Virus genome (UHGV): UHGV-1966322
Reading direction: 5' to 3' (one strand)
Length of the DNA: 22,339 nt
From: a virus
Part shown: in pieces, positions 1 to 22,339 of the stretch
How the letters are laid out: the number at the start of each line of letters is the position of its first letter
Numbering within the stretch: position 1 is the stretch's first letter
The notes under the pieces: generated by a model
The model's database searches: none
Told to the model about the DNA's origin: nothing
The model's input: only the letters and a program-made list of their open reading frames with translations
Program-made: the position numbers and the translations under genes

Positions 1-588
1 AAGGAACGTCGGAGAGCCTTCCTGTTCAATATCCTCATCAAAGGCAGCAAGTTCATAATAACCCGCCACATCCACTGACTTTTCACGGTAGTTTTTTGCC
101 GCTTTACCGCCCAGGCACCAGAAGCCACGACCATTGGAAAAACGCTTCATTGTGAGCGTGTTATCCCGGTGCTTTTTGCCATACCACGGAGCCAGCGCCA
201 GCAGCGACGGAATATCGCGGATGGTCGGCTCAACGTGGGTTTTCATAAAGTTCTCGGCATCACCATCCGTCGGCAACCAGATAAGGGTGTTGCGCTGCTT
301 ATGCTCTATAAAGTAGGCATAAACACCCAGCAGCATTTTGGAATAACCGACACGGGCAGACTTCACCACATTCACCTCACGGATGTAGTCGCTGCCCATC
401 GCATTCATGATGGCCCGCTGAAAGGGCAGTGTTTCCCAGCGCCCTTCCTGGTATGCGGATTCTTTCGGGAGATAGTAATTAGCATCCGCCCATTCAACGG
501 CGGTCTGTGGCTCCGGCCTGAACAGTGAGCGAAGCCCGGCGCGGACAAAATGCCGCAGCCTGTTAACCTGACTGTTCGATATATTCAC
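1..588 (-). CDS. A: Terminase large subunit gpA, N-terminal 196 codons; gene continues beyond window start
   Basis: Reverse complement from 588 reads GTG AAT ATA TCG AAC AGT CAG GTT AAC AGG CTG CGG CAT TTT = (M)NISNSQVNRLRHF, the lambda gpA N-terminus; start overlaps the Nu1 3' end as in lambda; open frame to window edge. Confidence 0.9.
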   Translation of the reverse strand, partial: MNISNSQVNRLRHFVRAGLRSLFRPEPQTAVEWADANYYLPKESAYQEGRWETLPFQRAIMNAMGSDYIREVNVVKSARVGYSKMLLGVYAYFIEHKQRNTLIWLPTDGDAENFMKTHVEPTIRDIPSLLALAPWYGKKHRDNTLTMKRFSNGRGFWCLGGKAAKNYREKSVDVAGYYELAAFDEDIEQEGSPTFL

Positions 589-1108
589 TCAGCAACCCCG
601 GTATCAGTTCATCCAGCGCGGCTGCTTTGTTCATGGCTTTGATGATATCCCGTTTCAGGAAATCAACATGTCGGTTTTCCAGTTCCGGAAAACGCCGCTG
701 CACCGACAGGGGGATCCCGTCGAGAATACTGGCAATTTCACCTGCGATCCGCGACAACACGAAAGTACAGAATGCGGTTTCCACCACTTCAGCGGAGTCT
801 CTGGCATTCTTCAGTTCCTGTGCGTCGGCCTGCGCACGCGTAAGTCGATGGCGTTCGTACTCAATAGTCCCTGGCTGGAGATCTGCCTCGCTGGCCTGCC
901 GCAGTTCTTCAACCTCCCGGCGCAGCTTTTCGTTCTCAATTTCAGCATCCCTTTCGGCATACCATTTTATGACGGCGGCAGAGTCATAAAGCACCTCATT
1001 ACCCTTGCCACCGCCTCGCAGAACGGGCATTCCCTGTTCCTGCCAGTTCTGAATTGTACGGATACTCGCACCGAAAATGTCAGCCAGCTGCTTTTTGTTG
1101 ACTTCCAT
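563..1108 (-). CDS. nu1: Terminase small subunit Nu1 (181 aa)
   Basis: ORF translation MEVNKKQLADIFGASIRTIQNWQEQGMPVLRGGGKGNEVLYDSAAVIKWYAERD... matches lambda Nu1 from memory; sits immediately beside cos. Confidence 0.95.
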   Translation of the reverse strand: MEVNKKQLADIFGASIRTIQNWQEQGMPVLRGGGKGNEVLYDSAAVIKWYAERDAEIENEKLRREVEELRQASEADLQPGTIEYERHRLTRAQADAQELKNARDSAEVVETAFCTFVLSRIAGEIASILDGIPLSVQRRFPELENRHVDFLKRDIIKAMNKAAALDELIPGLLSEYIEQSG

Positions 1109-1109
1109 T

Positions 1110-1330
1110 GTTCATTCCACGGACAAAAACAGAGAAAGGAAACGACAGAGGCCAAAAAGCTCGCTTTCAGCACCTGTCGTTTCCTTTCTTTTCAGGGGGT
1201 ATTTTAAATAAAAACATTAAGTTACGACGAAGAAGAACGGAAACACCTTAAACCGGAAAATTTTCATAAATAGCGAAAACCCGCGAGGTCGCCGCCCCGT
1301 AACATGTCAGATAGCCGGAAAGGACCCGAA
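1110..1330 (-). other. cos: cos site: cosN 12-nt cohesive-end sequence at 1286-1297, cosB toward Nu1, cosQ side at 1298-1330
   Basis: Reverse complement of 1261-1300 is acggGGCGGCGACCTcgcgggttttcgctatttatgaaaa, the lambda left-end sequence joined to the right-end sequence ...gttacg. Confidence 0.85.
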
Positions 1331-1593
1331 TAATGCATACATCCGCATATATTATGGGCCCACACTCAAGCAAATAACTTGTATATGGTCGTAAAATCCC
1401 AATAGCATCTACCAAAGCAAACTATTGAAATTAACCTGTTCATCATGCTTTAAAATAAACCTATGTAATTAATACTTCCACTTAGTTCCAAACTGTTGTG
1501 TGTAGCAACTGACACATAGCCAAGAAAATAAATATCGTCGCAACTTATATGTCACCCCACTAAACCTTATCAACAAACTTACACGTTAAACAC

Positions 1594-2481
1594 TTAATCC
1601 CTATCTAAAATCCCTTTCTTATAAGCCCTAGCAAGATAAAGTAGGTTACTTTCCTTATCATCACTATGTAAAATCTCAGCATGCTTATCACTTACTTTAA
1701 TGAATCCCTTCGCAGCCTGCAGAAGCCCCAAACCTGTCACCAACGGATTTTCCGTGTCGCTAACACTAATAATCGCTCCTAAAACAATATTAACCATATC
1801 GTCAGAACCTGGCATTTCAAAACTTAAATTGTAGCGATTTAAGAACCAACCTTTATTAATTTCACTAATTCTGTTTATATCTTCCAAGGAATTACGGAAG
1901 CGTTCATAAGCCTTTTTTTGAAAAAGCGGCTCATCGGGAGCATAAGCAACATCTTGGTATAAGTCATCCAGATAATTATGGAACGCATCATAATCAACTT
2001 TATATTTATGCTTAAACTCAAGTATCTGCTCCGGATGGATATGTGGTCCGGGAACAGGAAGTGCATCAAAGAGTTCAAGTTTTAAGTTCGTATTTCTATC
2101 ACTTGTCCCATTCCCCCCTATAAATTCCTCTCCTATCTGATGTAAATTCCAGTCACGCTGAGGCTCATCCTTCCTTAACTTACTAAGTATCTCAACCTGA
2201 CGTTTTGGGAACTCTATCGGGTACTGATCGCTATTGAATCCGATAGACACTACTGGTCTAGACAAAAAGTCCAAACCAATCAATATATCTTCTCGGGGTA
2301 ATTGAAAATATATTTCTCTTGAGCCTGGAATTACTAATCTATCCCAAAAAAGAGTGTAATAATTCAAATCTTCTTCATTCAACCCTCGCGCTGTCTGGAA
2401 TCCACCAGTGGGCAAAACTTCCGTCATAACAGGTGAAGCAACAACACATCTTTCCACAATATTCCCCTTAGTAGTTTTCAC
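1594..2481 (-). CDS. Hypothetical protein (295 aa by ORF track), AT-rich orphan/cargo gene between spanin and cos; no recognisable domain
   Basis: Long uninterrupted ORF in visibly AT-rich DNA flanked by AT-rich intergenic DNA. First codon at 2481 is GTG without a Shine-Dalgarno sequence; an in-frame GTG at 2457 is preceded by aaggggaatatt and is a more plausible start. Confidence 0.6.
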   Translation of the reverse strand: MKTTKGNIVERCVVASPVMTEVLPTGGFQTARGLNEEDLNYYTLFWDRLVIPGSREIYFQLPREDILIGLDFLSRPVVSIGFNSDQYPIEFPKRQVEILSKLRKDEPQRDWNLHQIGEEFIGGNGTSDRNTNLKLELFDALPVPGPHIHPEQILEFKHKYKVDYDAFHNYLDDLYQDVAYAPDEPLFQKKAYERFRNSLEDINRISEINKGWFLNRYNLSFEMPGSDDMVNIVLGAIISVSDTENPLVTGLGLLQAAKGFIKVSDKHAEILHSDDKESNLLYLARAYKKGILDRD

Positions 2482-2730
2482 TCAAAAGCTTAGGAGAAAG
2501 TAACTATCACACCTACAAAAAAAAGTAAACGAAAAATACTGTATACTTGATTTGGATTATGAAACTCTATCAGTCACGCTTGTGGCAATAATAAAAATAA
2601 TCGACAACATCGGAATACCGAATAAAAAATCATCTCAAAAATGAAATCTACTAGCATTTTTCGGAACGTCTTTTTCATAAACTAGTACATAGAACAGTTT
2701 GACTGACTTTATAAAATTTATTTTTCCTAG

Positions 2731-3252
2731 TTAATGAGAGGCTCGAACATTTTCTATCTCTCGAATCCCTGCAAAGCGCTTGTTGCCCTTTTCGATAAGT
2801 GACAGTAATGGTTTTATCCAAAGCACTGCCTGACAATATGTCATTGGGCTGGTGGTAACGGCACGATCATCGGCTGAGTTAGGTTTGTCGGTATCGGTGT
2901 GCATGGCGCTGGCACGTAAACGGTACGCGTATTCGAGCAGCCCACCAGCAATGTCAGCAGGAACAGGCAGATCACAGGTTTTTTCACGGCGGAGAATCTC
3001 CCGGTATTCGATAACTGTTTCTTCAGTGCTGGTGTCGATCAGGGAGTTAAGCCTGATGGCATGTTCGGCAACCTGATTGAATCGATTGAAGTTGAATGCC
3101 TGGGTGGCGATCACCTGCCCCTGCATAGAATTGTCGCTTCGCAGAACGTCGTTATCGCTCTGAAGGCTATTGGCGTCGGAGCAACTCTTAACGAGAGCGA
3201 CCGAAAGGACAGCAATAACAACAACGCCTATAAGACCCGGATTAATTTTCAT
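2731..3252 (-). CDS. Rz: Rz-like inner-membrane spanin (i-spanin), 173 aa
   Basis: ATG at 3252 overlaps the endolysin stop (ATGA); N-terminal MKINPGLIGVVVIAVLSVALV membrane anchor followed by a polar, charged periplasmic region; position directly after the endolysin; contains a nested lipoprotein gene. Confidence 0.7.
   Translation of the reverse strand: MKINPGLIGVVVIAVLSVALVKSCSDANSLQSDNDVLRSDNSMQGQVIATQAFNFNRFNQVAEHAIRLNSLIDTSTEETVIEYREILRREKTCDLPVPADIAGGLLEYAYRLRASAMHTDTDKPNSADDRAVTTSPMTYCQAVLWIKPLLSLIEKGNKRFAGIREIENVRASH
2841..2987 (-). CDS. Rz1: Rz1-like outer-membrane lipoprotein spanin (o-spanin), 48 aa, nested in +1 frame inside Rz
   Basis: Manual translation of the alternative frame: (V->M)KKPVICLFLLTLLVGCSNTRTVYVPAPCTPIPTNLTQPMIVPLPPAQ; signal peptide with lipobox LVGC, proline-rich mature part; GTG start; not in ORF track because it is under 60 aa. 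Confidence 0.6.
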   Translation of the reverse strand: MKKPVICLFLLTLLVGCSNTRTVYVPAPCTPIPTNLTQPMIVPLPPAQ

Positions 3253-3797
3253 TGGTCTAACCCCCAGCACGCCAGCGCGCTTTCCTGGTCCCGTCGCTCA
3301 ACCTGACCATAGCAGCCATTCTTCTGGCCTTTGGTTAGACGGCAATCACGGCCACCGTCTTTAATCCACCAGCGGATAGCTTCACAGGCCCCTTTCCGGT
3401 CACCAGAATTGATGCGCTTATAGAACGTAGACGGGAAACATTTTCCGGGGCCGATGTTATATGGGCAGAAAGAAGCGATACCCGCTTTCTGTGGTTCGGT
3501 CAGTGGTACTTTGATATTTCGGTCAACCCACGCCAGCGCCTTGTCGCGTTCAATGGCGTTTACCTGGGCGCATTTCTCAGCTGACAGCTTCATGCCCTGT
3601 ACTACTGGCTTGCCATCAACCATTGTTGCACCACGGCAAATGGTCCAGAGTCCGCCGCCGTCGCGATATGCTGTCAAGCTGTTACCCTCTTTCTCATCCA
3701 GAAACTGATCGAGAATCACGGGTGCGGAAGCCCCGGCAAGAATCAAACCAACGACCGCTGCGCTCAATTTATTCTTCAGCTTTAGAGACATAGCCAT
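3249..3797 (-). CDS. R: SAR endolysin, T4-type (GH24) lysozyme with N-terminal signal-anchor-release domain (182 aa)
   Basis: Weakly hydrophobic Gly/Ala-rich N-terminal segment KLSAAVVGLILAGASAPVIL followed by E...D...T catalytic spacing (EGNSLTAYRDGGGLWTICRGAT); resembles phage 21 R / RrrD-type lysozymes; Shine-Dalgarno GGGAGGA upstream of the ATG at 3797. Confidence 0.85.
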   Translation of the reverse strand: MAMSLKLKNKLSAAVVGLILAGASAPVILDQFLDEKEGNSLTAYRDGGGLWTICRGATMVDGKPVVQGMKLSAEKCAQVNAIERDKALAWVDRNIKVPLTEPQKAGIASFCPYNIGPGKCFPSTFYKRINSGDRKGACEAIRWWIKDGGRDCRLTKGQKNGCYGQVERRDQESALACWGLDQ

Positions 3798-4047
3798 TGC
3801 GCCGATCCTCCCGTTCTTTCCAGCGGAAATACCAGTTCACTGCACAGGTGATTACCGTGCATGCGATACCGACAATAATTGCCCAGTCGCTCAGGCTTAA
3901 CCCTGCAATTCTGTCGGCCAACATCCAGGACACCTCTTTTGCTGTTTTTGCTGTTTCGGCATATGCCTTCGCTGATACACCGCAGCCGGTCAGCGTGGTG
4001 CCTGTTCCATATGAAAGTCTGCTATAAATGGTGCTCATTCTGGTCAT
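3769..4047 (-). CDS. S: Holin (92 aa) with dual-start motif
   Basis: First gene of the lysis cassette, overlapping the endolysin start; N-terminus MTRM gives two in-frame Met starts separated by a basic residue, as in holin/antiholin pairs; hydrophobic segment WAIIVGIACTVITCAVNWYF; Shine-Dalgarno GGAGGTGAGG upstream. Confidence 0.75.
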   Translation of the reverse strand: MTRMSTIYSRLSYGTGTTLTGCGVSAKAYAETAKTAKEVSWMLADRIAGLSLSDWAIIVGIACTVITCAVNWYFRWKEREDRRNGYVSKAEE

Positions 4048-4430
4048 AGCCTCACCTCCGATTCTTCGGATGGCGCTGTGTGTGTATGAAAAGGGTCAGG
4101 CTTCACGGGCTGGATTTATCAACAAAGCACGTAGCGGATGATTCCCGTGAGGCCTGAAATAGAAAAGCCCCGCATAAGCGAGGCTATAAATTCTTTGCCA
4201 CTTCCCGGAGTGGCCACGCTCATGCCCTTGAGGTGCTGTCGCGTCATCGCCGCTGATAACCGGTGCGTATCTGGCATTCACGCTGCTTTACCGGAGCTTA
4301 TTTTGATCTATGAACCCTTACCCATCACTACACAGGCTCGCCATTACGCGACTCGGGGCAGCATCATGACTGCTGCAGTGCCTTTCGACTGCGGTCTGTC
4401 CGTTCTACCCGTGCATTTTCTTACCCTCCA

Positions 4431-4467
4431 GAAACGCAAAAGCCCCACGGTGTTATCCGCGGGGCTT
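4431..4467 (-). terminator. Intrinsic terminator between Q-slot gene and holin; candidate tR'-type late terminator
   Basis: On the - strand: aagccccgcggataacaccgtggggctt hairpin (about 11-bp stem with one mismatch) followed by TTTGCGTTTC. Confidence 0.45.
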
Positions 4468-4551
4468 GAAACGAAGGCATTAACCCATCGTTGGGATAAA
4501 ATTAACACAGATTCGGGAAAAGTAAATAGCTGGAATTAACTTCCATAGCCG

Positions 4552-5463
4552 TTATCGTGTTATTTGTTTCAGTTGGTTTTCTGCCCATGCCTCTTCAATA
4601 TCGAATTTCGTAATCAGCTGATCATAGAACGGTTTAACGGACTTCTTCCACGTATCCAGGCTGATTACATCCGTAATCTGGCAAACAGCTGCGTGGGCCT
4701 CAGTTGAAGGAATGCGTTCATATCCACGCCCGCCGCAGCGCTTGCAGTCAGTCATAACCGGCACACCCTGTTTCTTCGTTTCCTTCTGGTCTACGGCTTT
4801 CCCACGTCCCCGGCAATCATTGCAGGCACAACTGACAACCTTCTTCCCCTTGCAGTTCGAGCACAGCACTCGAACCACCTCTCGAACCTGTCGTTTAACC
4901 TCGAAATCACTCGGTGACTGACCAAGCTCTTTCGCCCATTGAGGAATCCTCATTGAATAATGAGATTTCATTGTGAACACGTCGGCCTCAATAAATCCCT
5001 GCCCGCTGCAACAATCACACTGCTTAACGCTCGCAGCGCTGCGGGAGTAATCTTCAAAAGCGAAGGTGGCCAACTGGTGCATCACCTTAGGCTTAACCCC
5101 GGAATCCAACTTACGCAGTGCGGCAACCTTGTCACATTTGGTCATCGCATACTCAGCCAGCAGTCCGATCGCCCGCTCCCGGTCGTTATTACTTATACCC
5201 ATCTTGCCGAGGAAAGCACTGTACCCCATGGCAGCGCGTTCCTGAGTCATGCCCATTGCCGCCATGATGTCGGTGCAAGTCAGTGAATCAGAGGCGGTAG
5301 CACGCGGAGAATCGCTAATCAGAGTGGATTTTGCAAAGTGGTATTTCACTGTGTTTTCGAGGTTCATAGCGCTTCTCCAGCATAAGTTTTCACGTAATTC
5401 TTCAGTATTCGGTAGTCCGTCAGCACAGAGCCGGGAAAGTGATATAAGCGCAATCGTTGCCAA
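4552..5463 (-). CDS. Putative late-gene antiterminator (Q-slot protein, 303 aa) with DnaJ-type Cys-rich zinc-finger repeats
   Basis: Occupies the Q position (between rusA and the lysis cassette, with a roughly 500-bp promoter/terminator gap before the holin); four CxxCxGxG-like motifs (CDCCSGQG, CSNCKGKK, CNDCRGRG, CKRCGGRG). The CDS is solid; the function is inferred from position. Confidence 0.5.
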   Translation of the reverse strand: MATIALISLSRLCADGLPNTEELRENLCWRSAMNLENTVKYHFAKSTLISDSPRATASDSLTCTDIMAAMGMTQERAAMGYSAFLGKMGISNNDRERAIGLLAEYAMTKCDKVAALRKLDSGVKPKVMHQLATFAFEDYSRSAASVKQCDCCSGQGFIEADVFTMKSHYSMRIPQWAKELGQSPSDFEVKRQVREVVRVLCSNCKGKKVVSCACNDCRGRGKAVDQKETKKQGVPVMTDCKRCGGRGYERIPSTEAHAAVCQITDVISLDTWKKSVKPFYDQLITKFDIEEAWAENQLKQITR

Positions 5464-5500
5464 CGAACGCGGAGGTGATCGGCAAAGTAGGATTCGAATG

Positions 5501-5863
5501 TCATGCGGCCTCCAGCCCGGTGATTGTCAGTTCCAGCTTTCCACCTTTGGTAACGGGCATCTTCACAACGCGATAATCAACGACCTGAGCATCGTCCAGC
5601 CAGAAACCTGCTTTGGTGAGTGCGTCAAAAGCGGCCTTTTGCAGATTATCCAGGTCACGGCGACGGCGATCCGGCATGTGGCACTCAATGCGGATTTTCA
5701 CAGGCATAGCCAGACCGATATCCAGCATTGCGTTTTTAATGATTCGGGCGACGTTATCGCGGTATGCCTGCCCTTCTGCGCTGATGTGCGTGCGCCCGCG
5801 ATTATGGCGGTAGTAGCGGTTATTGCTCGGCGGCCAGGGCAATGTGATGTTGTAAGTATTCAC
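5501..5863 (-). CDS. rusA: Holliday-junction resolvase RusA (about 120 aa from GTG start; the ORF-track ATG at 5926 would give 141 aa)
   Basis: Translation ...[107 protein letters not shown] matches E. coli RusA from memory; start position uncertain. Confidence 0.85.
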
Positions 5864-6069
5864 GCCTTGATTACCCCCTCTTTCAGCCAGATAACCTGCG
5901 TTCTCGCCATACCTTCCAGCGCGCATTCTTTTGCATATGCAGCATCGACTTGCTTGGCATGCCCTTTACCGGCAATCTTCTGTATGCGCTAAACCTAGAT
6001 AGAATCCACTCTGTGCACATTGAAGCCCGCTCTATGCTTCCTTTCAGGTATTGAAGGGATTGAGATGGG

Positions 6070-6417
6070 CTAAGCATTATTGGCCTCCTGCATCAGGAGA
6101 AAGACAATCATGGCGGCGCGGAGAGGTCTGGTATCAAATATTGGGCTTACGCCTTTTGCATCCACACACCATTCAGTTAACTGGTCTAAGATAGAAATCC
6201 TGTATTTCTCAATAATCGGCCATGAAGCGCTCGGATCATTGCAGTAGTCAGGTAAAGGGTTTAATGGCTCAAAAGTTGTATCAGCATTTCCGTAATACCA
6301 TTTGTTGGTGTTATTCCCTGACGTTTCCGGTTTACATGCCCAAAGGCCTTTAAAAATTATGTCTCCTACCATTCTGTTAATTTCAAAATCACTTAACTGT
6401 GAATAATCCATTGTCAT
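6070..6417 (-). CDS. Hypothetical phage protein, DUF2591/NinX-like (about 115 aa)
   Basis: ORF with ATG ([31 protein letters not shown]...) preceded by gaggaa; nin-region position; family assignment is from memory and tentative. Confidence 0.55.
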
Positions 6418-6556
6418 TTCCTCGCACGATGTCTTAGCCACCGGATATCCCACAGGTGAGCTGTGTAATTGAAGGTTTTTACGTCAGATTCTTTTGGGAT
6501 TGGCTTGCGTTTATTTCTGGAGCGTTTCGTTGGAAGGTATTTGCAGTTTTCACAGA

Positions 6557-6730
6557 TTATGTCGGTGATACTTCGTCGCTGTCTCGCCACACGTCCTCCT
6601 TTTCCTGCGGTAGTGGTAACACCCCTGTTGGTGTTCTTTCACACCGGAGACACCATCTATTCCAGTAAGGTTGGTTTGGTCGGAAGCGGTTATCTTCTTT
6701 GCATTCACCGCACCGATAACATCGCATCAT
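6557..6730 (-). CDS. ninD: NinD (57 aa, Cys-rich)
   Basis: Manual translation: [57 protein letters not shown]; ATG overlaps the ninC stop (ATGA); length matches lambda NinD; under 60 aa so absent from ORF track. Confidence 0.7.
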
Positions 6731-7599
6731 GCAGCCTCCCTCCCGAAGTCGAAATCAAGCTGCCCTCCAAATATTTCGCATGACTCAGAACAAGAGCCGG
6801 TATCGAATCTTTTAGCTCGTACCATGTCCTGATACAGGGCTTGATAATCATTTTCTGAATACATTTTCGCGATACCGTCCAGCGACATTCTTCCTCGGTA
6901 CATAATCTCCTTTGGCGTTTCCCGATGTCCGTCACGCACATGCGATCCCGTGATGACCTCATTAAAAACACGCTGCAATCCCTCCTCATCTTTGCAGGCA
7001 AGTCCGATTTTTTGCGTTGATTTTTTAATGCAGAATATGCAGTTACCGAGATGTTCCGGTATTTGCAAATCGAATGGTTGTTGCTTCCACCATGCGAGGA
7101 TATCTTCCTTCTCAAAGTCTGACAGTTCAGCAAGATATCTGATTCCAGGCTTTGGCTTTAGCCGCTTCGGTTCATCAGCTCTGATGCCAATCCACGTGGT
7201 GTAATTCCCTCGCCCGAAATGGTCATCACAGTATTTGGTGAAGGGAACGAGTTTTAATCTGTCAGTGCAGAACGCGCCGCCGACGTATGGAGTGCCATAT
7301 TTCTTTACCATATCGATAAATGGCTTCAGAACAGGCAGTCGCGTCTGAATATCCTTTGGTTCCCATACCGTATAACCATTTGGCTGCCCAAGCTCTGGGT
7401 TGATATCAACCTGCAATACGGTGAGCGGTATATCCCAGAACTTCACAACTTCCCTGACAAACCGATATGTCATTGGATGTTCACAACCTGTATCCATGAA
7501 AACGTAATGCACGTCTTCACCTGCCCGTCGCTTTTGCTCCATTAGCCAGAGCAAATATGCTGACGTCCTGCCACCGGAGAAACTAACGACATTTATCAT
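6727..7599 (-). CDS. ninC: NinC (290 aa), PAPS-reductase-like protein
   Basis: Translation from [47 protein letters not shown]... matches lambda NinC from memory; the ORF-track start is upstream of the true ATG. Confidence 0.95.
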
Positions 7600-8036
7600 G
7601 CAGCCCTGTCTCCCCATCGCGCTTTCCACTCCAGAGCCAGTCGCGCTTCGTCTGACCACTTAACGCCACGCTCTGTACCGAATGCCTGTATAAGCTCTAA
7701 TAGCTCCGCAAATTCGCTTACACGCATCCTGCTGGTTGACTGGCCTATTACCACAAAGCCATTCCCGGCAAGGTTAGGAACAACATCCTGCTGCTTTAAT
7801 GCTGCGGTAAACACACACTTCCAGCTTTCTGCATCCAGCCAGCGACCATGCCATTCAACCTGACGAGAGACGTCACCTAAGCAGGCCCATAGCTTCCTGT
7901 TTTGGTCTAAGCTGCGGTTGCGTTCCTGAATGGTTACTACGATTGGTTTGGTTGGGTCTGGAAGGATTTGCTGTACTGCGTGAATAGCGTTTTGCTGATG
8001 TGCTGGAGATCGAATTTCAAAGGTTAGTTTTTTCAT
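7596..8036 (-). CDS. ninB: NinB (146 aa), recombination mediator (Orf)
   Basis: Translation from MKKLTFEIRSPAHQQNAIHAVQQILPDPTKPIVVTIQERNRSLDQNRKLWACLGDVSRQ... matches lambda NinB from memory; 4-bp overlap with ninC. Confidence 0.95.
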   Translation of the reverse strand: MKKLTFEIRSPAHQQNAIHAVQQILPDPTKPIVVTIQERNRSLDQNRKLWACLGDVSRQVEWHGRWLDAESWKCVFTAALKQQDVVPNLAGNGFVVIGQSTSRMRVSEFAELLELIQAFGTERGVKWSDEARLALEWKARWGDRAA

Positions 8037-8109
8037 GACTTCCCTCTTCCCCAAATAAAAAGGCCTGCGATTACCAGCAGGCCTGTTATTAGCTCAGTAA
8101 TATAGATGG

Positions 8110-8400
8110 TCATCTTTTAACTCCATATACCGCCAATACCCGTTTCATCGCGGCACTCTGGCGACACTCCTTAAAAATCAGGTTCGTGCTCATCTTTCCT
8201 TCCCGTTCTTCCCTGGTAGCAAACCGGTAATACACCGTTCGCCAGACCTTACCTTCGATAACCAGAAGACCTGCCCGTGCCATTTTAGCCGCGGCCTGAT
8301 TTATGCTGGTTACTGTTGCGCCTGTTAGCGCGGCAACGTCCGGCGCACAGAAGCTATTATGCGTCCCCAGGTAATGAATAATTGCCTCTTTGCCCGTCAT
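8110..8400 (-). CDS. ren: Ren (96 aa), Rex exclusion protection
   Basis: Translation MTGKEAIIHYLGTHNSFCAPDVAALTGATVTSINQAAAKMARAGLLVIEGKVWRTVYYRFATREEREGK... matches lambda Ren from memory. Confidence 0.9.
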   Translation of the reverse strand: MTGKEAIIHYLGTHNSFCAPDVAALTGATVTSINQAAAKMARAGLLVIEGKVWRTVYYRFATREEREGKMSTNLIFKECRQSAAMKRVLAVYGVKR

Positions 8401-9098
8401 ACACTTGCTCCTTTCAGTCCGAACTTAGCTTTAATTTCTGCGATCTTCGCCAGAGCCTGTGCACGATTTAGAGGTCTACCGCCCATAACAGGAAGTTGTT
8501 TTACTGGTTCAGGTATCGTCTCACCACGGTTAATTCGCGCTGTCATACAGGTCAGTTCATCGGCAGCCTTGCGCCGTAATTCCGCATCAGTAAGCGCATT
8601 GGCCCGCATGTTCTGATACAGGTTGGTAACCAGCCAGTAGTGCGCGTTTGATTTCCACGGATAAGACTCCGCATCCGGATACAGGCCTCGCTTCCGGCAA
8701 TACTCGTAAACCATATCAACCAGCTCGCTGACGTTTGGCAGTCCGGCGATAACGGATGCTTCTTCCCGGCACCATGCAACAAACTGCCCGGGTGATGGCA
8801 GAAATGGTCGATTCTGCCGACGGGCTACGCGCATTCCTGCGTTAACCTGTTCCATTGTGGTGATCCCGTTTTCCCGGAAAGCCAGAACCCACTGGCGGCG
8901 GATTTCGTTCAGTTCGTTCTGGTCACGGTTAGCCAGACTCGCCGGGAAAGTTGCCAGTAACTGGCTGAACACACCGTTGATGATCTGCGCTACCTGCTGT
9001 ACCTGTGGCTTTTCGTCGTACTGTTCCGGCATGTTGTTGGCGATCCGACGCATCTGCTCACGGTCAAAGTTAACCATCTGTGCGGCGATGTTTTTCAT
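8397..9098 (-). CDS. P: Replication protein P (233 aa), DnaB helicase loader
   Basis: Translation MKNIAAQMVNFDREQMRRIANNMPEQYDEKPQVQQVAQIINGVFSQLLATFPASLANRDQNELNEIRRQW... matches lambda P from memory; ATGA overlap with O. Confidence 0.95.
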   Translation of the reverse strand: MKNIAAQMVNFDREQMRRIANNMPEQYDEKPQVQQVAQIINGVFSQLLATFPASLANRDQNELNEIRRQWVLAFRENGITTMEQVNAGMRVARRQNRPFLPSPGQFVAWCREEASVIAGLPNVSELVDMVYEYCRKRGLYPDAESYPWKSNAHYWLVTNLYQNMRANALTDAELRRKAADELTCMTARINRGETIPEPVKQLPVMGGRPLNRAQALAKIAEIKAKFGLKGASV

Positions 9099-9994
9099 AG
9101 ATCCACCCCGTAAATCCAGTCAGTGTTTGTCAGGTCGAGTTTTGGTTTTCCGGCTGTCACGCCAGCCTGTTGCTTGTTACGGTTGATTTCGAGCTGGGTC
9201 CACTTGTCGCGGAGTTTGGCCGGACTCAGCACGTTACCGGACCAGAAGTTGTCCTGGCAGGCCCAGCGGAAAAGCACACACATATCGCGGTGGTTACGTC
9301 CGTCACGTTCACGCATCAGGCGGATATCGTTAGCCCACCCAGCAAAATTCGGTTTTCTGGCTGATGGCGCGATGGTCTTCACCATGTCAAACATCCACTC
9401 TGCGGCGGTCAGGTCTTCTGCTGTCCCCCACTTGCTGCCGCTCTGAATTGCAGCATCCGGTTTCACCACAGAAAGGTCGTTTTCTGGCTGGTCAGAGGAT
9501 TCGCCAGAATTCTCTGACGAATAATCTTTTCTTTTTTCTTTTGTAATAGTGTCTTTTGTGTCCCCCTGTTTTGAGGGATAGCAATCCCCCAATTTGAGGG
9601 ATGTTTTATCCCTCGTTTTAGGGGATTTTCCCTCGTTTTGAGGGATGCACCATTCTGAGATGTTTTTATTTGGTCCAAACATGCCGCCTTGCTGCTTGAT
9701 AATATTCATTCTGACGAGTTCTAACTTGGCTTCATTGCACCGTTTGACAGGTAACTTTGTAATCTCGCTAAGTTGAGAATCGGTGATTCTGTCCATTGGT
9801 TTATTCCACCCATAGGTTTTACGCAGAATGGCAAGCAGCACTTTAAACTGTCGCTTGGTCAGATCTGCGCCCGAATAAGCTTCAAGCAGCATATTTGATA
9901 GTCTGGCGTAACCATCATCGAGATCTGCCACATTACGCTCCTGTCCGGCAAAGTTACCTCTGCCGAAGTTGAGTATTTTTGCTGTATTTGTCAT
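9095..9994 (-). CDS. O: Replication initiator O (299 aa)
   Basis: Translation MTNTAKILNFGRGNFAGQERNVADLDDGYARLSNMLLEAYSGADLTKRQFKVLLAILRKTYGWNKPMDRITDSQLSEITKL... matches lambda O from memory; ori iterons lie inside the gene. Confidence 0.95.
   Translation of the reverse strand: MTNTAKILNFGRGNFAGQERNVADLDDGYARLSNMLLEAYSGADLTKRQFKVLLAILRKTYGWNKPMDRITDSQLSEITKLPVKRCNEAKLELVRMNIIKQQGGMFGPNKNISEWCIPQNEGKSPKTRDKTSLKLGDCYPSKQGDTKDTITKEKRKDYSSENSGESSDQPENDLSVVKPDAAIQSGSKWGTAEDLTAAEWMFDMVKTIAPSARKPNFAGWANDIRLMRERDGRNHRDMCVLFRWACQDNFWSGNVLSPAKLRDKWTQLEINRNKQQAGVTAGKPKLDLTNTDWIYGVDL
9515..9650 (-). repeat. ori: ori-lambda: four iterons (O-binding repeats) plus adjacent AT-rich region, inside gene O
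   Basis: Four tandem near-identical palindromic repeats on the + strand: tccccctgttttgagggata / atcccccaatttgagggatg / ttatccctcgttttaggggatt / ttccctcgttttgagggatg, flanked by cttttcttttttcttttgtaatagtgtcttttgtg. Confidence 0.85.
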
Positions 9995-10026
9995 AATGAC
10001 TCCTGTTGATAGATCCAGTAATGACC

Positions 10027-10320
10027 TCAGAACTCCATCTGGATTTGTTCAGAACGCTCGGTTGCCGCCGGGCGTTTTTTATTGGTGAGAATCGCAGCAA
10101 CTTGTCGCGCCAATCGAGCCATGTCGTCGTCAACGACCCCCCATTCAAGAACAGCAAGCAGCATTGAGAACTTTGGAATCCAGTCCCTCTTCCACCTGCT
10201 GATTTGCGACTTATCAACGCCCACAGCTTCCGCTGTCTTCTCAGTTCCAAGCATTGCGATTTTGTTAAGCAACGCACTCTCGATTCGTAGAGCCTCGTTG
10301 CGTTTGTTTGCACGAACCAT
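10027..10320 (-). CDS. cII: Transcriptional activator cII (97 aa)
   Basis: Translation from MVRANKRNEALRIESALLNKIAMLGTEKTAEAVGVDKSQISRWKRDWIPKFSMLLAVLEWGVVDDDMARLARQVAAILTNKKRPAATERSEQIQMEF matches lambda cII from memory; the ORF-track start is upstream of the true ATG. Confidence 0.95.
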   Translation of the reverse strand: MVRANKRNEALRIESALLNKIAMLGTEKTAEAVGVDKSQISRWKRDWIPKFSMLLAVLEWGVVDDDMARLARQVAAILTNKKRPAATERSEQIQMEF

Positions 10321-10399
10321 ATGTAAGTATTTCCTTAGATAACAATTGATTGAATGTATGCAAATAAATGCATACACCATAGGTGTGGTTTAATTTGAT

Positions 10400-10431
10400 G
10401 CCCTTTTTCAGGGCTGGGATGTGTAAGAGCG
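10400..10431 (-). promoter_or_regulatory. nutR: nutR (boxB hairpin and boxA) between cro and cII
   Basis: + strand gccctttttcagggc is the reverse complement of boxB GCCCTGAAAAAGGGC; taagagcg is the reverse complement of boxA CGCTCTTA. Confidence 0.7.
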
Positions 10432-10439
10432 GGAATGTC

Positions 10440-11794
<1,355 letters not shown>

Positions 11795-11843
11795 TCCCCA
11801 CCTCAATCTCGATAACCAAAAAACAAACTATTTTCCGTTTAAA

Positions 11844-11911
11844 AACAATGGAGTTTGTTTTTCATGTCCCTTTTTACAATATTTCTTGTTTACAACATAC
11901 AATCTTTCTTG
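11844..11911. promoter_or_regulatory. OL: 434-type left operator OL (three sites) with pL
   Basis: Three ACAA-N6-TTGT 14-mers: acaatggagtttgt (11844-11857), acaatatttcttgt (11875-11888), acaatctttcttgt (11898-11911), upstream of nutL and N. Confidence 0.75.
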
Positions 11912-11957
11912 TAATTTTAAGCCATCAGCAGGACGCACTGACCACCATTGAAGGTGA

Positions 11958-11988
11958 TGCTCTTAAAAATTAAGCCCTGAAGAAGGGC
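11958..11988 (+). promoter_or_regulatory. nutL: nutL (boxA and boxB)
   Basis: gctcttaaaaattaaGCCCTGAAGAAGGGC: boxA-like gctctta followed by the boxB hairpin gccctgaagaagggc, as in lambda nutL. Confidence 0.8.
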
Positions 11989-12146
11989 AGCATTCAAAGC
12001 AGAAGGCTTTGGGGTGTGTGATACGAAACGAAGCATTGGCCGGAAGTGCGAATCCGGATTAGCTGCAAATGAGCCAATCGTGGGGTGTTTTCGTTCAGGA
12101 CTACGACTCACACACACCACCAAAGCTAACTGACAAGAGAATCCAG

Positions 12147-12470
12147 ATGGATGCACAAACACGCCGCCGCGAACGTCGCGCAGAGAAACAGGCTCAATGG
12201 AAAGCAGCAAATCCCCTGTTGGTTGGGGTAAGCGCAAAACCAGTTAACCGCCCTATTCTCTCGCTGAATCGCAAACCGAAATCACGAGTAGAAAGCGCAC
12301 TGAATCCGATAGACCTTACGGTGCTGGCTGAATACCACGAACAGATTGAAAGCAACCTGCAACGTATTGAGCGCAAGAATCAGCGCACATGGTACAGCAA
12401 GCCTGGCGAACGCGGCATAACATGCAGTGGACGCCAGAAAATTAAGGGAAAATCGATTCCTCTTACCTAG
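12147..12470 (+). CDS. N: Antiterminator N (107 aa)
   Basis: Translation from MDAQTRRRERRAEKQAQWKAANPLLVGVSAKPVNRPILSLNRKPKSRVESALNPIDLTVLAEYHEQIESNLQRIERKNQRTWYSKPGERGITCSGRQKIKGKSIPLT matches lambda N from memory; the ORF-track start is upstream. Confidence 0.95.
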   Translation: MDAQTRRRERRAEKQAQWKAANPLLVGVSAKPVNRPILSLNRKPKSRVESALNPIDLTVLAEYHEQIESNLQRIERKNQRTWYSKPGERGITCSGRQKIKGKSIPLT

Positions 12471-13025
12471 TTACTTAGATATTGGCCTTGGCTTTATCTC
12501 AATATTATATGGATCATAGCTGGCAACTAATTCAGTCCAGTAAATATCCTCAATAGGGAATAATATATGCTTCCCGTTCCATCGGGAAAAAGTTTTGTTC
12601 AACACACCAAGCTCAATCAACTCACTAATGTATGGGAATTGTTTTGATGTAACCACATACTTCCTGCCTTCATTAAGGGCTGCGCACAAAACCATAGATT
12701 GCTCTTCTGTAAGGTTTTGAATTACTGATCGCACTTTATCGTTTTGCATCTTAATGCGTTTTCTTAGCTTAAATCGCTTATATCTGGCGCTGGCAATAGC
12801 TGATAATCGATGCACATTAATTGCTAGCGAAAATGCAAGAGCAAAGACGAAAACATGCCACACATGAGGAATACCGATTCTCTCATTAACATATTCAGGC
12901 CAGTTATCTGGGCTTAAAAGCAGAAGTCCAACCCAGATAACGATCATATACATGGTTCTCTCCAGAGGTTCATTACTGAACACTCGTCCGAGAATAACGA
13001 GTGGATCCATTTCTATACTCATCAA
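12471..13025 (-). CDS. sieB: Superinfection exclusion protein SieB-like membrane protein (184 aa)
   Basis: Convergent with N and abutting its stop, as in lambda; hydrophobic segments (MYMIVIWVGLLLLS, VWHVFVFALAFSLAI); recalled as lambda SieB. Confidence 0.8.
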   Translation of the reverse strand: MMSIEMDPLVILGRVFSNEPLERTMYMIVIWVGLLLLSPDNWPEYVNERIGIPHVWHVFVFALAFSLAINVHRLSAIASARYKRFKLRKRIKMQNDKVRSVIQNLTEEQSMVLCAALNEGRKYVVTSKQFPYISELIELGVLNKTFSRWNGKHILFPIEDIYWTELVASYDPYNIEIKPRPISK

Positions 13026-13149
13026 ACTGTAGGGGTTGTAATAGTTTATCCGATTTCTCGCTGTAGGGGTACACGAGAACCACCGAGCCTGATGTGGTTA
13101 AAAGACAGGCACAATCTTTACTACCGCAATCCACTATTTAAGGTGATAC

Positions 13150-13236
13150 ATGGAAGAAGAATTTGAAGAGTTCGAAGAGCATCCTCAGGATGTGATGGAA
13201 CAATACCAGGACTATCCGTATGACTACGACTATTGA
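13150..13236 (+). CDS. Small acidic ORF (28 aa), lambda orf28-like
   Basis: Manual translation MEEEFEEFEEHPQDVMEQYQDYPYDYDY; overlaps the ral start as in lambda. Confidence 0.55.
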   Translation: MEEEFEEFEEHPQDVMEQYQDYPYDYDY

Positions 13237-13420
13237 TAAAAATCAATGGTGTGGACAATTCAAGCGATGCAATGGATGCAAGCTGCAATCGGAATGCATG
13301 GTTAAGCCTGAAGAAATGTTTCCTGTAATGGAAGATGGGAAATATGTCGATAAATGGGCAATACGAACGACGGCAATGATTGCCAGAGAACTTGGTAAAC
13401 AGAACAACAAAGCTGCCTGA
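13220..13420 (+). CDS. ral: Restriction alleviation protein Ral (66 aa)
   Basis: Translation MTTTIDKNQWCGQFKRCNGCKLQSECMVKPEEMFPVMEDGKYVDKWAIRTTAMIARELGKQNNKAA matches lambda Ral from memory. Confidence 0.9.
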   Translation: MTTTIDKNQWCGQFKRCNGCKLQSECMVKPEEMFPVMEDGKYVDKWAIRTTAMIARELGKQNNKAA

Positions 13421-13602
13421 TAGTGGCCTTTATTTTTGGCATAAATAACAGAATAAACACTGCACTGTGTATTCATTCCAACGAGTGAATACACGGAGCA
13501 ATGTCGCTCGTAACTAAACAGGAGCCGACTTGTTCTGATTATTGGAAATCTTCTTTGCCCTCCAGTGTGAGGGCGATTTTTTATCTATGAGGATATGAAT
13601 AG

Positions 13603-13971
13603 ATGTCAAACATCAAAAAATACATCATTGATTACGACTGGAAAGCATCAATAGAAATTGAAATCGATCATGACGTAATGACAGAGGAAAAACTTCACCA
13701 GATTAATAATTTCTGGTCAGACTCTGAATACCGACTCAATAAACACGGCTCTGTATTAAATGCTGTATTAATCATGCTGGCGCAACATGCTCTGCTTATA
13801 GCAATTTCAAGCGACTTAAATGCATATGGTGTTGTGTGCGAGTTCGACTGGAATGATGGAAATGGTCAGGAAGGATGGCCTCCAATGGATGGTAGCGAAG
13901 GAATAAGAATTACCGATATCGATACATCAGGAATATTTGATTCAGATGATATGACTATCAAAGCCGCCTGA
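13603..13971 (+). CDS. ea10: Ea10 (122 aa)
   Basis: Translation MSNIKKYIIDYDWKASIEIEIDHDVMTEEKLHQINNFWSDSEYRLNKHGSVLNAVLIMLAQ... matches lambda Ea10 from memory. Confidence 0.9.
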   Translation: MSNIKKYIIDYDWKASIEIEIDHDVMTEEKLHQINNFWSDSEYRLNKHGSVLNAVLIMLAQHALLIAISSDLNAYGVVCEFDWNDGNGQEGWPPMDGSEGIRITDIDTSGIFDSDDMTIKAA

Positions 13972-14043
13972 GCGCGGCGTTACCGCATACCAATAACGCT
14001 TCACTCGAGGCGTTTTTCGTTATGTATAAATAAGGAGCACACC

Positions 14044-14208
14044 ATGCAATATGCCATTGCAGGGTGGCCTGTTGCTGGCTGCCCTTCCGAATCTTTACTT
14101 GAACGAATCACCCGTAAATTACGTGACGGATGGAAACGCCTTATCGACATACTTAATCAGCCAGGAGTCCCAAAAAATGGACCAAACACTTATGGCTATC
14201 CAGACTAA
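14044..14208 (+). CDS. cIII: cIII (54 aa), FtsH (HflB) protease inhibitor
   Basis: Manual translation [54 protein letters not shown]; under 60 aa, so not in ORF track as such. Confidence 0.9.
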   Translation: MQYAIAGWPVAGCPSESLLERITRKLRDGWKRLIDILNQPGVPKNGPNTYGYPD

Positions 14209-14320
14209 ATTCACTATCGCCACTTTTATTGGCGATGAAAAGATGTTTCGTGAGGCCGTCGACGCTTATAAAAAATGGATATTAATACTGAAACTGAGAT
14301 CAAGCAAAAGCATTCACTAA
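14177..14320 (+). CDS. kil: Kil (47 aa), host-killing FtsZ inhibitor
   Basis: Translation [47 protein letters not shown]; overlaps cIII and gam as in lambda. Confidence 0.85.
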
Positions 14321-14691
14321 CCTCCTTTCCTGTTTTCCTAATCAGCCCGGCATTTCGCGGGCGATATTTTCACAGCTATTTCAGGAGTTCAGCCATGAAC
14401 GCTTATTACATTCAGGATCGTCTTGAGGCTCAGAGCTGGACGCGTCACTACCAGCAGATCGCCCGTGAAGAGAAAGAGGCAGAACTGGCAGACGACATGG
14501 AAAAAGGTCTGCCCCAGCACCTGTTTGAATCACTCTGCATCGATCATTTACAACGCCACGGGGCCAGCAAAAAAGCCATTACCCGTGCGTTTGATGACGA
14601 TGTTGAGTTTCAGGAGCGCATGGCAGAACACATCCGGTACATGGTTGAAACCATTGCTCACCACCAGGTTGATATTGATTCAGAGGTATAA
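14275..14691 (+). CDS. gam: Gam (138 aa), RecBCD inhibitor
   Basis: Translation [78 protein letters not shown]... matches lambda Gam from memory. Confidence 0.95.
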
Positions 14692-14696
14692 AACGG

Positions 14697-15482
14697 ATGA
14701 GTACAGCACTCGCAACGCTGGCTGGGAAGCTGGCTGAACGCGTCGGCATGGATTCTGTCGACCCACAGGAACTGATCACCACTCTTCGCCAGACGGCATT
14801 TAAAGGTGATGCCAGCGATGCGCAGTTCATCGCATTGCTGATCGTCGCCAACCAGTACGGCCTTAATCCGTGGACGAAAGAAATTTACGCCTTCCCTGAC
14901 AAGCAGAACGGCATCGTTCCGGTGGTGGGCGTTGATGGCTGGTCCCGTATCATCAATGAAAACCAGCAGTTTGATGGCATGGACTTTGAGCAGGACAATG
15001 AATCCTGCACATGCCGGATTTACCGCAAAGACCGCAATCATCCGATCTGCGTTACCGAGTGGATGGATGAATGCCGCCGCGAACCATTCAAAACCCGCGA
15101 AGGCAGAGAAATCACGGGGCCGTGGCAGTCGCATCCCAAACGGATGTTACGGCATAAAGCCATGATTCAGTGTGCCCGTCTCGCCTTCGGATTTGCTGGT
15201 ATCTATGACAAGGATGAAGCCGAGCGCATTGTCGAAAATACCGCATACACTGCAGAACGTCAGCCGGAACGCGACATCACTCCGGTTAACGATGAAACCA
15301 TGCAGGAGATTAACACTCTGCTGATTGCCCTGGATAAAACATGGGATGACGACTTATTGCCGCTCTGTTCCCAGATATTTCGCCGCGACATTCGCGCATC
15401 GTCAGAACTGACACAGGCCGAAGCAGTGAAAGCTCTTGGATTCCTGAAACAGAAAGCCACTGAGCAGAAGGTGGCTGCATGA
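14697..15482 (+). CDS. bet: Bet (261 aa), Red recombinase single-strand annealing protein
   Basis: Translation [72 protein letters not shown]... matches lambda Bet from memory. Confidence 0.95.
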
Positions 15483-16159
15483 CACCGGACATTATCCTGC
15501 AGCGTACCGGAATCGACGTGAGAGCTGTCGAACAGGGGGATGATGCGTGGCACAAATTACGGCTCGGCGTCATCACCGCTTCAGAAGTTCACAATGTGAT
15601 AGCAAAACCCCGCTCCGGAAAAAAGTGGCCTGACATGAAAATGTCCTACTTCCACACCCTGCTGGCTGAGGTTTGCACCGGTGTGGCTCCGGAAGTTAAT
15701 GCTAAGGCGCTGGCATGGGGAAAACAGTACGAGAACGACGCCAGAACTCTGTTTGAATTCACTTCCGGCGTGAATGTTACTGAATCCCCGATCATCTATC
15801 GCGACGAAAGTATGCGTACCGCCTGCTCTCCCGATGGTTTATGCAGTGACGGCAATGGCCTTGAGCTGAAATGCCCGTTTACCTCCCGGGATTTCATGAA
15901 GTTCCGGCTCGGTGGTTTCGAGGCCATAAAGTCGGCTTACATGGCCCAGGTGCAGTACAGCATGTGGGTGACGCGAAAAGATGCCTGGTACTTTGCCAAC
16001 TATGACCCGCGTATGAAGCGTGAAGGCCTGCATTATGTCGTGGTTGAGCGGGATGAAAAGTACATGGCGAGTTTTGACGAGATGGTGCCGGAGTTCATCG
16101 AAAAAATGGACGAGGCACTGGCTGAAATTGGTTTTGTATTTGGGGAGCAATGGCGATGA
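15479..16159 (+). CDS. exo: Exo (226 aa), Red 5'-3' exonuclease
   Basis: Translation [92 protein letters not shown]... matches lambda Exo from memory; ATGA overlap with bet. Confidence 0.95.
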
Positions 16160-16338
16160 AGCATCCTCACGATAATATCCGGGTAGGTGCGATCACTTTC
16201 GTCTACTCCGTTACAAAGCGAGGCTGGGTATTTCCCGGCCTTTCTGTTATCAGAAATCCCCTGAAAGCACAGCGGCTGGCTGAGGAGATAAATAATAAAC
16301 GGGGGGCTGTATGCACAAAGCATCTCCTGTTGAGTTAA
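16150..16338 (+). CDS. Small hypothetical protein, lambda orf60a-like
   Basis: ORF overlapping the exo stop and co-oriented with the pL operon, as with lambda orf60a; identity recalled only approximately. Confidence 0.55.
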
Positions 16339-16502
16339 GAACGTGTATCGAGATGGCACATAGCCTCGCTCAAATTGGAGTCAGGTTTGTGCCAATACCA
16401 GTAGAAACAGACGAAGAATTTCATACGTTAGCCGCATCCCTTTCACAAAAGCTGGAAATGATGGTGGCGAAAGCAGAAGCAGATGAGAGAGACCAGGTAT
16501 GA
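16311..16502 (+). CDS. Small hypothetical protein (63 aa), lambda orf63-like
   Basis: 63-codon ORF overlapping the preceding small ORF, in the same arrangement as lambda orf63. Confidence 0.55.
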   Translation: MHKASPVELRTCIEMAHSLAQIGVRFVPIPVETDEEFHTLAASLSQKLEMMVAKAEADERDQV

Positions 16503-16578
16503 CAACCACTGAATGCATTTTTCTGGCAGCGGGCTTCATATTCTGTGTGCTTATGCTTGCCGACATGGGGCTTGTTCA

Positions 16579-16794
16579 ATGACACCTCAGCAAGAAAACG
16601 CCCTTCGCAGCATTGCCCGTCAGGCTAATTCTGAAATCAAAAAAGCCAGACAGCAGTTTCCGGATAAAAACGTCGATGACATTTGCCGTAGCGTACTGAA
16701 GAAGCACCGCGAAACGGTAACGCTGATGGGATTCACACCGACTCATTTAAGCCTGGCAATCGGCATGTTAAACGGCGTCTTTAAGGAACGATGA
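16579..16794 (+). CDS. Hypothetical protein (71 aa from ATG; the ORF-track frame begins at 16513)
   Basis: ORF MTPQQENALRSIARQANSEIKKARQQFPDKNVDDICRSVLKKHRETVTLMGFTPTHLSLAIGMLNGVFKER co-oriented with the pL operon; no family recognised. Confidence 0.5.
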   Translation: MTPQQENALRSIARQANSEIKKARQQFPDKNVDDICRSVLKKHRETVTLMGFTPTHLSLAIGMLNGVFKER

Positions 16795-16892
16795 ACATGA
16801 AAAGCAAAATTATCAGGGAGCTACAGGCTCCTTTTTTATTGCTCGCATTTACCCCCAAGCGTATTAACCAACAATTCAGGGATTAATGGAAG

Positions 16893-17114
16893 ATGGCAGA
16901 CATCATTGATTCAGCATCAGAAATTGAAGAATTACAGCGCAACACAGCAATAAAAATGCGCCGCCTGAACCACCAGGCTGTATCTGCCACTCATTGTTGT
17001 GAGTGTGGCGATCCCATAGATGAGCTAAGACGCCTGGCCGTTCAGGGTTGTCGGACTTGTGCAAGTTGCCAGGAAGATCTGGAGCTTATCAGTAAACAGA
17101 GAGGTTCGAAGTGA
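16893..17114 (+). CDS. TraR/DksA-family C4-type zinc-finger protein (73 aa)
   Basis: CxxC-N17-CxxC arrangement (CCECGDPIDELRRLAVQGCRTCASC) typical of phage TraR-like zinc-finger proteins. Confidence 0.6.
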   Translation: MADIIDSASEIEELQRNTAIKMRRLNHQAVSATHCCECGDPIDELRRLAVQGCRTCASCQEDLELISKQRGSK

Positions 17115-17362
17115 GCGTAATTCACTCTCAGGCACTGCGTGAAGCGGCAGAGCAGGCAATGCCTGACAACTGGGGATTTGACGCGGACCTTTTCCATGAG
17201 CTGGTAACACCATCGATTGTGCTGACACTGCTGGATGAACGGGAAAGAAACCAGCAATACATCAAACGCCGCGACCAGGAGAACGAGGATATTGCGCTAA
17301 CGGTGGGGAAACTGCGTGTTGAGCTGGAGACAGCAAAAATCAAAACTCAACGAGCAGCGTGA
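17111..17362 (+). CDS. Hypothetical protein (83 aa), possibly the N-terminal part of a longer protein interrupted by an in-frame TGA
   Basis: GTG start overlapping the upstream stop (GTGA); coiled-coil-like C-terminus; the same frame stays open after the TGA for 53 more codons to 17524 with no start codon/Shine-Dalgarno of its own. Confidence 0.5.
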   Translation: MSVIHSQALREAAEQAMPDNWGFDADLFHELVTPSIVLTLLDERERNQQYIKRRDQENEDIALTVGKLRVELETAKIKTQRAA

Positions 17363-17660
17363 GTAGAAGGTGTTATCTCGGATGGAAGTAAGCGTATTGC
17401 TGAACTGGAGGCCTGGGTTGAATACACAAGAGCTGCATACGTAAGAGCAAAAGACAAGGGAGATTTGATCAGAGTTATTACCCGCCAACCAACGGGATTT
17501 TACGCTTACGTACCATGTAATTAGGAATCCTTGAAGTGGCAGCCTAACTGCGGATACACTGAAATGGCGATTTGGTAACATGTTTCGCACAAGGCTGTTA
17601 CTACACTTAGAGATAATCAGCCATGATTAAACGCTTTGTAAAAAGTAAAAGGAAATTACA

Positions 17661-18275
17661 ATGAAAAAATCAATACTAATTTTAGGGCTTACGTTAATTG
17701 TCTCATCTCAAATACCATCGGCAATGGCAAAAAATGAATCAAAACTATGGGTTGTTGTTGATCAAACGGAAAGACATACCTGCCCTTCAAGTAAATGTGG
17801 AGTGGCTGGGAAACTATTTTTCAGGGAAGGCGTAGATTTTCTAGAAAAAAAAGGTGAATGGGTTCGTATAACTGAGCCATATTCAGCCTCATGTGTTGGA
17901 GGGGAAAGCGAATATATTAAAGAAGGTAATAAATCCTGCACAAGAAAAAATGGAATCGTTAATGGCAAGTTTTCAGAATGGGTTAAACTTAGTGATCTTA
18001 GCAGTGAAAGGCCATCAGATCCTGCTGAAAATGCGAGCGGAGATGATACTTTAATCAAAGGATCTGATGACTACCGTATATACAAAAAAGAGTTTTCTTC
18101 GGCAGCTAGGAAGTTAATAAATGAAGGGGTCTGCACGGAAAGCGATTTTAAGGAAATCGGAGGGTGGATGGCATCAAGCAATAAGGGTGAAAACATCTAT
18201 TTCACATATTGCGGAGGAATGACGTTGTCGAACAGAATATACCTAGATGTTAAAAGTGGAAAGACTTTTAGATAA
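17661..18275 (+). CDS. Secreted/periplasmic protein of unknown function (204 aa), AT-rich moron
   Basis: Shine-Dalgarno aaggaaa before the ATG; signal peptide MKKSILILGLTLIVSSQIPSAMA; Cys-containing mature region; visibly AT-rich; intrinsic terminator downstream. Confidence 0.7.
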   Translation: MKKSILILGLTLIVSSQIPSAMAKNESKLWVVVDQTERHTCPSSKCGVAGKLFFREGVDFLEKKGEWVRITEPYSASCVGGESEYIKEGNKSCTRKNGIVNGKFSEWVKLSDLSSERPSDPAENASGDDTLIKGSDDYRIYKKEFSSAARKLINEGVCTESDFKEIGGWMASSNKGENIYFTYCGGMTLSNRIYLDVKSGKTFR

Positions 18276-18345
18276 TATGATATTACCAATGACAGTATTG
18301 ATTTAATGCCTCCATAGAATTATCTCTAGGAAGTAGGTATAAGAA

Positions 18346-18383
18346 AAGCCCGCACAATGAGCTGCTGCGGGCTTTGTGTTATT
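18346..18383 (+). terminator. Intrinsic terminator downstream of the secreted-protein moron
   Basis: aagcccgca...tgcgggctt 9-bp perfect stem followed by tgtgttatt. Confidence 0.6.
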
Positions 18384-18428
18384 CGCCATATTTTATGAAG
18401 CAAATACGACACTATAGATAATTAAGCG

Positions 18429-18530
18429 TTGCTGGTTGTCGATTCCTCAATCACTCCTGTTGATGGCTCTCTTCTTGTATGTGCCATTGAAGGGGAATAT
18501 CGCGTAAAAAGATACCGGAAGTATCCGCGC
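18429..18530 (+). pseudogene. Fragment resembling the C-terminal part of an S24 peptidase (UmuD/LexA/phage-repressor type), lacking the N-terminal catalytic-Ser region
   Basis: Frame reads LLVVDSSITPVDGSLLVCAIEGEYRVKRY, resembling the UmuD segment [29 protein letters not shown]; no start codon or upstream catalytic region; similarity judged by eye. Confidence 0.35.
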
Positions 18531-18568
18531 CGCCATGATTGTCTTTCTCCTGATGCAGGAAAAGCAGA

Positions 18569-18907
18569 ATGGCTAAATCAGCAACAGAGCACAAAGCCGA
18601 TCAGAGAGCCAAGCAAGCATCATCCGGTATGCGTAAGCTGGAGCTTGTACTTGATGCTCAGGAAATTGAAATGCTGGAGCGTAACTGTGCCACGCGTCGC
18701 TTCAGGCGTGCGCCTTGCGAGTTTGGTGAGTACATCGCGTTACTGAGCCGCCAGGATGATGCACGTGTGCGCTGGCGTATAAAATCGATCAGCAGAAAAC
18801 GGTGCGGTAAGTGCGGCGAGAGAGTTCCTGTTAATTCATGCCCGTGTAATGGTGACTCACAATGCTGGGTGACCAAAGGCTGGCACGAAACAAAATTAAT
18901 GATATAA
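18569..18907 (+). CDS. Hypothetical protein (112 aa) with C-terminal Cys-rich zinc-ribbon-like motif
   Basis: ATG preceded by aggaaa; C-terminal CGKCGERVPVNSCPCNGDSQC; no family recognised. Confidence 0.5.
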   Translation: MAKSATEHKADQRAKQASSGMRKLELVLDAQEIEMLERNCATRRFRRAPCEFGEYIALLSRQDDARVRWRIKSISRKRCGKCGERVPVNSCPCNGDSQCWVTKGWHETKLMI

Positions 18908-18935
18908 ATCTCTGTGACATGTCACGGAGGCGGCA

Positions 18936-19364
18936 ATGAAATTAGACCAGCAATATCTAAAAGATCTACTTATCGCATTCGAAAAAACTCGTGGCCCTGA
19001 CACGATGCTTAGTGAACTAGAGGATAATGGCTTTAATAGATATGACCAAGATTTTATTTTCCATATGCGATTATTATGTGACTACGAATTAATAGTCAGG
19101 GTTGATGGAAAACCTGGGTTCGGTCATATATTGTCCAAAGCGTTAGGGGAAGGTGTTGGATATAGTTGGATCGAAGTACCACTGAGGTTGACAGCAAGAG
19201 GGCATGATTTTATTGCTGACTTACGTCAAAAGGATGTCTGGCAAGCTATAAAAACAAACTTTAAGGATGAGGGAATTAGTACACTTATGAGTGTTTCAAA
19301 ATCACTAGCAAAAGGCTTTGCAAGGAAAAAGATAAAAGATATTACAGGAATAGATATTGAATAA
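18936..19364 (+). CDS. Hypothetical protein (142 aa), AT-rich moron
   Basis: Strong Shine-Dalgarno ggagg before the ATG; AT-rich coding sequence; followed by an intrinsic terminator; no family recognised. Confidence 0.65.
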   Translation: MKLDQQYLKDLLIAFEKTRGPDTMLSELEDNGFNRYDQDFIFHMRLLCDYELIVRVDGKPGFGHILSKALGEGVGYSWIEVPLRLTARGHDFIADLRQKDVWQAIKTNFKDEGISTLMSVSKSLAKGFARKKIKDITGIDIE

Positions 19365-19409
19365 TTCTTAGCATCAAGCAACTACTGCCTTTGGTGGAAA
19401 TTATATCTG

Positions 19410-19436
19410 AACTCGCTACGGCGAGTTTTGTTTTAT
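19410..19436 (+). terminator. Intrinsic terminator after the 142-aa gene
   Basis: aactcgc-tacg-gcgagtt hairpin (7-bp stem) followed by ttgttttat. Confidence 0.55.
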
Positions 19437-19447
19437 GGAGATGATAA

Positions 19448-19615
19448 ATGCACTTCCGAGTCACAGGTGAATGGAATGGAGAGCCATTCAACAGGGTTAT
19501 CGAAGCAGAGAACATCAACGACTGTTATAACCACTGGATGATATGGGCGCAGATAGCACATGCAGACGTAACCAATATTCGAATTGAAGAACTGAAAGAA
19601 CACCAAGCCGCCTGA
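19448..19615 (+). CDS. Small protein (55 aa) upstream of xis, lambda orf55-like
   Basis: Manual translation MHFRVTGEWNGEPFNRVIEAENINDCYNHWMIWAQIAHADVTNIRIEELKEHQAA; Shine-Dalgarno ggag upstream; recalled as a conserved small lambda ORF. Confidence 0.6.
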   Translation: MHFRVTGEWNGEPFNRVIEAENINDCYNHWMIWAQIAHADVTNIRIEELKEHQAA

Positions 19616-19630
19616 TGGCGGTTTTTTCTT
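19606..19630 (+). terminator. Hairpin plus T-tract just upstream of xis; candidate N-sensitive intrinsic terminator
   Basis: ccgcc-tgat-ggcgg hairpin followed by ttttttcttg; overlaps the stop of the 55-aa ORF. Confidence 0.5.
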
Positions 19631-19654
19631 GCGTGTAATTGCGGAGACTTTGCG

Positions 19655-19873
19655 ATGTACTTGACACTTCAGGAGTGGAACGCACGCCAGCGACGCCCAA
19701 GAAGCCTTGAAACAGTTCGTCGATGGGTACGCGAGTGCAGGATATTCCCTCCTCCGGTTAAGGATGGAAGAGAGTATCTGTTCCACGAATCAGCGGTAAA
19801 GGTTGACTTAAATCGACCAGTAACAGGTAGCCTTTTGAAGAGGATCAGAAATGGGAAGAAGGCGAAGTCATGA
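19655..19873 (+). CDS. xis: Excisionase Xis (72 aa)
   Basis: Translation MYLTLQEWNARQRRPRSLETVRRWVRECRIFPPPVKDGREYLFHESAVKVDLNRPVTGSLLKRIRNGKKAKS matches lambda Xis from memory. Confidence 0.95.
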   Translation: MYLTLQEWNARQRRPRSLETVRRWVRECRIFPPPVKDGREYLFHESAVKVDLNRPVTGSLLKRIRNGKKAKS

Positions 19874-20921
19874 GCGCCGGGATTTACCCCCTAACCTTTA
19901 TATAAGAAACAATGGATATTACTGCTACAGGGACCCAAGGACGGGTAAAGAGTTTGGATTAGGCAGAGACAGGCGAATCGCAATCACTGAAGCTATACAG
20001 GCCAACATTGAGTTATTTTCAGGACACAAACACAAGCCTCTGACAGCGAGAATCAACAGTGATAATTCCGTTACGTTACATTCATGGCTTGATCGCTACG
20101 AAAAAATCCTGGCCAGCAGAGGAATCAAGCAGAAGACACTCATAAATTACATGAGCAAAATTAAAGCAATAAGGAGGGGTCTGCCTGATGCTCCACTTGA
20201 AGACATCACCACAAAAGAAATTGCGGCAATGCTCAATGGATACATAGACGAGGGCAAGGCGGCGTCAGCCAAGTTAATCAGATCAACACTGAGCGATGCA
20301 TTCCGAGAGGCAATAGCTGAAGGCCATATAACAACAAACCCTGTCGCTGCCACTCGCGCAGCAAAATCAGAGGTAAGGAGATCAAGACTTACGGCTGACG
20401 AATACCTGAAAATTTATCAAGCAGCAGAATCATCACCATGTTGGCTCAGACTTGCAATGGAACTGGCTGTTGTTACCGGGCAACGAGTTGGTGATTTATG
20501 CGAAATGAAGTGGTCTGATATCGTAGATGGATATCTTTATGTCGAGCAAAGCAAAACAGGCGTAAAAATTGCCATCCCAACAGCATTGCATGTTGATGCT
20601 CTCGGAATATCAATGAAGGAAACACTTGATAAATGCAAAGAGATTCTTGGCGGAGAAACCATAATTGCATCTACTCGTCGCGAACCGCTTTCATCCGGCA
20701 CAGTATCAAGGTATTTTATGCGCGCACGAAAAGCATCAGGTCTTTCCTTCGAAGGGGATCCGCCTACCTTTCACGAGTTGCGCAGTTTGTCTGCAAGACT
20801 CTATGAGAAGCAGATAAGCGATAAGTTTGCTCAACATCTTCTCGGGCATAAGTCGGACACCATGGCATCACAGTATCGTGATGACAGAGGCAGGGAGTGG
20901 GACAAAATTGAAATCAAATAA
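19851..20921 (+). CDS. int: Integrase Int (356 aa), tyrosine recombinase
   Basis: Translation MGRRRSHERRDLPPNLYIRNNGYYCYRDPRTGKEFGLGRDRRIAITEAIQANIELFSGHKHKPLTARINSDNSVTLHSWLDRYEKILASRGIKQKT... matches lambda Int from memory; overlaps xis as in lambda. Confidence 0.95.
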   Translation: MGRRRSHERRDLPPNLYIRNNGYYCYRDPRTGKEFGLGRDRRIAITEAIQANIELFSGHKHKPLTARINSDNSVTLHSWLDRYEKILASRGIKQKTLINYMSKIKAIRRGLPDAPLEDITTKEIAAMLNGYIDEGKAASAKLIRSTLSDAFREAIAEGHITTNPVAATRAAKSEVRRSRLTADEYLKIYQAAESSPCWLRLAMELAVVTGQRVGDLCEMKWSDIVDGYLYVEQSKTGVKIAIPTALHVDALGISMKETLDKCKEILGGETIIASTRREPLSSGTVSRYFMRARKASGLSFEGDPPTFHELRSLSARLYEKQISDKFAQHLLGHKSDTMASQYRDDRGREWDKIEIK

Positions 20922-20924
20922 TGA

Positions 20925-21024
20925 TTTTATTTTGACTGATAGTGACCTGTTCGTTGCAACAAATTGATAAGCAATGCTTTTTTATAATGCCAACTTAGTA
21001 TAAAAAAGCAGGCTTCAACGGATT
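20925..21024 (-). other. attL: attL (phage P' arm + 15-bp core + bacterial B arm); prophage/host junction
   Basis: Reverse complement reads gaagcctGCTTTTTTATACTAAgttggcattataaaaaagcattgcttatcaatttgttgcaacgaacaggtcactatcagtcaaaataaaatcat: lambda core GCTTTTTTATACTAA (20995-21009) with the phage P' arm on the int side and host sequence on the other. Confidence 0.85.
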
Positions 21025-21055
21025 CATTTTTCTATTTCATAGCCCGGAGCAACCT

Positions 21056-22339
21056 GTGAACACATTTTCAGTTTCCCGTCTGGCGCTGGCATTGGCTTTT
21101 GGCGTGACGCTGACCGCCTGTAGCTCAACCCCGCCCGATCAACGTCCTTCTGATCAAACCGCGCCTGGTACCTCTTCTCGCCCGATTCTGTCGGCAAAAG
21201 AAGCGCAGAATTTCGATGCTCAACACTATTTTGCATCCCTGACACCAGGTGCTGCAGCGTGGAATCCTTCCCCGATTACCCTGCCTGCGCAACCTGACTT
21301 TGTTGTCGGCCCGGCGGGCACTCAAGGTGTAACGCATACCACGATTCAGGCGGCGGTAGATGCGGCAATTATCAAGCGTACCAACAAGCGCCAGTATATT
21401 GCCGTGATGCCTGGTGAGTATCAGGGAACGGTATATGTCCCTGCCGCTCCGGGTGGAATTACTCTGTACGGTACAGGTGAAAAACCGATTGATGTGAAGA
21501 TTGGGCTTTCCCTTGATGGTGGCATGAGCCCTGCCGACTGGCGTCACGACGTCAACCCGCGCGGCAAATATATGCCAGGTAAACCAGCGTGGTATATGTA
21601 CGATAGCTGCCAGAGCAAACGCAGCGACAGTATCGGTGTTCTCTGCTCTGCGGTCTTCTGGTCACAAAACAATGGCCTGCAACTGCAAAATCTGACCATC
21701 GAAAACACGCTGGGCGATAGCGTAGATGCAGGTAACCATCCGGCGGTGGCACTGCGTACTGATGGTGACCTGGTACAGATTAACAACGTTAACATTCTCG
21801 GTCGTCAGAACACCTTCTTTGTCACCAACAGCGGTGTGCAGAACCGTCTGGAAACCAACCATCAGCCGCGTACGCTGGTGACCAACAGCTACATTGAAGG
21901 GGATGTGGATATCGTTTCTGGTCGCGGCGCAGTGGTGTTCGATAACACCGAATTCCGCGTGGTGAACTCACGTACTCAGCAAGAAGCGTATGTGTTTGCA
22001 CCGGCTACGCTGTCCAACATTTACTACGGTTTCCTCGCCGTAAACAGCCGTTTCAATGCTTTCGGTGATGGTGTGGCGCAACTGGGCCGCTCGCTGGATG
22101 TTGATGCCAATACCAACGGTCAGGTGGTGATCCGTGATAGCGCCATCAACGAAGGTTTTAACACGGCTAAACCGTGGGCCGATGCGGTGATCTCTAATCG
22201 TCCGTTTGCGGGTAATACCGGCAGCGTAGATGATAACGACGAAATACAGCGCAATCTGAATGACACTAACTACAACCGCATGTGGGAATACAATAACCGC
22301 GGCGTGGGTAGTAAAGTGGTTGCAGAGGCGAAGAAGTAA
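21056..22339 (+). CDS. ybhC: Host lipoprotein YbhC (427 aa), pectinesterase-like / acyl-CoA thioesterase
   Basis: GTG start; lipoprotein signal MNTFSVSRLALALAFGVTLTAC; recalled as E. coli YbhC, the gene flanking attB-lambda on the gal side; complete ORF ending at the window edge. Confidence 0.85.
   Translation: MNTFSVSRLALALAFGVTLTACSSTPPDQRPSDQTAPGTSSRPILSAKEAQNFDAQHYFASLTPGAAAWNPSPITLPAQPDFVVGPAGTQGVTHTTIQAAVDAAIIKRTNKRQYIAVMPGEYQGTVYVPAAPGGITLYGTGEKPIDVKIGLSLDGGMSPADWRHDVNPRGKYMPGKPAWYMYDSCQSKRSDSIGVLCSAVFWSQNNGLQLQNLTIENTLGDSVDAGNHPAVALRTDGDLVQINNVNILGRQNTFFVTNSGVQNRLETNHQPRTLVTNSYIEGDVDIVSGRGAVVFDNTEFRVVNSRTQQEAYVFAPATLSNIYYGFLAVNSRFNAFGDGVAQLGRSLDVDANTNGQVVIRDSAINEGFNTAKPWADAVISNRPFAGNTGSVDDNDEIQRNLNDTNYNRMWEYNNRGVGSKVVAEAKK

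What the first reader, a model, noticed from the sequence alone, without database searches (positions are those of the whole stretch)
1340..2730. AT-rich orphan gene inserted between the spanin genes and cos
A roughly 1.4-kb stretch that is visibly far more AT-rich than the surrounding phage DNA carries a single long ORF (1594-2481, about 287-295 aa) with no motif I can recognise: no Walker A, no obvious nuclease signature, no signal peptide or transmembrane segment. It sits in the slot between Rz/Rz1 and cos, where lambda carries the bor moron, and is flanked by about 250-300 bp of AT-rich noncoding DNA on each side, suggesting its own regulatory signals. Shape and location fit a horizontally acquired single-gene accessory module, possibly anti-phage defence or abortive infection. 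This is the strongest candidate in the window for an undescribed function.
Basis: partly seen in the sequence, partly recalled or inferred. Interest (0 to 1): 0.72.

Follow-up and report, generated by a model that had tools for sequence, protein, structure and literature searches.

The report
Uncharacterised DUF6236 cargo gene in prophage
A lambda-like prophage carries, between its lysis genes and its DNA-packaging site, a rare imported gene of the widespread but unstudied DUF6236 family; the family sits in known anti-phage hotspots and is a published but so far unconfirmed candidate for a new kind of phage defence.

Summary
Window 1340-2742 is a 1.4-kb AT-rich block (GC 0.36 against 0.52-0.55 in the flanks), the lowest-GC stretch of its size in the window. 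It lies between the Rz/Rz1 stop and lambda-type cosQ/cosN and holds one gene on the minus strand (1594-2457, 287 aa; alternative start at 2481, 295 aa).

The gene is not an orphan. It belongs to Pfam DUF6236, a stand-alone family of about 285 aa with 882 clusters at 50% identity across many phyla. A confident AlphaFold model has no relative among solved structures.

It is variable cargo: only 5 of 5426 complete E. coli genomes carry it. Homologues at 27-70% identity occupy the same slot after the lysis genes in at least seven phage backbones. Another allele sits in the P2 Q-A defence hotspot, and distant members lie beside Abi/HEPN, TIR and PDDEXK defence candidates.

This exact protein is listed as a "predicted novel defense gene" in the DefensePredictor supplement. 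However, the one family member tested there (about 28% identical) gave no protection.

Defence is therefore plausible but unproven, and the mechanism is unknown. No promoter or terminator of its own was found here.

The parts
1340..2742 (.). AT-rich inserted cargo block between cosQ and the end of Rz
   Evidence: GC is 0.362 against 0.476 elsewhere, z = -3.0. Homology to other lambdoid prophages ends at 1339 and resumes at about 2743.
1594..2457 (-). DUF6236-family gene, 287 aa (33 kDa, pI 5.0); RefSeq WP_128450465.1 / WP_126688523.1
   Evidence: Pfam PF19749 at 58.7 bits and phrog_23128 at E = 1e-25. The protein is identical to that of strain W619. Against homologues at 51-71% identity, dN is 0.19-0.46 with dS saturated, or dN/dS is 0.16.
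2458..2481 (-). Possible 8-codon N-terminal extension (GTG 2481 start, 295-aa version); contains the AAGGGG Shine-Dalgarno sequence (2464-2469) of the 2457 start
   Evidence: Sequence. Homologues start at the position equivalent to 2457. PGAP uses either start.
2482..2730 (-). AT-rich (about 30% GC) upstream intergenic region; no consensus-level promoter found
1340..1593 (-). AT-rich downstream intergenic region; no intrinsic terminator
   Evidence: No terminator-like site. The RNA fold z-score is +0.9.
1286..1297 (-). cosN cohesive-end sequence GGGCGGCGACCT; a cosQ-like sequence follows up to about 1339
   Evidence: Single exact match, 0 expected by chance. There is 96-97% identity to lambda/DE3 cos-Nu1.
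563..1108 (-). Nu1 terminase small subunit (downstream neighbour, same strand)
2731..3270 (-). Rz i-spanin (upstream neighbour, same strand), with Rz1 o-spanin embedded at 2841-2987
   Evidence: The ORFs, an N-terminal transmembrane segment and the Rz1 lipobox LLVGC are.
3249..4047 (-). Endolysin (3249-3797) and holin (3769-4047) of the lysis cassette

Best explanation
The block is a moron-type cargo. A single stand-alone gene of the DUF6236 family was imported from a low-GC source. It now sits in the lysis-to-packaging junction (Rz/Rz1 to cosQ) of a lambda-like prophage integrated at att-lambda.

The most likely role is competition between phages: a one-protein exclusion or abortive-infection factor that benefits the lysogen or prophage against other phages.

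Shown:
- It is a real gene under purifying selection.
- It is rare, variable cargo.
- It needs no conserved partner gene.
- It is a soluble, acidic 33-kDa protein. A confident model shows an N-terminal alpha/beta domain, a three-helix insert and C-terminal strands.
- It has no relative among solved structures.
- The family recurs in recognised prophage immunity hotspots and beside defence genes.

Inferred:
- It is transcribed at least as part of the Q-antiterminated late transcript. It is co-oriented with that transcript and no terminator lies on either side.
- It may also be expressed weakly from the AT-rich upstream region in the lysogen.

Speculative mechanism (about 0.15-0.2):
- The conserved N-terminal body senses a phage product or small molecule.
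- The sequence-variable, Gly/Ala/Ser-rich hydrophobic segment near the C-terminus (residues about 215-265) is then released to attack the inner membrane and stop the infection.
For: Real gene and family:
- Pfam DUF6236 at 58.7 bits.
- 882 representative clusters at E<=1e-3 and 346 at <=1e-10, nearly all about 280-300 aa and single-domain.
- dS is saturated while dN is 0.19-0.46; dN/dS is 0.16 in the one pair that could be computed.

Variable cargo:
- 5 of 5426 E. coli genomes carry it, and other cargo fills the same slot elsewhere.

Repeated capture at the same junction, always co-oriented with the lysis and terminase genes:
- Lambda-like phages (window, L002, L024).
- HK97-like phages with HNH and Terminase_4 from Kosakonia and Salmonella, and related metagenomic contigs (L003, L009, L014).
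- L006, L025, L027, L067.
- A lambdoid phage with 94%-identical holin and endolysin but a 27%-identical DUF6236 allele (L068).
- Sources.

Hotspots:
- The region upstream of the packaging module is a described moron and immunity location, as for Tai in phi80 (PMC11364771).
- Another E. coli allele (WP_053901735.1, 28% identical) lies in the P2 Q-A hotspot next to a PIN protein.
- That allele is listed as system #125 'DUF6236', with 23 occurrences, in Rousset et al. 2022 Table S5B (PMC9122126). It is present in 22 of 5426 genomes.

Neighbours:
- There is no conserved partner gene.
- Immediate neighbours in unrelated taxa include an AbiD/PD-T4-5-like HEPN, PDC-S31, TIR-TM and a PDC-S26 PDDEXK protein.
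- ThsA, LmuA/B, a type I specificity subunit and a type IV restriction enzyme lie within three genes.

Published prediction:
- WP_126688523.1, this protein, is listed as 'Predicted novel defense gene' with log-odds 6.82, where the paper's cut-off is 4 (PMC13092281 supplement).

Structure:
- The AlphaFold model has pLDDT 84 and pTM 0.85.

C-terminal segment:
- 33% of members have an uncharged run of at least 18 residues there, against 0.7% in the N-terminal 100 residues.
- The segment is enriched in G, A and S.
- Weak matches there go to DUF1269, Bacteriocin_IIc and 2TM-effector models.
Against: - The only experimental test of the family was negative. Working id '6236' (WP_097421955.1) was placed in E. 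coli MG1655 and challenged with 24 phages, and it was scored defensive = FALSE (PMC13092281 Table S6). That allele's sequence was not retrieved. A similar-length E. coli allele (WP_053901735.1) is 28% identical to the window protein.
- No PADLOC or NCBIfam model matches the protein. No defence model is matched recurrently by 150 family members beyond hits caused by the SEC-C motif.
- Several published defence morons in this region are transcribed divergently so that they are expressed in the lysogen (bor, TaiEcA). This gene is co-oriented with the late operon.
- The gene lacks a detectable promoter or terminator in the window.
- In this protein the C-terminal segment is only mildly hydrophobic (KD19 maximum 1.19; no transmembrane segment predicted). 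It is also the least confident part of the model (pLDDT 47-64).
- Some homologues sit among housekeeping genes, for example in Chryseobacterium.
- The machine-learning prediction uses genomic context, so it is not independent of the context argument.
- One copy (L026) is frameshifted.
Confidence: 0.45

Rival explanations
1. It is a late-expressed phage fitness factor rather than a lysogen-protecting defence. It would be made from the pR' late transcript together with the lysis genes and act during lytic growth. Possible roles include modulating lysis or the envelope, blocking adsorption of progeny to debris, counteracting a host defence, or sabotaging co-infecting phages or satellites.
For: - In every phage-borne locus examined the gene follows holin, endolysin and spanin, precedes the packaging genes, and lies on the same strand.
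- In the window there is no consensus promoter upstream and no terminator on either side, so late transcription must read through it.
- Even a Pusillimonas chromosomal locus has a phage lysozyme two genes away.
- The one family member tested for defence from a plasmid was negative.
Against: - Many family members are not in phages at all. Examples are small Acinetobacter plasmids, a Vibrio conjugative plasmid, and a Chryseobacterium chromosome between housekeeping genes.
- Others lie in the P2 Q-A hotspot, far from lysis genes.
- The gene is absent from more than 99.9% of related lambdoid prophages, so it is dispensable for lysis and assembly.
- It has no signal peptide, lipobox or transmembrane segment of the kind seen in lysis proteins.
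- Homologous loci L003, L014 and L025 carry a terminator just after the gene, and L003 has its own promoter-like site. This is moron architecture that implies autonomous expression.
Confidence: 0.25
2. It is selfish or host-adaptive cargo unrelated to phages. It could be a toxin-like or addiction module, a stress or membrane-physiology factor, or effectively neutral DNA hitch-hiking in a recombination-permissive slot.
For: - No known function, no catalytic motif and no partner gene were found.
- Distribution is patchy and rare.
- The AT-rich composition is typical of H-NS-silenced foreign DNA.
- One copy is frameshifted.
- Neighbourhoods are heterogeneous and include housekeeping genes.
- The defence test of a homologue was negative.
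Against: - Strong purifying selection holds over deep divergence.
- The family keeps its full length across 882 clusters.
- Divergent alleles were captured independently at the same phage junction and at the P2 hotspot.
- Defence genes recur as direct neighbours in unrelated phyla.
Confidence: 0.25
3. The ORF is a chance reading frame in AT-rich non-coding DNA.
For: AT-rich DNA is poor in some stop codons, and there is no known domain function.
Against: - The Pfam and PHROG matches are far above threshold.
- Hundreds of full-length homologues exist.
- dN is much lower than dS.
- A confident AlphaFold model was obtained from the family alignment.
Confidence: 0.01

Closest known systems
Lambda bor / Iss moron (Rz-to-cos slot of lambda and relatives)
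   Same: It occupies the same genomic slot, is a single-gene accessory cargo, and is variable among lambdoid prophages. Iss is seen in this slot in other E. coli prophages.
   Different: Bor/Iss is a lipoprotein of about 97 aa, transcribed opposite to the late genes, and confers serum resistance (my own knowledge). The gene here encodes a 287-aa cytoplasmic protein with no lipobox, is co-oriented with the late genes and is not homologous.
Tai (tail assembly inhibition) systems, e.g. phi80 TaiEcA (PMC11364771)
   Same: Tai is a single-protein, prophage-encoded immunity gene found predominantly just upstream of the packaging module, with highly divergent alleles (22-43% identity).
   Different: There is no sequence similarity: tblastn of the window protein against 50,697 phage records found only two Vibrio elements. 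TaiEcA is about 26 kDa, is divergently transcribed, and is paired with an anti-Tai gene. No such partner is seen here.
Rst_DUF4238 (single-gene P2-hotspot defence against T7, Rousset et al. 2022, PMC9122126)
   Same: It is a stand-alone DUF protein of about 300 aa with unknown biochemistry. It is carried in the P2 Q-A hotspot, where a DUF6236 allele is also catalogued.
   Different: Profile-sequence comparison gives probability 0.2%, so the two families are unrelated. DUF4238 has been validated experimentally and DUF6236 has not.
Sensor-plus-membrane effectors such as Cam1 (CARF + TM) and CBASS/Thoeris 2TM or TIR-TM effectors
   Different: All matches are below significance. The domain order is reversed relative to Cam1. 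No cyclase or signal-generating partner is present, and the window protein has no predicted transmembrane helix.
Morons of HK97/HK022-type phages (promoter-gene-terminator units, e.g. HK97 gp15)
   Same: It is inserted between genes that are adjacent in relatives and differs in base composition. Homologues in L003, L014 and L025 carry their own terminator, and L003 has a promoter-like site.
   Different: In the window itself no promoter or terminator reaches consensus level.

Membership tests
Pfam DUF6236 (PF19749) | Score above the curated gathering threshold over most of the model | tested here: met
   58.7 bits against a cut-off of 26.2, covering residues 19-287 of the protein and positions 58-320 of 324 in the model. 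All 150 aligned relatives also match.
Pfam DUF6236 (PF19749) | Family-conserved residues present (YWD, RP, W..HQ.G, LPxP, EFK, H160, Y167, D175, C-terminal YL..A) | tested here: met
   Alignments A2, A3 and A4: P136 is invariant, and G4, Y37, W38, D39, P44, W103, P134, F148, K149, Y167, D175 and Y274 are at least 90% conserved. All are present in the window protein.
Moron (accessory transcription unit in a phage late region) | Inserted between genes that are adjacent in related phages | tested here: met
   The Rz and cos-Nu1 flanks are shared with thousands of prophages that lack the gene.
Moron (accessory transcription unit in a phage late region) | Base composition different from the surrounding genome | tested here: met
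   GC 0.362 against 0.52-0.55 in the flanks; z = -3.0.
Moron (accessory transcription unit in a phage late region) | Own promoter and own terminator | tested here: inconclusive
   In the window, no minus-strand promoter-like site lies upstream, there is no terminator, and the downstream RNA fold z-score is +0.9. Homologues L003, L014 and L025 have a terminator 13-30 nt after the stop codon, and L003 has an extended -10 site.
Known anti-phage defence systems (PADLOC-DB v2) | Match to a defence protein model | tested here: not met
   0 families at E<=1 for the window protein. Across 150 relatives only sporadic hits or hits caused by the SEC-C motif appear.
Anti-phage defence gene (generic) | Resides in variable hotspots of mobile elements or next to defence genes | tested here: met
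   It is found in the Rz-cos slot and the P2 Q-A hotspot. Neighbours include AbiD-like HEPN, PDC-S31, TIR-TM and PDC-S26 proteins.
Anti-phage defence gene (generic) | Expression reduces phage plating or protects the culture | not testable with these tools
   The only published test of a family member (WP_097421955.1) was scored defensive = FALSE against 24 phages in MG1655 (PMC13092281 Table S6). This allele has not been tested.
Tai (tail assembly inhibition) | Homology to Tai proteins; divergent orientation with a linked anti-Tai gene | tested here: not met
   There are no E. coli phage hits by tblastn. The gene is co-oriented and has no conserved partner.
Bor/Iss lipoproteins | Signal peptide with lipobox; about 100 aa | tested here: not met
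   The protein is 287 aa, its N-terminus MERCVVASPVMTEV is not hydrophobic, and it has no lipobox.
Rst_DUF4238 | Homology to the validated DUF4238 protein | tested here: not met
   hhalign probability 0.2%, E = 0.38.
HEPN RNases | Conserved Rx4-6H motif at a helix N-terminus in a four-helix bundle | tested here: not met
   The single RDWNLH match lies in a predicted beta-strand and the R is not conserved in the family. The family 'RRxDELxxLH' motif has a spacing of 7 and its arginines are absent from the window clade.
CARF-like ligand sensors | Significant structural match of the N-terminal domain to CARF | tested here: inconclusive
   [not shown]
Membrane-inserting (2TM / glycine-zipper) effectors | Predicted transmembrane helices or hairpin | tested here: inconclusive
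   The window protein has a KD19 maximum of 1.19, so no transmembrane segment is predicted. In the family the median is 1.45, and 24% of members reach 1.6 at relative position 0.86. 33% have an uncharged run of at least 18 residues in the C-terminal part. Weak DUF1269, Bacteriocin_IIc and 2TM hits occur.
Phage lysis proteins (holin, antiholin, spanin) | Transmembrane segment or lipobox; presence in all related phages | tested here: not met
   There is no transmembrane segment or lipobox. The gene is absent from nearly all related prophages, which have complete S-R-Rz/Rz1 cassettes.

The most novel reading that the evidence does not exclude
DUF6236 would be a structurally unprecedented, one-protein abortive-infection or exclusion module. 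In this reading a conserved alpha/beta-plus-helical body senses a late phage product. A hypervariable glycine-rich C-terminal hairpin then permeabilises the membrane. Phages would repeatedly capture divergent alleles at the lysis-packaging junction and express them from the late transcript. This would sabotage co-infecting phages or satellites that hijack late gene expression, a defence deployed during the lytic cycle rather than in the lysogen.
Probability: 0.15. Interest if true: 0.75.

Novelty: new variant of a known kind. Interest (0 to 1): 0.45.

Why it matters
If DUF6236 is a defence or inter-phage competition protein, it would add a widespread single-gene system to the prokaryotic immune repertoire. 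The family spans many phyla and occurs in phages, plasmids and chromosomes, and its fold has no relative among solved structures.

It would also give a clean case of one family colonising two classic prophage hotspots, lambda Rz-cos and P2 Q-A. Its constant co-orientation with the late operon raises a testable question: are some 'defence' morons designed to act during the carrier phage's own lytic cycle?

If it turns out to be neutral cargo, the value is modest. It would be a well-documented example of hotspot cargo and a caution about context-based defence prediction.

Tried and rejected
- A first AlphaFold run with a 5-sequence alignment failed (pLDDT 35). It was replaced by a run with 150 sequences.
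- Sequence and profile searches of the PDB found nothing below E = 0.15.
- HEPN was considered and rejected. The Rx4H match is in a beta-strand and the R is not conserved.
- PD-(D/E)XK was considered because of D39 and E147-x-K149. It was rejected because the ExK lies in a predicted helix and no nuclease fold was hit.
- DUF4238 homology was rejected.
- Tai and Bor homology were rejected.
- GiPD474 (an ATPase) and HepS (a HEPN protein), the Gifsy-1 defence proteins, were checked in the literature. They are different proteins.
- Rfam found nothing in the block.
- Small ORFs in the flanks are all short and unconserved.
- A 16-nt imperfect inverted repeat brackets the gene (1489-1504 / 2686-2701). 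It is about what chance gives in this much AT-rich DNA.
- No conserved partner gene exists.
A degenerate DNA pattern for DILEFKxRRxxE was used instead.
- Full-text literature searches for DUF6236, PF19749 and the accessions returned nothing. The information was in supplementary tables.
Full report
**1. The observation.** The compositional break is real.
- GC in 300-nt windows is 0.52-0.56 up to about 1050. It falls to 0.34-0.40 between about 1200 and 2850 and returns to about 0.5 afterwards.
- The block 1340-2742 has GC 0.362 against 0.476 for the rest of the window. No other stretch of the same length in the window goes below 0.397 (z = -3.0).
- It contains one long ORF, 1594..2481, on the minus strand.
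The start at 2457 has an AAGGGG Shine-Dalgarno sequence 6 nt upstream and matches the N-terminus of all homologues. I therefore take 287 aa as the likelier product.
- The claims of no Walker A, no signal peptide and no transmembrane segment hold.

**2. The surroundings.**
- The gene lies on the same strand as holin (3769-4047), endolysin (3249-3797), Rz (2731-3270) with embedded Rz1 (2841-2987, lipobox LLVGC), and Nu1 (563-1108).
- The lambda cohesive-end sequence GGGCGGCGACCT is at 1286-1297.
- Identity to lambda-type cos/Nu1 DNA runs up to 1339. Identity to other Rz genes resumes at about 2743. The foreign block therefore abuts cosQ on one side and the Rz stop codon on the other.
- The window is a lambda-like prophage at att-lambda next to ybhC.

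**3. Is it variable cargo?** Yes.
- Of 5426 complete E. coli genomes, 4426 match the cos/Nu1 flank but only five carry the block. Three are 99.8% identical and two are 97.9% identical.
- Prophages that share both flanks carry other genes there: ydfO (DUF1398) with YlcI, Iss (the bor homologue) with YlcI, Rha, KilA-N, a Fur-regulated protein and others.
- In strain 65COLEC the same module sits in a defective prophage at icd. In W619 and 4114 the prophages look complete.

**4. What is the protein?**
- It is not an orphan. It matches Pfam DUF6236 (58.7 bits against a cut-off of 26.2) and phrog_23128, both of unknown function. Nothing matches in PADLOC, NCBIfam or PDB sequences.
- A profile search of 1.84 billion representative proteins found 882 clusters at E<=1e-3. 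Nearly all are 280-300 aa and match over their full length.
- A few members carry an added SEC-C zinc motif at either end.
- Against homologues at 51-71% identity, synonymous sites are saturated while dN is 0.19-0.46. dN/dS is 0.16 where it could be computed. The protein is identical between the window and W619.
- All enterobacterial alleles are AT-rich, with GC 0.34-0.39 and GC3 0.27-0.33.

**5. Structure.**
- With a 150-sequence alignment, AlphaFold gives a confident model (pLDDT 84, pTM 0.85).
- The model has an N-terminal alpha/beta region (residues 1-135) and three helices (142-200). These are followed by a strand, a helix (219-232), a low-confidence loop (237-247) and two further strands.
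- Weak hits to CARF domains recur (Csm6, Cad1, Cam1). They are at the same level as unrelated Rossmann-like and helical hits, so I treat them only as a lead.
- Conserved residues are mostly aromatic or proline. The polar ones are D39, R67, K149, H160 and D175. No known catalytic signature fits.
- The C-terminal 215-265 region is unusual. It is variable in sequence but consistently rich in Gly, Ala and Ser and hydrophobic across the family. This produces weak matches to glycine-zipper and 2TM models.
- In the window's clade this region is milder and is not predicted to span a membrane.

**6. Genomic context of relatives.**
- Homologues at 51-70% identity in Kosakonia, Salmonella and metagenomic phages sit directly after holin, endolysin and spanin and before the packaging genes, on the same strand. 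They do so even though these phages have HK97-type HNH/Terminase_4 packaging modules rather than lambda's.
- An IMG/VR lambdoid phage has holin and endolysin 94% identical to the window's. It carries a DUF6236 allele only 27% identical to the window protein in the same slot.
- A different E. coli allele (28% identical) lies in a P2-like prophage between the replication gene A/DinI and portal gene Q, beside a PIN protein. Rousset et al. list 'DUF6236' as system #125, with 23 occurrences, in that P2 hotspot (PMC9122126 Table S5B). The allele is in 22 of 5426 complete genomes.
- Other members lie at the end of a Vibrio prophage, on a Vibrio conjugative plasmid among toxin-antitoxin genes, and on small Acinetobacter plasmids 20 nt downstream of an AbiD/PD-T4-5-like HEPN gene.
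- In 29 loci from GTDB species found with a degenerate motif search, no partner gene is conserved.
- Direct neighbours in those loci include PDC-S31, TIR-TM and PDC-S26 PDDEXK candidates. Thoeris, Lamassu and restriction components occur within three genes, alongside integrases, a relaxase and ordinary housekeeping genes.
- I could not compute a formal enrichment statistic.

**7. Literature.**
- Full-text searches for DUF6236 found nothing, but supplementary tables did.
- In the DefensePredictor paper (PMC13092281), this exact RefSeq protein, WP_126688523.1 (cluster representative WP_128450465.1), is listed as 'Predicted novel defense gene' with log-odds 6.82. The paper uses a cut-off of 4.
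- Table S6 of the same paper records that a DUF6236 protein from an ECOR strain (working id '6236', WP_097421955.1, log-odds 8.56) was cloned and challenged, and scored defensive = FALSE.
- The assay used E. coli MG1655 and 24 phages, and 45% of candidates validated overall. The authors note that negatives may reflect the phage panel, expression or system boundaries.
- The family is therefore a published but unvalidated candidate.

**8. Expression.**
- In the window no sigma-70-like site lies on the gene's strand upstream. No intrinsic terminator lies on either side, and the downstream RNA does not fold better than shuffles.
- The gene is co-oriented with S, R, Rz and Nu1, so Q-antiterminated late transcription must pass through it. 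This is an inference from lambda biology.
- Expression in the lysogen is not excluded, because the 30%-GC upstream region holds many weak candidate sites. It has not been shown either.
- Homologous loci L003, L014 and L025 have a strong terminator 13-30 nt after the stop codon. L003 has a terminator, then an extended -10 promoter, then the gene, then a second terminator, which is the classic moron layout.

**9. Verdict.**
- The most likely function is inter-phage competition or defence. I put this at about 0.45, from hotspot residence in two phage families, divergent alleles at one slot, defence neighbours and the machine-learning prediction. The estimate is tempered by one negative test of a distant allele and the absence of any recognisable effector.
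- A late-acting phage fitness role (0.25) and unrelated or neutral cargo (0.25) remain open.
- The proposed mechanism, a sensor body with a membrane-directed C-terminal hairpin, is an inference with low confidence.
- The gene and its candidate status are already in public tables. What is undescribed is the function and the fold. Interest is moderate.

Noticed in passing
window 14031-14089 (+): Rfam Lambda_thermo (cIII thermoregulator element) matches at 88.5 bits, E = 1e-20. This confirms a lambda-type early-left region.
   Followed up: no
L068 3593-4459 (IMGVR_UViG_2534682223_000004): A lambdoid phage has holin and endolysin 94% identical, and Nu1 86% identical, to the window's. It carries a DUF6236 allele only 27% identical in the same Rz-to-Nu1 slot. 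That allele is absent from all 5426 complete E. coli genomes.
   Followed up: partly
L026 4994-5882 (IMGVR_UViG_2639763008_000001): A 99%-identical copy of the gene is split into two overlapping ORFs by a frameshift. This is either a pseudogene or an assembly error.
   Followed up: no
L021 6832-8831 (Acinetobacter lwoffii pALWED1.3) and L051 1479-3424: A two-gene arrangement is present. An AbiD/PD-T4-5-like HEPN protein (weak RiboL-PSP-HEPN/Abi_2 match) lies 20 nt upstream of a DUF6236 gene on the same strand, on small plasmids. It may be a two-component variant of the family.
   Followed up: partly
[not shown]
   Followed up: partly
L001 17930-19562 (E. coli 65COLEC): The same Rz-DUF6236-cos module lies in a defective prophage at icd beside McrBC-like genes. 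Its nin region holds WP_000097610.1 (PRTase-like) plus a NADAR protein. WP_000097610.1 is a component of the validated system DS-32 in DefensePredictor Table S6. This pair does not appear to be in the window.
   Followed up: no
window 1489-1504 and 2686-2701: A 16-nt imperfect inverted repeat (88% complementary) brackets the gene. It is roughly what chance gives in 1.7 kb of AT-rich DNA.
   Followed up: partly
window 11500-14000 and 17500-19500: These are further AT-rich stretches (GC 0.37-0.41) in the early-left and int-proximal regions. They are likely other accessory genes, for example the ORF at 17661-18275.
   Followed up: no
L003 7665-8886, L014 7870-7891, L025 10896-10914: Homologues carry an intrinsic terminator 13-30 nt after the stop codon. 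L003 also has an upstream terminator and an extended -10 promoter 26 nt before the ATG. This complete moron layout is missing from the window copy.
   Followed up: yes
P0067, P0148 (family members): Some DUF6236 proteins carry a SEC-C zinc-binding motif at the N- or C-terminus. This motif explains their hits to the PADLOC PDC-S12 and CBASS E1-E2 models.
   Followed up: no

What the first reader, a model, noticed from the sequence alone, without database searches (positions are those of the whole stretch)
17525..18385. Terminator-bounded AT-rich moron encoding a secreted Cys-containing protein
The 204-aa ORF (17661-18275) has a strong Shine-Dalgarno sequence, a classic signal peptide ending AMA, and is followed by a 9-bp-stem intrinsic terminator (18346-18383). 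A plausible promoter lies upstream (TTGAAG, 18-nt spacer, TACACT near 17530-17560). The DNA is visibly AT-rich compared with the lambda-like genes on either side. This is the typical architecture of an independently transcribed phage moron; the product is an exported protein of unknown function.
Basis: partly seen in the sequence, partly recalled or inferred. Interest (0 to 1): 0.5.

Follow-up and report, generated by a model that had tools for sequence, protein, structure and literature searches.

The report
Prophage accessory gene for exported SH3b protein
A lambda-like prophage carries a small, AT-rich, self-contained add-on gene for an exported two-domain protein that probably binds the cell wall; this is an ordinary kind of phage accessory gene ("moron"), and what the protein does is still unknown.

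Summary
The 204-codon ORF at 17661-18275, its AAGGA ribosome site, the signal peptide ending AMA, six cysteines, the low GC (38% against 48-49% in the flanks) and a 10-bp-stem hairpin with a T-rich tail (18345-18383) are all present. There is no terminator on the 5' side. The proposed promoter matches the consensus at only 8 of 12 positions, which chance alone would give.

The unit lies between exo and xis of a lambdoid prophage integrated next to ybhC, and is 100% identical to phage Chlobot. Its borders are gene remnants: a disrupted Ea22-like gene and a humD fragment. The same 5' region plus ORF recurs next to humD in P1-like phage-plasmids. More distant homologues sit on a 5.3-kb plasmid, in Pseudomonas integrase islets and in an Aeromonas prophage.

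Verdict: a genuine moron and a new member of a known kind. One oddity is that family members repeatedly sit beside umuD/humD/umuC genes.

The parts
17516..17660 (+). 5' regulatory region and leader of the cassette. Homology with the P1-like phage-plasmid copy starts here.
   Evidence: 81% identical to the E. fergusonii P1-like copy, whereas the 100 nt before it are 49% identical, which is the unrelated baseline. No Rfam match. The leader fold is not unusual, z -1.4.
17531..17560 (+). Putative sigma-70 promoter: -35 TTGAAG (17531-17536), 18-nt spacer, -10 TACACT (17555-17560).
   Evidence: 8 of 12 match to consensus; 1.4 such sites per kb; not called by the scanner. Both hexamers are invariant in the 81%-identical orthologous leader, while 5 of 18 spacer bases differ. 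That is weak support: about 0.08 by chance.
17649..17653 (+). Shine-Dalgarno sequence AAGGA, 7 nt before the ATG.
   Evidence: Read directly from the sequence. Conserved in all aligned copies.
17661..18275 (+). ORF of 204 aa: precursor of an exported two-domain protein (PHROG 8310; RefSeq WP_024207669, 'hypothetical protein').
   Evidence: Under purifying selection: 56 synonymous against 23 non-synonymous codon differences from the P1-like allele. AlphaFold mean pLDDT 90.5.
17661..17729 (+). Signal peptide, residues 1-23, with predicted signal peptidase I cleavage after AMA.
   Evidence: n-h-c layout with A-x-A. pLDDT is below 70 only here. Homologues have an equivalent leader, a lipobox or a TM anchor.
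17739..17990 (+). SH3b-type beta domain, residues about 27-110, with a Cys-rich insertion (C41/C46 and C78/C93).
18033..18272 (+). C-terminal alpha/beta domain, residues about 125-204: two helices and a three-stranded sheet, with conserved motifs SDDY, GGW and YFTYCGG and the pair C158/C184. Not recognised by any library.
18345..18383 (+). Intrinsic terminator: stem AAAGCCCGCA / TGCGGGCTTT, 11-nt loop, T-rich tail.
   Evidence: The P1-like copy has a canonical terminator (17-nt arms, T7 tract) at the same relative position, sharing AAAGCCCGCA.
17111..17521 (+). Left junction: disrupted Ea22-like gene. 83 codons, an in-frame TGA at 17360-17362, then 52 more codons.
   Evidence: PGAP labels it 'frameshifted; incomplete'. 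Its 3' part resembles a 210-aa gene that lies upstream of humD on a 108-kb E. coli plasmid and also matches 108-kb phage records.
18429..18535 (+). Right junction: internal fragment of a humD/umuD' (S24 peptidase) gene, lacking its 5' end.
   Evidence: A 37-aa fragment, 89% identical to residues 46-82 of HumD from that 108-kb plasmid. PGAP pseudogene 'DNA repair protein'.

Best explanation
This is a self-contained accessory cassette (a moron) of about 870 bp, 17516-18385. It sits in the variable exo-xis stretch of a lambdoid prophage integrated next to ybhC. It consists of a conserved 145-nt leader/promoter region, one ORF and an intrinsic terminator.

Shown here:
- The unit differs in composition from its surroundings.
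- Both borders are remnants of other genes.
- It is present in only about 2% of complete E. coli genomes.
- The same unit recurs in P1-like phage-plasmids.
- Homologues are single-gene cargo of plasmids, integrase islets and other prophages.
- The protein has a cleavable Sec-type leader, an SH3b-fold domain, an unclassified alpha/beta domain and six conserved cysteines, and no enzymatic domain.

Inferred:
- The precursor is exported by Sec and cleaved after AMA (residue 23).
- It is oxidised to three disulfides: 41-46, 78-93 and 158-184. One homologue has lost the first two pairs together.
- It stays in the periplasm as a soluble 20-kDa protein.
- In the lysogen it is transcribed from its own weak sigma-70 promoter and stopped by its terminator. 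After induction it is also read as part of the N-antiterminated pL transcript, which ignores that terminator.

Most likely role, with low confidence (about 0.25). SH3b domains in other bacterial proteins bind peptidoglycan or other wall polymers. On that basis the protein would dock on the cell wall or an envelope component. The C-terminal domain would then alter or shield the wall, giving the host an envelope phenotype such as protection from incoming wall-degrading agents (phage tail lysins, lysozymes, secreted amidases) or exclusion of superinfecting phage.
For: Anatomy.

Genomic setting: the order exo, DksA-like, Ea22-like, cassette, humD fragment, xis, int, ybhC is identical to phage Chlobot and to many E. 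coli prophages.

Variable slot with alternative cargo, including another periplasmic protein (LprI).

Junction remnants.

Cassette re-used after humD in P1-like phage-plasmids. The leader is 81% identical and the ORF 85.5%. The 3' UTR is unrelated, but a terminator is retained.

Other mobile contexts: a 5.3-kb ColRNAI-type plasmid, Pseudomonas integrase islets, and an Aeromonas prophage between the antiterminator and holin genes.

No conserved neighbour in 80+ loci, so it acts as a single gene.

Fold. SH3_3 across the family.

Architectures are always extracytoplasmic: signal peptide, lipobox, or Zn-ribbon plus TM, sometimes with extra SH3b copies.

Purifying selection.
Against: - The promoter is weak by consensus (8 of 12) and unremarkable statistically. 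No expression data exist.
- The gene has the same orientation as the pL operon, so pL alone could serve it.
- The functional guess rests on what SH3b domains bind in other proteins (background knowledge) and on the mobile context.
- There is no match in PADLOC or NCBIfam, and no matching viral fold.
- Some family members are ordinary chromosomal genes, so the ancestral role need not concern phages.
Confidence: 0.8

Rival explanations
1. It is an ordinary delayed-early gene of the pL operon. Like other exo-xis genes, it would be transcribed only after induction or infection and would act during phage development, not in the lysogen. It would have no promoter of its own.
For: It has the same strand and position as the pL-driven exo-xis genes. 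Published work shows that exo-xis genes are expressed early and influence the lysis-lysogeny decision (PMC4195576, PMC3824215, PMC7093339). The promoter candidate matches only 8 of 12 positions.
Against: The leader plus ORF works as a unit outside any pL operon: after humD in P1-like plasmids, on a small plasmid, and in integrase islets. The leader is conserved well above the neutral 3' UTR, 81% against 49%. A terminator directly follows the gene. An exported protein is an unlikely regulator of the cytoplasmic lysis-lysogeny switch.
Confidence: 0.15
2. It is an SOS-coupled envelope factor. The family would be functionally tied to the umuDC/humD damage-response module and switched on together with it. 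That could happen through LexA-controlled operons, read-through from humD, or prophage induction via pL. It would adjust the cell wall during DNA-damage stress.
For: Family members lie next to umuD/humD/umuC in at least six lineages.
- Here, a humD fragment directly follows the cassette.
- In P1-like plasmids, the gene directly follows an intact humD.
- In L023/L024, it lies between umuD and umuC on the same strand, with gaps of 44 and 9 nt. A GTTC-N7-GTTC motif lies at about 4023-4037, around the called umuD start. From background knowledge this is the alphaproteobacterial LexA box.
- In L066 and L088, it lies just downstream of umuDC remnants on the same strand.
- In L144, umuDC is 2.2 kb away on the opposite strand.
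Against: About 90% of the 100-odd loci examined have no umuDC nearby, and no neighbour is conserved family-wide. umuDC-like genes are themselves common cargo of mobile elements, so a shared neighbourhood could explain the link; no matched control was possible. The cassette leader has no credible LexA box: CTGT-N8-TTAG lacks the near-invariant CAG (read).
Confidence: 0.12
3. It is a lysis or virion accessory: a wall-binding SH3b module of the kind found in endolysins, acting with the phage lysis system or tail.
For: The closest solved folds are SH3b wall-binding domains of phage lysins, lysostaphin and NlpC/P60 enzymes.
Against: It has no catalytic domain. It is encoded in the early-left region, far from the lysis and tail genes. 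tblastn finds it in only 1 of 50,697 phage records. It also occurs on plasmids, in islets and in chromosomes without any phage. The PHROG family has no assigned function.
Confidence: 0.03

Closest known systems
Lambdoid phage morons (for example lambda bor and lom, HK97 gp15, phi80 cor)
   Same: A single gene added to a conserved phage backbone. It differs in composition, has its own terminator and a putative promoter of its own, varies in presence among relatives, and encodes an envelope-located product. (The properties of the named morons come from background knowledge.)
   Different: No sequence or fold relationship to any of them. It sits in the exo-xis stretch of the pL operon rather than in the late or tail region. 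Expression from the prophage and any phenotype are untested.
Bacterial SH3 (SH3b) cell-wall-binding domains (Pfam SH3_3; lysostaphin, phage endolysins, NlpC/P60 peptidases)
   Different: It is not attached to any hydrolase domain. It carries a disulfide-rich insertion. It is always paired with an unclassified C-terminal domain. Its ligand is unknown.
Periplasmic phage-encoded exclusion or protection proteins (T4 Spackle, P1 Sim) and periplasmic lysozyme inhibitors (Ivy, MliC/PliC, LprI)
   Same: Small Sec-exported soluble proteins carried as single genes by phages and mobile elements. An LprI-family gene occupies the same exo-xis slot in a related prophage.
   Different: No detectable sequence similarity: tblastn against 50,697 phage genomes finds only Chlobot. 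No fold match either. The analogy is by location and context only.
exo-xis region genes of lambda and Stx phages (orf60a, orf63, orf61, orf73, ea22, ea8.5)
   Same: Same genomic interval and same transcriptional orientation. The cassette replaces part of an Ea22-like gene (PMC7093339, PMC8614690).
   Different: Nothing suggests that those gene products are exported; some of them influence the lysis-lysogeny decision. This one is an exported protein of foreign composition.

Membership tests
Phage moron | A gene absent from closely related phages, which have an otherwise collinear backbone. | tested here: met
   129 of 5426 complete E. coli genomes carry it. 4309 match some part of the surrounding 3.2-kb exo-xis stretch, and sampled prophages hold other cargo or none in the slot.
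Phage moron | Nucleotide composition different from the flanking phage genes. | tested here: met
   GC 0.381 against 0.494 and 0.484 in the flanks; 4.4th percentile of same-size windows.
Phage moron | Its own transcription terminator. | tested here: met
   A 10-bp stem with a T-rich tail at 18345-18383, z -3.85. A terminator is retained in the P1-like copy. Activity was not measured.
Phage moron | Its own promoter, active in the lysogen. | tested here: inconclusive
   TTGAAG-18-TACACT matches 8 of 12 positions and is not above chance. The leader is conserved (81%) and both hexamers are invariant in the orthologue. No expression data.
Phage moron | Dispensable for lytic growth; benefits the lysogen. 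| not testable with these tools
   Needs a deletion lysogen and phenotype assays.
SH3b (Pfam SH3_3) domain proteins | SH3-like beta-barrel fold. | tested here: met
SH3b (Pfam SH3_3) domain proteins | Profile match above the Pfam gathering score. | tested here: inconclusive
   This protein scores 16.2 bits against a cut-off of 27. 37 of 41 homologues match at E up to 0.1, best 5.9e-8. One distant relative reaches 34.3 bits.
SH3b (Pfam SH3_3) domain proteins | Binding of peptidoglycan or another wall polymer. | not testable with these tools
   Needs sacculus or muropeptide binding assays.
Sec-exported periplasmic protein | N-terminal signal peptide with a signal peptidase I site and no lipobox cysteine. 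| tested here: met
   MKK plus an 11-residue hydrophobic core plus AMA, then K. The first Cys is at residue 41. The Pfam LPAM_1 lipoprotein-site match is below threshold. SignalP was not run.
Known anti-phage defence systems (PADLOC) | Match to a defence-protein profile. | tested here: not met
   0 families at E up to 1.
Phage lysis or virion components | A catalytic or structural domain, and location in the late operon. | tested here: not met
   No catalytic domain. The gene lies between exo and xis. PHROG 8310 has unknown function.

The most novel reading that the evidence does not exclude
The family may be a previously unrecognised single-gene periplasmic module: one or more SH3b domains plus a new alpha/beta domain. 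Mobile elements would spread it because it changes how the cell wall meets outside attack or DNA-damage stress. Its repeated same-strand placement beside or inside umuD/humD/umuC units includes a umuD-X-umuC operon with a GTTC-N7-GTTC motif that resembles an SOS box. This would reflect real co-regulation of an exported wall-binding protein with the SOS mutagenesis genes.
Probability: 0.12. Interest if true: 0.65.

Novelty: new member of a known kind. Interest (0 to 1): 0.33.

Why it matters
It adds a clean, well-delimited example of a moron in the little-studied exo-xis stretch of lambdoid phages. It also shows that this slot swaps periplasmic cargo: this gene in some prophages, an LprI lysozyme inhibitor in another. 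The protein belongs to a large, widespread and wholly uncharacterised extracytoplasmic family with a confident structure model, whose C-terminal domain is in no domain library. The gene moves as single cargo on phages, phage-plasmids, small plasmids and islets across Gammaproteobacteria, so it very likely confers a selectable envelope phenotype that could be found with simple assays. As it stands, this is a routine 'hypothetical exported protein' moron, not a new kind of system.

Tried and rejected
Searches that found nothing:
- NCBIfam, PADLOC and a PDB sequence search returned nothing useful.
- A family-profile search of PDB hit only de novo designed TIM barrels, through summed weak matches to one helix. 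I judged these spurious.
- The Foldseek AFDB50 library was not available. The BFVD viral library gave only partial SH3b matches, all with E above 0.01.
- Rfam found nothing in 17300-18500. The leader fold is not unusual, z -1.4.
- No paper mentions Chlobot, WP_024207669 or an SH3b periplasmic moron.

Ideas tested and dropped:
- All-against-all clustering of ORFs within about 5 kb in 80+ loci found no conserved partner. The only recurrences were within-genus synteny, GGDEF proteins, ABC ATPases and transposases.
- LexA box in the leader: CTGT-N8-TTAG lacks the CAG half-site, so I rejected it.
- Alternative -10 element GATAAT (17612-17617): it has no acceptable -35 at 16-19 nt in this window.
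- The motif TAGAGATAAT occurs only three times in the window (17608 +, 18319 -, 18413 + with one mismatch), bracketing the ORF and the terminator. The corresponding inverted repeat is not conserved in the P1-like copy. I left it as an unexplained detail.
- Large IncA and other plasmids carrying the gene at 99.9% identity: at least the one examined carries a captured fragment of this prophage's exo-xis region, not an independent cassette.

Full report
**Setting.** The window is the left arm of a lambdoid prophage with its early-left (pL) operon on the + strand. The gene order is gam, bet, exo (15479-16159), small exo-xis ORFs, a DksA/TraR-like gene (16893-17114), an Ea22-like gene, the feature itself, then xis (19655-19873) and int (19851-20921). 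The host gene ybhC follows from 21056. The stretch 17400-18500 is 100% identical to Escherichia phage Chlobot and to prophages in many E. coli genomes. There the ORF is annotated only as 'hypothetical protein'.

**Check of the observation.**
- The ORF is 17661-18275 and encodes 204 aa.
- AAGGA lies 7 nt before the ATG.
- The N-terminus MKKSILILGLTLIVSSQIPSAMA, followed by KNES, has the n-h-c layout of a signal peptidase I substrate. It is the only part of the protein that AlphaFold models with low confidence.
- The six cysteines are each conserved in at least 90% of 41 homologues.
- A perfect 10-nt inverted repeat (18345-18354 / 18366-18375) is followed by a T-rich tail. The 66-nt context folds at -24.5 kcal/mol, z -3.85, and none of 200 shuffles is as stable. 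The core hairpin folds at -16.9 kcal/mol.
- GC is 0.381 for 17516-18385, against 0.494 and 0.484 for the flanks. Only 4.4% of equal-sized windows are as low.

Two points need correction. There is no terminator on the 5' side; the nearest terminator-like site is 16815-16833. The promoter TTGAAG-18-TACACT (17531-17560) matches only 8 of 12 positions. Sites of that quality occur 1.4 times per kb on this strand.

**Limits of the unit.** The left flank is a disrupted Ea22-like gene. It has 83 codons, an in-frame TGA, then 52 further codons ending at 17519-17521, and PGAP marks it as defective. The right flank (18429-18535) is an internal fragment of a humD/umuD' gene.

Both flanks match a 108-kb E. 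coli plasmid. There an intact 210-aa gene and an intact humD are separated by about 800 bp of other sequence. The left flank also matches 108-kb phage records. The cassette therefore replaced the 3' end of one gene, the spacer, and the 5' end of humD.

An 85%-identical allele of the gene lies in P1-like phage-plasmids, which carry a P7-type C1 repressor, hot and humD. There it sits immediately after an intact humD. Comparison of the window with that copy gives these identities:

| Segment | Identity |
|---|---|
| 100 nt before the boundary | 49% (unrelated baseline) |
| Leader, from about 17516 to the ATG | 81% |
| ORF | 85.5% (56 synonymous, 23 non-synonymous codon differences) |
| 3' UTR | 49% |

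After the unrelated 3' UTR, both copies have a terminator that shares the stem AAAGCCCGCA. The mobile unit is thus leader plus ORF, followed by a terminator.

The two promoter hexamers are invariant between the lineages, while 5 of the 18 spacer bases differ. With 19% divergence, 12 named positions would all be conserved by chance about 8% of the time. This is only mild support. Leader conservation well above that of the 3' UTR is the better argument that the 5' region is functional.

**Distribution.** 129 of 5426 complete E. coli genomes carry the unit. In contrast, 4309 genomes match some part of the surrounding 3.2-kb exo-xis stretch, and sampled prophages hold other cargo in the slot. That cargo includes an LprI-family lysozyme inhibitor, DUF551, ASCH and NinX-like genes and a methyltransferase. 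The lambdoid copies occur with at least two different integrases, 100% and 75% identical.

Only one of 50,697 phage records has a homologue detectable by tblastn. Sixteen plasmids carry the region at 99.8-99.9% identity. The one examined, an IncA plasmid, holds a captured fragment of the prophage's exo-xis region between IS and transposon elements.

Homologues at 57-69% identity occur in four other kinds of place:
- on a 5.3-kb ColRNAI-type plasmid with four annotated genes;
- directly after an integrase in small Pseudomonas islets;
- in an Aeromonas prophage between the antiterminator region and the holin;
- on a Pseudomonas plasmid.

More distant members are chromosomal in Alphaproteobacteria, Vibrio and other groups. 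Clustering all neighbouring ORFs from 80+ loci found no conserved partner, so the gene acts alone.

**The protein.** With a 41-sequence alignment, AlphaFold gives mean pLDDT 90.5 and pTM 0.73.

One divergent homologue (P0081) has lost C41 and C46 together, and C78 and C93 together, but keeps C158 and C184. This fits three disulfides: 41-46, 78-93 and 158-184.

A profile search of 1.8 billion cluster representatives finds 171 at E up to 1e-30. All sampled architectures are extracytoplasmic: signal peptide, lipobox, cytoplasmic Zn-ribbon plus TM anchor, added ankyrin or coiled-coil segments, or two to three SH3b copies before the same C-terminal domain. None has an enzymatic domain. PHROGs lists the family as phrog_8310, function unknown. 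PADLOC has no match.

**How it most likely works.** These parts are shown: a foreign, delimited, single-gene cassette; an exported, disulfide-containing two-domain protein with an SH3b fold; purifying selection; and repeated capture by unrelated mobile elements.

These parts are inferred. The precursor is exported by Sec and cleaved after A23, and the mature protein is a soluble periplasmic 20-kDa species. In the lysogen it is transcribed from the weak TTGAAG/TACACT promoter and terminated at 18345-18383. After induction it is additionally read through from pL under N antitermination.

The role is the least certain part. SH3b domains in other proteins bind peptidoglycan or other wall polymers (background knowledge). 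The gene also travels as lone cargo on phages and plasmids, and a related prophage holds a periplasmic lysozyme inhibitor in the same slot. I therefore favour a wall-docking protein that changes or shields the envelope for the host. That could mean protection against wall-degrading agents or exclusion of superinfecting phage. My confidence in this role is about 0.25. No tool result tests it directly.

**Rivals.**
- A pL-only early gene is possible, given the orientation and the weak promoter. It fits poorly with the unit's use outside any pL operon, the conserved leader, the terminator and the exported product.
- A lysis or virion role is excluded as far as sequence can show.
- An SOS-linked role is a minority reading, prompted by an unexpected pattern. 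Family members sit beside umuD/humD/umuC in at least six lineages. In one lineage the gene lies between umuD and umuC on the same strand, with gaps of 44 and 9 nt. A GTTC-N7-GTTC motif lies around the called umuD start; from background knowledge this is the alphaproteobacterial LexA box. About 90% of the loci lack this link, umuDC is itself common mobile cargo, and the E. coli leader has no credible LexA box. I therefore give this reading about 0.12.

**Comparison and verdict.** The feature works like the classical lambdoid morons and meets every sequence-testable criterion except a demonstrated promoter. Its product is a member of the SH3b fold class joined to an unclassified domain. It is unrelated in sequence and fold to known exclusion proteins or lysozyme inhibitors.

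Noticed in passing
window 18429-18535; L017 2359-3524; L020 3093-4258; L023 4019-6411; L066 3393-5567; L088 1008-2686; L144 2147-6597: Genes of this exported SH3b family lie next to umuD/humD/umuC in at least six independent lineages, usually on the same strand. In one lineage the gene sits between umuD and umuC, and a GTTC-N7-GTTC motif lies around the called umuD start. Most other loci show no such link.
   Followed up: partly
window 17608-17617 (+), 18319-18328 (-), 18413-18422 (+, one mismatch): The motif TAGAGATAAT occurs only three times in the 22-kb window, and all three copies bracket the ORF and its terminator. 1.2 matches are expected in the whole window. The inverted arrangement is not conserved in the P1-like copy of the cassette.
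   Followed up: partly
window 17111-17521: The Ea22-like gene is interrupted by an in-frame TGA at 17360-17362. The frame then stays open for 52 more codons. Their product resembles the C-terminal part of a 210-aa protein encoded upstream of humD on a 108-kb E. coli plasmid. The gene is therefore chimeric and probably inactive.
   Followed up: partly
window 18936-19364: A second AT-rich island (GC 0.364) holds a DUF2513-family gene between the humD fragment and xis. It is probably another accessory gene in the same variable stretch. A terminator-like hairpin follows at 19409-19428.
   Followed up: no
L014 1791-2489 (E. coli E166 prophage, same exo-xis slot): A related prophage carries a 'lysozyme inhibitor LprI family protein' at the position occupied here by the SH3b gene. 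This suggests the slot exchanges periplasmic cargo.
   Followed up: no
hits H11, H12, H37 (E. coli genomes matching window 17400-18500 / 16500-19700): In a few genomes an IS1 element is inserted within this stretch and may split the gene. The exact insertion point was not examined.
   Followed up: no
L018 (Citrobacter freundii IncA plasmid pA18-1) 10975-14165: A fragment of this prophage's exo-xis region, including the SH3b gene at 99.9% identity, is embedded in a resistance plasmid. It lies between a lysis-protein gene and an IS5 element, close to trkG, a tail-fibre assembly gene and arsenic-resistance genes. Sixteen plasmids from four genera (Escherichia, Klebsiella, Enterobacter, Citrobacter) carry the region.
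   Followed up: partly
L015 2719-3516 (108-kb E. coli plasmid): About 800 bp between the 210-aa Ea22-related gene and humD have no annotated gene and no ORF longer than 80 aa. This is the segment that the cassette replaces in the window.
   Followed up: no

What the first reader, a model, noticed from the sequence alone, without database searches (positions are those of the whole stretch)
18936..19436. Second AT-rich moron (142 aa) with its own terminator
This ORF has a strong ggagg Shine-Dalgarno sequence, visibly AT-rich composition, and an intrinsic terminator immediately downstream (19410-19436). It lies in the variable accessory region between exo and xis, where lambda carries its ea genes. 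No signal peptide and no recognisable catalytic motif. It may act alone or with the upstream 112-aa zinc-ribbon protein (18569-18907).
Basis: partly seen in the sequence, partly recalled or inferred. Interest (0 to 1): 0.45.

Follow-up and report, generated by a model that had tools for sequence, protein, structure and literature searches.

The report
Stand-alone DUF2513 winged-helix cargo gene
The 142-codon gene is real and encodes a small winged-helix binding protein of the uncharacterised DUF2513 family, an exchangeable accessory gene of a lambda-like E. coli prophage whose domain is elsewhere fused to phage-defence killer domains; it is catalogued but its function has never been tested.

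Summary
An intact 142-aa ORF (18936-19364) has a GGAGG Shine-Dalgarno 5 nt upstream, 36% GC and a downstream hairpin plus T-run. It lies in the exo-xis accessory part of the pL operon of a lambdoid prophage at attB-lambda.

It is not anonymous. It passes Pfam DUF2513 (PF10711) and RefSeq already annotates it that way. AlphaFold2 (pLDDT 93) gives a PadR/MarR-like winged helix plus three C-terminal helices, with no close solved relative.

The family (about 1,400 clusters at 50% identity) is almost always a stand-alone gene of 115-145 aa with no conserved neighbour. It sits at several different places in temperate-phage early regions and, in one Vibrio locus, is an integron cassette. A minority of relatives fuse the domain to TIR or TIR-like domains, or to AbiTi-like tails.

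The "own" terminator is backbone, identical in over 1,000 E. coli genomes that lack the gene. The upstream 112-aa gene is a frequent but not obligate neighbour. A conserved 12-bp palindrome after that gene marks a slot holding alternative cargo genes.

Best reading: a non-enzymatic recognition module with an accessory, probably conflict-related, role. Function is untested and interest is modest.

The parts
18936..19364 (+). CDS for the 142-aa stand-alone DUF2513 winged-helix protein (stop codon included)
   Evidence: ORF list and translation. Pfam PF10711 E 8.6e-11, 42.5 bits vs cut-off 29.6, covering profile positions 1-100 of 100. phrog_585 E 2e-34. RefSeq WP_000762731.1 is annotated 'DUF2513 domain-containing protein'. 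AF2 pLDDT 93.
18926..18930 (+). Shine-Dalgarno GGAGG, 5 nt before the ATG
   Evidence: Read directly from the sequence. GGAG is kept in most homologous leaders of the clade at 61% identity or more.
18914..18925 (.). Perfect 12-bp palindrome GTGACATGTCAC. It belongs to the upstream 112-aa gene module and marks the start of a variable cargo slot.
   Evidence: Single perfect copy in the window. Found 0-10 nt after the 112-aa gene's stop in 39 of 44 distinct loci, whatever gene follows.
18909..18930 (+). Possible mRNA hairpin (UCUCUGUGA/UCACGGAGG) that would pair the Shine-Dalgarno in read-through transcripts
   Evidence: RNA fold -10.8 kcal/mol, z -2.7. The outer pairs are not conserved in E. mori or C. 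freundii homologues, so support is weak.
18880..18908 (+). Candidate sigma-70 promoter: CTGGCA (18880-18885), 17-nt spacer with TG at 18900-18901, then TATAAA (18903-18908), overlapping the stop codon of the 112-aa gene
   Evidence: Read from the sequence. Not reported by the scan because the last base of the -10 hexamer is not T. The Serratia orthologous leader CTGGCA-17-TATAGT is reported. The segment is retained at four different left junctions that lack the 112-aa gene. This is an inference, not shown.
18569..18907 (+). 112-aa gene (phrog_536 'transcriptional regulator'; C-terminal CxxC...CxC...C motif); frequent but not obligate upstream neighbour
   Evidence: phrog_536 E 7e-48 over the full length. 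Weak NCBIfam match to the LexA-regulated protein, E 0.007. No Pfam or PDB match. Co-occurrence counts.
19409..19434 (+). Intrinsic-terminator-like hairpin plus T-run; part of the conserved backbone upstream of the 55-aa gene, not part of the cargo
   Evidence: Scan and fold. Window 19401-19440 is identical in over 1,000 E. coli genomes lacking the gene. Alignment with E. coli B and O157 loci.
18429..18536 (+). umuD-like pseudogene fragment marking the left recombination scar of the imported module
   Evidence: RefSeq annotates it 'DNA repair protein, incomplete'. The Chlobot record calls the overlapping 105-codon ORF 'UmuD-like'.
19448..19615 (+). 55-aa gene (phrog_676) followed by a second terminator-like hairpin at 19605-19624; backbone gene just before xis
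   Evidence: the same gene occurs in E. coli B.
19655..20921 (+). xis (19655-19873) and lambda-type int (19851-20921), followed by host ybhC
   Evidence: Pfam Exc E 4e-41; Phage_integrase and the lambda Arm-DNA-binding domain; RefSeq context.

Best explanation
The ORF is an intact gene for a stand-alone DUF2513 protein. The protein has a PadR/MarR-like winged-helix core (residues 1-98), which is acidic, followed by three helices, the last long and basic.

It is one of several alternative cargo genes that occupy a variable slot. That slot lies directly downstream of a conserved 112-aa regulator-like gene and its invariant palindrome GTGACATGTCAC. In this window the whole module has been recombined into the exo-xis accessory region of a lambda-like prophage at attB-lambda.

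Shown:
- family membership
- the fold
- mobility without a fixed partner
- long-term purifying selection
- re-use of the same domain as the N-terminal part of proteins whose C-terminal part is a TIR, TIR-like or AbiTi-like domain

Inferred:
- The protein has no enzymatic activity and works by stoichiometric binding, probably as a dimer. The proposed binding face is helix 3 (F-x-F-H), the last wing strand and helix 4 (R-L-T-x-x-G-H-D-F).
- It is made from the N-antiterminated pL early transcript and possibly from a weak promoter overlapping the stop codon of the 112-aa gene.
- Its role is accessory and conflict-related. It would bind and mask or block a conserved infection-associated ligand (nucleic acid, nucleotide or protein). 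It is not part of the phage's core lysis-lysogeny circuit.
For: Identity:
- Pfam PF10711 above the gathering score over the whole profile, phrog_585 and the RefSeq annotation.

Fold:
- AF2 pLDDT 93 and pTM 0.83, with the order H-H-H, four-stranded wing, H-H-H.
- Foldseek best hit is the PadR-like 5h20, E 0.03.

Stand-alone and mobile:
- 1,426 clusters at 50% identity, nearly all 115-145 aa.
- No neighbour is conserved across 59 species loci.
- Nearest neighbours of 57 of those loci are heterogeneous.
- Prophage positions differ: the nin region in C. freundii, near int in Serratia, after dnaB and before terS in Cronobacter.
- It is an integron cassette between VCR-like attC repeats in Vibrio proteolyticus. 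V. vulnificus homologues lie in same-strand arrays of small ORFs, which is consistent with cassettes, but no attC repeats were checked there.

Cargo slot:
- The palindrome follows the 112-aa gene in 39 of 44 distinct loci, with different genes or none downstream.

Foreign origin and selection:
- GC 0.364 against 0.504 for the neighbouring gene.
- dN/dS 0.07 at 72% identity, with dS saturated.

Recognition-module role:
- 39% identity over 133 aa to the N-terminus of P0189, which continues into a CAP12/PycTIR-type TIR domain. Seven clusters show this fusion within a TIR family whose N-termini are highly variable.
- Other fusions are to a ThsB-like TIR (P0293), to a domain matching the PADLOC candidate PDC-S60 and weakly DUF4062 (P0255), and to AbiTi-like tails (P0262, P0173, P0253).
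- DUF4062 is reported to be a defence NADase (bioRxiv 10.64898/2026.09.04.749371).

Argument against a classical operator-binding repressor:
- The winged-helix part has a median pI of 4.7 and a net charge of -7 across the family.
- The same helix-3 and helix-4 motif is conserved across phyla with no linked target gene.
Against: - No experiment exists for any family member. Literature searches for DUF2513 and PF10711 found nothing relevant.
- There is no PADLOC hit for the stand-alone protein.
- Chromosomal homologues are not clearly enriched next to defence genes. Only 2-3 of 57 loci have Type I R-M genes as nearest neighbours.
- Fusions to effector domains are a minority, about 10 of the best 150 representatives. 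The PF10137-type (P0189-like) fusions traced back come almost entirely from environmental metagenome collections, and the origin of the other fusion types was not examined. None was seen from Enterobacteria.
- An N-terminal winged helix fused to an effector could equally be a DNA-binding autoregulatory domain.
- Overall acidity does not exclude a local basic DNA-binding patch. K/R9 and R84 are conserved.
- Dimerisation and the binding face were not modelled.
Confidence: 0.45

Rival explanations
1. It is an ordinary sequence-specific transcription factor. A PadR/MarR-like dimeric repressor would bind an inverted repeat, possibly at its own promoter and at host or phage promoters, and tune gene expression in the lysogen or early in infection.
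For: - The winged-helix fold is closest to PadR, MarR and HxlR regulators.
- It has a PadR-like sequence pattern, H-x-x-L-L-x-D-x-x-L-I then R-L-T-x-x-G-x-x-F.
- Position 45 of the putative recognition helix varies among R, Q and K between clades, as expected if specificities differ.
- A palindrome sits between the candidate promoter and the Shine-Dalgarno.
- A second clade has a different conserved leader with a TGnGATAAT element.
Against: - The palindrome travels with the 112-aa gene, not with DUF2513. It is present after that gene in phages lacking DUF2513 and absent from some DUF2513 leaders.
- There is no second copy of the site in the window.
- No target gene is linked in any context. 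The V. proteolyticus homologue is an integron cassette, a setting in which a regulator would arrive without its target.
- The domain is strongly acidic.
- No Pfam PadR or MarR match appears even at E = 1.
Confidence: 0.3
2. It is the second component of a two-gene system with the upstream 112-aa zinc-ribbon protein, for example a regulator-effector or toxin-antitoxin-like pair, and needs that partner to act.
For: - The pair is adjacent with the same spacing, the upstream gene ending 28-32 nt before the ATG, in E. coli, Cronobacter, Yersinia and many IMG/VR contigs.
- Divergence of the two genes is roughly parallel in several lineages.
- DUF2513 loci that lack the 112-aa gene still keep its last 45 nt or so.
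Against: - 54 of 55 deposited phages with the 112-aa gene lack DUF2513.
- In complete E. coli genomes the counts are 513 against 167.
- DUF2513 occurs without it in the nin region, near int, in an integron cassette and on chromosomes of many phyla.
- Other cargo genes, or none, occupy the same slot.
- GC is 0.504 against 0.364.
- At most, the evidence fits regulatory coupling through the palindrome.
Confidence: 0.08
3. It is a decaying passenger with no current function in this prophage.
For: - Many host genomes carry this prophage as a defective remnant.
- Close E. coli alleles show dN/dS of 0.4-0.7 on few substitutions.
- IS insertions and truncated copies exist.
Against: - The gene is intact and identical in the isolated phage Chlobot.
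- The full-length ORF is kept in 167 complete E. coli genomes.
- Purifying selection is strong at larger distance.
- The Shine-Dalgarno is conserved.
Confidence: 0.05

Closest known systems
Pfam DUF2513 (PF10711) / PHROG 585
   Same: Full-length match above the curated threshold. It shares the family signature M-K-x-D-x-x-Y-L-K, F-H-x-x-L-L-x-D, R-L-T-x-x-G-H-D-F and V-W. It has the same length and the same stand-alone architecture as most members.
   Different: Nothing structural differs; it is a typical member. The family itself has no assigned function, so membership does not explain what the protein does.
PadR-family (short, subfamily-2 type) and MarR/HxlR winged-helix regulators, e.g. PDB 5h20, 2hr3, 5h3r
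   Different: Only the 75-90 residue core superposes (TM 0.53 or less, E 0.03 or worse). No HMM-level similarity to PadR or MarR. The wing has four strands with insertions, the domain is acidic, and there is no adjacent regulated gene.
Lambda exo-xis region genes (orf60a, orf63, orf61, orf73, ea22, ea8.5)
   Same: Same genomic compartment and, by position, the same early pL transcription. Those genes are non-essential accessory genes that influence lysogenisation and induction (PMC3824215, PMC8614690).
   Different: No sequence relationship. This gene is not part of the conserved exo-xis set but an imported AT-rich cargo, present in only about 3% of complete E. coli genomes.
Variable N-terminal domains of TIR-type single-protein defence candidates (PF10137 CAP12/PycTIR-type TIR proteins, ThsB-like TIR, PADLOC PDC-S35/S60/S66) and AbiTi-like proteins
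   Same: The DUF2513 domain is itself one of these N-terminal domains (39% identity over 133 aa to P0189).
   Different: The window protein has no effector domain and gives no PADLOC hit. Whether the N-terminal domain senses, regulates or merely oligomerises in the fusions is unknown.
Anti-CRISPR/aca-type loci (conserved small regulator plus operator plus variable cargo)
   Same: A conserved DNA-binding-type small gene (the 112-aa gene) and an invariant palindrome flank a slot with exchangeable small genes of unknown function.
   Different: The gene order is reversed: the regulator is upstream and the palindrome lies at its 3' end. None of the cargo genes is a known anti-defence gene. Binding of the 112-aa protein to the palindrome is untested. 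The resemblance is recalled from general knowledge, not tested here.

Membership tests
Pfam DUF2513 (PF10711) | HMM score above the curated gathering threshold over most of the profile | tested here: met
   42.5 bits vs 29.6, protein residues 2-115 on profile positions 1-100 of 100. All 39 aligned homologues also match.
Pfam DUF2513 (PF10711) | Family signature residues (R84 L85 T86 G89 F92 W102 invariant; H43 and H90 nearly invariant) and the stand-alone size of about 115-145 aa | tested here: met
   Alignments A1 and A4 and the length distribution.
PadR / MarR transcription regulators | Sequence-profile membership (Pfam PadR PF03551 or MarR PF01047/PF12802) | tested here: not met
   Neither the window protein (E up to 0.1) nor any of the 39 family members (E up to 1) gives a PadR or MarR match.
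PadR / MarR transcription regulators | Winged-helix fold with a C-terminal dimerisation helix | tested here: inconclusive
PadR / MarR transcription regulators | Binds an inverted-repeat operator next to a regulated gene | not testable with these tools
   The only nearby palindrome belongs to the 112-aa gene module. Testing needs EMSA or ChIP.
Moron (extra gene with its own promoter and terminator, inserted between genes adjacent in related phages, with deviant composition) | Inserted between genes that are adjacent in a related phage | tested here: met
   Cronobacter prophages have 112-aa gene, DUF2513, terS. TL-2011b and E. coli SF-468 have 112-aa gene then terS. In the window the whole 112-aa plus DUF2513 module replaces the ASCH gene seen in E. 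coli B.
Moron | Deviant base composition | tested here: met
   GC 0.364 and GC3 0.287, against a window GC of 0.469.
Moron | Own terminator | tested here: not met
   The hairpin at 19409-19428 is identical in over 1,000 E. coli genomes without the gene and follows a different gene there. Homologues in other contexts are also followed by hairpins, but of different sequence.
Moron | Own promoter, with expression from the repressed prophage | tested here: inconclusive
   The candidate CTGGCA-17-TGaTATAAA (18880-18908) is not called by the scan. The Serratia version CTGGCA-17-TATAGT is called. The segment is retained at four independent junctions. Expression itself is not testable here.
Obligate two-gene system with the 112-aa protein | Consistent co-occurrence in both directions | tested here: not met
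   1 of 55 phages with the 112-aa gene has DUF2513. E. coli genome counts are 513 against 167. Only 3 of the 60 loci then held, counting L001, the E. coli prophage locus identical to the window, have the 112-aa gene.
Known anti-phage defence systems (PADLOC-DB 2.0) | HMM match to a component of a known or candidate system | tested here: not met
   No hit at E up to 1 for the 142-aa, 112-aa, 204-aa or 55-aa proteins. Only C-terminal effector parts of fused relatives match.
Integron gene cassette | ORF bounded by attC recombination sites within a same-strand cassette array | tested here: not met
   Not the case in the window, which is prophage context. It is met by the 43%-identical Vibrio proteolyticus homologue, which lies between two of 10 VCR-like repeats.

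The most novel reading that the evidence does not exclude
The stand-alone DUF2513 proteins of temperate phages could be effector-less copies of a defence sensor domain. They would act as decoys or sponges. Made early from pL, they would sequester the same trigger or signal that DUF2513-TIR, DUF4062-like or AbiT-like fusion proteins detect, or poison those proteins by mixed oligomers. That would make them a new anti-defence family. In addition, the 112-aa gene plus the GTGACATGTCAC palindrome could be a portable regulated expression slot, comparable to aca loci, that would serve as a marker for finding further such cargo genes.
Probability: 0.12. Interest if true: 0.75.

Novelty: new member of a known kind. 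Interest (0 to 1): 0.35.

Why it matters
By itself the gene is an already catalogued member of a domain-of-unknown-function family, so the finding as written is ordinary.

What the follow-up adds is a set of testable leads for a family of about 1,400 clusters that no paper addresses:
- The domain is a self-sufficient mobile unit, found as phage early-region cargo in at least five positions and as an integron cassette in Vibrio proteolyticus.
- It is re-used as the N-terminal domain of TIR-type and AbiT-like proteins, which points to a recognition role in phage-host conflict.
- In enterobacterial phages it preferentially sits in a slot defined by a conserved small regulator-like gene and an invariant palindrome.

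An isolated phage, Chlobot, carries the identical module, so deletion and challenge experiments are straightforward.

Tried and rejected
- **PDB sequence search.** A single-sequence hit to a 'bacteriocin' chain (9e5e, E 0.87) looked suggestive around the RLTxxGxDF motif. It disappeared with the family profile, so I rejected it as chance.
- **Palindrome as the protein's own operator.** I first read GTGACATGTCAC as an autoregulatory operator of DUF2513. I rejected this because the site follows the 112-aa gene in phages without DUF2513.
- **Conserved partner gene.** All-against-all BLAST of neighbours in 59 species loci found none. Pfam and PADLOC scans of 112 nearest neighbours gave only scattered hits.
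- **Alternative cargo genes in the slot.** The 70-aa, 145-aa and 74-aa proteins and a UmuD-like protein gave no functional annotation.
- **AFDB50 fold search.** It was unavailable. The BFVD search returned only uncharacterised viral proteins.
- **Literature.** 'DUF2513' returned one irrelevant paper and 'PF10711' none.
- **Rfam and tRNA scans.** Nothing lies in or near the locus.
- **Structure of the 112-aa protein.** I did not predict it, because no fold-search jobs remained. Its 'zinc ribbon' rests on the CxxC...CxC...C motif only.

Full report
**1. The observation.** The window carries the left (pL) arm of a lambdoid prophage integrated at attB-lambda.
- The lambda cIII thermoregulator RNA lies at 14031-14089 on the + strand.
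- It is followed by gam/bet/exo, a set of small exo-xis ORFs, xis (19655-19873), a lambda-type int (19851-20921) and host ybhC.
- The segment 17400-20000 is 100% identical in many E. coli chromosomes and in the isolated phage Chlobot.
- The reported ORF runs from 18936 to 19364 (142 aa). GGAGG lies at 18926-18930, 5 nt before the ATG.
- ORF GC is 0.364 (GC3 0.287), against 0.469 for the window and 0.504 for the gene just upstream.
- An 8-bp hairpin at 19409-19428 followed by TTTTGTTTTAT is called terminator-like. The 41-nt stretch 19400-19440 folds at -12.1 kcal/mol, z = -3.7.

**2. What the protein is.**
- It is not anonymous. It matches Pfam DUF2513 (PF10711) above the gathering score over the whole profile and PHROG 585. 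RefSeq already names it 'DUF2513 domain-containing protein'.
- It has no PADLOC, NCBIfam or PDB sequence match.
- An AlphaFold2 model built on 39 homologues is confident (pLDDT 93, pTM 0.83). It shows three helices, a four-stranded wing, then three further helices, the last spanning residues 114-137.
- Foldseek's best hit is a PadR-like protein at E 0.03. Viral structure predictions give only uncharacterised matches.
- The sequence pattern F-H-x-x-L-L-x-D-x-x-L-I ... R-L-T-x-x-G-H-D-F parallels the PadR helix-3 and wing/helix-4 pattern. This parallel is my own knowledge of PadR. No PadR or MarR profile matches, for the window protein at E up to 0.1 or for any of the 39 aligned members at E up to 1.
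- The winged-helix part is acidic throughout the family (median pI 4.7, net charge -7). The C-terminal helices are basic.

**3. Family and contexts.**
- An exhaustive profile search finds 1,426 clusters at 50% identity (273 at E 1e-10 or better). Almost all are 115-145 aa.
- Relatives occur in Gamma-, Beta- and Alphaproteobacteria, Bacteroidota, Bacillota, Gemmatimonadota, Acidobacteriota and others.
- No neighbouring gene is conserved across 59 species loci. Pfam and PADLOC scans of the two nearest genes of 57 of those loci give a scatter of housekeeping, phage and a few Type I R-M genes.
- In Enterobacterales the gene lies in temperate-phage early regions, at different places:
  - the nin region between a dATP/dGTP pyrophosphohydrolase gene and dinI/rusA/Q in C. 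freundii
  - near int after a methylase in Serratia
  - after dnaB in another Serratia phage
  - immediately before terS in Cronobacter
  - in the exo-xis region in this window
- In Vibrio proteolyticus a 43%-identical homologue is an integron cassette lying between two of ten VCR-like attC repeats. V. vulnificus copies lie in similar arrays of small same-strand ORFs, but no attC repeats were checked there.
- The gene is under strong purifying selection at distance (dN/dS 0.07 at 72% identity, with dS saturated). Close E. coli alleles differ mainly at wing positions 66-75.
- It is present in 167 of 5,426 complete E. coli genomes.

**4. Relation to the 112-aa gene.**
- The upstream ORF (18569-18907) is a full-length member of PHROG 536 ('transcriptional regulator'). 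It carries a C-terminal CxxC...CxC...C motif and has a weak match to the LexA-regulated protein.
- It is adjacent to DUF2513, ending 28-32 nt before the ATG, in E. coli, Cronobacter, Yersinia and many IMG/VR contigs.
- The pairing is not obligate. It occurs in 55 deposited phages, only one of which (Chlobot) has DUF2513. It occurs in 513 complete E. coli genomes against 167 for DUF2513.
- Its 3' end is followed within 0-10 nt by a perfect palindrome, GTGACATGTCAC (window 18914-18925), in 39 of 44 distinct loci. This holds although the protein diverges to 47% identity, and whatever lies downstream: DUF2513, a 70-aa PHROG 1541 gene, a 145-aa PHROG 2266 gene, a UmuD-like gene, ninB, or just a terminator and terS.
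- So the palindrome belongs to the 112-aa module, and the position after it is a variable cargo slot.
- DUF2513 loci that lack the 112-aa gene (E. mori, C. freundii, Serratia, contig L116) still keep its last 45 nt or so plus the palindrome. Their four different left junctions all fall a few bases upstream of CTGGCA.
- In alleles followed by DUF2513, the stop-codon region reads TATAAA or TATAGT exactly 17 nt after CTGGCA, with TG at -15/-14 in the window. Alleles without DUF2513 lack this hexamer.
- The scan tool calls the Serratia version a promoter-like site but not the window version, whose hexamer ends in A.
- I therefore treat an own promoter at 18880-18908 as a candidate only.
- In read-through RNA the palindrome and its flanks can form a 9-bp hairpin pairing the Shine-Dalgarno (-10.8 kcal/mol, z -2.7). 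The outer pairs are not conserved.

**5. The terminator.** Window 19401-19440, including the hairpin, is identical in over 1,000 E. coli genomes that lack the gene, for example E. coli B and O157:H7. There it follows an ASCH-domain gene and precedes the 55-aa gene or another small gene, then xis. It is part of the recipient backbone, not of the imported cargo. The right junction lies between the stop codon at 19364 and about 19400. Homologues elsewhere are also followed by hairpins, but of unrelated sequence.

**6. A lead on function.**
- About 10 of the best 150 family representatives are longer than the stand-alone form.
- P0189 is 39% identical to the window protein over 133 residues and continues into a CAP12/PycTIR-type TIR domain. 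Seven clusters have this architecture. They sit inside a very large TIR family whose C-terminal domain is conserved while the N-terminus is highly variable.
- P0293 carries a ThsB-like TIR domain. P0255 carries a domain matching the PADLOC candidate PDC-S60 and, weakly, DUF4062. P0262, P0173 and P0253 carry AbiTi-like tails.
- DUF4062 has recently been reported as a defence NADase (bioRxiv 10.64898/2026.09.04.749371).
- The DUF2513 unit is thus repeatedly used as the N-terminal part of sensor-effector-type proteins.
- The window protein is the effector-less form.

**7. Interpretation.**
- Shown: a real, conserved, mobile, stand-alone winged-helix protein with no enzymatic domain, carried as exchangeable cargo.
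- Inferred, at about 0.45 confidence: it acts by stoichiometric binding of a conserved infection-related ligand in a conflict-type accessory role, and is expressed with the pL early transcript.
- Main rival, about 0.3: a plain PadR/MarR-like repressor. Against it stand the lack of any linked target, the integron-cassette setting in V. proteolyticus, the acidity and the cross-phylum conservation of the putative binding face.
- An obligate two-gene system with the 112-aa protein is unlikely (about 0.08). Regulatory coupling through the palindrome remains possible.
- A decaying passenger is unlikely (about 0.05).
- The most novel reading still open is a phage-encoded decoy or sponge derived from a defence sensor domain. 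I put it at about 0.12, because none of the effector fusions I traced comes from Enterobacteria and the stand-alone gene is not clearly defence-island associated.

**8. Verdict.** The finding is correct as an observation and partly correct as an interpretation. The gene is a typical member of a catalogued but unstudied family. No paper in the library deals with it. Interest is modest. It rests on the effector fusions and on the cargo slot marked by the 112-aa gene and its palindrome, both directly testable in phage Chlobot.

Noticed in passing
window 18914-18925; also L155 2836, L156 2788, L157 2836 and about 39 of 44 distinct loci: The perfect palindrome GTGACATGTCAC is conserved immediately after the stop codon of the 112-aa PHROG 536 gene. 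This holds across phages in which the protein itself has diverged to 47% identity, and whatever gene follows. It may be that protein's binding site or a module-boundary recombination site.
   Followed up: partly
L198 672 and 3123; L236 2836 and 5287; L214 917 and 3368: In epsilon15/TL-2011b-like contigs a second copy of the same palindrome lies about 75 nt after the terminase large-subunit ORF. The two copies therefore bracket the cargo slot plus terS and terL.
   Followed up: no
window 18429-18536 (ORF 18429-18746): A umuD-like fragment of about 36 codons abuts the 112-aa gene. RefSeq marks it as a pseudogene. The Chlobot record annotates the whole out-of-frame 105-codon ORF as 'UmuD-like protein' and only the last 46 codons of the real 112-aa gene, which looks like a mis-annotation. 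In a Klebsiella phage (L157) an intact UmuD-like gene lies downstream of the 112-aa gene.
   Followed up: partly
window 17661-18275: This is presumably the 'first' AT-rich moron of the region: a 204-aa ORF (GC 0.379). It matches PHROG 8310 over its full length. It has only weak hints of a lipoprotein signal and an SH3 domain, and no PADLOC hit.
   Followed up: partly
window 19401-19440; L241 2501-2537; L242 2501-2540: The terminator-like hairpin and its flanks are identical in over 1,000 complete E. coli genomes. There they follow an ASCH-domain gene that ends with a second hairpin, so tandem terminators precede the small gene upstream of xis.
   Followed up: yes
L020 1959-2650 (Vibrio proteolyticus); L238-L240 (V. 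vulnificus): The DUF2513 homologue in L020 is an integron gene cassette bounded by VCR-like attC repeats, of which 10 copies lie in 7.6 kb. In V. vulnificus the gene sits in same-strand arrays of small unrelated ORFs; attC repeats were not checked there.
   Followed up: partly
P0189, P0308-P0312, P0316, P0293, P0255, P0262, P0173, P0253: The DUF2513 domain is fused at its C-terminus to CAP12/PycTIR-type TIR domains, a ThsB-like TIR domain, a PDC-S60/DUF4062-like domain or AbiTi-like tails. The P0189-like fusions that I traced back come almost entirely from environmental metagenome collections.
   Followed up: partly
L080 1-127 (IMG/VR); H19 and H20: In L080 the sequence abutting the Shine-Dalgarno in place of the palindrome looks, from memory, like an IS1 end. 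Other E. coli genomes carry annotated IS1 or IS5 transposase genes inside the 17400-20000 segment.
   Followed up: no
L009, L013-L016, L145-L154, about 35-70 nt upstream of the DUF2513 ATG: A second clade of homologues (45-50% identity) shares a different conserved leader. It has GGCATTCAC..GTGCC followed by a TGnGATAAT-type -10-like element, and in L009 and L013 it is preceded by the upstream gene's terminator. That is a more classical moron layout.
   Followed up: partly
window 14031-14089: There is a full-length match to the lambda cIII thermoregulator RNA element (Rfam RF01804, 88.5 bits), which confirms the orientation of the pL operon.
   Followed up: yes
L107, L108 (IMG/VR) residues 136-142 of the homologue: An E. 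coli allele differs from the window protein only in its last seven residues, suggesting a frameshift or alternative 3' end.
   Followed up: no
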